In this document: positions 1-64,000 of the stretch, piece by piece
Layout: each line of letters opens with the position of its first letter
Numbering within the stretch: the stretch's first letter is position 1
Source: Anaerolineales bacterium
Lineage (GTDB): Bacteria > Chloroflexota > Anaerolineae > Anaerolineales > Villigracilaceae
Direction of reading: 5' to 3'
Length of the DNA stretch: 64,000 nt
NCBI GenBank assembly: GCA_046328915.1
Contig: JAXLVR010000007.1
Span: 157,206-221,205 of the forward strand
Position numbers and translations under genes: made by a program
Notes under the pieces: model-generated
What the model saw: only the letters and a program-made list of their open reading frames with translations
Database searches by the model: none
What the model was told of the DNA's origin: nothing

Positions 1-555
1 ATTCCTGATACCCCTTTCTATGAAATATGGGGTTGGGTGGTACCAGAAGCGGGGATGTGGTCTGCTTTTCTAAACTTTGCTGGGCGCTTGAATATCTTCA
101 ATGCCTTGCTTACCCAGAACTGGGAATTGTTGAAAGACTCGATCAAGCACCTTATCCTGCCGGCGTTGGCATTGGGAACCATCCCAATGGCGATCATTGC
201 CCGCATGGCGCGCTCTGCTATGCTTGATGTGTTGGGGCAGGATTACATCCGCACAGCCAAGGCAAAGGGACTCGGCAGGGGCGGCGTGATCTTCAAGCAT
301 GCTTTCCGCAATTCACTACTGCCTTTGGTAACGGTCATTGGTCTATCCTTTGGCGGTCTCTTGGGCGGAGCAGTTCTCACCGAAACCATCTTTGGTCTTT
401 CTGGAGTGGGACGTACTCTTTATGAAGCCATTACGGCTCGTGACTATGGCATTGTGCAGGTCTTTACTCTGGTGATCGCCTTCGTTTTTGTGGTGATCAA
501 CCTGATTGTGGACATTTCCTATGCCTATCTTGATCCTCGTGTTCGCCTCAATTAA
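1..555 (+). CDS. ABC transporter permease, DppB/OppB-like (5' partial, continues upstream of window)
   Basis: Reading frame is open from nt 1. The C-terminal half of a binding-protein-dependent permease is recognisable (AKGLGRGGVIFKHAFRNSLLPLVTVIG...DPRVRLN tail typical of DppB/OppB). Confidence 0.8.
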   Translation: MPDTPFYEIWGWVVPEAGMWSAFLNFAGRLNIFNALLTQNWELLKDSIKHLILPALALGTIPMAIIARMARSAMLDVLGQDYIRTAKAKGLGRGGVIFKHAFRNSLLPLVTVIGLSFGGLLGGAVLTETIFGLSGVGRTLYEAITARDYGIVQVFTLVIAFVFVVINLIVDISYAYLDPRVRLN

Positions 556-566
556 GGAACTCGACA

Positions 567-1526
567 ATGACTGCTAACTCAACCACTGTAGCAACACTGG
601 ATCCTGAAGCGATTACATCAAAGTCCACTGGCATGTGGCAACTTACCTTGCGTCGACTATTACGTCGCCGTTCTGCGATGGCAGGCTTGGTGATTCTCGG
701 CATCCTCGTCTTCATTGCTGCATTCGCCCCCGCACTTGCCCCCTACGACCCTACCATCTCCATGCTGGATGCCGACCCGCCACAACGGATCAAGGCTCGC
801 ACCGCGCCTTGTATTCATCTCTTGGGTTGCCCCGCAGACCAACCCCAACACCTTGCCGGTATTGACGGAAACATCCGCGATCAATTTAGCCGTTTGTTGT
901 ACGGCGCGCGCTTGAGCCTGATGGTTGGCTTTTCAACGGTGACTTTCGCTATCATTATCGGAACTATCCTTGGCGCGATCGCAGGTTATTTCGGCGGCTG
1001 GATCGATAACATCATTATGCGCATCATGGATGTGTTGTTGGCATTCCCCTCGCTTTTATTAGCCATTGCAATCGTCACCGTGCTCGGACCCGGTCTCATC
1101 AATGCCTTGTTGGCGATTGGTATCGTGTCCATTCCGGCGTATGCGCGTGTGATGCGTGCTTCCGTACTCTCTGTGCGTGAAATGGAATTTGTCTCTGCCA
1201 CCCGCGCTTTGGGCGGCAACGATATGCAGATCCTTTTCTTGCGCATTCTTCCCAATGCGTTGACTCCGCTCATCGTGCAGGGAACGTTAGGCATTGCCTC
1301 TGCTATTTTGGATGCAGCCGCTTTGTCCTTCCTTGGTTTGGGCGCACAGCCGCCTACACCCGAATGGGGCTCCATGCTGGGCTCGGAACGTAATCAGGTC
1401 TTTACGGCTCCGCACCTTGTGTTCTACCCAGGTTTTATGATTATGCTGACTGTTTTGGCATTCAACCTGATCGGTGATGGTCTGCGTGATGCACTCGACC
1501 CACGCCTTGCACATTCAAGTGGATAA
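567..1526 (+). CDS. ABC transporter permease, DppC/OppC-like
   Basis: 319 aa with multi-TM permease signature and the N-terminal OppC-like extension. It starts 12 nt after the upstream permease, so the two are likely co-transcribed. Confidence 0.85.
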   Translation: MTANSTTVATLDPEAITSKSTGMWQLTLRRLLRRRSAMAGLVILGILVFIAAFAPALAPYDPTISMLDADPPQRIKARTAPCIHLLGCPADQPQHLAGIDGNIRDQFSRLLYGARLSLMVGFSTVTFAIIIGTILGAIAGYFGGWIDNIIMRIMDVLLAFPSLLLAIAIVTVLGPGLINALLAIGIVSIPAYARVMRASVLSVREMEFVSATRALGGNDMQILFLRILPNALTPLIVQGTLGIASAILDAAALSFLGLGAQPPTPEWGSMLGSERNQVFTAPHLVFYPGFMIMLTVLAFNLIGDGLRDALDPRLAHSSG

Positions 1527-1540
1527 TAAATAATGGCATC

Positions 1541-1583
1541 AAAAAAGCCCGTCATTGTTATGACGGGCTTTTTATTTTTTATT
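1541..1583. terminator. Bidirectional rho-independent terminator between convergent genes
   Basis: Perfect hairpin aagcccgtcat/atgacgggctt flanked by an A-run and a T-run. Confidence 0.6.
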
Positions 1584-1584
1584 T

Positions 1585-2388
1585 CTATGATCCAGCGTTT
1601 TGTATGAACGCCCAAGTGGTAAGCCCGCCAAAGATGAGCAGAACGAGCAACGCACCGGTGATGATCTCGCGACTTTCTCGTTCATCATCCAGATGATATT
1701 CAGGAGGTATACCAACCACGGTCCACTTGGGACCCGCGAACCAGGCGAACATTGCACCGCCGAGCAAGCCGCCAATGTGCCCCCAAGTATCGATGCTGGG
1801 AGCCAAGCCAAGGAAGAGATTGATGACGATAATGAAGATTGCGTTGCTAATGGCTTGCTTAGCATGAGAGCCGAACAATTTGCGATTTTGGTAAAAGAAG
1901 ATGGCTTCTGCCGCAATGAGACCAAACACGGCTGTAGATGCGCCCACGGAATACCCTTGTGTAAAGAGGAAGGAGAGTACATTCCCGGCAAAGCCGCCGA
2001 GAACATATAGCAACAAAAAGCGCCCATGCCCGAAGTGACGTTCGAGCAAACTCCCTACTGAGAAAAGCGCATACATATTGAAGAAGATATGCGGGATGGA
2101 ACCATGCAGAAACATGGGTGTGAACAAACGCCAAAGTTGCCCGGCATAGATCGCATCACTGATGCGAGCGCCGTATAATGTCACCCAATCGATACCATAG
2201 CTTGAGTCACCTAAAAGGACAGAGCTGAGAACTTGTAAGAGGTAAACAAAAATAGTCACACCAATAAGAGCATATGTGACTGTCGGTTGCAGGGTGGGCA
2301 TCCGCACGTAGGTGGGTTGACGTGTAGGAAGCGGCTCGGGTTGTGAATCCGGTTGCGGGTCCGAATAAGAGGCGGGAGGTTGCATCAT
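1585..2388 (-). CDS. Rhomboid family intramembrane serine protease
   Basis: 267 aa polytopic protein with rhomboid-like motifs (GASTAVFGL region with the catalytic Ser context, and a downstream His-containing TM). Confidence 0.75.
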   Translation of the reverse strand: MMQPPASYSDPQPDSQPEPLPTRQPTYVRMPTLQPTVTYALIGVTIFVYLLQVLSSVLLGDSSYGIDWVTLYGARISDAIYAGQLWRLFTPMFLHGSIPHIFFNMYALFSVGSLLERHFGHGRFLLLYVLGGFAGNVLSFLFTQGYSVGASTAVFGLIAAEAIFFYQNRKLFGSHAKQAISNAIFIIVINLFLGLAPSIDTWGHIGGLLGGAMFAWFAGPKWTVVGIPPEYHLDDERESREIITGALLVLLIFGGLTTWAFIQNAGS

Positions 2389-2999
2389 AAAGTCACCTTG
2401 CGATGGTGTACTTTAAAATGTTCAGCTTCGATAATCGCGCGGACTTTGTCCACCGTGTCATCCAAATGAAAATCGTGATTGACGATCACATAATCAAAGG
2501 CTTCGAGGCGTTGTAGTTCTTTACGGGCGGTGGCAATGCGCAGAGAAAGCGAATCAGGCGACTCGGTCTTGCGTTCGCGCAAACGTCTTTCTAGTTCTTC
2601 TTCGCTTTCGCAAGTGATGAAAATGAGCAATGCTTCGGGTGCAAGCTTGCGAACAGACTCAGCACCTTGCACATCAATGCGCATGACGACATCTTTGCCA
2701 CTCGCGAAGGCATTGCGTACCTGTTCTTTCGGAATGCCTTTGTAATCGCCATAGACGATCGCGTATTCAATCAGCTCATCTTCTTCGATCATGTGCGCAA
2801 ATTCATCTTTCGAGAGGAAGAAATAATCTACGCCATGGGTCTCATTGGCTCGCTTCTCGCGTGTAGTAGCCGTGACAACAAAGTGAAAGGGAAACCCGCG
2901 ATCTTTCATGCGTTGCACCACAGAGTCTTTGCCTACACCAGAAGGACCAGAGATGACGATCAACAAGGGATTGGGCTTACGAAGCTCGAATTCAGACAT
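2385..2999 (-). CDS. gmk: Guanylate kinase
   Basis: 204 aa with P-loop GPSGVGKDS and a guanylate kinase fold. Overlaps the downstream gene by 4 nt. Confidence 0.9.
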   Translation of the reverse strand: MSEFELRKPNPLLIVISGPSGVGKDSVVQRMKDRGFPFHFVVTATTREKRANETHGVDYFFLSKDEFAHMIEEDELIEYAIVYGDYKGIPKEQVRNAFASGKDVVMRIDVQGAESVRKLAPEALLIFITCESEEELERRLRERKTESPDSLSLRIATARKELQRLEAFDYVIVNHDFHLDDTVDKVRAIIEAEHFKVHHRKVTL

Positions 3000-3058
3000 C
3001 TAAATATTGTACCAAACGCCTCTTGCCGAACCCGGGCTTGATTCTGTAAAATAAATTT

Positions 3059-3442
3059 ATGCCTACTTATGACTTTATCTGCAATACTTGCAAAGAGCGT
3101 TTTGATGTCTTTTTAACCTATAACGAGTATGGGAAGGTGACTGTTCACTGCACGCATTGTAATAGTGCAGATGTACGTCGCCGGATGACGAAGGTCCGTA
3201 TTGCGCGGACGGACGAAGGCAGGCTTGAGCATATGGCAGGCGAGCTCGGCAGCTTGGAAGGGATGGAAGAGGACCCTGCCGCATTTGGACGTATGATGAA
3301 AAAGATGGGGAGAGAAATGGGTGAAGACTTACCAGCCGAATTTGATGAGGTGGTGGACAGGCTGGAAGCCGGGCAAAGCCCGGAAGAGATCGAATCAGCC
3401 TTGCCAGACCTCAGTGGGGATGATGAGCTTTCTAAGGAATAG
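3059..3442 (+). CDS. FmdB-family zinc-ribbon protein
   Basis: N-terminal CxxC...CxxC zinc ribbon (MPTYDFICNTCKERF...HCTHCNS) typical of FmdB/CxxC_CxxC_SSSS proteins, followed by an acidic tail. Confidence 0.65.
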   Translation: MPTYDFICNTCKERFDVFLTYNEYGKVTVHCTHCNSADVRRRMTKVRIARTDEGRLEHMAGELGSLEGMEEDPAAFGRMMKKMGREMGEDLPAEFDEVVDRLEAGQSPEEIESALPDLSGDDELSKE

Positions 3443-3486
3443 ACCCTCCTTCCGACGTATAATTTCACTAATCTTATCTAAATTGT

Positions 3487-3502
3487 TGTGACTTTTGTCA
3501 CA
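3487..3502. promoter_or_regulatory. Perfect CRP/FNR-type palindrome TGTGA-N6-TCACA upstream of the decaheme cytochrome gene
   Basis: The 16-nt sequence tgtgacttttgtcaca lies about 165 nt upstream of the ATG at 3666, inside an AT-rich promoter region. Confidence 0.4.
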
Positions 3503-3665
3503 TTAAGGGATGCTTATTTTTACTGTGCATTAATCTCCCACTTAAGTAAAATTTCTCATATCTGCTAAAAAATGTCAAAGCAGTCATTTTCTCCAAAGGA
3601 GGCATATTTTCAAGAACACGCCGATAATTACTAGCTTTTTTACACTGATCTAAGGAGAATGAATA

Positions 3666-5783
3666 ATGAGTCTCAAAAAATTTCTAGTTTTGCTCGGGGT
3701 TTTGGTTGTGCTTGGCGCGGTTTTAGCGGCCTGTGGCGGCACCCAACCCACTCAAACAGGTACTGAAACAGCCACGGAAGAAGCTCCCGCTGCTCCAATA
3801 CCAGACACCCCATATTTAGCTGATTGGCAAGGCTCCGCTCATGCAAATGTAGCCGACGAACCTTTCCGTCACTGGGATGACGCTGCCGAAAATCCTGATG
3901 GCGTCCCCACCACTTGTGCCAAGTGCCATACTACAGATGGTTACCGCGATTACCTCGGTGCCGATGGCTCTGAAGCCGGTAAAGTGGATGTAGCCGTTGC
4001 TGCCGACCATGCCCAAGGCGTGCAGTGCGTGGCTTGTCACAATGCTGTCACTATGACCAAGACCACGGTCGTATTCCCCTCCGGTGTTGAGATCAAAGCC
4101 GGTGATGACACCCGTTGTATGGAATGTCATCAGGGACGTGAGTCCAAGGTTAGCGTGGATGCGCAGATTGAAAAGTTTGCTGCCACCGATCCCGATGCCG
4201 TTGTTGCTCCGATCAAGGATGACCAGGGCAAGGATGTGTTCTTTGGTTTCCGCAATGTTCACTACTATGCTGCAGCCGCCACCCTCTACGGTGGTATGGT
4301 TCACGGCGGTTATGAATATGATGGCTTGACCTATGATGCCAAGAACACTCACACGGATGGCTATGACTCCTGCACAGGCTGTCATGATCCTCATACCCTC
4401 GAAGTCAAAGTTGACCAGTGCGCTTTCTGTCACGAAGATGTAGCCACCGTGGAAGATCTCAAGAACATCCGCATGGTTTCGTCCGCTCCTGACTACGATG
4501 GCGATGGCAATGTTGAAGAAGGTATGTACTACGAGATCCAGGGACTGCAGGAAGTCCTCATGGCTCAGATCCAGAAGTACGCTTTGGAAACTGCCGGCGC
4601 AGAGATCAAGTACGATCCTGAAACCTACCCATACTTCATGGGCGCAGATGGCAAGAACTACGCCAACTGGACTCCTCGTTTGCTGAAGGCTGCTTACAAC
4701 TATCAGGTCTCCATCAAGGATCCTGGTGCGTTTGCCCACGGCAATAAGTACATCGTCCAATTGCTCTTCGATTCGATCGCCGACCTCGGTGGCGATACCA
4801 GCAAACTTGCTCGTACCGATGCGGGTCACTTCGCTGGTAACACCGAACCCTTCCGACACTGGGACAAGGATGCCGATGGCAACCCTGTCTACGAAGTGGA
4901 AGCCGCTTGTGCCAAGTGCCATAGCGCTGCCGGTCTGCCGCAATTCCTCCAGTACGGTGCCAACCTGCCCGTGGAATCTGCAAATGGCTTTATGTGCTCT
5001 ACTTGTCACGACGAAGCTAACTGGCCCAACCGCTACACGGTCGCTTCTGTGACCTTCCCCAGCGGCTCAACCGTCAGCTTTGGTGGTAAAGATGCCGATG
5101 GCAACTTCGTTGCTGACGACTCCAACCTTTGTATCGAATGTCATCAGGGTCGCTCTTCTACACCGACCTTGAACAAGGCGCTCACTGGTAAGGAAGAAGA
5201 CACTCCTGATCCAAAGATCCGCTTCAACAACATTCACTACTTCGCTGCGGGCGCTACCATTTTCGGTGCTGACGTCCAGGGCGCATACATGTACGAAGGT
5301 ATGGAATATGTAGGTCAGAACATGCACGCTGACGAAGCTGGCAAGATGAATAAATGCCAGGATTGTCACGATGTCCATGCTCTCGAACCCAAGGTTGAAG
5401 CTTGCGAAACCTGTCACGATACTACCGACCCAACAGCAGTCCGCGAAAGCGATGTGGACTATGATGGCGACGGCGATGTGACCGAAGGTATCAAGGGCGA
5501 GATCGACACCATGACCGAAGCCCTCTATGCTGCGATCCAATCGTATGCTGAAAGCCACGGCGGAGCGATCTCCTACGACCCGAATGTGTACCCGTACTTC
5601 TCCGGTGCGGATGGCAAGGCATATGCAGCGTGGACTCCTCGCTTGCTCAAGGCTGCCTTCAACTACCAGTACGTCCAGAAAGACCCGGGTGCGTACGTTC
5701 ACAATCCCAAGTTCGTCATGCAGTTCCTGTATGACTCCACAAAAGACTTGGGTGGTGATGTGAGCAAGTTCACACGCCCGTAA
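3666..5783 (+). CDS. Decaheme c-type cytochrome lipoprotein (two tandem pentaheme modules)
   Basis: Signal peptide with lipobox LAAC. Ten CxxCH motifs arranged 5+5, with clear internal duplication of the two halves. RBS aaggagaa lies upstream. Confidence 0.85.
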   Translation: MSLKKFLVLLGVLVVLGAVLAACGGTQPTQTGTETATEEAPAAPIPDTPYLADWQGSAHANVADEPFRHWDDAAENPDGVPTTCAKCHTTDGYRDYLGADGSEAGKVDVAVAADHAQGVQCVACHNAVTMTKTTVVFPSGVEIKAGDDTRCMECHQGRESKVSVDAQIEKFAATDPDAVVAPIKDDQGKDVFFGFRNVHYYAAAATLYGGMVHGGYEYDGLTYDAKNTHTDGYDSCTGCHDPHTLEVKVDQCAFCHEDVATVEDLKNIRMVSSAPDYDGDGNVEEGMYYEIQGLQEVLMAQIQKYALETAGAEIKYDPETYPYFMGADGKNYANWTPRLLKAAYNYQVSIKDPGAFAHGNKYIVQLLFDSIADLGGDTSKLARTDAGHFAGNTEPFRHWDKDADGNPVYEVEAACAKCHSAAGLPQFLQYGANLPVESANGFMCSTCHDEANWPNRYTVASVTFPSGSTVSFGGKDADGNFVADDSNLCIECHQGRSSTPTLNKALTGKEEDTPDPKIRFNNIHYFAAGATIFGADVQGAYMYEGMEYVGQNMHADEAGKMNKCQDCHDVHALEPKVEACETCHDTTDPTAVRESDVDYDGDGDVTEGIKGEIDTMTEALYAAIQSYAESHGGAISYDPNVYPYFSGADGKAYAAWTPRLLKAAFNYQYVQKDPGAYVHNPKFVMQFLYDSTKDLGGDVSKFTRP

Positions 5784-5795
5784 GTTTTACGAAAT

Positions 5796-5834
5796 AAAAA
5801 ATGGCGGATGGCAACATCCGCCATTTTCTTTTTA
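5796..5834 (+). terminator. Rho-independent terminator after the decaheme gene
   Basis: Hairpin aatggcggatg/atccgccatt followed by a T-run. Confidence 0.5.
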
Positions 5835-5973
5835 ATCCAATTCTTAATCACACCAAAACCATGATATTTAGCACTGTAATGGGTCGCCTGCCCCACTTAC
5901 AATTGGGGCAATTCCCCCATGCTTGTAATTGGGAATATAATATGTAAATTGTCCGAATTTTATAAAGGAGAAT

Positions 5974-7143
5974 GTGATGCACCAAAGGATCAAACTTCGC
6001 ACGCCTCACATCTGGACCGTGAGCCTGCTTCTCGGACTTGGGCTTTTCGCCTTCGCTCTGGCAGCACTCACCACAACCGCACAAGCTGCCCCCTCCCTAC
6101 AGCCCACAGCACAGGACCAAAAACCCAATAACGATTTTTGTCTTGCCTGTCACCAAGAGGAAGGCATCGACAAAACCCTTGGCAGCGAATCGCTCCCAGT
6201 AACCATTAATCCCACTGAATTTGGTTTATCGGTTCACGCTGAAGAAGGCGTTCTCTGTGTAGATTGTCACGTAGATATCAGTGACTATCCCCACCCAGAC
6301 GTAAAATCAAAATCTGTTCGCGATTTTCAAATGACCTTCGCCGACTCCTGCAAGGAATGTCACGAAGAACAGTTCACCGATGCGCATGATAGTGTTCATC
6401 AAACCGCAATGGATGAAGGCGACCCGAACGCACCGCTTTGTTCTGATTGCCATAACCCCCACACTCAGGGACGTATCATTGGCGAAACCAGCGGCGAGCT
6501 GACCATTGCCGCCCGCAAAGAAGTGCCTGCTACTTGTGCCAAATGCCATACCGAAACGGTTGAGATTTACAAGAACAGTGTTCACGGCGGCGCCCTTGCA
6601 GATGGCAACACCGATGTGCCTACTTGTACAGATTGTCACGGTGTGCATAACATCGGTGACCCCACCACGAACGCTTTCCACAACAACACCCCTGCTTTGT
6701 GCGCAGATTGTCACGATAACGAAGAGTTGATGGGCAAATACGGTCTTTCTACCGAAGTGCTCGAAACCTACGTGGCTGATTTCCACGGCACCACCACAAC
6801 ACTCTTTGAACAGCAATTCCCCGGTCAACCTATTAACACGGCTGTTTGTACAGACTGCCACGGCGTTCATGATATTGCCAGCACCAAAAACCCAGAGACC
6901 GGTATTGCCATGCAAGAAAACCTGCTGGTTAAATGTCAGCGCTGCCATCCCGATGCCACAGCCAACTTCTCAGCCGCATGGATGGGACACTACCAACCCA
7001 GCCCTGAACATTACCCGATCGTCTATTACGTCAACCTTTTCTATAAATTCTTCATTCCCGCGGTCCTGGGCGGCATGGTGCTCTTTATCCTCACCGACAT
7101 CTATCGCCGCATTATCAACCGCGCGAAAGGAGCAAAGCACTAA
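5974..7143 (+). CDS. Nonaheme c-type cytochrome, C-terminally membrane anchored
   Basis: N-terminal signal peptide, nine CxxCH motifs, and a C-terminal TM helix. Upstream promoter-like element ttgtaa...tataat. Confidence 0.85.
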   Translation: MMHQRIKLRTPHIWTVSLLLGLGLFAFALAALTTTAQAAPSLQPTAQDQKPNNDFCLACHQEEGIDKTLGSESLPVTINPTEFGLSVHAEEGVLCVDCHVDISDYPHPDVKSKSVRDFQMTFADSCKECHEEQFTDAHDSVHQTAMDEGDPNAPLCSDCHNPHTQGRIIGETSGELTIAARKEVPATCAKCHTETVEIYKNSVHGGALADGNTDVPTCTDCHGVHNIGDPTTNAFHNNTPALCADCHDNEELMGKYGLSTEVLETYVADFHGTTTTLFEQQFPGQPINTAVCTDCHGVHDIASTKNPETGIAMQENLLVKCQRCHPDATANFSAAWMGHYQPSPEHYPIVYYVNLFYKFFIPAVLGGMVLFILTDIYRRIINRAKGAKH

Positions 7144-7997
7144 TGAATACCGTAACCAAAGCTTACATGCGCTTCCCGATCGCGCGCCGTATTGAACATT
7201 GGGTGATGATGCTCTCATTCACCTTGCTAGGTCTTACTGGGCTTCCTCAGCGCTTTCCAGAGGCTGGGCTCTCCCAAGCCATTCTAGGCGTTCTGGGAGG
7301 CATTCAGGGCGTGCGTACCGTACATCATACTGCTGCCGTCGTCATGATGTTTGGCACTGCCTGGCATATCCTTGTGATGGGCTACAGCGTCTTCGTCTTG
7401 CGCGATAAGATGTCCATGCTGCCTACTTTGCAAGATGCCAAAGACGGTCTGCAAGCCTTGCTGTATAACATCGGTTTTGCCAAGACCTATCCGCAAATGG
7501 GACGCTACACCTTCGAAGAGAAAATGGAATATTGGGCATTCGTTTGGGGTGCCCTAGTGATGGGTGCTACCGGTTTTATGATGTGGAACCCCATTACCGC
7601 GACAAGATTCCTGCCGGGTGAGTTTGTGCCAGCTGCCAAAGCGGCTCATGGTAATGAAGCTGTGCTTGCCGTGCTTGCCATCATTATCTGGCATATGTAT
7701 GGTGTACATATCAAACGTTTCAACAAAGCCATGTTCAACGGCAAGATGACCGAAACAGACATGCTGCATGAACATCCGCTGGAATTGGCAGACATCAAAG
7801 CCGGGATCGCAGACCGCCGCCCCGATGCCGCGACTCTGCGCAAGCGTCAGATGATCTATTACCCCATCGCCGCTGTCTTAACGATAGGCATGCTCGGTGG
7901 AATATATGGCTTTATCAACGCCGAAGAAACCGCACTGACAACCATTCCGCCCATCGTGGAAACGGTCGAACCGCCAGCGGCAACTGTTCAACCATAG
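7143..7997 (+). CDS. b-type cytochrome membrane subunit (Ni/Fe-hydrogenase/FdnI-like cytochrome b family)
   Basis: 284 aa with 4-5 TM helices carrying conserved His residues. The start overlaps the stop of the nonaheme gene (taATGa), suggesting translational coupling. Confidence 0.7.
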   Translation: MNTVTKAYMRFPIARRIEHWVMMLSFTLLGLTGLPQRFPEAGLSQAILGVLGGIQGVRTVHHTAAVVMMFGTAWHILVMGYSVFVLRDKMSMLPTLQDAKDGLQALLYNIGFAKTYPQMGRYTFEEKMEYWAFVWGALVMGATGFMMWNPITATRFLPGEFVPAAKAAHGNEAVLAVLAIIIWHMYGVHIKRFNKAMFNGKMTETDMLHEHPLELADIKAGIADRRPDAATLRKRQMIYYPIAAVLTIGMLGGIYGFINAEETALTTIPPIVETVEPPAATVQP

Positions 7998-8004
7998 TAA
8001 CAAG

Positions 8005-8040
8005 AATAAAAAGAGCCGCCCTAGAGGCGGCTCTTTTTTG
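8005..8040. terminator. Bidirectional terminator between convergent cytochrome operons
   Basis: Hairpin aaaagagccgcc/ggcggctctttt flanked by A- and T-runs. Confidence 0.6.
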
Positions 8041-8055
8041 ATTCTGTACCGAATA

Positions 8056-9319
8056 TTAATCTCCTGCAACTGCTTCCCCAACTTTCATGGTTACAACTTC
8101 ATACTCTTCGCTCACGAGGCGATGATCCACAACCCGCAAGTATTTCACGCCCACCGAGAAAGCCAACAGACCGAAGGCAATGATGCCAAGCCCAGCTGCC
8201 CATTCCACTAGTGATGGGGTGTAACTGGTGTATTGTACGACCATTTCACCGGGGGTATACGGAATGACCGCAAGGAAACCGACGATGTTTGTATCGAAGC
8301 GGAAGGCAATCACGCCGCCGACGATCATTGCGAAGGCGAGCATCCGCCACAGCGGAGTCTGACGCAAGGAGCGCTTGAGCAGGATAATGGTAGGAAGAAG
8401 CGCGCCGAAGAGCATTTCGCCGAACCAGAAGTTGAAGGAGAGCGGTCCCTTGGTGAGGAGTCTGAATCCTTCGGTGCGTCCGGGTTCGTAGGTGTAGGTT
8501 TGGGCAAGCCAATCCCAGAAGCGCCAGTAGAGGTAGGCGATCATCATATAGCCGAGCACTTGCGCTACACGTTCGATCAAGGTGTCGTTGACTTTGGCTT
8601 TGGGGGTTAGCCGCGCCGCCAGCATGGATGCGAACAAGGTGAGCGAGATGCCGCCGAGAATGGCTGTGAACATGAACATCACAGACATTTCAGGGCGATA
8701 CCAAATTGGGCGCGCTTTGATAACACCATAGACCGCCCCCAGCGAAGATTGATGCAAACTGGAGAGAGCCAAGCCTAAGACGGCGAGCACAGGAGCGTAG
8801 TGATGCAAGTGTTCCATCTTTTCGGCGATCTTCGGATATTTCGTGCGCAGCCATTCAAAGGATGCAACGATGGGTGCCACTTCGAGAAGGAGTACGGTGA
8901 AGTATAGACCCACGCACATGGTCACTTCCCAAAGCAGAGAGTGGGTTCCAGAAGACAAAAGACTTCCAGAAGCGTTCAGGACGACCAATATCCAGCAAGA
9001 GCGCCATCATTGCCATGCTATAGCCCGTGAAGCCGATGAAGGTGGCGGTGCGGGCGATAGGCTCATAGCGTTTGAAGCCGAAGAGATACACGATCGCGCA
9101 TAAACTGAATGCGCCGGCTGCTACGGCAATGGAGGAGAGATCAATAGTGATCCACAAGCCCCAAGGAACGAGGTTTGTGAGATTGGTGATGACCAAGCCT
9201 TTCCAGAAGACGGTTAGCGCGGCAATTAAGGCGCTGACTAAAAGAAGCCCTAGAAAAGCGAGCCATGCACCCCAAGGGGTAAAGATATTTTCGCGAATGG
9301 TTTTTAGGATGGTTTTCAT
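8056..9319 (-). CDS. NrfD/PsrC-like polytopic quinol-interacting membrane subunit, interrupted by a frameshift near 8940-8990
   Basis: Two overlapping ORFs (8855..9319 and 8056..8988) together make up one NrfD-family protein. The frames switch inside a conserved loop: FWNP in one frame, HSLLWEV in the other. Confidence 0.75.
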
Positions 9320-9320
9320 G

Positions 9321-10097
9321 TCATCCCTCCACAGTAGTGTCTTCGTTTACGGGGAGGTAATAAACCCGCGGTTTGGTTCCAAGGTTTTCGCGCAAGCGAT
9401 AGGACGGGTGGTCTTGCAAAAGCTGGCTCACATTGGAATTCGGGTCGTTCAAGTCACCAAAGATGCGGGCGCCGGTTGGGCAAGCAACTACACAAGCAGG
9501 GGTGGCGGCGGGGTCTTCACCGGGTTTGAGTCCCAGCGAAAGTCCGCGATCGATGCGTTGATAGCAGAAAGCACACTTCTCTGGCACACCGCGCGGACGG
9601 CGTTCCACTTCTGGTTCGCCATATTGCGGCACGTATGGGTTCTCACCATCAAACTTTTCCCAGTTGAAGGAGCGGGCATCGTAGGGGCAGGCTACCATGC
9701 AATAACGGCAACCGATGCATTTTTCATAGTCCATCATTACGATGCCATCATCACGATAGTAGCTGGCGCCCACCGGGCAGACTTCCACACAGGGTGCGTG
9801 TTCGCATTGCATACATGGACGCGGCAGATACACTTGCTTGCCATTCATTTCGCCCATATCCAGAACCTTGGTCCATTCCATATCTGGGTTGATGTCGTTG
9901 GTGGCATGGCATGCCATATTGCATTGATTGCAGCCCGTGCACTTGGATTGGTCAATGACCATTACCCATTGATGTTCACCTTTTGCGCCTTCAGAGGCTT
10001 TCACTTCTTGCGTGAGGAGGCGTGTTCCGGCAGCGGCAGCAATGCCTACCGCAGAAAGTTTGATGAAATCACGGCGGTTGAACTTATTTTGAGCCAT
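9321..10097 (-). CDS. 4Fe-4S ferredoxin-type iron-sulfur subunit, NrfC/PsrB-like, Tat-exported
   Basis: Twin-arginine signal NRRDFIKL and four Cys clusters (CTGCNQC...C, CxxCxxC...CP). Confidence 0.85.
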   Translation of the reverse strand: MAQNKFNRRDFIKLSAVGIAAAAGTRLLTQEVKASEGAKGEHQWVMVIDQSKCTGCNQCNMACHATNDINPDMEWTKVLDMGEMNGKQVYLPRPCMQCEHAPCVEVCPVGASYYRDDGIVMMDYEKCIGCRYCMVACPYDARSFNWEKFDGENPYVPQYGEPEVERRPRGVPEKCAFCYQRIDRGLSLGLKPGEDPAATPACVVACPTGARIFGDLNDPNSNVSQLLQDHPSYRLRENLGTKPRVYYLPVNEDTTVEG

Positions 10098-11076
10098 GGT
10101 GTACCTCAGCAGATTTCTTCAATACGAGGCGGTATCCGCGTTCGAGCCAGGGAGCCAGCAACATACCAGCTGCGATACCGATCAGCGCTGTGATACCTGC
10201 ATACCCAAGTGGGGAAACCGGAGCAGGGTTCGGTGAAACGATGGGAGATTGATCTACGATTGCAGCGGCAGGTTTCGGGGTTTCTGTGGGGGCAACGTTC
10301 GCAACAATAGCTTGTTCCGTCGCATCTGCCTGACCATCTGTATGCATTTGATTGGCATGGCATGAGTTACACGTGGTAATGCTTGCCTTGAAAGAGTGAT
10401 CCGCTACCTGGTGAACCGCTGCGTTACTTTCCACATGCTCAAGGTGACAATCGATACAAGTGACGCCTTGTTTGCTATGCGTGGAATATGGGAAGTTCAT
10501 GCTGGCTTCTTCATGACAACTAATACATAGTTGAGAAGCATCTGCAACCTTTTGTTCCTTAAGGTTGACGGTGATTTTCAAGGAAGCATTGTGCGGGTCA
10601 TGACAGGTTGTGCAGTCCATGCCAGCGGCGAAGTGGGTGCTTTCTTCCCATTCTTTCATACCAAAACGAGCATCGGTATGGCAGGTGCCGCAGGTGCCGC
10701 CGGTCGCATCCACGCTCATGGTGGTTTTGGGGTGGTCACCACCATCATCTACATGACAGGCTGTGCAGTACACGCCGTCTTTTTCCCAGGTACCGGTGTT
10801 TTCGTCGTATCCTGTCACATGGCAGGCGAGACAAGCGCTCGGTTTGCCTTGGTCGGTCCAATCTTTAACGAAGATTGGGTCGCTGGTAGCGTTCCCATGC
10901 GGACCGTTCTTCCAACTCATTTCAAATTCTTCATGGCAGTCTGCGCAGGTTTTTTCTTCGTCTCCCGTGGGCGTAGGGGGATTGGCATCCTGTGCGGAGG
11001 CGGTAAGAATGGAAACACCTGCAATTAGCAGGGAGACCATAAGGGCGAGGATGATTTTTTCAAAACGTGAGAACAT
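10084..11076 (-). CDS. Octaheme c-type cytochrome with C-terminal TM anchor
   Basis: N-terminal signal peptide, eight CxxCH motifs, and a C-terminal hydrophobic helix. Overlaps the NrfC-like gene by 14 nt. Confidence 0.85.
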   Translation of the reverse strand: MFSRFEKIILALMVSLLIAGVSILTASAQDANPPTPTGDEEKTCADCHEEFEMSWKNGPHGNATSDPIFVKDWTDQGKPSACLACHVTGYDENTGTWEKDGVYCTACHVDDGGDHPKTTMSVDATGGTCGTCHTDARFGMKEWEESTHFAAGMDCTTCHDPHNASLKITVNLKEQKVADASQLCISCHEEASMNFPYSTHSKQGVTCIDCHLEHVESNAAVHQVADHSFKASITTCNSCHANQMHTDGQADATEQAIVANVAPTETPKPAAAIVDQSPIVSPNPAPVSPLGYAGITALIGIAAGMLLAPWLERGYRLVLKKSAEVHHGSK

Positions 11077-11111
11077 GAGTGCATCTCCTTATTAAGAGTG
11101 AAACGCAAGAG

Positions 11112-11456
11112 TTAAGCGTGAGCTTTCGATGGTTTTAGCACCGGTGTAGGTGCATTGATAAAGATTTCGCAACCAAGGCAGGCTTCACGCATATAGCCGT
11201 TTGAAAGGCGATGGATCTGCCAACAGGGTTTTCCGCTTTCGGCGGCACGAGCTTTAATATCGTCCATCGAAAGACCTTGTTCCTTCCAACAGGGTGTTTC
11301 ATCGCGCACCAGAAGGTTACGTTCGATCTCCGCTTCCTTCTGCCAGCGCACATCCAGGCGGCGTAAACCCATCACGATCAATGTGGTTACCAAAATAGGC
11401 AAACCCAATCGCACCGTAACACCCAGGATAAAAACGAGAATTGAATTAGTAGTCAT
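11112..11456 (-). CDS. Membrane-anchored Cys-rich hypothetical protein (4 Cys: CW...CW...CLGC)
   Basis: The likely start is MTTNS at 11456, with an N-terminal TM helix and a C-terminal Cys-rich domain. It lies directly upstream of the octaheme gene on the same strand. Confidence 0.45.
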   Translation of the reverse strand: MTTNSILVFILGVTVRLGLPILVTTLIVMGLRRLDVRWQKEAEIERNLLVRDETPCWKEQGLSMDDIKARAAESGKPCWQIHRLSNGYMREACLGCEIFINAPTPVLKPSKAHA

Positions 11457-11463
11457 GTCGACC

Positions 11464-11583
11464 TCACTTGAGCCAGTAGTTGGATTCTTTGCGGCGTAAC
11501 AACTCACCGAGTAGTAGAAGCGCTCCAAATGGGATGGCAACGCGGGCGATAAAGTACAGGATGAAAAACTCAGAACCGTTCAT
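11464..11583 (-). CDS. Small single-TM peptide (39 aa), possibly translationally coupled to the downstream Cys-rich protein
   Basis: Strong SD (gaaaggaga) 6 nt before the ATG, a hydrophobic core, and a stop 5 nt before the next ATG. It is missing from the ORF track because it is under 60 aa. Confidence 0.35.
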   Translation of the reverse strand: MNGSEFFILYFIARVAIPFGALLLLGELLRRKESNYWLK

Positions 11584-11811
11584 GACATTCTCCTTTCTCA
11601 AATCTACCTATAGGATATTGCTTCCTTAAAAGAAAGTAAATTCGTTACCAACCCCATTATTGGATGCGTACCTCCGCATCTTTTAGGACCCTTTGCCTGT
11701 GGCAAACGCCCCAAGCCTTACTAACGCTGTGGGGTATCTGCCCCATCTAAAAAACCACCTGTGTAAAGTAGATAAACTTACTCGCTTGACACTATTAAGC
11801 AACTCTTAAAC

Positions 11812-11845
11812 GAAAAGGCTCTCTTTTTAGAGAGCCTTTTCGTAA
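11812..11845 (-). terminator. Terminator after the response regulator gene
   Basis: Hairpin aaaaggctctct/agagagcctttt. It separates the two-component operon from the downstream cytochrome operon. Confidence 0.5.
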
Positions 11846-11866
11846 AACCTTTCATAACCCGTGATT

Positions 11867-12517
11867 CTATGCTTTTATGATCCCCTTACGAATGGCATAT
11901 CTCACTAATTCTGAGCGTGAGTGGAGATTTAACTTACGCATAATATTCTCACGGTGACGCTCCACCGTTTTGGGGCTAATCACAAGCGCATCGGCAATCT
12001 CTTGATTGCTGGCACCTTCTGCCAGCATTGTAAAGACCTCATGCTCGCGGTCGGTCAAACCGCCAAGATCGATCTTCTCTTCTGGCAAGCGGTCAATGTT
12101 TAGATAATCGCGCACCAACAGTTTCGCCATGGATGGGTAGAGATATACCTCCCCATTGGCAGCGGCGCGAATGGCAGTGATCAATTCTTCAGGTGCGGCG
12201 CGTTTGGGCACATAGCCTGAAGCACCTGCATTCAACATTTGGAAGAAATATTCTTCGTCTTCATGAATGGTCAACGCCACAATGTTCACATTCGCAAATT
12301 TTGCCTTGATCTCGCGTGTGGCTTCAATACCGGTCTTATCGGGCAGACCGATATCCATCAGAATCACGGTTGGTTGTACGCGTTCTGTCTCTGCCAAGGC
12401 TTCTGCTGCAGACCCCGCCTCACCTACAATTTCAAGGTCTTCTTGCCCGTTGAGCAGCATCTTCAACCCTGTTCGGACGACCGCATGGTCATCCACCAAT
12501 AACAATCGAATCGTCAT
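11867..12517 (-). CDS. Response regulator, NarL/FixJ family (REC + LuxR-type HTH)
   Basis: N-terminal LLVDDHAVVRTGL receiver domain and a C-terminal LuxR HTH. Confidence 0.9.
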   Translation of the reverse strand: MTIRLLLVDDHAVVRTGLKMLLNGQEDLEIVGEAGSAAEALAETERVQPTVILMDIGLPDKTGIEATREIKAKFANVNIVALTIHEDEEYFFQMLNAGASGYVPKRAAPEELITAIRAAANGEVYLYPSMAKLLVRDYLNIDRLPEEKIDLGGLTDREHEVFTMLAEGASNQEIADALVISPKTVERHRENIMRKLNLHSRSELVRYAIRKGIIKA

Positions 12518-13995
12518 TTCTCCTCCTGATCTTTCAAATGCAATGGCACTACAGCCTCAACTTCCGTCCCATACCCTGGGCGTGAGGAGATGGTCACACC
12601 GCCGCCGAGCAATGCTGCACGTTCTTCCATGCCTGCCAAACCCAAAGAGACGCGCCCAATGCGGTTTTGTACATCTTTCATCTCAAACCCCACCCCATTA
12701 TCAAACACATGAATGCGAACTTCCTTTTGTAAATAATGGATCTTGACGTTAACCGTGGTGGCTTGGGCATGTTTGATAACGTTATTCAATGCTTCTTGCG
12801 TAATGCGGAAGATGGTGATCTTCACGGCATCGTCGAGCGTGGGTTCGTCGCCGTCGATATCCACGCGCACATGCAGGGAGGTCAACTCATGGATGCGCGA
12901 AGCGTACCACCTCAACGTGGCGGAAAGGCCCAGGTCGTCGAGGTGCGCAGGCCTGAGGTCCGAGATGATGCGTTGCAATTCATGGATGGACTCTGAGGTA
13001 AGAGATTGCAATTGAGTCAGAGTGGTGAGACGTTTTTTAGAGTCAGTCTCGTTTGCAAGCCCGCGTAAACCCATGCCAATGGCAGTTAATGACTGGCCAG
13101 TTTCATCATGAAGATCGCGTGCAATGCGCTGACGTTCAGACTCTTGTGCACCAACAATGCGGCGAAAAAGTTGGGCGCGTAGTTTTTCGCGCTGCTGTGA
13201 TTCGTGCAACTGTGACGCTTGTAGTTCTGCAATCTTGCTGTCGCTTTCTACTTGAAAGGCACGTAAAAAGCGTGTGACAAATAAAGAAGCGAACATGGCA
13301 GTGATTGCGCGTAGTAATTGAATGGAAAAACCAAAGGTGTTTAGGAAAAGCTCAGCGTTAAGAAATGTGGATGGAGGTAAGGGACTTGGCTCTGTAAAAA
13401 GTTGACCGACAAGGCTATACCAAATGAATGCGACCGATGCCCACAAACTGTCGCGCCCAAAACTTACCAAACCTGCTCTACGAAAAGCCCGTTGTTGGAC
13501 TACCAAGCCTGCGGCTGCAAGCAAACCTGCTGGAATGGCAATGGAGTACCGCGTCCACACATCGGCAACGGCATAAATATTATCCAGAGGATATTTGCTT
13601 TTGAAAATCAGTAGTCCATAAACCCAGATGGCTTCGAGCCCTAGCGGGATGATGAGACTCACTCTCCAGGTCGATTCACTGCCAAGCACGAGATACGAAC
13701 CGAATGCCGCTAAAGATAAAAATGAAAAAGCCAAAATGGATAACGCCAGCAGTGGATAAATACCTTCGAGAAAGGCATTTAAGTGCCCCATAGCTCTGAA
13801 CATTTCCAACCATTCATGGGCAGCATGTACAAGACCAAAGCCTGCCAGCGGACGTAGTGCCATGCGCAAGCGTGCATCTGTAGAGCGTCCTCCTTCCATG
13901 GCAACCAATAAGCCCATGCTAAAGAAGGCAAGCCCATAAAAGAAATAGATGACTACAACAGATAGATTTTCCATGCTTACATAAAAAGACCCCAA
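12514..13995 (-). CDS. Sensor histidine kinase, HisKA_3 family, with a polytopic membrane sensor domain
   Basis: About six N-terminal TM helices, a coiled coil, the H-box RIARDLHDETGQSL, and an HATPase_c domain. Overlaps the response regulator by 4 nt. Confidence 0.85.
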   Translation of the reverse strand: MGSFYVSMENLSVVVIYFFYGLAFFSMGLLVAMEGGRSTDARLRMALRPLAGFGLVHAAHEWLEMFRAMGHLNAFLEGIYPLLALSILAFSFLSLAAFGSYLVLGSESTWRVSLIIPLGLEAIWVYGLLIFKSKYPLDNIYAVADVWTRYSIAIPAGLLAAAGLVVQQRAFRRAGLVSFGRDSLWASVAFIWYSLVGQLFTEPSPLPPSTFLNAELFLNTFGFSIQLLRAITAMFASLFVTRFLRAFQVESDSKIAELQASQLHESQQREKLRAQLFRRIVGAQESERQRIARDLHDETGQSLTAIGMGLRGLANETDSKKRLTTLTQLQSLTSESIHELQRIISDLRPAHLDDLGLSATLRWYASRIHELTSLHVRVDIDGDEPTLDDAVKITIFRITQEALNNVIKHAQATTVNVKIHYLQKEVRIHVFDNGVGFEMKDVQNRIGRVSLGLAGMEERAALLGGGVTISSRPGYGTEVEAVVPLHLKDQEEK

Positions 13996-14028
13996 AGGCG
14001 CTTTGTTCGCCTTTAGGGTCTCTCCTCG

Positions 14029-14921
14029 TTATGCGTCTTCGTGCCTTAGCCGTGCGCCACACGTTCGGCAGAACCTGTCACTGGGTTTGGCGCGTGCTCC
14101 ACATTGTGGACAGTAGAGGCTGGTGGCATCACTTTCTGCATTGGTTCGTGAACGGCGGCGATGTTTATTACCGCCTGCAGAATGGCGACCCCATTGGAAG
14201 TAATACATCAAGCCACCGGCAATCATAATGATGCCAAGTCCGCCAATGATGTAGGGCAGGCTATTGGCAAGTGAAACACGCCCAGGTGTATCTTCATTCA
14301 CTGGCTCGGCAATCTGCACCGACTGCGCCTGCGAGACCAGTGTATCAGTGGTCTTTGTGTAGCTTACATTCAGGGAATACTGTTCACCCGCCGCAAGTTG
14401 GACGGGCGCTCCATCGTAGTAGTTCAAGCCGTTAAAGGTTTCTTTGGCGGTATATTTCGGATCAATGGCGATATCAGTTACATTCAATGGTTCCAGAAAA
14501 AGATATTGGAACTTCTCAACCGCATATTCACTATCCCAAAGATAAGAGAAAATGCGCGTATCGCCGTTGTACGAAAGCGGTTGATAATATTCGAAACGGT
14601 ATGGGGAATTCTGTTCAATGACCATGCTGAAGGTTTGGTATTCCCCTTCAGGGTTGGGACCCGTATATGGGTGATCGAGGAATTGTCCGTTACCCGTATC
14701 TGAAGCGACAGCAATCAAATTCGCTTCAGCAGGAATGCGAAAGGTAAGTGTGGCGGGCAAAGCGGTAGTTGCCGCAACTTGAAAATCTACGATCACCAGC
14801 ATGCTGGGGTCGTCATATTCAGCCATAATTGTACAGTTGCAAATGAAAGCGACACATCGCTTTGAGCCGATGCGGAGATGGGGAACGAGAGGAAGATTCC
14901 CATAAGAAGGAGTAAGAGTAG
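14029..14921 (-). CDS. Secreted-domain/TM/cytoplasmic zinc-ribbon protein, apparently frameshifted after its signal peptide
   Basis: SD plus ATG at 14921 encode the signal peptide MRKLLLLLLMGIFLSFPISASA in one frame. The long ORF, in the +1 frame, carries an extracellular domain, a TM helix and a C-terminal CPQCG...CRTCG zinc ribbon. Confidence 0.45.
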
Positions 14922-15078
14922 TTTGCGCATGAACGCCTCCTAACGATAAATGTTTTACTTCTCTATGTATCTTACCATGCCACATTTTTTGAGGGCATAA
15001 ACGAAATCATGCAGAATATAGATAAATGTCACCCTTTTTAGAAATGTACAACTGGGGCGGGGTACCCGCCCCAGCAAA

Positions 15079-15975
15079 TTACATTGCTCTTACCAATTGC
15101 CAGCACGAACGATTGTAGGGCGTGCTAATTCCGTGCATTTCACCGTATTCGGTGACCGCGCCACAGATCGAGTCAATTTCCGTTGGGGCACCGCGGCGCA
15201 CATCCTGAAACATCGACGAAAGATTTTGCGCCGTTTTGCGCGCCACTTCTTCCACGGCTTCGATCGGGTTTGTGAACGGCAAATTTACCTGCTCTGCTTG
15301 TGCTACTTCGGCAGCTTCACGCGCCAGCGCATTCATCGCCTTGCGTGCCCAGGGATGATTCAACAACTCACCGTTTGGTACTTGCAGCAGCGCAGTCAGC
15401 GGGTTGATGGCGGCATTGATGATGAGCTTACCCCACACCAACGATTGCGCATTTTGAACAATCTGCAAATTAAAGTTGGATGACCGAAGAGCCGCCTCTA
15501 GCGGACCGAGAGCCTGATTCTGTTCCAGAGAGAGGATACCCTCACCGCCAACTTTTACATGCCCGGGTCCGAGCAGCGTGGCTCCAGTGGTGGTAACGCC
15601 CAGGGCAACGCGCCCAGCCCCAAGGTCCCGTGCGAGCGCTTCGCGATTGCCGAGTCCATTTTGAAGGGTGAGCACAATTCCATCTGGAGCAAGAATCCCT
15701 TTTAGCTTTTCTGCCACGCGTTTCGTCTGCCATGATTTCACCAACACAATAGCGTGCTTAACATTACGCACTTCACTGGGTTCATCCGTAGCATGGACTT
15801 GAAAAGCTCGTTCTTTTCCATTTGATTCTGAAACACGGGCACCGTTTTGGTTAAGAGCATGAATGCCGTCTTTCCACGTACCCAACATGGATATATGATG
15901 ACCTGCTTCACTCAAGCGTGCCGCAAATAGCGTAGAGAGTGCGCCTGTACCAATTAGTAAAATGTTCTCGCTCAT
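15079..15975 (-). CDS. panE: 2-dehydropantoate 2-reductase
   Basis: Rossmann motif ILLIGTGALS and an ApbA/PanE fold. Its ATG overlaps the panB stop (ATGA). Confidence 0.8.
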   Translation of the reverse strand: MSENILLIGTGALSTLFAARLSEAGHHISMLGTWKDGIHALNQNGARVSESNGKERAFQVHATDEPSEVRNVKHAIVLVKSWQTKRVAEKLKGILAPDGIVLTLQNGLGNREALARDLGAGRVALGVTTTGATLLGPGHVKVGGEGILSLEQNQALGPLEAALRSSNFNLQIVQNAQSLVWGKLIINAAINPLTALLQVPNGELLNHPWARKAMNALAREAAEVAQAEQVNLPFTNPIEAVEEVARKTAQNLSSMFQDVRRGAPTEIDSICGAVTEYGEMHGISTPYNRSCWQLVRAM

Positions 15976-16823
15976 TTCACTTCCTTTTGAAAAACAGCCC
16001 ATTCTTCGTCTGTCATTTCAACGGTATGTTCGGCAGCCGGGAATTGCTTGGCATTTACATCGTTGAGATATTCTGTAAAAGCTTTATTCATCGTCTCATG
16101 CAGGTTTGCATATTGGCGAACGAATTTCGGTGTGAAGCGTTCAAAGAGACCCAGTAAATCGTGAGTGACAAGCACTTGCCCGTCGCAACCTGATCCCGCG
16201 CCAATGCCAATGGTTGGAATGGAGATATGCTTGGAAATATACTCTGCCAGCCTTGCAGGAACAGACTCCAGCACAAGGCTGAACGCCCCAGCTTCTTCAA
16301 GAATCTGCGCATCTTCAAGCAATCGTTTGGCTGCCGAAGCAGTTTTGCCCTGTGCACGGAACCCGCCGAGTTGATTCACTGATTGTGGTGTGAGCCCTAG
16401 ATGCCCCATCACAGGAATGCCTGCATTGACAATGGCTCGTACTGCATCAGCACGTTCACGCCCACCTTCAAGCTTGACCGCATCCATTCCGCCTTGTTGC
16501 AAGAAGCGCCCGGCATTGCGCACGGCATCTTCTACTGAAACTTGATACGACATAAATGGCATATCGCCAACGAGCAATGGGGCTTTGGCTCCGCGTGCCA
16601 CGGCTCGGGCATGGTGCAACATTTCATCCATGGTGACGGGTAAGGTGTTTTCGTAGCCGAGCACTACCATCGCAAGTGAATCGCCCACTAGAATGGAATC
16701 AATTCCGGCTTTGTCTATCGCCATTGCTGTGGGATAGTCGTATGCCGTTAACATCGTAATCGGCTCGCCGCGTTCTTTCTTTTGCCTGAACGTGAGAGTC
16801 GTCACTTTTTTACGTTGTGACAT
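15972..16823 (-). CDS. panB: 3-methyl-2-oxobutanoate hydroxymethyltransferase
   Basis: Conserved PanB core (LTAYDYPTA...GDSLAMVVLGY...GDMPFMSY). The start was chosen at MSQRKK; the ORF track extends further upstream. Confidence 0.85.
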   Translation of the reverse strand: MSQRKKVTTLTFRQKKERGEPITMLTAYDYPTAMAIDKAGIDSILVGDSLAMVVLGYENTLPVTMDEMLHHARAVARGAKAPLLVGDMPFMSYQVSVEDAVRNAGRFLQQGGMDAVKLEGGRERADAVRAIVNAGIPVMGHLGLTPQSVNQLGGFRAQGKTASAAKRLLEDAQILEEAGAFSLVLESVPARLAEYISKHISIPTIGIGAGSGCDGQVLVTHDLLGLFERFTPKFVRQYANLHETMNKAFTEYLNDVNAKQFPAAEHTVEMTDEEWAVFQKEVK

Positions 16824-17039
16824 GGTGGTAGAAACTGTAGTTGTTGACAAAGGTACCCTCCGATAAAGGTAGAGTCCGCATTGGTGTGCTAGCACCCTAT
16901 TCTGCACACATTTTCGGTCGATTTGGATTTTTCCGTCGCGTTCATAAGGATACACGCGGTAAAGCTATTATGACATATTCCAGTCTGCTTGCCTATAATA
17001 AATGTATCAGAACTTTGTCTCAAAAACTATCAGAAGTGC

Positions 17040-17911
17040 TTAACCGCGCAGGTGCTTTTCAAATTTCCCGAAATCGACTCGGGCGGTCATATCGAGGTCA
17101 ATGGGGGTGACGGCAACTTTCTTTTTGTGCCGTAGAACATACACGTCGGTCCCTTCTTTCTCGTGAGGGAGGTTGTTGTCGTGTGTGTACCCAATGGGGC
17201 CAGGTTCATCCCATGAGGCGCGTTTGGATGGGGTGGGAACGTAGTAGCGGAGGCGTGAAAGTTTTGAGATTTCCCACTCAGTCTCCGGCGTGGCGTGACG
17301 CGGCACTTCCACTTTCAGAACATCTACTCCGTCGAAGTGTTTCTTGTCTAATAAAATGCGGGCGAAGTAGGCAGTGAAATATCCGGCAACTGTAAAATCA
17401 ATATCTTCAGAATGGCTGAGGTGATAGTGTGGATCAGTTTCCAGCGAGATCGCTAAAGCAGGGATACCAAGATTGGCGCCTTCCATGGCGGCTCCTACGG
17501 TGCCAGAGATGGTGATTCCCAGCCCAACATTTTCTCCGTAGTTGATTCCTGAAACGATCAGGTCTGGTTTGTGAGGGACGATTTCTAAAACACCGTGTAA
17601 GACTGCTTGAGCGGGTGAACCGCCCACAGCGTAGACATCCCATTCCTGCCCATTGATTTGACCTTTTCTTTGTGAATGATGCCGTCAGAGGTACTTGGCA
17701 GGCTGCGTCCCATACCGCTGGATTGATTACGCGGCGCGGCAACGGTGACATAACCAATCTTGGCGAGTTCACTGGCGGCTGCCCATAAGCCTGGCGAGCG
17801 GATACCATCGTCATTTGTGAGCAGGATGTGCGGTTTTTTCTTTGTCATGGTCTGGGGATTATAAACAAAAGAAGACGGTTTTGCGGTGCCGAACCAAGAG
17901 ATTTTGCACAC
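17040..17911 (-). CDS. surE: 5'/3'-nucleotidase SurE, interrupted by a frameshift at an A/T homopolymer (~17657)
   Basis: The N-terminal ORF (LLTNDDGI motif) and the C-terminal ORF are in different frames. A single extra A in the aaa run would restore KVKINGQEW.... Confidence 0.8.
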
Positions 17912-17960
17912 GGATTACACGGGCAAATTCGGAATTTCTTAAGAGGTTTTTCCGTGTACT

Positions 17961-18012
17961 AAAAAAACGAGTAACCACCTCTCTCACGAAAGGTGGTTAC
18001 TGTGCTCCCGGC
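17961..18012 (-). terminator. Rho-independent terminator (10-bp perfect stem) on the minus strand
   Basis: Stem gtaaccacct/aggtggttac followed by a T-run on the minus strand. Confidence 0.5.
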
Positions 18013-18088
18013 AGGACTCGAATATCATCCCTCGATGGGGCGTGCGACCTAATAAAAAAACTACCTTTCAAAAAGGCAGTTTTTTCTG

Positions 18089-18162
18089 TGCTCCCGGCAG
18101 GACTCGAACCTGCGACCTATTGCTCCGCAAGCAAGCGCTCTAATCCACTGAGCTACGGAAGC
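18089..18162 (-). tRNA. tRNA, probably Arg; the anticodon reads GCG in my fold (unusual; has a C27-U43 mismatch)
   Basis: Cloverleaf folded by hand: 7-bp acceptor stem, D-arm gctc/gagc with G18G19 and A20, T-arm gcagg-ttcgagt-cctgc, anticodon loop ttGCGga. The isotype needs tRNAscan-SE. Confidence 0.6.
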
Positions 18163-18259
18163 GTTCATTTGTTAAGCGGGCAGTATTTTACTGCATTGTA
18201 TTCTGAAGGTCAAGGTGCTTGACGGCATGCCCCCCTGCATGTAAAATCAGCGTCGCCTT

Positions 18260-18332
18260 GCGGGAGTCGCCAAGTGGTAAGGCATCAGCCTTCCAAGCTG
18301 ACATTTCGTGGGTTCGAATCCCATCTCCCGCT
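18260..18332 (+). tRNA. tRNA-Gly (anticodon TCC)
   Basis: Acceptor gcgggag/ctcccgc, 3-bp D-stem, anticodon stem tcagc/gctga with loop ctTCCaa, and T-loop ttcgaat. Confidence 0.85.
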
Positions 18333-18409
18333 CTGACGTTCGGTGTCAAGTGTCAGGTTCCAAGTGTCACGTGACACTCCCGCACTTGGCACCTGATACT
18401 TTAAGCCAC

Positions 18410-18482
18410 GGGCTCGTGGCGCAGCGGTTAGCGCAGGGAACTCATAATTCCTTGGTCGTAGGTTCGAATCCTACCGGGCCCA
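18410..18482 (+). tRNA. tRNA with CAT anticodon (elongator Met or Ile2-lysidine type)
   Basis: Acceptor gggctcg/cgggccc, D-arm gcgc-agcggtta-gcgc, anticodon loop ctCATaa, T-arm gtagg-ttcgaat-cctac. No GGG:CCC initiator signature at anticodon-stem positions 29-31. Confidence 0.8.
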
Positions 18483-18516
18483 CCTTCAATTTACGATTTT
18501 TGATTGTGGATTTACA

Positions 18517-18552
18517 AAAGCGGACGGCTCATTGCCGTCCGCTTTTTATTTT
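18517..18552. terminator. Bidirectional terminator between tRNA-Met and the IMPase gene
   Basis: Hairpin gcggacggc/gccgtccgc followed by a T-run. Confidence 0.55.
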
Positions 18553-19334
18553 AGTTGTGCTTTTGTCGCTTCGTAAATTCCTGGCGTGGTTGCCAAAATG
18601 GATAGCGGTGTGGCGGTGAGAAAATTCTCTTTGCCGTCAATGGCGGTTACTATGGCGCCAGCTTCGGCGGCGATCAAACCTCCGGCAGCGACATCCCAAG
18701 GTTTGAGTTTGTATTCCCAAAAGCCGTCGAAGCGACCGGCGCCTACGTAACAGGCGTCGAGTGCGGCGGAACCGAGGCGGCGTACGCCTTGAGTCTTTTT
18801 AGCGAGACGCTCAAAGTATTTGAAATTATCGAGTTCGGTATTCCACGTGTCGTAAGGGAAACCAGTAACGAGTAAACTTTTTTCAAGCTCGGTCGTGTTC
18901 GAAACATGGATCGGTTTCCCGTTCAAAGTTGCACCTTGGCCTTTTTCAGCCATGAACAATTCATCACGCAGGGGGTCGTAGACGGCACCGAGGGTCAGCA
19001 CGCCGTTGGTGGAGAATCCGATGGAGACGCAGAAGATGGGGATGTGGTGGGCGTAGTTGACGGTTCCATCAAGCGGGTCAATATACCAGAGGTCTTCATT
19101 GCTGCCTTGAATATTTCCGCTTTCTTCGGCGAGGATGTTGCTGCCAGGGAAAACGGACTTTATTTCACCGAGCAGAAAGGCTTCAGAGGCGTGGTCTGAT
19201 TCAGTAACAAGATCAATTACCCCTTTGTATTGAACCGTATGTTCTTTATTGTATCCATCGCGGAGAATGGCTCCGGCTCCGCGGGCGAGTCGTTCGAGAT
19301 CAGAGAGAGTAGGTTTCATCAAATTCCATTCCAA
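18546..19334 (-). CDS. Inositol monophosphatase family protein (SuhB/HisN-like)
   Basis: IMPase motifs DPLDGT and WDxAAG-like. Confidence 0.8.
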   Translation of the reverse strand: MEWNLMKPTLSDLERLARGAGAILRDGYNKEHTVQYKGVIDLVTESDHASEAFLLGEIKSVFPGSNILAEESGNIQGSNEDLWYIDPLDGTVNYAHHIPIFCVSIGFSTNGVLTLGAVYDPLRDELFMAEKGQGATLNGKPIHVSNTTELEKSLLVTGFPYDTWNTELDNFKYFERLAKKTQGVRRLGSAALDACYVGAGRFDGFWEYKLKPWDVAAGGLIAAEAGAIVTAIDGKENFLTATPLSILATTPGIYEATKAQLK

Positions 19335-20221
19335 ATGCGGCGACCCAGAGCAGAGAGGGCAAAGTCTACAGCGAGCAAGGCGGTGCGATTTTGAATATCG
19401 AGGATCGGGTTGACTTCGACAATATCCATGCCGATGAGTTTTCCGGTTTCGCCGATCATTTCACAAGCGAGATGTGCTTCCCGTTGCGTAAGACCCGCAG
19501 GGACGGGTGTCCCCACGCCAGGTGCGTGTTCGGGGTCGAGTGCATCGAGGTCGAGAGAAAGATAAATACCATCTACGTCGCGGCTGATGCGTTCGATGGC
19601 TTTTTCAAGGCAAGACACCATGCCATATCGGTCAATTTGTTCCATGCCCATTACCATGGCACCGGCTTCGCGCAAATTTCTTTTTTCGCCTTCGTCGAGG
19701 TCACGAGCGCCAACGATGGCGATCTTCTTAGGGTCAATCGCGGGAATAGGTTCATCCCATAATTGCACAAGGCTTTTATCACCCATGCCGCACAAAGCTG
19801 CCAAAGACATGCCGTGGATATTTCCAGATGGTGTTGTTTCAGCCGTGTTGAAATCCGCATGCGCATCGACCCAGATGACCCCGACTTTGCGATTGCGAGC
19901 TGCTCCGCGCACCGAACCGATCGACAAGGAGTGATCGCCTCCAATGACTAAGGGGAAGTTGCCAGCCTGTATCGAAGTGGATACTGCGCCGGAAACGCGT
20001 CGTGACATGGGGATGATGCAGTCGATATATTTCAACTTTGGGTTGGTGATGGTACACATTTCGGCAATAGGTACTTCTACGTTGCCTTCGTCGTTGACGG
20101 TGTAGCCGAGGTCTTCCAGTTTTTTTTGTAATAAAGAATATCGTATTGCGCTGGGACCCATATCCACACCGCGGCGGTCTGCACCCAAGTCTATAGGCAC
20201 ACCGATAATATCGATTTGCAT
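19319..20221 (-). CDS. Arginase-family (ureohydrolase) protein: arginase or formiminoglutamase
   Basis: Metal-binding motifs [13 protein letters not shown] and SLDLDALDP. Confidence 0.75.
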
Positions 20222-20257
20222 GAAAATTCTCCTAAACTAAAATGGATTTGAGAAATT

Positions 20258-21913
20258 TTATTTCACCGGAGAAGGCTCTTCCATTTCAGGTGAAAACACC
20301 GTGACACGGTTTCGCCCATCGGCTTTTGATTGGTATAGTGCAAGATCTGCCATGCTAAGAAGGGTTTCGCCTGCATCCGAGTGAATGGGGAAGGACGCGA
20401 TTCCGGCAGAGAAGGTCGATTTTACATGTTTCCCTTCATGTTCAACGACTTGTAATGCGAACTCTTTTCTAAAACGTTCTGCACGTTCGAAGGCATCTTG
20501 CACGGCAGCATCTGGCATGAGAATCACAAACTCTTCGCCTCCAAAGCGGCAAACAATGTCACTACGGCGTGTATTTTCTTGTAAAAACTTTGCCAGAGAT
20601 TGCAGAACAAGGTCACCGCATTTATGCCCGTAGGTATCGTTGACTTTCTTAAAGAAGTCCACATCCAGAACGATCAGCGAAAAAGGACTTTTCTCACGGA
20701 CAGCACGGGCAGTTTCCTTGTCTAATGCTTCAGCAAAATAACGGCGGTTGAAAACGCCGGTCAACGGATCGCGGATGGCTTGTTCTTGAAGTTGAATACG
20801 CAGACGTTCATTCTCTTGCAACTGAGTTTGCAGGGATTCGTTCGTATCTTTCAGGTCTTTTTCAAGCTTTTTGCGGTCGGTGATATCGTACGCAAGAATA
20901 ACACGCCCTTCCAATTGATTTGTTCGGTTGTAAATGGGGGTGATAATTGTTTCAAGGGTACGAGGCGGGTCGCCGGGTATTTCGATCTCTTCACGAGTGC
21001 GTTCCATAAAGAAAAAGCGCTGAAGCAACTGGGGCCATTTCTGAAAAACTTCAATGGGTTCTTTCCCTAGAATCTCGGCAAAAGGTTTTTCCAGCCATTG
21101 TTGTGCCACAGCATTTGCATCAATGATCCTTTCCTTATCGTCTAAAACAAATACCATTTCAGGAATGGATTCAATCACGTTATCACGCGCGATTGGCACG
21201 ATATCGAGCAACCGTAGCCCGAAAATGCTGGCAGCCAAAAATACAGCAGTGAAGGTAAATGCCAGTGCTGTTAAGTCTACAGGGGCCGGAAAAATGGGCA
21301 AAACACCCGGATTCACCTGATAAATAATATTCAGAGAGAATGGAACAACGACTGCACCGATAAGATATGGAGTTTGTTTGCGATAGATATTTCGTGAGAC
21401 AAGAAAACGCCGCACCAATGCTACCAGTCCCACAATATCAAGTGTGTACGTACACATCAAAGCATAAATATAAAAAGGTCCACGTTCAATGAGGAGCGGC
21501 CCGCCAGTTTCGGTGGCAATTTTTACACTGCTGTAATACAAATGGAACCATCGGTCAGAAAGGATAAAGGTCAATGCAACTGCAGGGGGAACCCACAGGG
21601 CTACCAAAACCATCTTGTTATCCATCCAACTGTCCATTTTGGTATAAGTCATGGCGAACAAAAACCAAAATAAGGCAGTGGTTTGAATACCGATGTTTTC
21701 AAACCTGAGCCAGAAAATTTTATCTTTCAATTCTGGCGATAAGGTGATCATTGCATACCCAAATGACCAAAATGCCAGTGCAATGAACATAAGGGTTAAT
21801 GGTTTAATGCCAGCCTTCTGCGGTCTACGTGTGAGGATAAGCGCAATTGCTAAAGCTAAAATGGCATTAAAGATTAAGATACCTGCAAAGATACTCCAGG
21901 AATTATCCATTAT
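20258..21913 (-). CDS. Membrane sensor diguanylate cyclase (7TM sensor, PAS, GGDEF)
   Basis: N-terminal polytopic domain, coiled coil, and GGEEF active site (RFGGEEFVILMP). The start was chosen at MDNSWS, adjacent to the hutI stop. Confidence 0.75.
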   Translation of the reverse strand: MMDNSWSIFAGILIFNAILALAIALILTRRPQKAGIKPLTLMFIALAFWSFGYAMITLSPELKDKIFWLRFENIGIQTTALFWFLFAMTYTKMDSWMDNKMVLVALWVPPAVALTFILSDRWFHLYYSSVKIATETGGPLLIERGPFYIYALMCTYTLDIVGLVALVRRFLVSRNIYRKQTPYLIGAVVVPFSLNIIYQVNPGVLPIFPAPVDLTALAFTFTAVFLAASIFGLRLLDIVPIARDNVIESIPEMVFVLDDKERIIDANAVAQQWLEKPFAEILGKEPIEVFQKWPQLLQRFFFMERTREEIEIPGDPPRTLETIITPIYNRTNQLEGRVILAYDITDRKKLEKDLKDTNESLQTQLQENERLRIQLQEQAIRDPLTGVFNRRYFAEALDKETARAVREKSPFSLIVLDVDFFKKVNDTYGHKCGDLVLQSLAKFLQENTRRSDIVCRFGGEEFVILMPDAAVQDAFERAERFRKEFALQVVEHEGKHVKSTFSAGIASFPIHSDAGETLLSMADLALYQSKADGRNRVTVFSPEMEEPSPVK

Positions 21914-21914
21914 G

Positions 21915-23189
21915 TTATGCGGTCCTATAGTAGCCAACATCCACGGAGTAAACTTGTCCACGTTTGATGACCTGTTTGACGAGGTTGGTTCCGTAACGAT
22001 ACCCCACTTGCCGGTAATCATTTACCGATAAGATCAACATGTCTGCTTGCTTACCTACTTCGATTGACCCGATTGTGTCTGCTTTGCGAATGGCATGAGC
22101 CGCATTGATCGTTGCCGCGGCAATGGCTTGGGCAGGGGTTAGTTTCATGTAACGGCATGCAAGTGCAATGGCAAATTGCATCGACTCGTTCCATGAAGTG
22201 CCTGGGTTACAGTCAGTGGCAACCGCAAGAAGAGCATCTGCTTCAATGAGCTTTTTTGCAGGCGTGTAATGAGACTCTGCCAAACCGAATGGAGTACACG
22301 GAAGGGCGACCGCTACCGTGTCGGACTTTCCTAACGCCTGAATATCCGCATCAGACGTGACCACGAGATGGTCTGCCGATGCAGCCTTTAACTCCGCTGC
22401 AAGTTTTGCTCCGCCAAGATTATCGAACTCATCTGCATGAATCTTCAACGGGAATCCCAGCGACATCGCTTGGGTCAGAATCTGACGCGATTGTTCGAGG
22501 GTGAAGGCTTTCGTCTCACAGAACACATCCACAAAGGGGAGCGAATGTCGTGGAGCGTGAGTCTCCCACCAACTTTTGAGCATGGGTAGCATGGTGTTGG
22601 CTACCTCATCTGTATAGCCTTGAGGATTATCTTTGAATTCTGGAGCAATGGCATGCGCACCCAAAAACGTAAAAACGAGATCCATGGGGTTTTCGTCATT
22701 CAATGCCAGCAATGCTTTGAGTAGCCGCAATTCGGTGGAGGTTTGAAGCCCATACCCTGTTTTTGCCTCTGCAGTCGTTGTTCCATTGCGGAACATTCTT
22801 AACATGCGCGGGCGGGTCTCCGCCATTAGAGTTTCCAAGCTAGCAGTGCGTGTAGCACGTACTGTGGAAAGGATGCCTCCGCCTGCAGCTAGGATATCGA
22901 GATAGGGCGTCCCCGCCATCTTTTTCTCAAATTCATCTGCGCGGTCTCCTGCCCAAATGAGGTGGGTGTGCGGGTCTACAAATCCGGGCATGAGCACGCA
23001 ACGACCTGCGTCGAGCGTGGGTTCGTCTGGATAGGCATTGCGTAATTCTTCTGTTGTCCCTACGGCAATGATCCTTTCATCGCGGACAACAACTGCACCA
23101 TTGGGAATGATACCAAGGGCGCCTAGAGCTTTTCCGCGTTGAGGCCCGCCGGAAAGGGTCAGTACCTGAGAAGCTGAGTGAATGAGCAT
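21915..23189 (-). CDS. hutI: Imidazolonepropionase (amidohydrolase family)
   Basis: HxH metal motif DPHTHLIW and an amidohydrolase fold. Length and motifs match HutI. Confidence 0.75.
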   Translation of the reverse strand: MLIHSASQVLTLSGGPQRGKALGALGIIPNGAVVVRDERIIAVGTTEELRNAYPDEPTLDAGRCVLMPGFVDPHTHLIWAGDRADEFEKKMAGTPYLDILAAGGGILSTVRATRTASLETLMAETRPRMLRMFRNGTTTAEAKTGYGLQTSTELRLLKALLALNDENPMDLVFTFLGAHAIAPEFKDNPQGYTDEVANTMLPMLKSWWETHAPRHSLPFVDVFCETKAFTLEQSRQILTQAMSLGFPLKIHADEFDNLGGAKLAAELKAASADHLVVTSDADIQALGKSDTVAVALPCTPFGLAESHYTPAKKLIEADALLAVATDCNPGTSWNESMQFAIALACRYMKLTPAQAIAAATINAAHAIRKADTIGSIEVGKQADMLILSVNDYRQVGYRYGTNLVKQVIKRGQVYSVDVGYYRTA

Positions 23190-23420
23190 GGAACCGCCAA
23201 TCGATTAGGGAATGTGGCAATTTAACCACAGAAATTCTCCTGTGCGTGAACATCTGTTTTGTGCGTAAAGTTTGGTATTATCTTATTTGAAAAGACTGAC
23301 TTACAATTGTGATAATTGTTTCTATTGAAAGGTTTTTGCTTTTTGTATAAAATATTATAGAAGTAAAATTTCGGGTTTATTTTATTAATATTAAAATTTG
23401 GTGGAAAGGAGGAAGTATTC

Positions 23421-23576
23421 ATGTTATTCACACCGAAAGAAAAGGGTCAAGGGCTTGTTGAGTATGCTCTTATTCTTGTTTTAGTTGCCATTGTCGTTAT
23501 TGCAGCACTCATGATTCTTGGACCAATTATCGGTAATGTGTTCAGTAAAATCAATTCTAGCTTGCGTAATGTCTAG
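23421..23576 (+). CDS. Flp/Fap-family type IVb pilin (51 aa)
   Basis: Flp motif KGQG-LVEYALILVLVAI. Strong SD aaaggagga. The ORF is below the 60-aa cutoff, so it is absent from the ORF track. Confidence 0.7.
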   Translation: MLFTPKEKGQGLVEYALILVLVAIVVIAALMILGPIIGNVFSKINSSLRNV

Positions 23577-23721
23577 TGAACTAAATTGATGTAGAATGTC
23601 CTTATATTAAGTTTAGTTAAGTCTTAACAGGATTGTAAAATCAAAACTATTGACTCTCTGCTGTTTTGACGTAGAATAAATTTGTAAGTTCGATAAATTC
23701 TAAAGAAAGGAGAAATTTGCC

Positions 23722-23877
23722 ATGTTGTTCTCACCCAAGGAAAAAGGTCAGGGTTTGGTTGAATATGCATTGATCCTCGTTTTGGTAGCTATCGTTGTTA
23801 TTGCGGCTCTTATGATCCTCGGCCCGATCATCGGTAACGTCTTCAGCAAGATCAATTCCAGCCTTAACTCCGTGTAA
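23722..23877 (+). CDS. Flp/Fap-family type IVb pilin, second tandem copy (51 aa)
   Basis: Protein nearly identical to the first copy, but encoded with different, higher-GC codons. SD aaaggaga. Confidence 0.7.
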   Translation: MLFSPKEKGQGLVEYALILVLVAIVVIAALMILGPIIGNVFSKINSSLNSV

Positions 23878-23897
23878 TTTTCGGACTAAGCTTAGTA

Positions 23898-23935
23898 ATA
23901 AAAAGAACCCATCGAGAGATGGGTTCTTTTTATTA
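23898..23935. terminator. Bidirectional terminator between the pilin genes and the peptidase gene
   Basis: Hairpin aaaagaacccatc/gatgggttctttt. Confidence 0.55.
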
Positions 23936-23946
23936 CTAAAAGATTC

Positions 23947-25932
23947 CTATTCGGATAGATCAACCACATCCCCGTCATACTCGCCGGTGACGTGGAGGGT
24001 GTACTCCGCATCGCGGACGTAGGTAAGGGTGCCGTCTTTCAGCCCGGTGACGGAGACTTCGAGGGTGAAGCTGCCGTCGTCGTAGTTGTAGGAGCCGGTG
24101 CCGGTCATGACGAAACCGGCGGAGAAGGCACAGTCTGTCAGGGTGTAGGTGTCGCTGGTATCGCCTGATGTGAAGGTGAAGTTTCCGCCGTAGGGGCAGG
24201 CTGCGGCGTGGATATCTTCAGAGATGGAATAATAGTACTCGGGCAGATAGTTGATCTCGTTATCGGCAGCAGACAGCGCCTCGAGCGGGCTTGTGTATTC
24301 AGATGCATCTGCCAGAGCGAGCGGGACGAAATCATCAGCCACGTAGCCGTCACAGGTGGTTTCGCGGGCGGGCATTTTATCGTCTACGAGGAAGTCGGTG
24401 ACGAGCCCATCGACACATTCATTGCCCCAGCCAAAGATGACATGCGGACCGCCAATCTCTGTGACCATGTATCCGTTCTCCAAGTGTGAAAAGACATTCT
24501 TGGCGCCTTTATAGGGAGTTGCCGGGTCGGTGGTGGCGTTGAGCACCAGGGTAGGGACGCCATTGCCGGTGAAAGGCTCAGGGAGCATGGCGGGTTGAGA
24601 GTCATCTTTCGGGTAGGGCCAGTATACGCAGGGTAGATCCCCGTAAAAGACAGAAGAGAAGCGCGGAAGGGTTGCATCCACAGAATCACCTTCGCGCAGA
24701 AAAAGCTGTGCTTGTTCGTCGAAGGTGGAGCCGGGTTCGGCGTAGTCTCGACAGGTGACACCGTAATAAATGGCGTCGCTCCAGGAGGGATCTAGAACAG
24801 CATCCAAGGTATCGGGATTGATATAGAGCGAGTTGTACACTACGCGCGCCAGGGGCACGAGAGTATTATCGCGGGCGTAGGCTGCCAAGGCACGCAAGAA
24901 CATCATGCGTGCGGTTTCAGAGTAGAGAAAACCAGAAGTGGCTTCGAGGTCTGAAAAGGTGAACTCGCGGGTTTGAACTTCACCTGTGGAAATTGGAAAA
25001 TCAAAAGCGATGGGGGCTTGCTTTAATTGCGCGGCGAGTTCATCATAGACGGCGACAGCATCTCTGCCCATGTCTGCGGCGCAGGCTTCATCGGCGTTGC
25101 AGGCTTCGAGCGTGGCGACCATCACATCGTTGAACGCGGCGGCTTGACCTTTCAGGAATTCGGTATCGGTCAGGGTGATATCTACGGTGCCATCGAGGAT
25201 GAGACCCGCCAAATGGTCGGAATGAGCCGTGGCGTACATTTGCGAGAATTGCGTGCCGTAGCTTTCGCCATAGAGCCAGAACTTGTCATCGCCCATCAAG
25301 GCACGGAAGACTTCGAGGTCTTCCACGGCTTGGGTGGTATCGAGATAGGGCAACAGATCGGTCTGACCGACTTCGGCGATGCATTCATCTACAAAGGTTT
25401 GGGTGACATCAAGTAGCTCAGCTTCACCTTCGGGCGTGGTGGCGTCGGTATTGGTGCTGTAATATTTTGTAACGGCGTTGACGCAATACAAACTGCCCGA
25501 TTGGTTGATGCCGCGCTGGTCGAAGAAGACGATATCAAAATGCTCGGTCAGGCGCGGGTCGAAATAGGAGGTGTAGCTATCGGCGCTCATCAAACCCGAG
25601 CCGCCGGGTCCGCCGATGACGGTGACGAACATGCCTTTGCGTTCGCCTGTGGCAGGCAAAACTGCAAACACGACATTCGTGGTGCGCGTGTCTTGCGAGT
25701 CAAAATGATTCAACGGCACGGTGACGTCAACACAGGTGAAGTCACTATCGGGGCAGGGATAACCGCCGAGTTGTGCAAGGCGCGTGGCGGTATCTGCCGC
25801 AGGGACTTCGCTTGCAGTGACCGCCGTCGCTGCGGGTTCTGTTGTGGGCTGGGATGTGGGTGTTTGACCTTTTGGGGCGCAAGCTTGAACGGCGAGAAGA
25901 ATAACGAGTAGACCGATATAAATTTTTTTCAT
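23947..25932 (-). CDS. Secreted alpha/beta-hydrolase peptidase lipoprotein (S33 tripeptidyl/prolyl aminopeptidase-like)
   Basis: Lipobox LAVQAC. GESYG nucleophile elbow and a GGPGGSG region. 661 aa. Confidence 0.65.
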   Translation of the reverse strand: MKKIYIGLLVILLAVQACAPKGQTPTSQPTTEPAATAVTASEVPAADTATRLAQLGGYPCPDSDFTCVDVTVPLNHFDSQDTRTTNVVFAVLPATGERKGMFVTVIGGPGGSGLMSADSYTSYFDPRLTEHFDIVFFDQRGINQSGSLYCVNAVTKYYSTNTDATTPEGEAELLDVTQTFVDECIAEVGQTDLLPYLDTTQAVEDLEVFRALMGDDKFWLYGESYGTQFSQMYATAHSDHLAGLILDGTVDITLTDTEFLKGQAAAFNDVMVATLEACNADEACAADMGRDAVAVYDELAAQLKQAPIAFDFPISTGEVQTREFTFSDLEATSGFLYSETARMMFLRALAAYARDNTLVPLARVVYNSLYINPDTLDAVLDPSWSDAIYYGVTCRDYAEPGSTFDEQAQLFLREGDSVDATLPRFSSVFYGDLPCVYWPYPKDDSQPAMLPEPFTGNGVPTLVLNATTDPATPYKGAKNVFSHLENGYMVTEIGGPHVIFGWGNECVDGLVTDFLVDDKMPARETTCDGYVADDFVPLALADASEYTSPLEALSAADNEINYLPEYYYSISEDIHAAACPYGGNFTFTSGDTSDTYTLTDCAFSAGFVMTGTGSYNYDDGSFTLEVSVTGLKDGTLTYVRDAEYTLHVTGEYDGDVVDLSE

Positions 25933-26013
25933 ACGATTTTTCCTGAAATTTCCTGCCTATAGTATTGATACAAAAATAAAAAGTAGGGGCGACTCGCGAG
26001 TCGCCCCTACGGG

Positions 26014-29000
26014 TTACTGAAACGTGATCTCTTCCACGTGCCAGGATTCTTCGCCCATGAGCTTCTTTAGGCGTTCGAGCAGTTCGGGGCAGATGCGCGT
26101 CGTGTCGTTGGGGAAGTCGATCAGGTGTCCCTTGCCGTTCTCGAAGATCTGAAAACTGAACTTGTCGCGTCCGTGATACGAGATGAGCGTGCCATACAGC
26201 GTCTTGATGCGGCGCTTGTCGCGCTCCTTGTCGCCGGTGGAGCGCAGGATGATGGTGATCTGCTTGGGCGGATGGTCCTTGTCCGCGTTCTCTTTGGCAA
26301 GCGGAACATACAACGATGGAATGAACGCCTCGTCTCTGTCTTCGGCGGGGTTCAACGCCCCAGCTTGAGTCAACGCCTCGACGGCGCGAGTCAACACAGG
26401 GGGAGTCACCGGTTCATCTTTCTTGAATTTCGGCGCAGGCTTTGCGGCGATGGCGGCTTCATCAAAGGAGGGCTGCCATTCGTTGTCCCAGCCGTCGGGG
26501 AAGTTATCGGGCGGCGGAGGCATGTCGTCGTCCGTGGTGTAAGCAGGGGCAGGTTCAGCGGTCTGCTTGTTGTAGGTCACGTTTGTAACGTGACTTTCTT
26601 GCTTGGTGGAGTCTGTCACGCTGGAAGCGTGACCTACATTTGTCGGCGTGGGAGTCTGCTTGGGTGTTGCGGCAGGCGTCGGCTTGGGTTGCTCCGGGCG
26701 GCGGGGAGATTGGGATTCGGTCCGGGCGAGAAGCGGCTTGGGAGTCGAGCCGTTCGTGATGAAGGGATCATCCGCCGATGTTGTCACAGGAATTTCGGTC
26801 TTGACCGTATCGACCAATAATTTGGGTGGGGTGCTGCCATGGTCAAGTTTGCCTTCGACGATGACGATCTGCCCGACGGTGAGAACCTCGCGTGAGGCTT
26901 CCCAGGTTTTGGGGAAGAGCACCAACTCGACCGTGCCTTGAATGTCTTCCATTTGCGCGAAGCCCATGGGCTTGCCGGTTTTGGTGGTGTAGGGGCGCAC
27001 GCCGGTGATGAGACCCGCCATGCGCACTTTTTCTTCGTGATGGCTTTCGCTGAGTTGACCGGAGAAGTAACTGACGATCTTGGCGAGTGTGGCTTGATAT
27101 TCATTGAGTGGATGGTCGGAGATGTACAGCCCGATCAGTTCGCGCTCCCAGTTGAGCATCTCGCGCTTGTCCACGTCTTTGACTTCGGGCAGGGTGATCT
27201 CTTCGATGATGCCGGTTGCCGCACCAAAGAGACTCATTTGCCCAGCATCGGCGGCGCGGAAGTGATTGCTGGAGATGGCAACGATGCGGTCGAGTGAGGC
27301 GAGCAGGGAGGCGCGATTACCGAATGAGTCCATCGCCCCGACTTTGATGAGACCTTCGAGCGCGCGCTTGCCGACAGAGCGAAGGTCCACGCGGCGGGCG
27401 AAGTCGTTCAAGTCGCTGAACTTGCCATTGGCGATGCGCTCCTGAATGATCGGCTCCACAGCGCCTTCACCGACGTTCTTGATGGCGCCCATGCCAAAGC
27501 GGATGTTGGGCTTTCCATCCACGTCTTCAATGCTGAAGTCCCATTCTGAGTGGTTGATATCGGGTTGCAGAACGGGCACGCCCATGCTGCGAGCGTCTGC
27601 CACATAGAAGGCAACCTTCTCGGTCTGCCCAGCCGAAGCCGACATGAGCGCAGTCATGTACTCAGCGGGGTAATGTGATTTGAGATAAGCAGTTTGTACA
27701 GCGATCACACCGTAATCGGCAGCGTGAGATTTGTTGAAGCCGTACCGCGCAAATTCTTCCCAGTCTGCATAGATGGCTTCGGCAGTGGATTGCTCCATGC
27801 CTTTTTCGACCGCGCCTTTGACGAACTTGTTGCGGTGCTTTTCGATGTCTTCTTTTTTCTTCTTCGAGATGGCTTTGCGCAGTTCATCCGACTCGGAAGG
27901 TGTGTACCCAGCGAGTTCCACCGCGGCGCGCATCAGTTGTTCTTGATAGACCGGAATGCCGAAGGTATCTTTGAAGATCGGCTCCATGGCGGGGTGACGA
28001 TATTCCACTTCCGCTTCGCCGTGCATACGTGCGATGTAATCGGGGATGAACGCCATCGGTCCCGGGCGATACAACGCCACCATCGCGATGATGTTATCGA
28101 GGTTCTGCGGCTTCATCTGCACGAGCCAGCGCGTCATGCCGCCGCCTTCTACTTGGAAGACGCCAGCAGTTTGCCCTGCACCCATCAACTCAAAGGATTT
28201 CGGATCATCAACGGGGATGTTGGTTAAGTCAAATTTGATGCCATGCCGTTTGAAGATCAGGTCACAGGCACGTGCCATCACGGTCAGCGTGATGAGACCG
28301 AGGAAGTCCACCTTCAACATGCCGAGCGTGTCGAGGATACCCATTTCAAACTGGGTCACCGACTTGATGGGCGTATCTTCTGAATTGGATGTTGGGCGAT
28401 GCAGAGGCAGATATTCAAGAATGGGCTTATCCGAGATCACCACACCGGCGGCATGTGTGCCTGCGTTGCGCACGGTACCTTCCATGCGTTCGGCGATGTC
28501 GATCACCTCGCGCATCTTCGGGTCGGTGTCGTAGATCTGCTTGAATTCGGGAACCTCTTTCGCCTCTGCCATGGTTGTGCCGCCCGCCGCGAACGGAACG
28601 AGTTTGGCAACCCGGTCCACTTCGGGCAGTGGAATTTCCATCACACGCGCCACATCACGGATGGCGGCTTTTGTTCCCATCGTGCCGAAGGTGATGATCT
28701 GCGCTACTTTGTCGTCGCCGTATTTGCGCGCGCAATATTCGAGCATTTCGTGGCGGCGGTCGTCGCGGAAGTCGAGGTCGATATCGGGCATCGAAACGCG
28801 CCCCGGGTTCAAGAAGCGTTCAAAGATGAGCGCATGTTCGAGTGGGTCGACCATCGTGATGCCAAGCGTGTATGCAATGATCGAACCAGCCGCCGATCCG
28901 CGCGCGTTGTACCAAATGCCATGCTCACGGGCGAAGGAACACAGGTCCCATACGATGAGGAAGTAGGCGTCGAATCCCATGGTGTGGACAACGCCCAACT

Positions 29001-29973
29001 CGTAGTTCAGCCTCTCGCGGACTTTGGGGCTGGTCGCATCATCCTGATAGCGTTTCTCCGCCCCAGCCTCGCACAGGGCGCGCAGATATGATTCCGCGGT
29101 GTGACCTTCCGGCACAGGGAACTCGGGTAGGTGATAGCCTTTGAAGCCAAGGTCCACGTTGCAACGTTCGGCAATGAGCAGAGTATTCGAGATCGCATCC
29201 GGCACTTCAGAGAAAAGCTTGCTCATCTCAAGCGGCGAGCGCAGGAAGTATGAGTCATCGGTCATGCGCATGCGGTCTTTGTCCGCTAATGTGGAGTTGG
29301 TCTGGATCGCCAACAGCACATCCTGCAACTTCGCATCTGCCTGGTTGACGTAATGCACATCATTCGTCGCAACGAATTTTGCCGAATAGCGTGCGCCAAG
29401 TGAGAGCAATTTTCGGTTCAGGTCGAGAATTTCAGGGATGTTGTGTTCCTGCAACTCGACGAAGAAGCGGTCGGGTCCGAACACGTCGTAGTACCAATTC
29501 CATTTGCGCACGGCTTCTTCGGGGTTGTCGTTCAACAGCGCGCGCGGGATCTCAGCAGACATACAGCCCGAGGTACAGATCAGCCCTTCGGAGTGCGCCG
29601 CTAAAAAGTCATGGTCGATGCGGGGGTAGTAGTAGAAACCTTCCAATTGCGCGGCAGAGGCGATCTTCAGCAGGTTCTGATATCCCTTTTCATTTTCTGC
29701 CAACAACAATAAATGGAAGGAGGAACGATCTAGTTTGGAGTCCTTGTCTTTCATGCCGCGTGCCGCCATGTAGGCTTCCAAGCCGATGATGGGTTTGACG
29801 CCTTCCGCTTTGGCGGCTTTGTAGAAATCGATCACACCGAACATCGTGCCGTGGTCGGTGATGGCGACCGAGTCCATGTTCATTTCTTTGACGCGTTTGA
29901 CCAGCTTCTTGATGTTCGAGAAGCCGTCTAACAGGGAGTATTCGGTGTGAACGTGGAGATGGGCGAAGGACAT
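26014..29973 (-). CDS. dnaE: DNA polymerase III alpha subunit, with a long Pro/Thr-rich insertion before the C-terminal domain
   Basis: PHP domain (HLHVHTEYSLLDG), polymerase core, and OB fold. 1319 aa; about 220 aa of low-complexity linker sits near the C-terminus. Confidence 0.95.
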   Translation of the reverse strand: MSFAHLHVHTEYSLLDGFSNIKKLVKRVKEMNMDSVAITDHGTMFGVIDFYKAAKAEGVKPIIGLEAYMAARGMKDKDSKLDRSSFHLLLLAENEKGYQNLLKIASAAQLEGFYYYPRIDHDFLAAHSEGLICTSGCMSAEIPRALLNDNPEEAVRKWNWYYDVFGPDRFFVELQEHNIPEILDLNRKLLSLGARYSAKFVATNDVHYVNQADAKLQDVLLAIQTNSTLADKDRMRMTDDSYFLRSPLEMSKLFSEVPDAISNTLLIAERCNVDLGFKGYHLPEFPVPEGHTAESYLRALCEAGAEKRYQDDATSPKVRERLNYELGVVHTMGFDAYFLIVWDLCSFAREHGIWYNARGSAAGSIIAYTLGITMVDPLEHALIFERFLNPGRVSMPDIDLDFRDDRRHEMLEYCARKYGDDKVAQIITFGTMGTKAAIRDVARVMEIPLPEVDRVAKLVPFAAGGTTMAEAKEVPEFKQIYDTDPKMREVIDIAERMEGTVRNAGTHAAGVVISDKPILEYLPLHRPTSNSEDTPIKSVTQFEMGILDTLGMLKVDFLGLITLTVMARACDLIFKRHGIKFDLTNIPVDDPKSFELMGAGQTAGVFQVEGGGMTRWLVQMKPQNLDNIIAMVALYRPGPMAFIPDYIARMHGEAEVEYRHPAMEPIFKDTFGIPVYQEQLMRAAVELAGYTPSESDELRKAISKKKKEDIEKHRNKFVKGAVEKGMEQSTAEAIYADWEEFARYGFNKSHAADYGVIAVQTAYLKSHYPAEYMTALMSASAGQTEKVAFYVADARSMGVPVLQPDINHSEWDFSIEDVDGKPNIRFGMGAIKNVGEGAVEPIIQERIANGKFSDLNDFARRVDLRSVGKRALEGLIKVGAMDSFGNRASLLASLDRIVAISSNHFRAADAGQMSLFGAATGIIEEITLPEVKDVDKREMLNWERELIGLYISDHPLNEYQATLAKIVSYFSGQLSESHHEEKVRMAGLITGVRPYTTKTGKPMGFAQMEDIQGTVELVLFPKTWEASREVLTVGQIVIVEGKLDHGSTPPKLLVDTVKTEIPVTTSADDPFITNGSTPKPLLARTESQSPRRPEQPKPTPAATPKQTPTPTNVGHASSVTDSTKQESHVTNVTYNKQTAEPAPAYTTDDDMPPPPDNFPDGWDNEWQPSFDEAAIAAKPAPKFKKDEPVTPPVLTRAVEALTQAGALNPAEDRDEAFIPSLYVPLAKENADKDHPPKQITIILRSTGDKERDKRRIKTLYGTLISYHGRDKFSFQIFENGKGHLIDFPNDTTRICPELLERLKKLMGEESWHVEEITFQ

Positions 29974-30106
29974 AGTTTGTTTATTGGGTGTTCGAGCAGT
30001 CAGTGGGTTACTACAAGACTAATCGGCATTATAGCACGCATGTTCAGGTTATTTCCCTACGCGTGGCTTAAAGTTTTATGGCAATTAATGTCAACCAAGT
30101 TTGTGT

Positions 30107-31672
30107 TTATTCTGTGCCGTTAAGACGGTAGATAGGTTTATTTTTAATAACAGCCGCCAGATAATAGTTGTCTTCTATGTATTTCAACACTTGATCTAGG
30201 TTTGCAGGCGTGACTGTGGGATATACCCCCATCGCTTTTTGCTCTTCGCGTTTCACTGGGTCAAGAGATGGAATGCTAAGCCGACCCAAATCCACGATAA
30301 GGACGGGCTTTTTATTGATGAGCCCATCGAGGAAATCTTCATTCAATCGGTCTGCGGCGGCTGAAGGGACAAGCTGTGGATAATACAACCCGGCATACGG
30401 TGCACTTCGATGTGACATGAAGTACTCACCTGGGTTGGTTGCCCAGAAAATAACATATTCATCAGGGTTGGTATGGTTTTCCACATAGATCGATATGGGA
30501 GAACGAGCTTCTCGCTCAGAAGAGGTGAAGAAGCGGTCTACAGCTTCTATATACTTGGAAAGACCATTACTCAGAACGAACACTGTAATAGAAATAAGAA
30601 GGGAAAAAAGGATAGAAGTAGAAGAAGGTAATCTCTTCAAGGATGGCAAATTTATCTTTTCTTGAATAGTATGAAAAGCAAAGGCACTTAATACGCCGAT
30701 AAATGGCAACCAGTTCAAGTAATAATGACCGTAATTGCGCTTGGCAAGGTCACTAAAAGCGACCATAAGTGGTGAACCTATAACGATTACCAGAAATACA
30801 GGAAGATAAGGGCTCTTTTTTAGAGAGCTTAATTTAATAAACAAGAGTATGTATCCTATAAGACCAATCCATGCAACGATATTGAGGTATTGGAAACCAA
30901 TCTTAATGGGCGAAGTGGCACTTACGTCCGCTGCACTATACGCCAGGTTGTAAATGATAGAAGCTTCAAGCAGTGTCTTGAACTGTCCATAATAAGCAAA
31001 GTAAGCCGATGTGGCAGCCAATGGAATGAAAATCCCCAAGCTGACCCACATCACAGCATGGAAGAAGGACTTGGAGTCACGTCGCCATAGAAGAGTGCCG
31101 CCATAGACGAGGATCGTTATTGCTTCAATAAGGGCGTTGTTTGGGCGAAATAAAAAGCTGAAGGAAAAGAGTAAACCCAAAATTAAATTAAAGAGGCGTT
31201 GTTTTGGGTTTTGAATCAAATAGAAGAGAAGGAGGAGTGCCAGAAAGTGAAAGGTGAGTGGGTATTCCTCTGTAAAATTCCCACCTTCCAGCGTCATATT
31301 CATACCCCATAACCAGATAAAAATACCAAAGAGTGCAGATACATTCCCAAAAAATTTATTTAGAAGATAGTACGACACAACAATTGCAGAAAATAAAAAG
31401 GCGAACTCAACGAGCCATACTCCCCAACGAAATCCACGCCCGAGGCGTAAAGCGAAGGCGTTTAGATAAAAAATAGCCGGAGGTTTACTGTCCCATGCAG
31501 TGACGTAAGGGAGTTGCCCTTTCACAATCTGTTTTGCAATATGAATATAAAACCCATAGTCACGGCTTGGCAGTTCTGTGCCAGGGTTTGCTTGTGCCAA
31601 CACGGTAAGGGCAAGAACTGAAAAAAGAATGATCAGTAATATGGTGTGGGACTTAAGTGATTTTATTTTCAT
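30107..31672 (-). CDS. GT39/GT83-like (ArnT/PMT-type) membrane glycosyltransferase
   Basis: Polytopic 521 aa protein with an N-terminal motif pattern typical of dolichyl/undecaprenyl-phosphate-sugar transferases. Low-GC codon usage. Confidence 0.65.
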   Translation of the reverse strand: MKIKSLKSHTILLIILFSVLALTVLAQANPGTELPSRDYGFYIHIAKQIVKGQLPYVTAWDSKPPAIFYLNAFALRLGRGFRWGVWLVEFAFLFSAIVVSYYLLNKFFGNVSALFGIFIWLWGMNMTLEGGNFTEEYPLTFHFLALLLLFYLIQNPKQRLFNLILGLLFSFSFLFRPNNALIEAITILVYGGTLLWRRDSKSFFHAVMWVSLGIFIPLAATSAYFAYYGQFKTLLEASIIYNLAYSAADVSATSPIKIGFQYLNIVAWIGLIGYILLFIKLSSLKKSPYLPVFLVIVIGSPLMVAFSDLAKRNYGHYYLNWLPFIGVLSAFAFHTIQEKINLPSLKRLPSSTSILFSLLISITVFVLSNGLSKYIEAVDRFFTSSEREARSPISIYVENHTNPDEYVIFWATNPGEYFMSHRSAPYAGLYYPQLVPSAAADRLNEDFLDGLINKKPVLIVDLGRLSIPSLDPVKREEQKAMGVYPTVTPANLDQVLKYIEDNYYLAAVIKNKPIYRLNGTE

Positions 31673-31757
31673 TGTTTTTTGAAATTATAACATTCAGCTT
31701 TTTTATGCCTTAAATAGGAGGTTCAGAGATAAAATAAAACAGTCGCCGCCTTATTGT

Positions 31758-34700
31758 TTGTTGAATAGGCTTCTTATGTTTTCCATTCCGATCAGTAAAA
31801 CAAAAATCATCCCACCGCGAAGACGTGCGGAATTATTAACACGCAAGCGCTTGTTAAGTCTTCTGTTTGAATACTTGGATGGCAAGCTTGTGCTTGTCTC
31901 TGCGCCTGCAGGGTATGGCAAAACTTCGCTATTGATCAATGCCGTTCAGGAAAGTGAATTCAAATGTTGTTGGCTTTCGCTTGATGAATTGGACCGAGAT
32001 CCACAGCGGTTTGTGGCATATGTAGTTTCGTCTATCGCAGAATGTTTTCCGGGTGTGGGGGCACAAACCGCGTCGGTAATGAAAAATATTAGTTCATTTG
32101 AAAGTGAAATTGAACGTCTGGCTGTGACGTTAGTGAATGAGGCATATGAAGGCATCCATGAACATTTTGTCTTGATCCTCGATGATTTTCACATCCTGGA
32201 TGGAGTGCAGCCTATCTATGATTTTTTGAATCGTTTTGTTCAACTGGTTGACGATAATTGTCATATTGTCATTTCTTCCCGTGTCTTGACTCCCTTGGCA
32301 GACCTCCCGCTCATGGCTGCACGTGAACAGGTTCATGGTTTGAACTTTTCAGATCTTGCTTTTCAGACAAGCGAAATTCAGGCACTTTTGCAGCAGAACA
32401 ATAATATTTTGCTTTCAGACGAAGAGGCTGAAACCTTGTTTAAAGAGTCCGAAGGTTGGATCACGGGTTTACAGTTTGGAATCTCTGGAACAAATCGTAA
32501 GCCTGTGATTGGTGGCGGGGTTGGTTTAAATGATTATCTTGGTCAACAAGTCTTAAACCGACAAACTCCACAAATGCGCGAACTTTTACTACGCACATCA
32601 CTGATGGATGAGTTCGATGCATCCATGTGCGAACAGGTTCTTGGACCCTTTTACGAAAGTAAACAGGACTGGGATGTATTTCTCAGTACTATTCTAAGTA
32701 ACAACTTGTTTGTGTTACCTGTTGGTAGCGATGGGAGTTACTTGCGCTATCACCATTTATTCCGTGATTATTTGCGCGAAAGAGTAAAAAAGGAAAGACC
32801 AGATGAGATACGCCCAATTCTGGAAAGATTAAGTCATGCCTATGAGGCTATTGGTGAATGGGAAAAGGCGTATGCGATCATTCACACCTTAGGTGATGTG
32901 AATTTATTGGTGGAGTTAATAGACCTCACCAGTTTCAATAATCTGCAAGATACGATGCGTCAGATCGAAAACTGGCTACATGATCTACCACCTTCTGTTC
33001 AAAAGAATCATCCGCTTATCATTTCTATAACCGGGACCATACACCTTATTAAAGGTGACGCTCAAAGTGGAGTAAGGGAATTGGATGTGGCTATTGAGGC
33101 ATTTGAAAGAGCTGGAGATATTCCGCATCTGGCACTTTCATTGATTCGATGTTCGTATGGGCATCGTTATTTAGGAGACTACCAATCTGGCATTTCCAAA
33201 TTAGAAAAAGCCCTCCTTTTAGTCGAAGACCGTGATGAGTTACAGCAATTACATGCAGAAGCTTTGCATGTAATGAGTTCGTATTTGATGCGTTTGGGCA
33301 GAAATCGGTCTGCATTGAAATTGGTCGAAAAAGCGATCGATATAAGAATTCGGCTAAAAGACAACAAATCAAGCGCAAGAACTATTGCAGATATTGGCGC
33401 GTTGTATCAAACATTGGGAGATTACGAAGAAGCCGAAAAAAATTTCAACAAGGCACTAAAGATCTACAGTCAAGATTTTAGCTTTGTAGAAGAAGCTAGT
33501 TTGTTAAATAATATGGGATTTATGTTTTACCAGAATGGGGATTATGAAAAAGCGGCTTATTCCTACGAAAAAGGACTTCTTTATGCGCAGCGTAGTCAGC
33601 ATACACGCTTAGAGACTTTGCTGACAATAGGCATCGGTGATTTGTACGCTGAATTAAATGACATAGAGATCGCTGAGCAAAATTATGCGCGCGCAGAAAA
33701 GTTATTGGAAGAGCGCAATGATCAATTCTTAAATTTTTCACTTCTTATAGGGTTAGGAAAACTGGCATTACTTAAGGGTAATTTGAAATCTGCAGCTCAG
33801 CATATCCATGCCTTGGAAGAAATCATCCAAACAACCTCTTCTCATTATGACCATGGGCATTTCAATCTGTTGTTGGGAAAAATTGCAATTTTCGAAGATG
33901 ATTTTGTACTTGCCTGTAAAAAAATTGAGCAAGCAGAGATGTATTTTCGCCAGGATGAACTCAACCTTGATTTGATTTCTGCCCGTGTATGGCTTTCTGC
34001 GGCATATGCCGGAAATGGACAAATACAAGCTGCGGTTCAAAAGATACAAGAAGCTCTAGGAAATAAAGCAAAGCACATTGCTTTAATTGCAATGCACCAG
34101 AGTTTTAAGTGGTTGGAACCACTTAAAAAAGAGTTGAATAAGGAACGGGTAATAAAAGATGTACTAAATCGCGCCGAAAAATTAACAGACCAATTATCCG
34201 ATACACGTCGTAAACTTCGTAGACAGGCACGTGTTGTTGAGGTTCCTGCAGCTCATATATCCATAAAAGGGTTTGGAAATGCGGTTGTTACCCGCGATGG
34301 ACGCGAATTAAATCTGTCAGATTGGCAAACACAATCGGTACGAGATTTATTCTTTTTCTTTTTATCTCAGAACACTCCTCTTACAAAAGAGCAGGTGTCC
34401 TCACGGTTTTGGCAGGAGTTAGATGACCCTGCTAAAGTGAGATTAAGATTTAAAAATGAGATGTATCGCTTGCGTCGTGCAGTTGGAAATGAAGCAATTC
34501 GGTTTGAAAACAATCAGTATGCCTTTAATCGCAACCTCAATTATGAGTATGATGTAGAAGCCTTTGAAGCGCATCTATCACGTGCACGTTCTGCAAAACA
34601 ACAGCAAGAGATGATCGAATTCTATACGAAGGCAATTGATCTTTTTGTAGGACCCTATCTTAATGATATTTATTATGATTGGGTAATTACAGAACGGGAA

Positions 34701-34979
34701 CGTTTTGATCAAATGTACCTTTCGGCTCTGATCACTTTGGCTGAAATTTACCAGAAACAAGCAAGACTTGAAGAAGCGCTTAAGGCATATCAACGCGCTA
34801 TAGAATATAGCCCGATTTATGAGACTGCCTATTGTTCAATCATGCAAGTATATGCCCGAATGCAGAACCGTACTGCAGTGATTCAGACCTACGAAGCATG
34901 CAGGTTAGCCTTGAAAAAACACCTTTCTATGCTCCCATCTTCTGAAACCGAGGCGTTATACAAAAAACTAATATCCTAA
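31758..34979 (+). CDS. STAND-type regulator: MalT-like P-loop NTPase, TPR repeats, and a C-terminal SARP (OmpR-type wHTH + BTAD) domain
   Basis: Walker A SAPAGYGKTSLL, multiple TPR-like repeats, and a C-terminal SARP-like wHTH followed by a BTAD helical region. 1073 aa. Confidence 0.7.
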   Translation: MLNRLLMFSIPISKTKIIPPRRRAELLTRKRLLSLLFEYLDGKLVLVSAPAGYGKTSLLINAVQESEFKCCWLSLDELDRDPQRFVAYVVSSIAECFPGVGAQTASVMKNISSFESEIERLAVTLVNEAYEGIHEHFVLILDDFHILDGVQPIYDFLNRFVQLVDDNCHIVISSRVLTPLADLPLMAAREQVHGLNFSDLAFQTSEIQALLQQNNNILLSDEEAETLFKESEGWITGLQFGISGTNRKPVIGGGVGLNDYLGQQVLNRQTPQMRELLLRTSLMDEFDASMCEQVLGPFYESKQDWDVFLSTILSNNLFVLPVGSDGSYLRYHHLFRDYLRERVKKERPDEIRPILERLSHAYEAIGEWEKAYAIIHTLGDVNLLVELIDLTSFNNLQDTMRQIENWLHDLPPSVQKNHPLIISITGTIHLIKGDAQSGVRELDVAIEAFERAGDIPHLALSLIRCSYGHRYLGDYQSGISKLEKALLLVEDRDELQQLHAEALHVMSSYLMRLGRNRSALKLVEKAIDIRIRLKDNKSSARTIADIGALYQTLGDYEEAEKNFNKALKIYSQDFSFVEEASLLNNMGFMFYQNGDYEKAAYSYEKGLLYAQRSQHTRLETLLTIGIGDLYAELNDIEIAEQNYARAEKLLEERNDQFLNFSLLIGLGKLALLKGNLKSAAQHIHALEEIIQTTSSHYDHGHFNLLLGKIAIFEDDFVLACKKIEQAEMYFRQDELNLDLISARVWLSAAYAGNGQIQAAVQKIQEALGNKAKHIALIAMHQSFKWLEPLKKELNKERVIKDVLNRAEKLTDQLSDTRRKLRRQARVVEVPAAHISIKGFGNAVVTRDGRELNLSDWQTQSVRDLFFFFLSQNTPLTKEQVSSRFWQELDDPAKVRLRFKNEMYRLRRAVGNEAIRFENNQYAFNRNLNYEYDVEAFEAHLSRARSAKQQQEMIEFYTKAIDLFVGPYLNDIYYDWVITERERFDQMYLSALITLAEIYQKQARLEEALKAYQRAIEYSPIYETAYCSIMQVYARMQNRTAVIQTYEACRLALKKHLSMLPSSETEALYKKLIS

Positions 34980-35215
34980 AATAGCCGAAACCAGCTATTT
35001 TGAAGCCTGTTTTGAAGCCTGGGGGCGAATATCTTAAGGGCATCGTTTTCAAAAAGAAAGGATGCTCAAATGAAAGCTCAATTTGCTCTATTTACCCACT
35101 ATGCTCAAAAAATAAACCGCCAACATGTTCAGGTGGCACTCACCATTGTGAGCCTTGCCCTGTTGGTACTAGGTGTAGGTGCGCCTAATGATACAGGTAC
35201 AGGTCCGCGTTAGAA

Positions 35216-35758
35216 ATGGTTCTTTGGGCTGGAATAGCTCTTGGGTTGATGGTTGGCTTGGGTCTGGCTGCCTGGAATCGGGTCCGTTATGAAGCGCCGA
35301 AATTCCATCATCTTTGGCTTGTACCAGTAGCCTTCCTGGTTCAAAGGCTGGAACAGTCTAAAGATTATCCCATCATCGTGTCACAGATTATGTTTTTGGC
35401 GTTCACCTATCTCAACCGTGCCTTACCAGGGATGAATTCTCTACTCATTGGTGCCGCCCTAAACTTTACGGTGATGGCGGCAAACAGTGGACGCATGCCC
35501 ATTAGCCCTGAAACCGCTAGCAGGCTTTTTCCGCAAGAAAATTTGTGGGATTACCCCGCCGGGACCTTGATTGGGGCGAAAGATATTCTCTTGCCCCCTG
35601 AGCAAACTCGCTTCGAATGGCTTGCGGATCGTTTCCTCCCTCCAAACTGGTTGCCTTACCAATTTGCCTTCAGTCTCGGTGACGTTTTTATTGCGGCGGG
35701 TGCATTCTGGCTGCTTGCCAAGCCAACTTCTTTTGCCAAAGGAAAACAAATCTCATGA
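35216..35758 (+). CDS. Hypothetical polytopic membrane protein
   Basis: 180 aa with about four TM helices. Overlaps the next gene (ATGA). Confidence 0.5.
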   Translation: MVLWAGIALGLMVGLGLAAWNRVRYEAPKFHHLWLVPVAFLVQRLEQSKDYPIIVSQIMFLAFTYLNRALPGMNSLLIGAALNFTVMAANSGRMPISPETASRLFPQENLWDYPAGTLIGAKDILLPPEQTRFEWLADRFLPPNWLPYQFAFSLGDVFIAAGAFWLLAKPTSFAKGKQIS

Positions 35759-36048
35759 TCGCCACTTCCTTCACTGCTAGCCTGGAAAACACTCATCCGA
35801 AACATCAGCAACGGACCTCTGCAACTGCCCTTCGTTCTAATGGACTGAATCGTGTTTTTGCGGCTGCAATCGTAAGCCAACAGTTTTGCGACATGCTGCT
35901 CAAAGACCCGAAAGAAGCCTTGAAAACAGGGTATCTTGGTGAGACTTTCGTTCTGACCCCCGAAGAAGTATCTCTCATTGCCTCCATTCGTGCAGACTCT
36001 CTTGCTGAGTTTGCAAGAGAACTATATGTGTTGACCGGAACAGACTAA
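35755..36048 (+). CDS. Small protein with an NHLP/Nif11-like (nitrile-hydratase-leader-like) motif
   Basis: AIVSQQFCDMLLKDPKEALKTGYLGETFVLTPEE resembles the AW-D--F---LL-DPK-AL consensus of NHLP leaders. There is no GG cleavage site and no core peptide. Confidence 0.45.
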   Translation: MIATSFTASLENTHPKHQQRTSATALRSNGLNRVFAAAIVSQQFCDMLLKDPKEALKTGYLGETFVLTPEEVSLIASIRADSLAEFARELYVLTGTD

Positions 36049-36051
36049 CAC

Positions 36052-37068
36052 ATGCGATCTGGCATTCCATACCATGACAACATGAATAACTCAGATGGTA
36101 TGAAGAGCCCAACTGATCTGATTCATACTGCGCCTATTCAACCTGTGCTGATGTATGAGTTGAAATCTATGTTGCAAAATACGGAAGATTTGTTGTTCGT
36201 ATTGAACAAAGAGTGGCAGATCGTAAGTTGTAAATCGCGCAATGGGCTTTTATTAAAGATACATCTGTTGCCTGCAAAGCTGGATATTCGAGAACTTCTC
36301 CCAGATACGGTAAGACGAAAATTCGATGGGCTGGCAGATCAATTGAACAGCACCAACCGCCCCGCCATGTTTGAGAGCATGATCGTTTTGCCGCCAAATA
36401 CTGTTAGTTGGTATGAGTTCCGGCTGATTCCTGCATTCAATAATCAAGTAGTGCTTTTTATTTGGAATGTGAACAGCTATCGCAAGACCAAGTGGACGAT
36501 CTCGAATGTCCCTGTCTCAATTGAAAAATTGATTGAAGGCTGGTCACGTTCTTTGTATTTGCGAGACTTTGAGACAGAAGACCACACGCGCCGTGTGACA
36601 GAAATGACCACCCAGCTTGCCCGTCGGTTGGGGTTGCCTGAAGAAGATATGACCAACATCCGACGTGGTGCTCAAGTTCATGATATCGGCAAGATCGCCA
36701 TTCCAGATCAGATTTTATTGAAGACCGGCAAATTGACCGAAGAGGAATGGGTAGTAATGCGCAAACATCCATTGATTGCCGTGGAAATGGTAGAGCCTAT
36801 TCCCGAATTCAAACCAGCGCTTGTAATTCCGCGTTCGCACCACGAAAAATGGGATGGCTCTGGTTACCCAGATGGGTTGGCTGGGTCAGACATTCCTTTG
36901 CAAGCACGCATTTTTGCTTTTGCCGATGTTTATGATGCGCTGACGTCAGACCGCCCGTATCGAAAGGCGTGGTCACGTAGTGAAGCGCTTCAATTTATCC
37001 GTAACGAGACAGGGCGTCACTTTGACCCTGCGCTTACTTCTGAGTTTATTCGTTTGATGTCTGAATAA
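36052..37068 (+). CDS. HD-GYP domain c-di-GMP phosphodiesterase with an N-terminal PAS-like sensor
   Basis: HDIGK...HHEKWDGSGYPDGL motifs. 4 nt after the preceding gene. Confidence 0.85.
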   Translation: MRSGIPYHDNMNNSDGMKSPTDLIHTAPIQPVLMYELKSMLQNTEDLLFVLNKEWQIVSCKSRNGLLLKIHLLPAKLDIRELLPDTVRRKFDGLADQLNSTNRPAMFESMIVLPPNTVSWYEFRLIPAFNNQVVLFIWNVNSYRKTKWTISNVPVSIEKLIEGWSRSLYLRDFETEDHTRRVTEMTTQLARRLGLPEEDMTNIRRGAQVHDIGKIAIPDQILLKTGKLTEEEWVVMRKHPLIAVEMVEPIPEFKPALVIPRSHHEKWDGSGYPDGLAGSDIPLQARIFAFADVYDALTSDRPYRKAWSRSEALQFIRNETGRHFDPALTSEFIRLMSE

Positions 37069-37193
37069 CCTTGCTTTCCAGCGCGGTTGGAACAGGAAAG
37101 GGGATATCCAACGCGATTAGGGGATCTGGGGTGCACGCCGGTGTAAGGTCCGGCGTGTAATGTTTTAACAACATGATGCAAAAGCGCAGTGCT

Positions 37194-39425
37194 TTATTTT
37201 GCTTGCCAAACGATGTGTATAAAAGTCCCTACATTATTAGGAGATTGAATACTGAGTTGAGCGTTAATTAATCTAGCACGCTCAAACATGCCAACCAGCC
37301 CGAAATGCTCATCGGCTAGCAAGGTATTGACGTCTTTTCGTAAATCGACATCTAACCCCTTGCCATCATCTTGAATGGATAAATCCACTCGAACGGGGGT
37401 GATGCTTCCAGAGATCGTCAACGTTTTTGCGTTGGCGTGCTTCAAAACATTGACACAGGCTTCACGCACAATAAAGAAAAGGTACGTCTCACTTTTTTCT
37501 GGGATTCTCTCTCCGCTGGTTTGAAGATTGAGGTTGATTTCCATGTGACTCGCTTCTTCTCGAAGGTCTTCTACCAACTCACTGATTGCGTAAGCAAGTC
37601 CTTGATCCAATATAGGCGGGCGGAGGTCACTAATGATCTCACGGATGCGTTGCTTGAGACCTTCATACGTAGAGAGGAATTCAGCAGGAAGGGTCCGTTG
37701 ATCGAGGCTATTGCGCATGGTTGCGAGTTGATTAAGAACGCTATCGTGCAGGTCACGGGCAATGCGTTTGCGCTCCTTTTCAACACGGTCTATGTTCGTT
37801 TCATAAATGTTCCGAAGCTGATCGGTTTGAAGGATATTACTAAGGGCAATGGCGGTTTGGTCTGCTAGTGACTGCAAAATGGGAATTTCAACCTGCGGGT
37901 AGAGGTCATCGGGGTCGCGCTTTCCAAGTAGCCAAAAGCCAAGGGTTTTGGTGCCCACTTTGAGCGGAAGGGTGAGGCGAAGTCCATCGTCTTGTGAGGA
38001 AAGGCTAGGAATGAATTTCCCAGCTTTTTGAGCAAGGGCTTCAATATCAGTTGTGGTGGAAGTAGAAAAGCCTTTGTCGAGAAGTTTTACCAATCCTTTT
38101 TCACTGACTTGCAAGAAGGTATATTGACGAATTAACAAGCTGGGGAAGACTTCATTTTCTAGCAGGGTAAGAAGACTGGAAAGGGATGTGCTGGTGGTGA
38201 TGCGGCTGGAATAGGTTTCGGGCAGGTGTTGATAGGGCAGTTTGATACCAAGAAAACGTTGATCTACGAAGGCTTGAAAGCGTGGGAAAACTAGAATGGA
38301 AGTTACTCCCGTAGCAGTTGCAAGTGCCATTGCTATAAAGAGCCATGGCTCATTTAAGAAAGAATTGCCCGCCATTGAAGCTGCTGCCAATAACACAAGA
38401 ATACCAAACACGATCAGATATAAATAAATTGAAATAAAGCGGTTGAGTTTGATTTGCAAATCACCTGATTGATAACTTGCGATTACATAAAAATACATAA
38501 GGGGCATGAAGGGCATGGAAAAAAAGGTAAACCAACCTAGATTAAGGACGACACCAAAAGAAAGAGCAATTGCAACGCTGATAGAAAAAGAAAAGCTGAT
38601 AAAGATGGATAGTAAAAGTAAACGTGCCGCTGGTCTTTCTTTCTTTTGAGTAATAATGTGCGCTGCCAAAAGAATAATGCTTCCCACTATTGCAACAATG
38701 AAGCCAAGTGCATAGAAGCTCCTTGGCAAAAGATGGAATATCTCTCCAATTGCTAGAAGACAGGCACTGCCATAAAGGAATCCTAAAAGAAATTTTGAGA
38801 TGTCTCTTTTGAAGGGCTGAGGAAATATCCAGTGTATGTGGATGAATATGGGCATCATGAGCCAGGATGATGCATGAAGTAAAGTTGAGCTTTCCCAAAA
38901 ATGCCATGAAGAAAGCATGCCAGAGATTAGGAAGATTGCTACCAGGTAATTGGCAGTAATGAAAAGACCTCTGCGCAGGTTGCGTGGGCGGAGAGTCAGT
39001 TGAGCGGCAAACCCTGCTATTCCAAATGCATAGGCTAAGAGCCAGGAATTGAACAGTCTGTTCGTAAATTCTTGTGGGGTGAACCCTGGGAATTCCCATG
39101 GAACAGTAACAGGGATACCATCCCTGATCACCCTAATTTCGATCACATCACCCTTTTTTACTCCGTCAAACAGAGTCAATCTTCGATCTGTTTTAAATTG
39201 TTTTAGGGTGATGTCTCCGATTTGGGAAACAACATCTCCAGTTTGTAGTAGAGAGGCGTTTTTTGAGAAAACACCCTCAATCTTTTCGCTAGTTGGGTTG
39301 AAATAAAACCCTGCATAGGGGGCTCTAATCAAAATGCCATATGAGAAAAAAAGCAACAGAACAAAAACTGCTAGCGATGCAGATGCTTCGAACAGTAGCT
39401 GGCGATTGTAAGAGCTTTTGTCCAT
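37194..39425 (-). CDS. Sensor histidine kinase, HisKA_3 family, with a large polytopic N-terminal domain
   Basis: 743 aa with more than 8 TM helices, a GAF-like region, the H-box RIARDLHDSVLNQL, and an HATPase_c domain. Confidence 0.8.
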   Translation of the reverse strand: MDKSSYNRQLLFEASASLAVFVLLLFFSYGILIRAPYAGFYFNPTSEKIEGVFSKNASLLQTGDVVSQIGDITLKQFKTDRRLTLFDGVKKGDVIEIRVIRDGIPVTVPWEFPGFTPQEFTNRLFNSWLLAYAFGIAGFAAQLTLRPRNLRRGLFITANYLVAIFLISGMLSSWHFWESSTLLHASSWLMMPIFIHIHWIFPQPFKRDISKFLLGFLYGSACLLAIGEIFHLLPRSFYALGFIVAIVGSIILLAAHIITQKKERPAARLLLLSIFISFSFSISVAIALSFGVVLNLGWFTFFSMPFMPLMYFYVIASYQSGDLQIKLNRFISIYLYLIVFGILVLLAAASMAGNSFLNEPWLFIAMALATATGVTSILVFPRFQAFVDQRFLGIKLPYQHLPETYSSRITTSTSLSSLLTLLENEVFPSLLIRQYTFLQVSEKGLVKLLDKGFSTSTTTDIEALAQKAGKFIPSLSSQDDGLRLTLPLKVGTKTLGFWLLGKRDPDDLYPQVEIPILQSLADQTAIALSNILQTDQLRNIYETNIDRVEKERKRIARDLHDSVLNQLATMRNSLDQRTLPAEFLSTYEGLKQRIREIISDLRPPILDQGLAYAISELVEDLREEASHMEINLNLQTSGERIPEKSETYLFFIVREACVNVLKHANAKTLTISGSITPVRVDLSIQDDGKGLDVDLRKDVNTLLADEHFGLVGMFERARLINAQLSIQSPNNVGTFIHIVWQAK

Positions 39426-39545
39426 GCAGGGTTCCTGTGCAATACATGATCAAAGCAAATTTTGAAATGAGGTGATTTTATTGTAGGTAAGTATATCTAG
39501 TTTTATTCATGTTGTGTATTTTAGAAGGCAAAAGGAGAAAATAAA

Positions 39546-39721
39546 ATGAAACGTATGCAAAAGTTTTACACCAAGATGCCTTCCTCTAAGAAGGGAACAT
39601 CCAAACTCGATCACAGAATCCCTGCTTTACCCATTGAACCACAGAAGGGACTGGGAGCGATCTTCGAGGAGATTGTCCAGCCGGTATTACGTTTATTAGA
39701 TGAAGCAGAAAAGATAAGTTA
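39546..39721 (+). CDS. Small hypothetical protein (58 aa), antisense-oriented between the RR and HK genes
   Basis: SD aaaaggagaaa precedes the ATG. The protein is basic and hydrophilic. Confidence 0.3.
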
Positions 39722-39732
39722 ACGCTTCAGAC

Positions 39733-40410
39733 TTAATCGGGCGTGATCAGCCCGATTTGCTTTGCCTTCGCGATGGCTTCAGTGCGATTCCTTGCCCCCA
39801 ATTTGATATATGCCCCAGAAAGTAGATTGCGAAACGCTGAATGGGTAATGTGCATTTTGGTGGCAAGCAACATGCTTTTCTCGCCGGGGTAGGCAGCACA
39901 TAAGGAAAGCGCCTCTAATTGACGTGGACTCAACTGCTTGCCATTTTCTTTTTCTAATTGCTTGTCGTATACCTTGCCAGCTTCTTCGCTTAAGTAAACA
40001 CCCCCCTCTGCCACCAATTTGACGATCTCTAGAAAATTGAGATTGGCATTTTGGTCATCTTTCAGGATATACCCGTTTGCCCCTGCATCCATCACCCCGC
40101 GGATCAATGCCCGTTCGACGCGCATGCTGACGACTAAGATATTCAAGTTCGGGTGTTCATCTAATAAAGTAGGAATGACATGCAGAATAGGATACGAATT
40201 TCGATTTTCAGAAGAGATTGGAACGGTGACATCTAAAATGAGCACGTTTACTTCGCTTTTTTGGAGGACCGGTTCCAATAGATCTGCAACACCCATGGTT
40301 GCGGTTACTTCAATGGCTGGGTCTTTGCCCAATTTGGAGAGGTAGCCTTCCACAGTCATGGGGTGGTCATCCAGGATGGCAACTCGTATTTTTGATTGCA
40401 TACTCACCAC
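39733..40410 (-). CDS. Response regulator, NarL/LuxR family
   Basis: REC domain (VAILDDHPMTVEG) and a C-terminal LuxR-type HTH. Confidence 0.85.
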   Translation of the reverse strand: MVSMQSKIRVAILDDHPMTVEGYLSKLGKDPAIEVTATMGVADLLEPVLQKSEVNVLILDVTVPISSENRNSYPILHVIPTLLDEHPNLNILVVSMRVERALIRGVMDAGANGYILKDDQNANLNFLEIVKLVAEGGVYLSEEAGKVYDKQLEKENGKQLSPRQLEALSLCAAYPGEKSMLLATKMHITHSAFRNLLSGAYIKLGARNRTEAIAKAKQIGLITPD

Positions 40411-40507
40411 TCCTCCTTCCTTTTCTCTTCACTTACCCTTTTTTACACAGAGTAACAGAAAGGATGCTCTGTTTCAAGCAATACAGTACAAATGCCTGCC
40501 CTCAGGT

Positions 40508-40770
40508 TATTGACTATGCTTATAGAGTCTATACAATAAAAAGAGTTTGGAAGGCATTGAATCTCTTCCAAACTCTTTTAGAACATGGGGGGAACAGGGT
40601 ACGCGCCAGCCTCTGGGCGGCTCGAACGTCAGTGGACTGACGGAGGAGGCTGGGCGTGCTATAGGGGATGTCTTTTTCTTCTTTGCTCACCGGCGCATCG
40701 GCGCAAGGGGAGGGGACACCCGATGCGAAATTATGGGGCGCACGCTATTGGGGGGCGTGCGGTTTTATTT
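40508..40770 (+). ncRNA. Candidate structured small RNA with its own sigma70-like promoter and intrinsic terminator
   Basis: TTGACT-16-TACAAT promoter at 40508-40535. Downstream are nested perfect hairpins (agagtttggaag/cttccaaactct; gccagcctc...gaggctggc; cgtcag/ctgacg) and a terminator cgcacgc/gcgtgcg with a T-run at 40739-40770. No credible plus-strand ORF. Confidence 0.3.
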
Positions 40771-41421
40771 AACAATAATGGTAGCGGCAGAAAAATTACA
40801 CACTTCCCCTCGGCATACATAGACCACTACCATGTACTCACCCTTTTTGCTAAAAGTATAGGAAAAATCAGCAGATCCTTGAGTGGGACCCGAAATTACT
40901 TTTCCTTCTTTTGTACGAACGTCCCATAAATAGGTACAAACATTTTCAAATTTGCACTCCACTTTTTGCCCATCTGGGTAACTTACAAACGAAGAGTGTG
41001 CATTAAAAGAAGTATTCAATGGAGCGTTTCCGGTACTATAGTTGTAGGAAATTTGTGCATTCATTGAACCATTAGTAGGTATAAGAGTAATGGTGGGGAT
41101 GGCTGTTAGAGTAGGCGTAACAGTAAGCGTTTCTTGGAATGTCGCGATTACAGAAGTTGTGGGTGTCTCACTTAAAATCGGAAGTATCGGTTGGGTGGGG
41201 TGAGGGGTGGGCGTATTATTCAATTGTGAATTAAGGTAAGTAATTAACGGGGGAAACCCAAGAATTCCCAGCGTTATTGAGACAATTCCAGTAATAATAG
41301 CTACCCAAATAGTGGCATTGCTTTTTTCTGCTACTGGAGCAGGAGTTTCTTTTTTAGTCTTTTTCCTTTTAGCGTCTGCCATGACATTCTCCCGATACTT
41401 GTGTGCGATGTTAATGTTCAT
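40765..41421 (-). CDS. Membrane-anchored PKD-domain protein
   Basis: N-terminal TM helix, a Pro/Thr linker, and a C-terminal PKD-like fold (APLNTSFNA...YTFSKKGEYMVVVYV). Confidence 0.6.
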   Translation of the reverse strand: MNINIAHKYRENVMADAKRKKTKKETPAPVAEKSNATIWVAIITGIVSITLGILGFPPLITYLNSQLNNTPTPHPTQPILPILSETPTTSVIATFQETLTVTPTLTAIPTITLIPTNGSMNAQISYNYSTGNAPLNTSFNAHSSFVSYPDGQKVECKFENVCTYLWDVRTKEGKVISGPTQGSADFSYTFSKKGEYMVVVYVCRGEVCNFSAATIIVK

Positions 41422-41485
41422 TTTAAGAATTCCAAAAGGAAAGTCAAGGCATGCTTTTCTCTAACATTCCTCCAATATCCCCCAT

Positions 41486-41494
41486 GCTATAATC
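41486..41494 (+). promoter_or_regulatory. Extended -10 promoter element (TGcTATAAT) upstream of secA
   Basis: tgctataat lies 23 nt upstream of the secA ATG. Confidence 0.3.
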
Positions 41495-41516
41495 TCTTTC
41501 CGTTGAAAGGGATTTC

Positions 41517-44500
41517 ATGCTTAAGAACTTCGTAAAACTATTCAGTGGTGACCCCACAAAAAAGACTGTAGACCAATATCGCCCGCTCGTGGAGCAGGTC
41601 AATGCCTTGGAGGCGCAATTTTCGTCTCTGAGTGACGATGCTTTGCGCGCCAAGACGGACGAATTTAAGAAACGGATTGCCGACCTTACTGGGAATGTAG
41701 AAGGTTTGGAAGACAAAGAACGGATCAAAGCCGAACAAAACGCCCTGGAACAACTCATGCCCGAAGCTTTTGCCGCCGTGCGGGAAGCTTCAAAACGCAC
41801 CATTGGGCTTCGCCATTACGACGTGCAGATCATCGGCGGTGCGGCGTTACACAGCGGCTCCATCGCAGAAATGCGCACGGGTGAAGGGAAAACCCTTGTC
41901 GCCACCATGCCCGTCTATCTCAATTCCCTGCTTGGACGTGGCGTTCACCTCATTACAGTTAACGATTATCTGGCACGCCGCGATGCCCGTTGGATGGCGC
42001 CGATTTATCATGCCCTCGGCTTGAGTGTAGGCGTGTTGCAAATGGCAGCTGCCACCGAGAACGGCAAGAAAGCGTTTATCGTTGATTTTGAACGGGACGC
42101 CCCACAAGAAGATCAACGCCACCTACACCTCGTGGAGCGGGTCGAAGCCTATCGCGCCGACGTGACCTTTGGCACCAACTCCGAGTTTGGTTTCGATTAC
42201 CTGCGCGATAACATGGCAATGCGCTTGGATAACCGCGTCCAACGCGGGCATTACTTCGCTATGGTCGATGAAGTCGATAACGTCCTCATCGACGAAGCGC
42301 GTACTCCGCTTATCATTTCGGGTCCCGCCTCTGGTGATCTGGACTGGTATGGGCGTATGGCACAGATTGTGAAACAGCTCAAACCCGAAGATTTCGAAAT
42401 GGAAGAGAAATCTCGCAGCATTAACCTGACTGAGATCGGTGTAAGCCGTGTTGAAGCACTGTTGGGTGTGCAATTGCTCGACCCTGATCGCCCTGAAGAC
42501 CTCAACCCTGAGCAAGCTCGCCTCATGGGGTATTTGCAACAATCTCTGCGTGCACAATTTCTATTCACTCGCAACAAAGATTATTTGGTGCAGGGCGGCA
42601 AAGTCATCATCATCGACGAGTCGACGGGGCGTCTCATGCCTGGGCGGCGTTGGAGCGATGGTCTGCATCAAGCTGTGGAAGCCAAAGAAGGCGTAAAGGT
42701 CGAGCCGGAATCGGTCACCTATGCCACGGTCACATTGCAGAACTACTATCGCATGTACGAAAAGCTGGCAGGTATGACCGGTACCGCGCTGACCGAAGCC
42801 GAAGAGTTCAACAAAATTTACAAACTCGAAGTGGCGCCGATCTCGCCGAACCTTGAATATCTTTCGTACGGCAAAGAAGCCATACTCACTGAGATCAAAA
42901 CAAAAGATGAAGAAGGATATGCGTATTCCTACTTTGCCAAAGTAGGCGATACCAAGCCGCTTTTCTTCCGCCGTAAAGATTACCCTGATGTCATTTACCG
43001 TACAGTTGAAGCCAAGTTGCGTGCCATTGTGCAAGAGATCGTTCGCTACAATGCACTCGGACGTCCGTTACTTGTAGGTACCACCTCGGTCGAATCTTCA
43101 GAACGTCTCTCAAACCGCCTCAAAGCGGAACCGGTACGTCGTTTGATGCAATACTTCCTAGTGCGCGACCATTACATTCGCGCCAATAATATTGAAGAAG
43201 ACGGGCGCCTCATAGCGGACCTCGTGCCTTTTAACGAGCCCATTGAGAAAATCACTCCCGACGCCTTACGCGCCTTCATCAAACCCCACGGGCTGACCAA
43301 TATCAGCCTCGACGATGAAACCAACCTGCAAACCTTGCTCGATATTTTGCGTTTGCCCAGCGAAGCCAAAGACCGCTTGAAGAAGATCTTCCAAGGCGGC
43401 GTCTTGCATCAAGTCTTGAATGCACGTCGCCATACCGAAGAATCGCAGATCATTGCAGGTGCGGGTGCTTTTGGCGCAGTGACCATTGCCACCAACATGG
43501 CAGGTCGTGGTGTGGACATTAAACTCGGCGGCGAGTTGGCAGAAGAAGTCATCTCAGCGGTTAATCGTGTGTTGGGTAAAACCGGGTTGAAAGACCCATT
43601 TGATATGACTCACGACGAACGTAGAGCGGAGTTGAAGAAACTGGATTCATCAGCCTATGGTTTGTATGAAGCTGAGGTCAAGAACTTCCTACAATACTTT
43701 GATGATATGGAACGTGTGAAAGAATTGGGCGGCTTGCACGTTATTGGCTCCGAACGCCACGAAGCACGCCGTATTGACAACCAATTGCGCGGTCGTGCGG
43801 CTCGCCAAGGTGACCCTGGTTCTTCGCGTTTCTACCTTTCATTGGAAGATGACCTGATGCGTATTCAGGGCGGCGCGCAAGTCAGCGGATTGATGGAACG
43901 CCTCAAAGTGGACGATTCGCTGCCATTGGAAGCCCGTATTGTGGCAAGCGTGATCGAACAATCTCAACACCGTATTGAAGGCGCGAACTTTGACGTCCGC
44001 AAACATCTCTTAGAATACGATGATGTTTTGAACACGCAACGTCAGCAGATCTACTTGCAGCGCGACAAGATCTTCGTCAAAGAAGATTTAAGCGGTGATG
44101 TGGCAGAAATGCTTGATAACGAAGTGACCAAGCGTGTGGAAGTTGGCTTGGCGGATGAAGAAGGTCCGTGGCGTTTGTTGGCTTGGCTTGACCAGGTTCA
44201 ACCCGCTTTTGAATCAAAGAATGGGTTATTCCCTTCTTACGGGTTCAAGCTTTTGCTCGATCAAATTGATCCTTCTGATGTCCGCAATTCGACTTTGGAC
44301 CTCATTACGAAGTCTATTGAAGCCGAATACGCTCATGCCATGCGCGCCATTGAGACGATGATCGAAAAGACGGGCGAGACTCTCGAAACGCAAATCGCAG
44401 AACGAGAAGACAGCCTCGATGCTTTCTTCCAAACGTTGGGCGACCGTGATGATGCGCCTAAAGCGCAAAAGTTGGTGGAAGAGATCAACAGCCTGGCTCG

Positions 44501-45515
44501 CTTGGCAATTCGCCCGAGCAATGACTTGCTCAAGAAACTGTCAGATGACCCTGAAGATGCCAAGGAAGATATTCAGGAGATGGTCGCTAGTCAGTTGACC
44601 ATCATCAGTGCGACGCGTGTGATCGGTGCGATTCAGAACCGCATTGGTGAACAGATCCAATGGCAGAGCCCGCTCCCTTCAGATTGGGAGGATCTTTCTG
44701 AGATCTTACTGAACACTTCACGAGAAGCCTTTGATAAGAAGCGTGAACGCTTGAATGCTCAGGTGGCTCGCGACATTGATGTGTTGTTACAACGGGAAGA
44801 TGTCTCTACAGAAGCAGGCAGATTGCGTTTGTTAATCACCCTCTCGCAAGGTACACGCACCGCGTTCGACCAGAAGACTCATAAGCAGGTTAAACAGGTC
44901 TTTACCCGCTTTGCGTATGCATTCCGGGCGGCACAGTTGTTGGAAGGGCGTGAAGCGGAAGCCATTGCCGATGATGTGATGAACCACCTTGAAACGGCAG
45001 AAGAGTCCCTGCGCGAGACGTGGGGGCAGAGTGAGTTCGTGCGCTTGAGCCAGAACGCGACCAAACTCGCAGACTTTGGTCCGGCGGCGCGAATCGCTTT
45101 CGGCGAGGAAAAGCTGAGTAACGCTCCCGCCAGCCTGAGCGCGGATGAGGCGGCGCAGCTATCCTCTGCACTTGGAAAGTATGTGTTGAATGAAGTCCAT
45201 CGCCAGTTGTTATTAGGCGCGTTCAGCGAATTGTGGGTGGAATACCTGACCAAGGTTGAAGCCTTAAGAGTTTCGATAGGTCTTGAGGCTTACGCCCAAC
45301 GTGACCCGCTGGTACAATACAAACGCAGTGCATCGGAAATGTTCCAGCAATTGCTCGAAGATGTGCGTGGACTTGTGATCAGCCGGGCGTTTGCGGCACG
45401 ACCACGACGTGTGGAGATCACACCAATTGAGACCACAGAGACAGCTTCGACGCCGAATGAAACGTCGGTGCAAATTGGCGGTGATAGTAAAAAGAAGAAG
45501 CGCCGCCGCTCGTAA
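41517..45515 (+). CDS. secA: Preprotein translocase ATPase SecA (unusually long, 1332 aa, with large insertions)
   Basis: DEAD motor motifs (MRTGEGKTLVATMP, DEVD). Insertions lie in NBD1/NBD2, and there is a long C-terminal tail. Confidence 0.95.
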   Translation: MLKNFVKLFSGDPTKKTVDQYRPLVEQVNALEAQFSSLSDDALRAKTDEFKKRIADLTGNVEGLEDKERIKAEQNALEQLMPEAFAAVREASKRTIGLRHYDVQIIGGAALHSGSIAEMRTGEGKTLVATMPVYLNSLLGRGVHLITVNDYLARRDARWMAPIYHALGLSVGVLQMAAATENGKKAFIVDFERDAPQEDQRHLHLVERVEAYRADVTFGTNSEFGFDYLRDNMAMRLDNRVQRGHYFAMVDEVDNVLIDEARTPLIISGPASGDLDWYGRMAQIVKQLKPEDFEMEEKSRSINLTEIGVSRVEALLGVQLLDPDRPEDLNPEQARLMGYLQQSLRAQFLFTRNKDYLVQGGKVIIIDESTGRLMPGRRWSDGLHQAVEAKEGVKVEPESVTYATVTLQNYYRMYEKLAGMTGTALTEAEEFNKIYKLEVAPISPNLEYLSYGKEAILTEIKTKDEEGYAYSYFAKVGDTKPLFFRRKDYPDVIYRTVEAKLRAIVQEIVRYNALGRPLLVGTTSVESSERLSNRLKAEPVRRLMQYFLVRDHYIRANNIEEDGRLIADLVPFNEPIEKITPDALRAFIKPHGLTNISLDDETNLQTLLDILRLPSEAKDRLKKIFQGGVLHQVLNARRHTEESQIIAGAGAFGAVTIATNMAGRGVDIKLGGELAEEVISAVNRVLGKTGLKDPFDMTHDERRAELKKLDSSAYGLYEAEVKNFLQYFDDMERVKELGGLHVIGSERHEARRIDNQLRGRAARQGDPGSSRFYLSLEDDLMRIQGGAQVSGLMERLKVDDSLPLEARIVASVIEQSQHRIEGANFDVRKHLLEYDDVLNTQRQQIYLQRDKIFVKEDLSGDVAEMLDNEVTKRVEVGLADEEGPWRLLAWLDQVQPAFESKNGLFPSYGFKLLLDQIDPSDVRNSTLDLITKSIEAEYAHAMRAIETMIEKTGETLETQIAEREDSLDAFFQTLGDRDDAPKAQKLVEEINSLARLAIRPSNDLLKKLSDDPEDAKEDIQEMVASQLTIISATRVIGAIQNRIGEQIQWQSPLPSDWEDLSEILLNTSREAFDKKRERLNAQVARDIDVLLQREDVSTEAGRLRLLITLSQGTRTAFDQKTHKQVKQVFTRFAYAFRAAQLLEGREAEAIADDVMNHLETAEESLRETWGQSEFVRLSQNATKLADFGPAARIAFGEEKLSNAPASLSADEAAQLSSALGKYVLNEVHRQLLLGAFSELWVEYLTKVEALRVSIGLEAYAQRDPLVQYKRSASEMFQQLLEDVRGLVISRAFAARPRRVEITPIETTETASTPNETSVQIGGDSKKKKRRRS

Positions 45516-45532
45516 CTCGTAAGAGGAAGCGT

Positions 45533-46573
45533 TTGGCAGACGATACCACAACCCCTTTTAATAAATATGTCGCCCTTCCAAAGGTGGAACTTCATCGCCA
45601 TTTGGAAGGGTCTTTGCGTCTCTCCACCATGTTGGATATTGCGCGCAAACACGGGGTGACGGTTCCGGTTTCGATGTTGAACTTAAGCGGGCTGGTGCAA
45701 GTGCAAGACCAGGACCCGATGACCTTCTCGAACTTCCTTGAAAAATTTAAGACCTTGCGCTTGTTCTATCGCTCGCCGGATGTCATTCATCGCGTCACAC
45801 GTGAAGCGGTGGAAGATGCTGCGCGTGATCATGTGCGTTATATGGAGTTGCGCTTTACGCCCGTGGCATTGAGCCGCGCAGAGGGGTTTCCGCTGCATGA
45901 TGTGATGGATTGGGTCATTACCAGTGCGCAGGAAGCTGCAAAGGAATATAAGATCAAGGTTGGGCTGATTGCTTCGGTGAACCGCCATGAAAGCCCGGAA
46001 CTTGCCGAGCAAGTAGCGTGGCTGGCGGTTGAGCATATGAAGAACGGTTTGTTCGGTTTGGATCTGGCTGGCAATGAAGCAGAGTTTAAGTCTCATCCCT
46101 TCCGCGATATTTTCAAAGAAGCCAAACAATCGGGCTTGCGCATCACCATCCACGCCGGGGAGTGGGGACCTGCGGATAACATCCGCGATGCGATCGAGCA
46201 TTTAGGTGCCGAGCGGATTGGTCACGGCGTGCGCGTATTAGAAGATGGAACAGTGACGAGTTTGGCAAAAGAACGCAGTGCTGTTTTTGAAGTTTGCGTG
46301 ACCAGTAACTTCCAATCGGGCGTGGTGAATGATATGGAGAAACATCCGCTGCCGCGCATGATCGAGCGGGGACTCAAGGTCACGGTCAACACCGATGACC
46401 CGAGTGTTTCGCGCATCACACTTTCGAACGAATTCCAGACCATCCACGAAAAATTGCAGGTTCCCATGGATGTGCTGAAACAGTCGGTGATTACTTCGGC
46501 AGAGGCATCTTTCCTGCCGGAAGCTGAAAAAGCGGACCTGCTCCGAAAACTCAAGGAAGAATTGAAGCGTTAA
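45533..46573 (+). CDS. add: Adenosine deaminase
   Basis: ELHRHLEGS metal motif, HAGE and a downstream catalytic Asp. 346 aa. Confidence 0.85.
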   Translation: MADDTTTPFNKYVALPKVELHRHLEGSLRLSTMLDIARKHGVTVPVSMLNLSGLVQVQDQDPMTFSNFLEKFKTLRLFYRSPDVIHRVTREAVEDAARDHVRYMELRFTPVALSRAEGFPLHDVMDWVITSAQEAAKEYKIKVGLIASVNRHESPELAEQVAWLAVEHMKNGLFGLDLAGNEAEFKSHPFRDIFKEAKQSGLRITIHAGEWGPADNIRDAIEHLGAERIGHGVRVLEDGTVTSLAKERSAVFEVCVTSNFQSGVVNDMEKHPLPRMIERGLKVTVNTDDPSVSRITLSNEFQTIHEKLQVPMDVLKQSVITSAEASFLPEAEKADLLRKLKEELKR

Positions 46574-46779
46574 GCCGCTCCATATAAAGCGGGCGTGATT
46601 TGGAAAAGACACTTCCATCCACGCCTTTGAATTAGTATAATTTGGTCTAAATTTCTCTCGTTAACCCCACCACATAGTATCAAGGATATCAAAGGCGCTC
46701 CTTTGTGTTCTTCGTAATCTTGTGGTGTGAGTGATGCGGAATCCTCCGCAAAATTTCACACTCCAAAGGAGACACAACC

Positions 46780-49476
<2,697 letters not shown>

Positions 49477-49491
49477 AAATAATTTGTACAA

Positions 49492-49530
49492 TGTCAAAAA
49501 GCGACCTGCTAAAAACAGGTCGCTTTTTGA
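49492..49530 (+). terminator. Rho-independent terminator after acnA
   Basis: Hairpin agcgacctg/caggtcgct followed by a T-run. Confidence 0.6.
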
Positions 49531-49568
49531 TTTTCACGAATATAATAAAAATCACCATGGAGAGAGAC

Positions 49569-51155
49569 ATGACTCAAAATATTTTTATCAGTTATTCGCG
49601 TCGCGAAGTGGGCTTTGTGGATAAGCTTGTTGATCATCTTGAGGAAGAGTCATTTAACGTCTGGCTGGATTATCGCAGCCTAGTGCCAGGGAAACCGTGG
49701 GAAGAACAGATCAATCAAGGCATTAGGCATTCAGATATCGTTCTGCTGGTTGTTTCAAAGGCATCCATTGCTTCTGATAATGTAGAGTTTGAATGGAGGC
49801 AGGTACTCAAAGAGGAAAAGAAACGTATTATCCTGCTTGTCTTTGAAGCCGTGGACCTGCCGCCTGAACTGGAGAAATACGAATGGGTGGATTTTCGAGG
49901 GAGTTACAAGCAAGCTCTGAAAGAATTGGACCATCAACTTAAGGTGCCCGAGCAGGAACAACATTCTGCGCCTGAGGCGGGCTTCAAGATGCCTGGCATT
50001 GTGTGGCTGGCTTTTTCCTTGAGCTTGATCGTTTCCATCATTTCCATCGCCGCCGTATGGACGATGTTCATTCCCTTTTTCCTAGTTCGATTACCGCTCG
50101 GTATTCTCAAACGCTCCTTCAACTATATGTTGGTGCAGGCATCTCTTATAATGCTGCCCTTTGCGCTTTTTCTGACAGTCAGTTTTTCCACTGATCCAGA
50201 TGTAATCGAAGTTGTTGACTTCCTAACCTATGCAAGTATTCCCTTTGTGATTGGGCTGATCTTCGTCCTACGTTCAGAAGGCATGCAACGCTGGGGGAAA
50301 CCCGAAGCCGTTGCACCGCCCTCGGTAAATAATAAAAAAACGACATACCCTGATTTTAAGCCAGCCTCTTTTTTTATAGATCATGCCCTACAAGACCAAA
50401 AAATTGCTGAACATACCCGAAATGTGTTTAAAGAAAGAGGGCATATCGAAGCGATAGATCCTGCTTCTGCGGATGCGGTATTTACCTTAGTCTCGCGCTT
50501 TAAAGGGGATAGCGTTGTAGATAGCCAGAAACAGGTGGTGTACCCGGTCATTATCCAATCCAACAACAAGATTTCAAGACAGTTATCCCGCGTTCAATGG
50601 CTTGACCTGCGGACTGGGGTGCGCAATCTGGATGTGGTTGCCCGGCTATTGCCAGAACCGGCGCGGCTCTTACGCAGCGTGGGCATCCGCCCGATGGGCA
50701 ATCAAGTAGTTTTGCCTGCTGTCATTATGTACCTGACCTATTTCCTTGCTTTCCTGGCAATTGTTTGCATTGGTAGTTGGCTTCCATATATCCTTCAATA
50801 CGCCAATGAGTTTATCTACGACCCGGATTTTACAGTTGTGATCGGTCAGTTGGCAATCAGCCTGATCTTGTTTGGCGGGCTGTCGTATCAAATGGTGAAA
50901 AATATTGTAGATCGAAAAGGCTTCTTCGCTTCTTTACTCGGTTTAGTCATTGGCATGCTTGTGCTGGGCGGCATCATCCTCTGGCAGATCGAGATCGACA
51001 ACATGGTCTTTGCACTATTGAACACGAATGTGGAATATCGCGGCTATTCTGCATACTATCCGCGCGCGATCTATATGGCGGGCAGTTTGGTGATGTCGAT
51101 CTATCTTTGGCTTAAGCGCCGTGATCTAATGTTCTGGTTTCCTGAGAAAAAATGA
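49569..51155 (+). CDS. TIR-domain polytopic membrane protein
   Basis: N-terminal TIR fold (IFISYSRRE...SDNVEFEWRQ) with SD ggagag before the ATG at 49569. Two blocks of TM helices are separated by a second degenerate TIR-like cytoplasmic domain. Confidence 0.7.
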   Translation: MTQNIFISYSRREVGFVDKLVDHLEEESFNVWLDYRSLVPGKPWEEQINQGIRHSDIVLLVVSKASIASDNVEFEWRQVLKEEKKRIILLVFEAVDLPPELEKYEWVDFRGSYKQALKELDHQLKVPEQEQHSAPEAGFKMPGIVWLAFSLSLIVSIISIAAVWTMFIPFFLVRLPLGILKRSFNYMLVQASLIMLPFALFLTVSFSTDPDVIEVVDFLTYASIPFVIGLIFVLRSEGMQRWGKPEAVAPPSVNNKKTTYPDFKPASFFIDHALQDQKIAEHTRNVFKERGHIEAIDPASADAVFTLVSRFKGDSVVDSQKQVVYPVIIQSNNKISRQLSRVQWLDLRTGVRNLDVVARLLPEPARLLRSVGIRPMGNQVVLPAVIMYLTYFLAFLAIVCIGSWLPYILQYANEFIYDPDFTVVIGQLAISLILFGGLSYQMVKNIVDRKGFFASLLGLVIGMLVLGGIILWQIEIDNMVFALLNTNVEYRGYSAYYPRAIYMAGSLVMSIYLWLKRRDLMFWFPEKK

Positions 51156-51167
51156 AAATATAAGTAA

Positions 51168-51207
51168 TGCAAAAGAGACCGGCAAATGCCGGTCTCTTTT
51201 TTTTAAA
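51168..51207. terminator. Bidirectional terminator between the TIR gene and the MerR gene
   Basis: Hairpin aaaagagaccggc/gccggtctctttt. Confidence 0.6.
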
Positions 51208-52024
51208 CCTTCTGAACCGGGAACTGTATCTCGTTGACCGTATTCGGGTCGTTCTGATCTTCCGGCTTTTCCGGCATCTTGAGGTTCAACTCGCGGCTCG
51301 GACCTACGATCTGATACCCGTTCACATCGATCCATTTGGCGAGGGCATCGTAGGCTTCACCGATGGTGGCAAACGACCCGGCGTGGACGACGCATGCCAT
51401 CGTCTCCACCGCTGGTAGGTCATAGATCTTGACCTGCCCGACCGGAGTAGGGTCACCGGCGATGGGCATGGCAACTTCAATGTCCCAATCGCCTTCACGC
51501 GCATCCGCATCATGATAGATCGCCATCGGCGTGCCATTCATGCGGATATTGTTCTGATAGATAAAGCCCAGTAGCTCATCCCAAAGCGAACGTTGGGCAG
51601 GTGGGTTGGCGACCACACCTCGTACTGTGGCGGCTTTCATTGCTTCGATCTTCTTTAATACAACATCATACTTGGACATAAAATTCTCCTGTTGAGTTTG
51701 TCTCAGCCAGCGTTCCACTTGTTCCAGCCTCGTCGTTTCTTCTTCCACCCGCTGCCGAATCTCTGCCTGACGCAGCTTCAGCATTCCACGCAGCTCTTCG
51801 GTGGAAAGATTCTCTTCAAGAAAACGCGCGATCTCCTCTAAAGAGAACCCCAATTCCTTCAATGCCAGAATGCGATACAAGCGCGGCAATTGGTGAAAGT
51901 CGTAATAACGATAGCCAGTGAAGCGGTCTACTTCGACAGGTTTCAGCAAACCCATCTCGTCGTAGTACCGCAACGTCTTAATGGAAACGCGGCTAAGTTT
52001 TGAAAAGTCTCCGATTCGGATCAT
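51203..52024 (-). CDS. MerR-family transcriptional regulator with a C-terminal GyrI-like effector domain (BmrR-like)
   Basis: N-terminal MerR HTH (IGDFSKLSRVSIKTLRYYDEMGLL), a coiled coil, and a GyrI-like domain. Confidence 0.85.
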   Translation of the reverse strand: MIRIGDFSKLSRVSIKTLRYYDEMGLLKPVEVDRFTGYRYYDFHQLPRLYRILALKELGFSLEEIARFLEENLSTEELRGMLKLRQAEIRQRVEEETTRLEQVERWLRQTQQENFMSKYDVVLKKIEAMKAATVRGVVANPPAQRSLWDELLGFIYQNNIRMNGTPMAIYHDADAREGDWDIEVAMPIAGDPTPVGQVKIYDLPAVETMACVVHAGSFATIGEAYDALAKWIDVNGYQIVGPSRELNLKMPEKPEDQNDPNTVNEIQFPVQKV

Positions 52025-52145
52025 ACGTTGGCGCCTTCATTCTCTTATACACTCTCCAGTTACGGGAGAGTCAAGGTTTGATTTCTAATCGTTTATTGAG
52101 CATTTTTATAACTTTCCCCAACTTTACTACTGGCGCGAGTTCAAC

Positions 52146-52781
52146 TCACACCAAGCCCTGCTTCCTTGCGATATCTGCCGCCTGGGTGCGGTTCTCTGCC
52201 TGAAGTTTGGCGAGAATATTTGAAACATGGTTCTTGACCGTGCCTTCGGTGATGAAGAGTTTCTCTGCCATGTCTTTGTTGGAGGCACCCTGTGCCAGCA
52301 AGACCAGAACTTCACGTTCCCGCTCCGAAAGCGACTCGATCGTCGAGGTCGTGGGGCGCATCATTTCGCGCAGGGCACGGGAGGCAATCTCAGGTTGAAT
52401 GAAGACTTCGCCTTCATACACACGCCGAATGGTTTGGATCAACGTGTCGGCAGGAGTATCTTTGAGCAGGTATCCCATGGCTCCCGCCCGCACGCCTTGA
52501 TAAACATAATCGTCCCGGTCGAAGGTGGTCAGGATGATGACCTTTGCCGTGCTCCATTCGCGGCATAGTTTCGCCGTCGCTTCCACGCCGTTGAGAATGG
52601 GCATTTGGACGTCCATCAGAATCACATCGGGGCGGAGTTCGAGGGCAAGTTGCACGCCTCGCTCTCCGTCACCGGCTTCGCCGATCACACGCAGACCGGG
52701 TTCAAGGTCAAGGATGGTTTTTAGACCCTGTCGCATGAGGGTCTGGTCTTCGATCAGGAGGAGTTTGATGAGATCAGGCAT
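52146..52781 (-). CDS. Response regulator, NarL family
   Basis: REC (LLIEDQTLMRQGL) plus LuxR HTH. Confidence 0.9.
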   Translation of the reverse strand: MPDLIKLLLIEDQTLMRQGLKTILDLEPGLRVIGEAGDGERGVQLALELRPDVILMDVQMPILNGVEATAKLCREWSTAKVIILTTFDRDDYVYQGVRAGAMGYLLKDTPADTLIQTIRRVYEGEVFIQPEIASRALREMMRPTTSTIESLSEREREVLVLLAQGASNKDMAEKLFITEGTVKNHVSNILAKLQAENRTQAADIARKQGLV

Positions 52782-52798
52782 GGTTGAGAAAAATTTAC

Positions 52799-54088
52799 CT
52801 AAAACAGAGGCAGGCTCACCCGTAGGTTCGAGCCGTTGTTATTCGCAAGAGTCAAAGTGCCACCCAAGCCTTCAACTCGTTCGCGCATCCCACGCAGACC
52901 GTAATGTCCGTTTTGATTCTCGGCATTGGGTGGAAATCCGCACCCATCATCATGGATCGTCAACAAAGCAGTGTGCGTTTCGATCTTCAACGTCAACGAC
53001 ACACGCCGCGCATCGGCATGACGCTCAACATTCGTTAGCGCTTCCTGCGCCGCACGCCACAGGGTTTCGGCATGGGCAAGTGGAAGGGCATTGGCATCCT
53101 CATCGGCATCACAATGGATTTCAAGATGCGCTCGCTGACCGACATCTACGCACAAGGTTTGCAACGCTTCACGCAGTTTGCGTTCTCCCAGCCCGGGCGC
53201 GCGCAAGCCTGCCAGTGAACGACGCAACTCGTCCATGCTGGCGCGGGTCAGGTCTTTCAATTCATCCACTTGAGCCGAAGCGCGTTCAGGGTCAACTTTA
53301 TACAGTCGTTGAATCGCTTCCAACTGAACCGATAATGCCACCAGCGAATGACCGAGACTATCATGCAGATCACGTGCGAGGCGCTCCCGCTCTCGTAACG
53401 TGGCGAGTTCCGCATCTCGTTGACGCGCCGCCTCCAACTCCTTTTGAGCGGTCTCCAGTTTCTGAATTAGCCCTGCCCGCTGACGACTCGTCCGCGCAAT
53501 GCCGAAGATGAACAGATAAAGCACATTACCCGCCAGCCACTGAAAGAAAAACCCAATCGCGGCACCAGAGTCGATTTCAGAAAAATTCCAATCTGAGATG
53601 ATAAGCGTGAGACAGATCATGATAAAGGCTGTCCCAGGGATCACCGCTTTCGGCGGCAACAACCCGAACATCTGCCCGAAATAGGCGAATGCCAGCCACC
53701 ATGTGGATGGATTCAACCAACTCGACAACAGCCACATTGCCAGCCCGCCAATGAAATACAGCGCCAGCCGCTGGTTAGACTTAATCCATCTCCCTCCGGC
53801 AATGGTGAAGAAATATAAAACGCCCTGCAAAATGCACAGTCCCGAAACAACATACTCACGCCAGGTGAGAACTTCGGCGGTAAGGATAGTGATTGCAGTG
53901 ACCCCGAAGATGAGCAGGGATACAACATCCCAAAACCTGCCATACATTTTCATGTAGCGGGCAGGCATGGGTAGGTTGCTATTTGAGAGGTCGGAAGCGT
54001 GAGACACGACGGTAGTGTACTCCGTATAAATGCGGATGTGTAGGGGCGAGGTCTTCTCGCCCCGCATCAGGGCGGGGAAACCCTGCAC
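52799..54088 (-). CDS. Sensor histidine kinase, HisKA_3 family (start uncertain; possibly GTG at 54088 or an internal Met)
   Basis: TM sensor region, H-box RERLARDLHDSLGHSL, and HATPase_c. Confidence 0.8.
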   Translation of the reverse strand: MQGFPALMRGEKTSPLHIRIYTEYTTVVSHASDLSNSNLPMPARYMKMYGRFWDVVSLLIFGVTAITILTAEVLTWREYVVSGLCILQGVLYFFTIAGGRWIKSNQRLALYFIGGLAMWLLSSWLNPSTWWLAFAYFGQMFGLLPPKAVIPGTAFIMICLTLIISDWNFSEIDSGAAIGFFFQWLAGNVLYLFIFGIARTSRQRAGLIQKLETAQKELEAARQRDAELATLRERERLARDLHDSLGHSLVALSVQLEAIQRLYKVDPERASAQVDELKDLTRASMDELRRSLAGLRAPGLGERKLREALQTLCVDVGQRAHLEIHCDADEDANALPLAHAETLWRAAQEALTNVERHADARRVSLTLKIETHTALLTIHDDGCGFPPNAENQNGHYGLRGMRERVEGLGGTLTLANNNGSNLRVSLPLF

Positions 54089-54101
54089 CTACAAAAAAAT
54101 A

Positions 54102-54830
54102 TTACGCTTTCGGTTCCCAGCGGAAAAGGCGCGAAGCGATCAAAGTGGCAACGAGACCATAGGCAGTCAGTAGCAGGATATACGTCAACCATTTTTCGTC
54201 GAGCGTGGCATCGAGTAAAGCCGAGCGGACTAATTGAACTGCCGGATAAGCAGGCAGGTAAGGCACGAAGTCTTTCACATTATCCGGCAGAGACGAGACC
54301 GGGAAGATCATGTCGCTGATGAACATCAGCAGAAAGTAGATCGTCATACCAACCGCTGTGGCGGTCCCTGCCTTGGGGGAGACGCCGCTGATAATGCCGC
54401 CCAGCGACATGAAGGTCAGCAAGCTCACGATGATCATGGGATATGCCAGGAAAAGGCTGGCTGCGCTGACCGGGACTTCATAAAAGACTGCACCCATCAC
54501 AAGGATCAATGTGCTTTGTATGACGCCAATCACAATATTGACCAGCAAGTAGGAAGTGATGAGTTGCCAGGCAGGCAGGGTGGTGGCTTGCAAACGGCGC
54601 AGGATGCTTTTCTCGCGCAATTCGAGCATCATGGTGGAGCTTCCGACCAGACCAAAGCTCAGGGCATTGAGCACGATCACGCCGGGGGTCATGTACTTCA
54701 TATATTGGCTCATAACTACCCCGTAGATCAACATCAACAATACCGGGAAGGCGAAGTTCCAGAATAATATGGCTCCATTCCTTAATTGAATGAGAGCAAG
54801 CGATTTGGTAAGAATGAGAAAGCGTTTCAT
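54102..54830 (-). CDS. ABC-2 type transporter permease
   Basis: 242 aa with a six-TM ABC-2 fold. Confidence 0.8.
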   Translation of the reverse strand: MKRFLILTKSLALIQLRNGAILFWNFAFPVLLMLIYGVVMSQYMKYMTPGVIVLNALSFGLVGSSTMMLELREKSILRRLQATTLPAWQLITSYLLVNIVIGVIQSTLILVMGAVFYEVPVSAASLFLAYPMIIVSLLTFMSLGGIISGVSPKAGTATAVGMTIYFLLMFISDMIFPVSSLPDNVKDFVPYLPAYPAVQLVRSALLDATLDEKWLTYILLLTAYGLVATLIASRLFRWEPKA

Positions 54831-54878
54831 GGGAGGATTCCTTATTTTTAAATCATCGAGTTTTTTCAGCGTAGGTTG

Positions 54879-55817
54879 TTATCCGATTTCAGATAACTGC
54901 CGACCTGTTAGTTTCAAGAAGACATCTTCGAGATTGGGCTGCCTCAGCATCACATCCCGGATCGAGCGCCCCGACTTTGCCGCCAATGCTTGCAAAGCGG
55001 ACATGGTCTCTTCAGGTTTGGAAGTTTCTACCTCAAGGTGCTGACCTGAATAACGGGCGCTGTTCACGTGAGGCAGATCACAGACCTGCTCAAGCGGCAG
55101 TTCTACAGTCGCTTTCAACGTCGCGTTCAGGTCGAGGCTGGCGATCAATGCAGTGGGCGTATCGCAAGCCACGATCTCGCCGCCGTCGATGATGGCGATG
55201 CGTCCGCACAGGGCTTCGGCTTCTTCCATGGCGTGCGTGGTCAACACGATCGTGCGTCCTTCATCATGCATTGCGCGGATCTCATTCCACACCGCGCGGC
55301 GTGCGTGCGGGTCTAATGCGGAGGTTGGCTCATCGAGTAGGATGATCTCAGGGTCGTTGGCAATGGCTACAGCAAGAGAGAGGCGTTGCTGCTGTCCACC
55401 CGAGAGGCGGCGGGCAAGAGTGTTTCGTTTCTCGAGCAGGTCAAACCGTTTAAGCAGGGTATCGATCTGTGCCTTGGTCAGAAAAACTTCATACAAGGCG
55501 GCATAGACCTCCACCAGTTCGGCAACGGTCAGATCATCAAGCAGGGCGGTCTTTTGCAATTGGATGCCCAACTGTTTCTTCGCAGACATGGGCTCGTGTT
55601 GCACATTGCTTCCGCCAACATGCACACTGCCCTGAAGCGGAGTGTGCAATCCCTCCACGCAAGCCAGCAGCGTGGATTTGCCCGCTCCGTTGGGTCCGAG
55701 CAAGCCGAATATCTCGCCCTTTTGTACCGATAAACTCACGCCGTTGAGGGCGGTCAGAGCACCGTAAGCGGCGGTCACATTTTCAATATCAATCACTAAA
55801 TTTTGAGACATAATCAA
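54879..55817 (-). CDS. ABC transporter ATP-binding protein
   Basis: Walker A GPNGAGKST, signature LSGGQQQR, and Walker B ILLDEPT. Confidence 0.9.
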   Translation of the reverse strand: MIMSQNLVIDIENVTAAYGALTALNGVSLSVQKGEIFGLLGPNGAGKSTLLACVEGLHTPLQGSVHVGGSNVQHEPMSAKKQLGIQLQKTALLDDLTVAELVEVYAALYEVFLTKAQIDTLLKRFDLLEKRNTLARRLSGGQQQRLSLAVAIANDPEIILLDEPTSALDPHARRAVWNEIRAMHDEGRTIVLTTHAMEEAEALCGRIAIIDGGEIVACDTPTALIASLDLNATLKATVELPLEQVCDLPHVNSARYSGQHLEVETSKPEETMSALQALAAKSGRSIRDVMLRQPNLEDVFLKLTGRQLSEIG

Positions 55818-55971
55818 CTCCTTTGTGCCTCCATCTTATGACAGCCCGCCTCATTACCCCAGTCTCGCAGGGAGGATTGGACCTATGCCAAAAGACATAT
55901 TCCCGCCTATGACCTCTTTCTGGGACTTTTGTCCCTGAGCGCTTTCGCTTCAATAAATCTATAATAGGGGC

Positions 55972-56517
55972 ATGGAACCAACTCGCTTCCCAGACTTCCC
56001 GCTTCTCTCTACCCCGCGCCTGCTTCTGCGTGACCTTCGCCCTTCCGACCTCGACGATTTGTATGAGTACGCCTCCGACCCTGAAATTGACCGTTACACC
56101 CCATGGGATCATTACAAGAATATCGACGAGGCTCGCGAAAATCTCAATGAATTTCTAGATGCATATGAAAAACATGGCTTTTGGGCATGGGGTATTGAAC
56201 ACCGTGCAGATAAAAAGCTGATCGGCATTATCAATATCAACAAACCGGGATATAACCGTAAGGTGGAGGTGGGCTATACCATTGCGCGAAAATACTGGGG
56301 GCAAGGACTCGCCACCGAAGCGCTTCAGGCGTTGATAAGGTATGGGTTCGAGAAACTGGACGTGGCGCGGGTCGAAGCGGTTATCCTTCCTGAAAACAAG
56401 GCGTCATCCAAAGTCCTGCTCAAAGCTGGTATGCAGTTTGAAGGTCTATTGCGTAGTTACCAGGTTTGGAAAGGCAAGCCTAGTGATCTGGAAATTTATG
56501 CGATCGTGAGGAAGTAA
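55972..56517 (+). CDS. GNAT-family N-acetyltransferase (RimJ/RimL-like)
   Basis: GNAT fold motifs (WGQGLATEA). Confidence 0.8.
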   Translation: MEPTRFPDFPLLSTPRLLLRDLRPSDLDDLYEYASDPEIDRYTPWDHYKNIDEARENLNEFLDAYEKHGFWAWGIEHRADKKLIGIININKPGYNRKVEVGYTIARKYWGQGLATEALQALIRYGFEKLDVARVEAVILPENKASSKVLLKAGMQFEGLLRSYQVWKGKPSDLEIYAIVRK

Positions 56518-56518
56518 G

Positions 56519-57046
56519 ATGCCTTTTATTTTGGAAACTCCGCGTTTGATTCTGCGTCATCAAGTTCTTTCGGATTTAGATGATTTGTGGGCGCTTTATC
56601 AAAACCCGAACATCACCAAATACATCCCTGATGCTCCGCGTTCACGTGAAGAAGCGCAGGAAGAATTGGAATGGCACATGAATGGACATCCTCGTCATCC
56701 CGAGCTGGGATTGTGGGCAACCATCCATAAAGAGACTGGCAAGTTCATTGGTCGCTGCGGATTGCTGCCGTGGGAAGTAGACGGCGTTCGCGAAGTGGAA
56801 GTGGCATATACCATTGCTGAAGAGTATTGGGGACAGGGACTCGCCAGCGAAGCCGCGCAGGGAATTTTGAAATACGGCTTTGAGAAATTAAATCTCGCGC
56901 GCCTTGTCTCGTTGATCGAGCCAGGCAACATCGGCTCACAAAGGGTGGCAGAGAAGATGGGCATGCGCTTGGAAAAAGAGGTCAATATGCCGATCAATGG
57001 AGTTGATGATTTCGTGCTGATCTATTCGATAAACAAGAATAGCTGA
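56519..57046 (+). CDS. GNAT-family N-acetyltransferase (tandem paralog)
   Basis: Same architecture as the upstream gene (WGQGLASEA), 2 nt downstream of it. Confidence 0.8.
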   Translation: MPFILETPRLILRHQVLSDLDDLWALYQNPNITKYIPDAPRSREEAQEELEWHMNGHPRHPELGLWATIHKETGKFIGRCGLLPWEVDGVREVEVAYTIAEEYWGQGLASEAAQGILKYGFEKLNLARLVSLIEPGNIGSQRVAEKMGMRLEKEVNMPINGVDDFVLIYSINKNS

Positions 57047-57091
57047 TAAGAAAGAGGCTGACGATTTATCGCCAGCCTCTTTTGATTCAAC

Positions 57092-59068
57092 TTACTCTTT
57101 CTTCTTATCGTCTTTCTTCTGCATATCTTTCAGAATCTTCTCGCGCATCGCTTCCACATCGGGCGAGCGTTGTGTGACTCCCGCTTCACCAGAGACACCA
57201 AAGCGCTCGGAGAGTAGCATCGTCAGCAAGCCTTCCATAATGTTGGAAGATTGGCTTCCGCCATTCTCGCCATTGCTGCCTCCCACCACTACACGCGGAA
57301 CCACGTCCACGCCGGATACTTGAATGGCTTCAGCAAAGCGATTGAGCACTTGCTGGGTCACCTGGAACTGCGGACCGCCATACGCGCGGACCTGTTCTTC
57401 GGTAGCGAGCGCTTGCGCGATACCCACGCGAGCGACCTTCTCCGCTTCCGCTTCTGCCAACGCGCGGATCTGCTGCGCCTGTTGAATGGAACGTTCGTAC
57501 TCCGCTTTACCTTGGTTCGACTGAATGGTGATGCTCAGCTCGGCTTCGGTCATCTTGCCCTGCATGGCAGCACGTGATTCCGCTTCACGCAGTTCACGTT
57601 CCTTGACCGCAGCTTTCTCTTGCTGTGAATAGGTCTCAACCTGTTCCTCTGCCACCTGGCGCTGACGTAACTGGGTCAGAATGGTCTCGATTTGTTTATC
57701 GCCAGCAGGGGAGGATGGCGTTCCGATCAGCACTTCTTCCAGTTCAAGATTGTAGTGCTCAAACTTAGTTTTCATCTCCAGGCTGGATTGCTGTTGAATG
57801 GCACTGCGTTCCTGCAAGAGTTGAATCAGGGTGCGAGTCTGTGCCACGTTCTTGAAGTACGCCGCCACCATCGGGTCGAGGGTTTGCTCTACCAGTTTCT
57901 TAATGTCGCCGAAGCGTTGAATGACGAGCGGAGCCTTCTTATAGTCGATATGCACTACCACCGAAAGCGGAAGTGTGGGTTCGAATGCATCCTTGGTGAT
58001 GAGCGCCACTTCGCTCAGATTCTCATCAAAGTTGTGTGAGCCGACTTCGTTCTTGATCCACTTCAAAATGAAGTTGGTGGTCGGCACAGGGATAACCTTG
58101 CCTGCATAAGTGTTGAACGGATACTTGCCCGGCAAGAGTGCTTCACTCCACACACCGCGCTGTCCGCGGGTAACCAATTCACCGTGTCGGTATTCCGAGC
58201 CGGAGAGGTCTGCCCCTTGCTCGCCTGTATAGGAAACAACCACACCCACATTGCCCACGTCAATGATGGTCTTTTGGATCATCTCAACGGTTGCAAACAA
58301 GCGGTTGACATAATAGGTGCCTTCGACCAACACCTGCAACTGGCGACCTCGCATACCGTTCGCTTTCAAGAAGCGGTCAGCATCTTGGAATTTGTTATGG
58401 TATTCATCTGCTTTTTCAGGGTTATCACCCACAACTGGAGCAATGATCTCACCTTGTGGCAAAGACGGACCGTCATGCACAGTCACAATACCGATCTTGT
58501 CATCGTTATCCTTGATAATGACCGGGCGGAACCCATCACGTTCTTTGATCACTTCTGCCATACGCACGATCACAGCGGTATCATCACGGCTGAGCGGCAG
58601 TGAGTACACACGCTCTTCAGTAATCACCACGAACTGCATCAGGTTGAAGGCATAGGTACCTTCGCGCAAAATTAAACGCTGTGGACCTTTCTGTCCGCCA
58701 TTTTTCAAGAAAGTACTTACATCCTGAAAATCATGTGCGCTTACATTTGAAGCCAACACTTGTGCTGGTTCAAGCGGAGCGCCATCACGCGCGAAAACAT
58801 ACCCGATCTTGCCCTGGGTAATGGTTACCAACGGCGCAATGTGAATAGCATATTGAACAGGCATGCGGTAATGAAGTCCACCACGCAACACCTGTGGCTG
58901 GAAACCCGTCTCGCCATTAAGCGCGATCAACCCGGATTTCAACGATTTTCCGCCGAAGCGTTTTTCCACAATACCGATGCGGTTGTTTGGGATAAAGCGA
59001 ATACCAGTTAGTAAGACCAAAAACAGAACGCCAAGCCCACCTATACATAACGTTACGAATATGTTCAT
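57092..59068 (-). CDS. Flotillin-like SPFH/band-7 protein with a long coiled-coil tail
   Basis: N-terminal TM helix, an SPFH domain, and EA-rich coiled-coil repeats. 658 aa. Confidence 0.8.
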   Translation of the reverse strand: MNIFVTLCIGGLGVLFLVLLTGIRFIPNNRIGIVEKRFGGKSLKSGLIALNGETGFQPQVLRGGLHYRMPVQYAIHIAPLVTITQGKIGYVFARDGAPLEPAQVLASNVSAHDFQDVSTFLKNGGQKGPQRLILREGTYAFNLMQFVVITEERVYSLPLSRDDTAVIVRMAEVIKERDGFRPVIIKDNDDKIGIVTVHDGPSLPQGEIIAPVVGDNPEKADEYHNKFQDADRFLKANGMRGRQLQVLVEGTYYVNRLFATVEMIQKTIIDVGNVGVVVSYTGEQGADLSGSEYRHGELVTRGQRGVWSEALLPGKYPFNTYAGKVIPVPTTNFILKWIKNEVGSHNFDENLSEVALITKDAFEPTLPLSVVVHIDYKKAPLVIQRFGDIKKLVEQTLDPMVAAYFKNVAQTRTLIQLLQERSAIQQQSSLEMKTKFEHYNLELEEVLIGTPSSPAGDKQIETILTQLRQRQVAEEQVETYSQQEKAAVKERELREAESRAAMQGKMTEAELSITIQSNQGKAEYERSIQQAQQIRALAEAEAEKVARVGIAQALATEEQVRAYGGPQFQVTQQVLNRFAEAIQVSGVDVVPRVVVGGSNGENGGSQSSNIMEGLLTMLLSERFGVSGEAGVTQRSPDVEAMREKILKDMQKKDDKKKE

Positions 59069-59121
59069 TTTTTCTCCTTCACCATCTAAATACGTGATGT
59101 ACCGTATTCAGGTTTCTAATT

Positions 59122-59895
59122 TTACGCTTGATTGCGCCCAAAGACTATCCCTGTGGAAATAATCACAAACAGAATGGAGACCACCAACACAAGGACGCCC
59201 AGTAGCCAGGAGCCCAAATAGATGGAGAGGAATCCGACCAGGATGACCATGGCAAGGAAAAGAATTTGTTTGAAGACATCTGCGCCTCGCAATACCGGAC
59301 CTTGGAACTGGTACACCCCATAGAGCCCGAGCCCCATTCCAAGCAGGCTAACCACTACCAAAACCCAGGTGATAACCACTCCCTTGACTGGGAGATTAAG
59401 AACATAGATGCCGCAGGTTGTTTCCCGGTCGGGGAAAGGATAAGAAGAATAGACAAGTGCCTTTGCGAAAATGAAGCGCTTTAAGTCCAAATTCTCAGGT
59501 CCAACCGCCCATTCGGCACTGGTTTGTTCTCCGGCAGCCAGCTCAAGGTTTTCAGTCGTTTCAAATGCTGCAACGGGGGAACTGGTTTCCACCAGAATTG
59601 TCGGAGAGATTTTGCCATCAGTTGTGTTTTTGAGTCTGAGCGATACTGTATTCGTCTCATTTGCCGTCATGAGCACCGGGCAACTAAATCCTTTTAACGG
59701 TGTGCTGGCACGGCGGGAAAACCCATAATACGCAGCTTCCAGATCTGCCCAAGTGGCAAGAGTGATGAGGATCAACCCGCTTATCACCCCAACTGCGAAT
59801 AAGATAAAGAATTGTTTGTATGATTTTGATTGAGTTTGCATGTAAATTCCTTTAAAGGTGCTGTTTATTCTATACCCTGTAGCTTGTTTTGCCAT
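59122..59895 (-). CDS. Membrane protein encoded upstream of flotillin (possible flotillin-associated partner; true start may be at the internal MQTQSK)
   Basis: N-terminal TM helix, a central soluble region, and a C-terminal TM bundle. Same strand as the flotillin gene. Confidence 0.5.
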   Translation of the reverse strand: MAKQATGYRINSTFKGIYMQTQSKSYKQFFILFAVGVISGLILITLATWADLEAAYYGFSRRASTPLKGFSCPVLMTANETNTVSLRLKNTTDGKISPTILVETSSPVAAFETTENLELAAGEQTSAEWAVGPENLDLKRFIFAKALVYSSYPFPDRETTCGIYVLNLPVKGVVITWVLVVVSLLGMGLGLYGVYQFQGPVLRGADVFKQILFLAMVILVGFLSIYLGSWLLGVLVLVVSILFVIISTGIVFGRNQA

Positions 59896-60021
59896 GGTGA
59901 TTAAGTAGGGTTTTCGCCGTGGTTCCCCTCAAAGATTCCGCCAACTTATCGGGTATACTTCGTTCGCCTGTTGGGCAAAAATATCCCCAACCCAAACATT
60001 TTATAGAAAACTGAAAGCTGT

Positions 60022-61821
60022 ATGACCGACCATATCCGTAATTTTTGTATTATTGCCCATGTAGATCACGGCAAATCCACGCTGGCAGACCGTCTACTGC
60101 AATTGACAGGGACCGTCTCCGAGCGTGATATGACCGACCAAGCCCTCGACTCAATGGACCTCGAACGCGAAAAAGGCGTTACCATCAAGGCGTCGGCTGT
60201 GCGCATGTTCTACACTGCCAAAGATGGGCAGAAATACGAACTAAACCTGATCGACACTCCCGGGCACGTAGACTTCGGGTACGAAGTCAGCCGTGCGCTC
60301 AAGGCTTGTGAAGGCGCTATTCTTGTTGTGGATGCCACCCAAGGGATCGAGGCTCAAACCTTAGCCAACCTGTACCAAGCGCTCGATGCCGACCTGACCC
60401 TCGTGCCTGTAATCAATAAAATTGATCTCCCCTCGGCTCGCCCCGATGAAGTGGCTGAAGATGTTGGCTCTTTGCTCGGCATTGACCCCGACTCTGTGCT
60501 GCGTGTTTCAGCCAAAGAAGGCATCAATGTAGACCAGATCCTCGAAGCGATCGTGGAGCGTGTCCCTGCGCCGAAAGATGCCGATAGTGAACCCCTGCGC
60601 GCACTCGTCTTTGATGCGCATTATGACTCTTATAAAGGCGTGATAGCTTATATCCGTGTGTTTGAAGGCAAAATCAAAACGAACGATGTCCTGCGGATGT
60701 TTGCAACTAGTAATGATTTACGCCCTGTAGAGATTGGAATTTTTGCCCCTGGTATGAAACCCGTGGATGTGATCGGCTCGGGTGAAGTTGGGTATGTGGC
60801 AACGGGCTTCAAGACCGTCCACGAGTGTCGCGTTGGGGATACGTTGACGCTTGCTGCCTCTCCCGCCGCCGAACCTCTGCCCGGATACTTCCTTCCCAAG
60901 CCGATGGTCTTTGCGGGTATTTACCCCGTTGAAGCGGATGATTACTCTGAGCTGCGTGAATCGTTGGAAAAACTTCAACTCAACGATGCTTCATTGACCT
61001 ATCAACCCGAAACCTCACAAGCCTTAGGCTTTGGTTTCCGTGCTGGCTTCCTTGGCTTGTTCCACATGGAAATCATCCAAGAGCGCATTGAACGTGAATA
61101 CTTACTCGACGTGCTTTTCACGGCACCCTCTGTAGAATATGAAGTATTGACCATTGGCGATGAAGTCGTCACCGTGGATTCACCTGCCGAATTGCCCGAC
61201 CCCAGCAAGATCATCGAAGTGCGAGAGCCGTGGATGAATATTGAGATCATCACGCCCACCGATTACTACGGCGCCATCATGGACTTGGTCACCAAACGTC
61301 GCGGCATCTTCAAGCAGCAAGAACATCCTGCTCCGCACCGTGTGCAGTTGGATTTTGAAATCCCGCTTTCTGAAATTATCGTGGATTTCTTCGATCACTT
61401 GAAATCGCGCACCAAGGGCTATGCCTCGCTCGATTATCAATTCCTTGAATACCGCGCCGATAAACTGCAAAAGCTTGAGATCCTTGTCAATGGCGATACA
61501 GTTGATGCATTGGCAGCCATCGTTCATGAGAAGGATGCGTACCATAAAGGTCAACGCCTTATTACCAAGCTCAAGGACCTGATTCCGCGCCAGTTATACG
61601 ATGTCGCCGTGCAAGCCGCATCGGGCGGACGTATCATTAGCCGTGCTACGGTCAAAGCCACACGTAAAGATGTGCTTGCGAAATGTTACGGTGGTGATAT
61701 CTCGCGTAAGAAGAAACTGCTTGAAAAACAAAAACGCGGTAAGAAGCGTTTGAAAATGGTGGGAAATGTCGAGATTCCGCAAGAAGCCTTTATGGCGGTC
61801 TTGAAGTTGGAAGACGAATAA
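60022..61821 (+). CDS. lepA: Elongation factor 4
   Basis: GTPase motifs AHVDHGKST and DTPGHVDF. The LepA-specific C-terminal domain is present. Confidence 0.95.
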   Translation: MTDHIRNFCIIAHVDHGKSTLADRLLQLTGTVSERDMTDQALDSMDLEREKGVTIKASAVRMFYTAKDGQKYELNLIDTPGHVDFGYEVSRALKACEGAILVVDATQGIEAQTLANLYQALDADLTLVPVINKIDLPSARPDEVAEDVGSLLGIDPDSVLRVSAKEGINVDQILEAIVERVPAPKDADSEPLRALVFDAHYDSYKGVIAYIRVFEGKIKTNDVLRMFATSNDLRPVEIGIFAPGMKPVDVIGSGEVGYVATGFKTVHECRVGDTLTLAASPAAEPLPGYFLPKPMVFAGIYPVEADDYSELRESLEKLQLNDASLTYQPETSQALGFGFRAGFLGLFHMEIIQERIEREYLLDVLFTAPSVEYEVLTIGDEVVTVDSPAELPDPSKIIEVREPWMNIEIITPTDYYGAIMDLVTKRRGIFKQQEHPAPHRVQLDFEIPLSEIIVDFFDHLKSRTKGYASLDYQFLEYRADKLQKLEILVNGDTVDALAAIVHEKDAYHKGQRLITKLKDLIPRQLYDVAVQAASGGRIISRATVKATRKDVLAKCYGGDISRKKKLLEKQKRGKKRLKMVGNVEIPQEAFMAVLKLEDE

Positions 61822-61842
61822 TCGTTACGGATTACGCATTAT

Positions 61843-62889
61843 GTGATGCGTAATCCGTGTTTTGTAAGGAACCCCATGTCTGAATCAAAAAATAATCTAA
61901 AAAGAATCCTTCCCGGCATTTTGATTAGCATTGCGCTCATTGCAGCCATTCTCTATTTCGTGGATATAAAAACCACGTTGAATGCGTTGCGGAATGCAAA
62001 TTATGGCTTGATCGGAATCGCTGCTATTTTTTCGTTCGTCTGGCTTGCGGTCCGAGCTGTTGTGTGGAGAACCTTACTGCGCAATAAGCCAACATACAAA
62101 GATGTATTCTTCACTGCCGGTGAAGGCTATTTGCTCAATAACTTTTTACCTTTTCGATTAGGTGAGATCGGGCGCGCCTTTTTGCTCAGCCGTAAATCTG
62201 GCGGACTGACCTTTGCCGAGATCATCCCTACTATCGTGATCGAACGAGCCGTGGATCTGGTCATCTCAGCTATTATCTTCCTGGGTGCGTTGCCTTATGT
62301 GGTCAACGCAGAAAGTTCACCCACGCTTGGGTACATCCTGGGCGGGGTGATGTTGCTCGGCTTGGTCTTTATGTATATCCTTGCCCGCAATAATCAATGG
62401 GCGTTGGATATCTTCCATAAGCTCAGCGGGCGTTTCCCTGCATTGCAAAAGGTGGGCGGTAGTTTTCTTGAATCGTTTTTCCAAGGTTTGGGCGTGCTCA
62501 CCGATGGCTGGCTCTTTCTACGCTTTCTTTTCTGGATGATTCTCGACTGGATCATTGCTCTCATTGCTTACTACTTAATGGTGCTTGCTTTCTTCCCAGA
62601 TGCAAAACCGATCTGGGCGGTCTTTGGGCTTGGTATGGCTGCCTTCGGTGGAGCGGTTCCTTCCGCGCCCGGAGCGGTTGGCACTTTCGAAGGGGCTGTG
62701 GTCTTCGCCCTTACCCGCTTCACCACTGATGAGTCCACTGCTTTTGCGGCAGCGCTTACGATGCGTATTTATAATTATCTCAATAGTACTATAGTGGGTA
62801 TGTTGGGACTATCCAGCGAAGGGCAAACCCTTTCGGGCGTCTACAAACAACTAATTAATTTTAGGAACAGAAAAACAGATGAAGAATAA
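61843..62889 (+). CDS. Flippase-like (UPF0104/MprF-TM-like) membrane protein
   Basis: Polytopic protein with the conserved LRxxLL...GExGR pattern of lysylphosphatidylglycerol-synthase-region-like proteins. Confidence 0.65.
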   Translation: MMRNPCFVRNPMSESKNNLKRILPGILISIALIAAILYFVDIKTTLNALRNANYGLIGIAAIFSFVWLAVRAVVWRTLLRNKPTYKDVFFTAGEGYLLNNFLPFRLGEIGRAFLLSRKSGGLTFAEIIPTIVIERAVDLVISAIIFLGALPYVVNAESSPTLGYILGGVMLLGLVFMYILARNNQWALDIFHKLSGRFPALQKVGGSFLESFFQGLGVLTDGWLFLRFLFWMILDWIIALIAYYLMVLAFFPDAKPIWAVFGLGMAAFGGAVPSAPGAVGTFEGAVVFALTRFTTDESTAFAAALTMRIYNYLNSTIVGMLGLSSEGQTLSGVYKQLINFRNRKTDEE

Positions 62890-63907
62890 ACAGTATCTCG
62901 TTACAGGTGGTGCCGGTTTTATCGGTTCGAATTATGTTCATCGTTTGTTGAAGCGCGGCGAGAAGGTGACGATCTACGATAACTTTTCTCGTGGCGGTGC
63001 TCCACGCAACCTGGAATGGCTGAAAACTGAATTTGGTGAAAAGGCTTTTGACGTAGTGGTTGGGGATGTAAGAGACTCTACCAGAATCGCTGAAGCAGCT
63101 AAAACGTCTGACGTGATCGTGCATTTGGCAGGTCAAGTTGCAGTGACGACCTCGGTCACGAATCCCAGAGATGATTTTGAAGCCAATGCCTTAGGCACAT
63201 TCAATGTGCTTGAAGCCGCACGTGCTTCGGGGCGTCAGCCAATCGTGATCTATGCTTCTACCAATAAAGTGTATGGTGGCATGGAAGAGGTAGAGTTGTT
63301 TGAAGAACCTACCCGTTGGCGCTACAAAGACCTAATCAGTGGCTGCCCTGAAACCCAGCCTTTGGATTTTCATTCACCCTATGGCTGTTCGAAAGGGACG
63401 GGCGATCAATATGTGCGCGACTATGCTCGCATGTATGACCTGCCCACAGTTGTATTTCGTCAGTCTTGTATCTATGGTCCGCGCCAATTTGGTATTGAAG
63501 ACCAAGGTTGGGTGGCGTGGTTCATCATTGCCGCTGTGATGGGACGCAATATCACCATTTATGGTGATGGCAAACAAGTGCGCGATATTTTGCATGTGCA
63601 TGATTTGATTCAAGCCTATGACCTTGCTGTTGAAAAGATCGATGTGGCTCGCGGACAAGTCTATAACCTGGGTGGTGGACCCTCAAATGTGATGTCGATC
63701 TGGTCTGAGTTTGGTCCGCGTTTGGAGAAACTGCTCGGGAAAAAGATCGAAGTAGGGCGCGGCGATTGGCGCCCCGGCGACCAACGCGTATTTTATGCAG
63801 ATGTTTCCAAAGCAAAGAACGAACTGGGCTGGGAACCCACAATCAGCGTGGAGCAAGGGGTGAACATGTTGTTCGAGTGGGTACAGGCAAATAAAAATCT
63901 TTTCTAA
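62879..63907 (+). CDS. NAD-dependent sugar epimerase/dehydratase (extended SDR)
   Basis: VTGGAGFIGSN Rossmann motif and a YxxxK catalytic motif. Overlaps the upstream gene by 11 nt. Confidence 0.85.
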   Translation: MKNKQYLVTGGAGFIGSNYVHRLLKRGEKVTIYDNFSRGGAPRNLEWLKTEFGEKAFDVVVGDVRDSTRIAEAAKTSDVIVHLAGQVAVTTSVTNPRDDFEANALGTFNVLEAARASGRQPIVIYASTNKVYGGMEEVELFEEPTRWRYKDLISGCPETQPLDFHSPYGCSKGTGDQYVRDYARMYDLPTVVFRQSCIYGPRQFGIEDQGWVAWFIIAAVMGRNITIYGDGKQVRDILHVHDLIQAYDLAVEKIDVARGQVYNLGGGPSNVMSIWSEFGPRLEKLLGKKIEVGRGDWRPGDQRVFYADVSKAKNELGWEPTISVEQGVNMLFEWVQANKNLF

Positions 63908-64000
63908 GTATAGAGCGGCTGTAAAAGTTCCCCCGAATTTTTGCAGCCGTAATTTATTAGGTAAAATACGTAGGCTGAATTTTCGCTCAAGAAAAGAAAC

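Follow-up and report, generated by a model that had tools for sequence, protein, structure and literature searches.

What kind of cytochrome is encoded by a gene that carries ten CxxCH motifs and a lipobox in an Anaerolineales genome, and where would its electrons go? In wastewater sludge, anammox granules, sediments and aquifers, Anaerolineales rank among the most abundant bacteria that remain uncultured, and their respiratory capacities have largely been inferred by counting CxxCH motifs. The gene lies in a stretch of 64,000 nucleotides, referred to here as the window. A sequence-only reading had described its product as a lipoprotein built by tandem duplication of a pentahaem module, which parallels the outer-surface decahaem cytochromes of the MtrC/OmcA type and appears distinct from them in sequence. 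The gene and its parts are given below with the evidence for each.

3666–5783 (stop codon included), + strand: decahaem lipoprotein gene, 705 aa (open reading frame, translation, ten CxxCH motifs and lipobox Cys, homologues 99–70% identical)
3666–3734, + strand: signal peptide with lipobox L-A-A-C, residues 1–23, the Cys23 codon being 3732–3734 (sequence, homologue conservation)
3735–3806, + strand: Thr/Pro/Glu/Ala-rich linker, residues 24–47 (pLDDT < 50 for residues 22–47, poor conservation in alignment A1)
3828–4814, + strand: N-terminal NrfA-like pentahaem module, residues 55–383 (module HMM envelope, self-alignment, conservation over 135 modules)
4815–5780, + strand: C-terminal NrfA-like pentahaem module, residues 384–705

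The open reading frame starts with ATG, and AGGAG is found 8–13 nt 5' of the start. The N-terminus shows the features of a Sec/SPII lipoprotein (MSLKKFLVLLGVLVVLGAVLAAC), in which an n-region with KK and a 16-residue hydrophobic stretch precede the lipobox L-A-A-C at C23, corresponding to the pattern [LVI][ASTVI][GAS]C near residue 20. A22 and C23 are invariant in alignment A1 of the close homologues. The ten CxxCH motifs and C23 account for the whole Cys content of the protein, and each of 120 close homologues contains exactly 21 Cys. The lipobox claimed from the sequence is indeed present, and the check for its loss in homologues came out in its favour, as all 120 keep the Cys. Across the wider family, a lipobox is kept by only 22 of the 54 two-module representatives; the remainder begin with a different hydrophobic N-terminus or with an N-terminal extension. 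The linker that follows is predicted to be disordered and is probably a flexible tether. The mature protein is acidic, with a pI of 4.6.

The tandem duplication was borne out by BLASTP self-alignment, where residues 40–375 and 376–705 share 41% identity over 331 columns (E = 1e-70), indicating two homologous halves with five CxxCH motifs each. As had been read from the sequence, each half opens with FRHWD, has CAKCH 16 residues further on, contains DYDGDG (residues 276–281 and 598–603), and ends with the block YDPxxYPYFxGADGKxYAxWTPRLLKAAxNYQ...KDPGA. The haem motifs are at C84, C121, C151, C236 and C252 in the N-terminal module and at C415, C444, C489, C564 and C580 in the C-terminal module, and the conserved His residues are 59, 199, 229, 243 and 358 in the former and 388, 524, 554, 571 and 679 in the latter. 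The five non-motif His of each five-haem module are conserved at 100% in four cases and at 88% in one over 135 modules. The haem-1 motif is CAKCH in both modules, and C..CH is kept at this site in 135 of 135 modules. The protein has approximately 70 aa per haem. The His and Arg of FRHWD were considered as ligand residues or as residues similar to Arg106 of NrfA and were ruled out, being without conservation across the family.

Although the duplication is present, it is not peculiar to the window protein. The module of approximately 330 aa is a reusable unit, with one, two or three copies in a protein, and it also turns up in fusions. N-type and C-type modules are separate old lineages. The family spans at least 5404 proteins and at least 491 species-level genomes, mostly of Anaerolineales, and its hosts were recorded from activated sludge, anammox reactors and groundwater. 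The closest kin of the window protein belong to Ca. Villigracilis, and identity among the 120 closest members ranges from 70 to 99%. In one relative (P0127), a PF01292 cytochrome b is fused to two modules; Ig-like Big_1/Big_2 stalks are located N-terminal to the modules in six relatives; and the module is fused to sensor domains in kinase and chemoreceptor proteins. A single-module homologue in Limimaricola stands alone next to nqr genes. The family has neither a name nor a model in Pfam or NCBIfam, its members are mostly annotated as "hypothetical protein", and no description of it was found in literature searches. Single-module relatives carry the NCBI name "polyheme membrane-associated cytochrome C", which has no NCBIfam model behind it; the only paper traced to the phrase is a transcriptomics study of Geobacter sulfurreducens anode biofilms (PMC2680965). 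ARMA_0580, a surface cytochrome of Ardenticatena maritima with 430 aa and 7 haems, was considered as a possible characterised relative and set apart by its architecture.

The pentahaem module belongs to the NrfA/ONR/HAO/OcwA/MccA structural superfamily and not to the MtrC/OmcA fold; it has the NrfA-type haem-domain fold with long C-terminal helices. The module profile matches NrfA chains among the PDB sequences with E-values of 8e-7 and 2e-6, and in a single HMM alignment its positions 22–210 align to residues 114–333 of E. coli NrfA, with all five haem motifs in register. PF02335 is matched at E ≤ 1 by only five of 20 single-module relatives, the best of which (P0264) passes the model with 39.7 bits against a gathering score of 24.1. 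The window protein itself matches neither PF02335 nor TIGR03152 at E ≤ 0.1, and a single-sequence phmmer search of the PDB sequences gave chance matches only (best E = 0.44). At full length, it gave only generic c3/c7/paired-CXXCH matches in Pfam and NCBIfam, none of them above the NCBIfam cut-offs. The Foldseek E-values are weak, with a best value of 0.06.

In the alignment to NrfA, Lys126 (the Lys of CxxCK), Tyr216 and His264 correspond to His, Arg (Arg158/Arg496) and Gly in the modules. Confidence in this alignment is low from haem 3 to haem 4, and R106 of NrfA lies outside the aligned region. By this alignment, the NrfA catalytic signature is lost in the modules; because of the low confidence between haems 3 and 4, a remodelled pocket may nevertheless exist. 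Arg158/Arg496 occupies the H+3 position after the haem-3 motif, which is the site of the NrfA catalytic Tyr, and is 88% conserved, and His199/His524 is 100% conserved. Compared with NrfA (E. coli 1GU6, G. lovleyi 6V0A) and ONR (8RV0), the window protein has CxxCH instead of CxxCK at haem 1, has the catalytic Tyr216 and His264 replaced, and carries the extra invariant His (199/524). It also differs from them in consisting of two covalently fused units, in its lipid anchor, and in falling below PF02335.

The surroundings of the gene bear on the source of its electrons. The neighbouring features are as follows.

5798–5827, + strand: putative terminator-like hairpin, 13-bp stem and then a T-run, 15 nt past the decahaem stop (consensus scan)
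5974–7143, + strand: nonahaem c-type cytochrome, 389 aa, with signal peptide and C-terminal TM helix (nine CxxCH, TM-like windows, generic multihaem Pfam/NCBIfam matches)
7143–7997, + strand: cytochrome b of the FdnI/HydC type, 284 aa (PF01292, E = 2e-14; FdnI-type NCBIfam matches below cut-off)
8008–8038, unstranded: putative palindromic terminator-like hairpin between the convergent cytochrome b and NrfD genes (consensus scan)
8056–9319, − strand: NrfD-family integral membrane subunit in two overlapping open reading frames, 8855–9319 and 8056–8988 (PF03916 on both pieces)
9321–10097, − strand: Tat-exported 4Fe-4S cluster protein, 258 aa (Fer4_11/Fer4_7 and TAT_signal matches)
10084–11076, − strand: octahaem c-type cytochrome, 330 aa, with C-terminal TM helix (eight CxxCH, TM-like windows, Pfam)
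11112–11540, − strand: conserved small membrane protein, 142 aa, with a Cys-rich C-terminal half and no family match
11867–13995, − strand: two-component system of a HisKA_3 histidine kinase (12514–13995) and a LuxR/NarL-type response regulator (11867–12517) (Pfam; Response_reg and GerE in the orthologue)

The nonahaem cytochrome is likely the membrane partner of the decahaem protein. Its gene lies directly 3' of the decahaem gene in 27 of the 67 related loci found from alignment A1, and its stop is overlapped by the start of the cytochrome b gene by 1 nt. The NrfD gene is split by an apparent 1-nt frameshift near position 8945, and its orthologues are intact, with 421 aa. In many loci, the gene for the 142-aa membrane protein is co-located with the octahaem gene, and the two-component genes adjoin the decahaem gene. 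A cytochrome b or FeS/NrfD module, which is quinol-dehydrogenase-like, is present within 8 kb in 54 of the 67 loci and directly 3' on the same strand in 42, and no recognised quinone module is found nearby in the other 13. The promoter scan gave nothing above the shuffle expectation, and Rfam gave three tRNAs and nothing else.

In composition, the partner genes, as distinct from the decahaem protein, resemble two inner-membrane quinol:cytochrome c oxidoreductases of Geobacter sulfurreducens (bioRxiv 10.1101/2025.04.14.648717), with haem numbers that differ from the 9 and 8 found here. CbcL likewise combines a multihaem c-type cytochrome with an FdnI/HydC-type cytochrome b, in its case as a fusion, and Cbc4 (CbcSTU) combines a membrane-anchored multihaem c-type cytochrome with a 4Fe-4S protein and an integral membrane subunit. 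Modules of the cytochrome b and NrfD kinds are usually taken to oxidise quinol (bioRxiv 10.1101/2025.04.14.648717).

We favour, with a little better than even confidence, the reading that the decahaem protein, which is built of NrfA/ONR/OcwA-type modules, serves a respiratory branch as an extracytoplasmic, membrane-tethered outlet for electrons or as its terminal reductase, and is functionally similar to OcwA. The Sec/SPII signal and Cys23 would anchor the protein through the disordered linker of approximately 25 residues. Anaerolineales hosts are described as lacking a Gram-negative envelope (PMC7399161, PMC5808234), so that the lipid would anchor the protein at the outward-facing side of the cytoplasmic membrane, without a porin partner; the label "outer-surface" given earlier is misleading in this respect. 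Menaquinol would be oxidised by the nonahaem cytochrome with the FdnI-type cytochrome b, in the manner of CbcL, and also by the octahaem cytochrome with the FeS protein and the NrfD subunit, in the manner of Cbc4 or NrfBCD. Electrons would then pass along the ten-haem chain, where each module may hold five haems in an NrfA-like arrangement without the NrfA catalytic signature, to acceptors beyond the membrane, such as Fe(III), humics, shuttles, partner cells or soluble oxidants.

The electron-transfer character of the protein is suggested by the five conserved non-motif His per five haems and by the replacement of NrfA Lys126, Tyr216 and His264. A link to the quinone pool is indicated by the frequency of the cytochrome b or FeS/NrfD module in the related loci and by the cytochrome b fusion in P0127, and the Big_1/Big_2 stalks of the relatives and the acidity of the mature protein point to surface display. 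The decahaem protein would thus be a distal electron-transfer or terminal-reductase component, as are OcwA (Thermincola potens, 6I5B) and OmhA (Carboxydothermus ferrireducens, 6QVM), which are NrfA-like surface multihaem terminal reductases of monoderm bacteria, in these cases Firmicutes (PMC6703420, PMC7829351). OcwA contains 9 haems and OmhA contains 11, in either case within a single unit extended by c554-like parts, whereas the window protein consists of two tandem pentahaem units and, unlike them, is anchored by a lipobox. OcwA has two proven five-coordinate haems, whereas haem 1 in each module of the window protein may be either six-coordinate or open. No sequence similarity to these proteins was detected, 6I5B being absent from the profile search of the PDB at E ≤ 10. 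The 13 loci without a quinone module, the frameshifted NrfD gene, the stand-alone Limimaricola homologue and the weak Foldseek E-values count against the electron-outlet reading.

A further-reaching version of the electron-outlet reading is put forward only tentatively, and we regard it as possible but doubtful. The fused modules may mimic the NrfA homodimer covalently, the nitrite-reductase scaffold may have lost its catalytic function, and the extra invariant His may close haem 1 to give a continuous ten-haem wire with all haems bis-His ligated. This family, not recognised before, might then be the main route of electron exchange between the abundant filamentous Anaerolineales of activated sludge, anammox reactors and aquifers and their surroundings, be these minerals, humics or partner cells, and the pentahaem unit might also have been recruited as an extracytoplasmic redox sensor for Ser/Thr kinases and chemoreceptors.

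To our knowledge, in nearly all characterised members of the superfamily, which includes NrfA, ONR, HAO and OcwA, one or more haems with open coordination occupy the site of NrfA haem 1, and for this reason His199/His524 and Arg158/Arg496 could form a substrate pocket, with the His not serving as a sixth ligand. The decahaem protein would then be an enzyme, in which haem 1 of each module is five-coordinate and His-ligated and faces a remodelled distal pocket (His199/524, Arg158/496, Tyr218/223 and equivalents). Such a two-site reductase or oxidase would act on a soluble N- or S-oxyanion or a similar small molecule and be fed by the adjacent quinol dehydrogenases, as in NrfHA and NrfABCD. We consider this unlikely, though it is the most serious competitor. 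OcwA, with haems bound by CxxCH, reduces both nitrite and hydroxylamine (PMC6703420), CxxCH occurs naturally at haem 1 in three NrfA clades (PMC8840924), the neighbouring genes resemble NrfBCD, the conserved Arg takes the position of the NrfA catalytic Tyr, and the kinase and chemoreceptor fusions fit ligand binding. However, the alignment shows neither the Lys ligand nor the catalytic Tyr and His of NrfA to be kept, there are as many conserved non-motif His as haems, and the Ig-like stalk and cytochrome b fusions also suit an electron conduit. No nitrite-, sulfite- or tetrathionate-related genes are present among the neighbours examined.

[quoted passage not shown] Activated sludge, anammox reactors and groundwater are common habitats of the hosts, and a capacitor role has been proposed for multihaem proteins of sludge (PMC11495043). 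However, the sequence holds no cue to direction, the usual reading of the adjacent cytochrome b and NrfD modules as quinol oxidases argues against uptake, and the haem density of the protein is low for a storage protein. Both roles are quite improbable.

That the protein is a cytochrome of the MtrC/OmcA type is contradicted by the present analysis and is almost certainly wrong. The parallel drawn by the sequence-only reading holds for the ten haems in a 5 + 5 arrangement and for the lipobox; it fails for the fold, which is NrfA-like. The sequence is distinct, as had been noted, and matches neither TIGR03507 at E ≤ 0.1 nor, in a single-sequence search, any PDB sequence. MtrC, OmcA, MtrF and UndA of Shewanella share with the window protein the ten haems arising from an ancient internal duplication, the lipoprotein signal and a presumed surface role, but ten CxxCH motifs with a lipoprotein signal peptide are common to many unrelated cytochromes. 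These proteins differ in fold, in their beta-barrel domains I and III and in their porin-cytochrome partners, and the window host is monoderm; the four-domain plan, in which two Greek-key beta-barrels alternate with two pentahaem domains, is absent from the window protein. Short matches to PF22113 (MtrC/MtrF domain II/IV), mostly sub-threshold, occur near paired CxxCH motifs in 18 of 20 modules; the model is absent from the full-protein matches and scores 18.5 bits on the C-terminal module against a gathering score of 30. The earlier remark that the protein appears distinct from MtrC/OmcA thus agrees with our finding no structural or family-level match. The neighbours of the decahaem gene encode cytochrome b, NrfD, FeS and TM-anchored multihaem proteins, with no MtrA/MtrB-type porin-cytochrome genes beside it, and porin-cytochrome complexes have not been found in Anaerolineales genomes (PMC7399161).

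The present analysis defines a concrete and highly conserved protein family and places it in the NrfA/OcwA superfamily and not with MtrC/OmcA. The occurrence of the module in one, two or three copies and in fusions with cytochrome b, Ig-like stalks, a kinase and a chemoreceptor is an illustration of how multihaem cytochromes would evolve under the "grafting and pruning" model (bioRxiv 10.1101/2022.02.24.481543). If the protein is an enzyme, it would add a new two-site representative to a superfamily that is central to the N and S cycles. If it is a surface electron outlet, its gene would serve as a marker of extracellular electron transfer among monoderm Chloroflexota, and the protein would represent the third independent reuse of the nitrite-reductase scaffold, after OcwA and OmhA.

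The decahaem lipoprotein is encoded on the + strand at 3666..5783, the sole long ORF at that place that makes sense, and its ATG is preceded at 8–13 nt by an AGGAG ribosome-binding site. The product is an acidic protein of 705 residues (pI 4.6), in which a script located ten CxxCH motifs and no variant haem motif; five lie in each half, as the sequence-only reading had counted (residues 84, 121, 151, 236 and 252, and residues 415, 444, 489, 564 and 580). Cys23 alone of the 21 Cys lies outside the haem motifs, and its surroundings, MSLKKFLVLLGVLVVLGAVLAAC, read as a textbook Sec/SPII lipoprotein signal. A linker of about 25 residues is disordered in the full-length AlphaFold2 model, with pLDDT below 50 at residues 22–47. 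When residues 40–375 were compared with residues 376–705 using BLASTP, a single alignment of 331 columns was obtained (41% identity, E = 1e-70), which is far beyond chance and bears out the close likeness of the halves proposed earlier. The landmarks on which that proposal was built are seen in this alignment, namely FRHWD followed 16 residues on by CAKCH, a DYDGDG loop, and the block YDPxxYPYF...WTPRLLKAAxNYQ...KDPGA in each half.

The word-indexed search of 5.8 billion proteins gave at least 5404 matches, the best 120 of which are 70–99% identical and 703–739 aa long, originate nearly all from Anaerolineales/Chloroflexota metagenome-assembled genomes (MAGs), and are named 'hypothetical protein' or generic cytochrome. 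The lipobox, which the earlier reading expected to be kept, is present together with exactly 21 Cys in all 120 of these closest homologues, and ten CxxCH motifs are present in 119. A survey covering a single genome for each species found relatives in 491 genomes; the nearest belong to an Anaerolineales MAG (90%) and to Candidatus Villigracilis vicinus (88%), which places the window in a Villigracilaceae-like member of the Anaerolineales. When 1.84 billion cluster representatives were searched exhaustively with HMMER, 1364 matched at E ≤ 1e-3; at the stricter E ≤ 1e-30, 339 did. No curated model in Pfam or NCBIfam names the family, and no paper describing it was found in the literature search.

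A module HMM was trained on both halves of 57 close homologues, and the 150 best representatives were scored with it. The commonest form has two modules and ten haems; single modules occur in proteins of 355–420 aa, three modules occur in representative P0121 (1284 aa, 15 haems), and in some representatives the modules are preceded by N-terminal extensions of 100–450 aa. In two-module proteins, the nearest neighbour of an N-type module is the N type of another protein in 45 of 50 cases, and that of a C-type module is another C type in 38 of 50. The duplication is therefore old and came before the diversification of the two-module proteins. Single-module proteins are 42.8% identical to the N type versus 36.6% to the C type. 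The core computed over 135 complete modules contains all five CxxCH motifs, four non-motif His conserved at 100% (His59/388, His199/524, His243/571 and His358/679, numbered for the N and C modules), His229/554 and Arg158/496, which immediately follows the haem-3 motif (88% each), several Tyr, the DxDxDG loop and, in the C-terminal helices, the YPY and NY motifs. The His and Arg of FRHWD showed no conservation beyond the close clade in this comparison.

Binding of Ca2+ by the DYDGDG loops is plausible, because they fit positions 1–8 of the EF-hand/DxDxDG pattern and three relatives give Pfam EF-hand matches, that of P0256 being at a second such loop, past the YPY motif. Most family members carry a canonical EF-hand-like loop (DxNxNGxxDxxE) inserted past the YPYFF motif. 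The window protein has only a shortened form of this loop, GADGK, past YPYF in each of its modules (about 4625..4670 and 5590..5630, residues ~321–335 and ~642–656), and the DYDGDG loops are retained.

Representatives with long N-terminal extensions were scanned with Pfam. In P0127, a PF01292 cytochrome b and two modules form one chain; this Rosetta-stone fusion supports the view that the decahaem protein exchanges electrons directly with a quinol-oxidising cytochrome b. Big_1/Big_2 Ig-like repeats precede the modules in P0131, P0139, P0155, P0158, P0162 and P0164, with a lipobox besides in P0139, as would be expected for a protein held off the membrane through the wall. P0122 has a Ser/Thr kinase domain before two modules, P0211 is a methyl-accepting chemotaxis protein that carries a single module, and P0143 and P0149 have additional haem domains (18 and 15 haems). 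Judged from these varied architectures, the pentahaem module would be a general extracytoplasmic redox unit. A module is also fused to an AAA/TPR/PnrA-like protein in P0200; this fusion and those of P0122 and P0211 suggest an extracytoplasmic redox/ligand sensor, and may also be gene-call artefacts. A single-module homologue of 362 aa is found in the cultured marine alphaproteobacterium Limimaricola soesokkakensis (loci L085/L086, 8001..9089), divergent from the nqr (Na+-NQR) operon and with no cytochrome partners nearby; it could be a tractable model for the module.

The single-sequence search gave no match among PDB chains, and no describing family in Pfam/NCBIfam scored above cut-off, where only generic c3/c7/paired-CXXCH models appeared. 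A profile of 20 single modules matched NrfA chains in the PDB (3UBR, E = 8e-7; 6V0A, E = 2e-6), and representative P0264 passes the Pfam NrfA model PF02335 (39.7 bits, gathering score 24.1). The 135-module profile aligned in one stretch with residues 114–333 of E. coli NrfA (sequence 100% identical to 1GU6), with five haem motifs in register: CAKCH of haem 1 lies opposite C122WSCK126, and the motifs of haems 2 to 5 lie opposite C160, C209, C282 and C314. His229/554 is aligned with His275, each seven residues ahead of the haem-4 Cys, and His243/571 with His301. The AlphaFold2 models are of usable quality (full length, pLDDT 80.7 and pTM 0.75; C module, pLDDT 81.0 and pTM 0.82). Both consist of helices and loops; every module has three long helices in its C-terminal part, and no beta-barrel is present. 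The structure comparison scored as follows.

Structure comparison scores
ONR 8RV0: 10.6
NrfA 6V0A: 10.4
NrfA 1QDB: 10.3
OcwA 6I5B: 9.6
NrfA 1OAH: 9.5
OmhA 6QVM: 8.5
HAO, two structures: 5.7 and 5.6
Unrelated helical proteins: at most 5.2

The full-length model gave the same families (OcwA 9.0, NrfA 8.5 and 8.4, ONR 8.3). Foldseek matches were weak (best E = 0.06), and all of the top 25 were NrfA, ONR or MccA. Each half very probably belongs to the NrfA/ONR/OcwA structural superfamily. MtrC, OmcA, MtrF and UndA were absent from every structure comparison list, and the family models likewise gave no MtrC/OmcA-type match above cut-off, so the earlier impression of a sequence distinct from these proteins holds; the lipoprotein is unrelated to MtrC/OmcA.

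The genes beside the decahaem gene are as follows.

Features downstream of the decahaem gene
5798–5827: terminator-like hairpin with a 13-bp stem, 3′ of the decahaem gene
5974..7143, +: nonahaem c-type cytochrome, TM helix at its C terminus
7143..7997, +: FdnI/HydC-type cytochrome b (PF01292, E = 2e-14), overlapping the nonahaem gene by 1 nt
8056..9319, −: NrfD-family membrane subunit, convergent with the cytochrome b gene
9321..10097, −: Tat-exported 4Fe-4S protein
10084..11076, −: octahaem cytochrome with a TM anchor
11112..11540, −: small conserved membrane protein, 142 aa, one TM helix
− strand, same convergent set: HisKA_3 kinase and NarL-type regulator

In composition, the nonahaem/cytochrome b and octahaem/FeS/NrfD sets match the Geobacter quinol:cytochrome c oxidoreductases CbcL and Cbc4 (bioRxiv 10.1101/2025.04.14.648717). 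This neighbourhood is a conserved one. Of 67 related loci for which 3 kb or more of downstream sequence was available, the nonahaem/cytochrome b pair lies immediately downstream in 27, a paralogous multihaem/FeS/NrfD set on the same strand does so in 15, and at least one such cytochrome b or NrfD module lies inside 8 kb in 54. The decahaem gene is genomically coupled to quinol-dehydrogenase-like modules. The locus is chromosomal, since dnaE, secA and aconitase genes share the window.

The NrfD-family gene is split near 8945 into overlapping ORFs of 154 and 310 aa by one base missing in the run 'aacccactc', which puts ...FWNP and HSLLWEVTM... out of frame; its orthologues are unbroken (421 aa), and the frameshift is either a C-run sequencing/assembly error or a real pseudogene. 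In related genomes, the NrfD cluster is separated from the cytochrome b gene by the gene for a 564-aa NapC/NirT-like cytochrome (PF03264; L001, 14508..16202; L003, 19885..21579), and the window has at 7997..8056 no such gene, only a 60-bp spacer with a palindromic terminator-like hairpin (8008–8038). The 142-aa protein, with a Cys-rich C-terminal half (PCW...PCW...CLGC) and no Pfam match, is encoded alongside the octahaem/FeS/NrfD genes in many of the related loci and may have a metal- or redox-binding role as an accessory subunit. Elsewhere in the window, SecA (41517..45515, +) is unusually long at 1332 aa, with wide gaps between its Pfam domains (DEAD domain at residues 10–432 for 290 profile positions, P-loop domain resuming at 625), which suggests insertions. 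Rfam gave no matches in the whole window beyond the three tRNAs at 18089..18482, one on the − strand and two on the + strand.

A nitrite reductase identity was rejected by alignment. All 135 modules have His in place of the proximal Lys of the catalytic haem, Tyr216 (H+3 past the haem-3 motif) is aligned with Arg158/496, His264 lies opposite Gly, and Arg106 falls outside the alignment. In NrfA, four haems are bis-His and one is open (PMC8840924). The candidate distal ligands read off its sequence are the non-motif His94, His275, His301 and a His in the C-terminal ASHGIHMHAPEE, three of which are aligned with module His229, His243 and His358. His59, which lies 25–27 residues before the haem-1 Cys, would be the counterpart of His94 (28 residues) by spacing alone. 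The fifth invariant His, His199/524, has no NrfA counterpart in the alignment, and it falls within the segment which in NrfA makes up the haem-1 distal pocket. We lean slightly towards His199/524 being the sixth ligand of haem 1, giving ten low-spin bis-His haems and a pure electron-transfer chain, because there are as many conserved His as haems. The superfamily prior favours another reading, where His199/524, Arg158/496 and the conserved Tyr residues would line an open site of remodelled form, like that of OcwA, whose five-coordinate CxxCH-bound haems slowly reduce nitrite and hydroxylamine (PMC6703420).

In the proposed mechanism, export and lipidation would leave the protein tethered on the outside of the cytoplasmic membrane in a monoderm host. 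Menaquinol electrons would enter via the TM-anchored nonahaem/cytochrome b module, the octahaem/FeS/NrfD module or both, and would pass through the ten haems to an acceptor beyond the membrane. This role agrees with what has been shown or suggested for OcwA and OmhA of monoderm Firmicutes (PMC6703420; PMC7829351). It is attractive to consider that the tandem NrfA-like fusion could reproduce a ten-haem dimer within one chain, since NrfA functions as a homodimer, with 11.7 Å between haem 5 of one subunit and haem 5 of the other (PMC8840924). A two-site enzyme acting on a soluble substrate is a possible, if unlikely, alternative, and electron uptake or charge storage appears improbable. A divergent MtrC/OmcA protein is contradicted by the fold, the family models and the genomic context, and is scarcely tenable.

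An NrfA-superfamily multihaem cytochrome working outside the membrane of a monoderm is already known, and a specialist would not be astonished by the decahaem family. What is new is the arrangement of two pentahaem units in tandem, the lost catalytic signature of NrfA, the lipid anchor and how widely the family occurs in Anaerolineales. Extracellular electron transfer by Anaerolineales has long been suspected, and the family offers an abundant, well-defined candidate for it that can be tested; it also adds a new branch to the evolutionary story of NrfA-like cytochromes.
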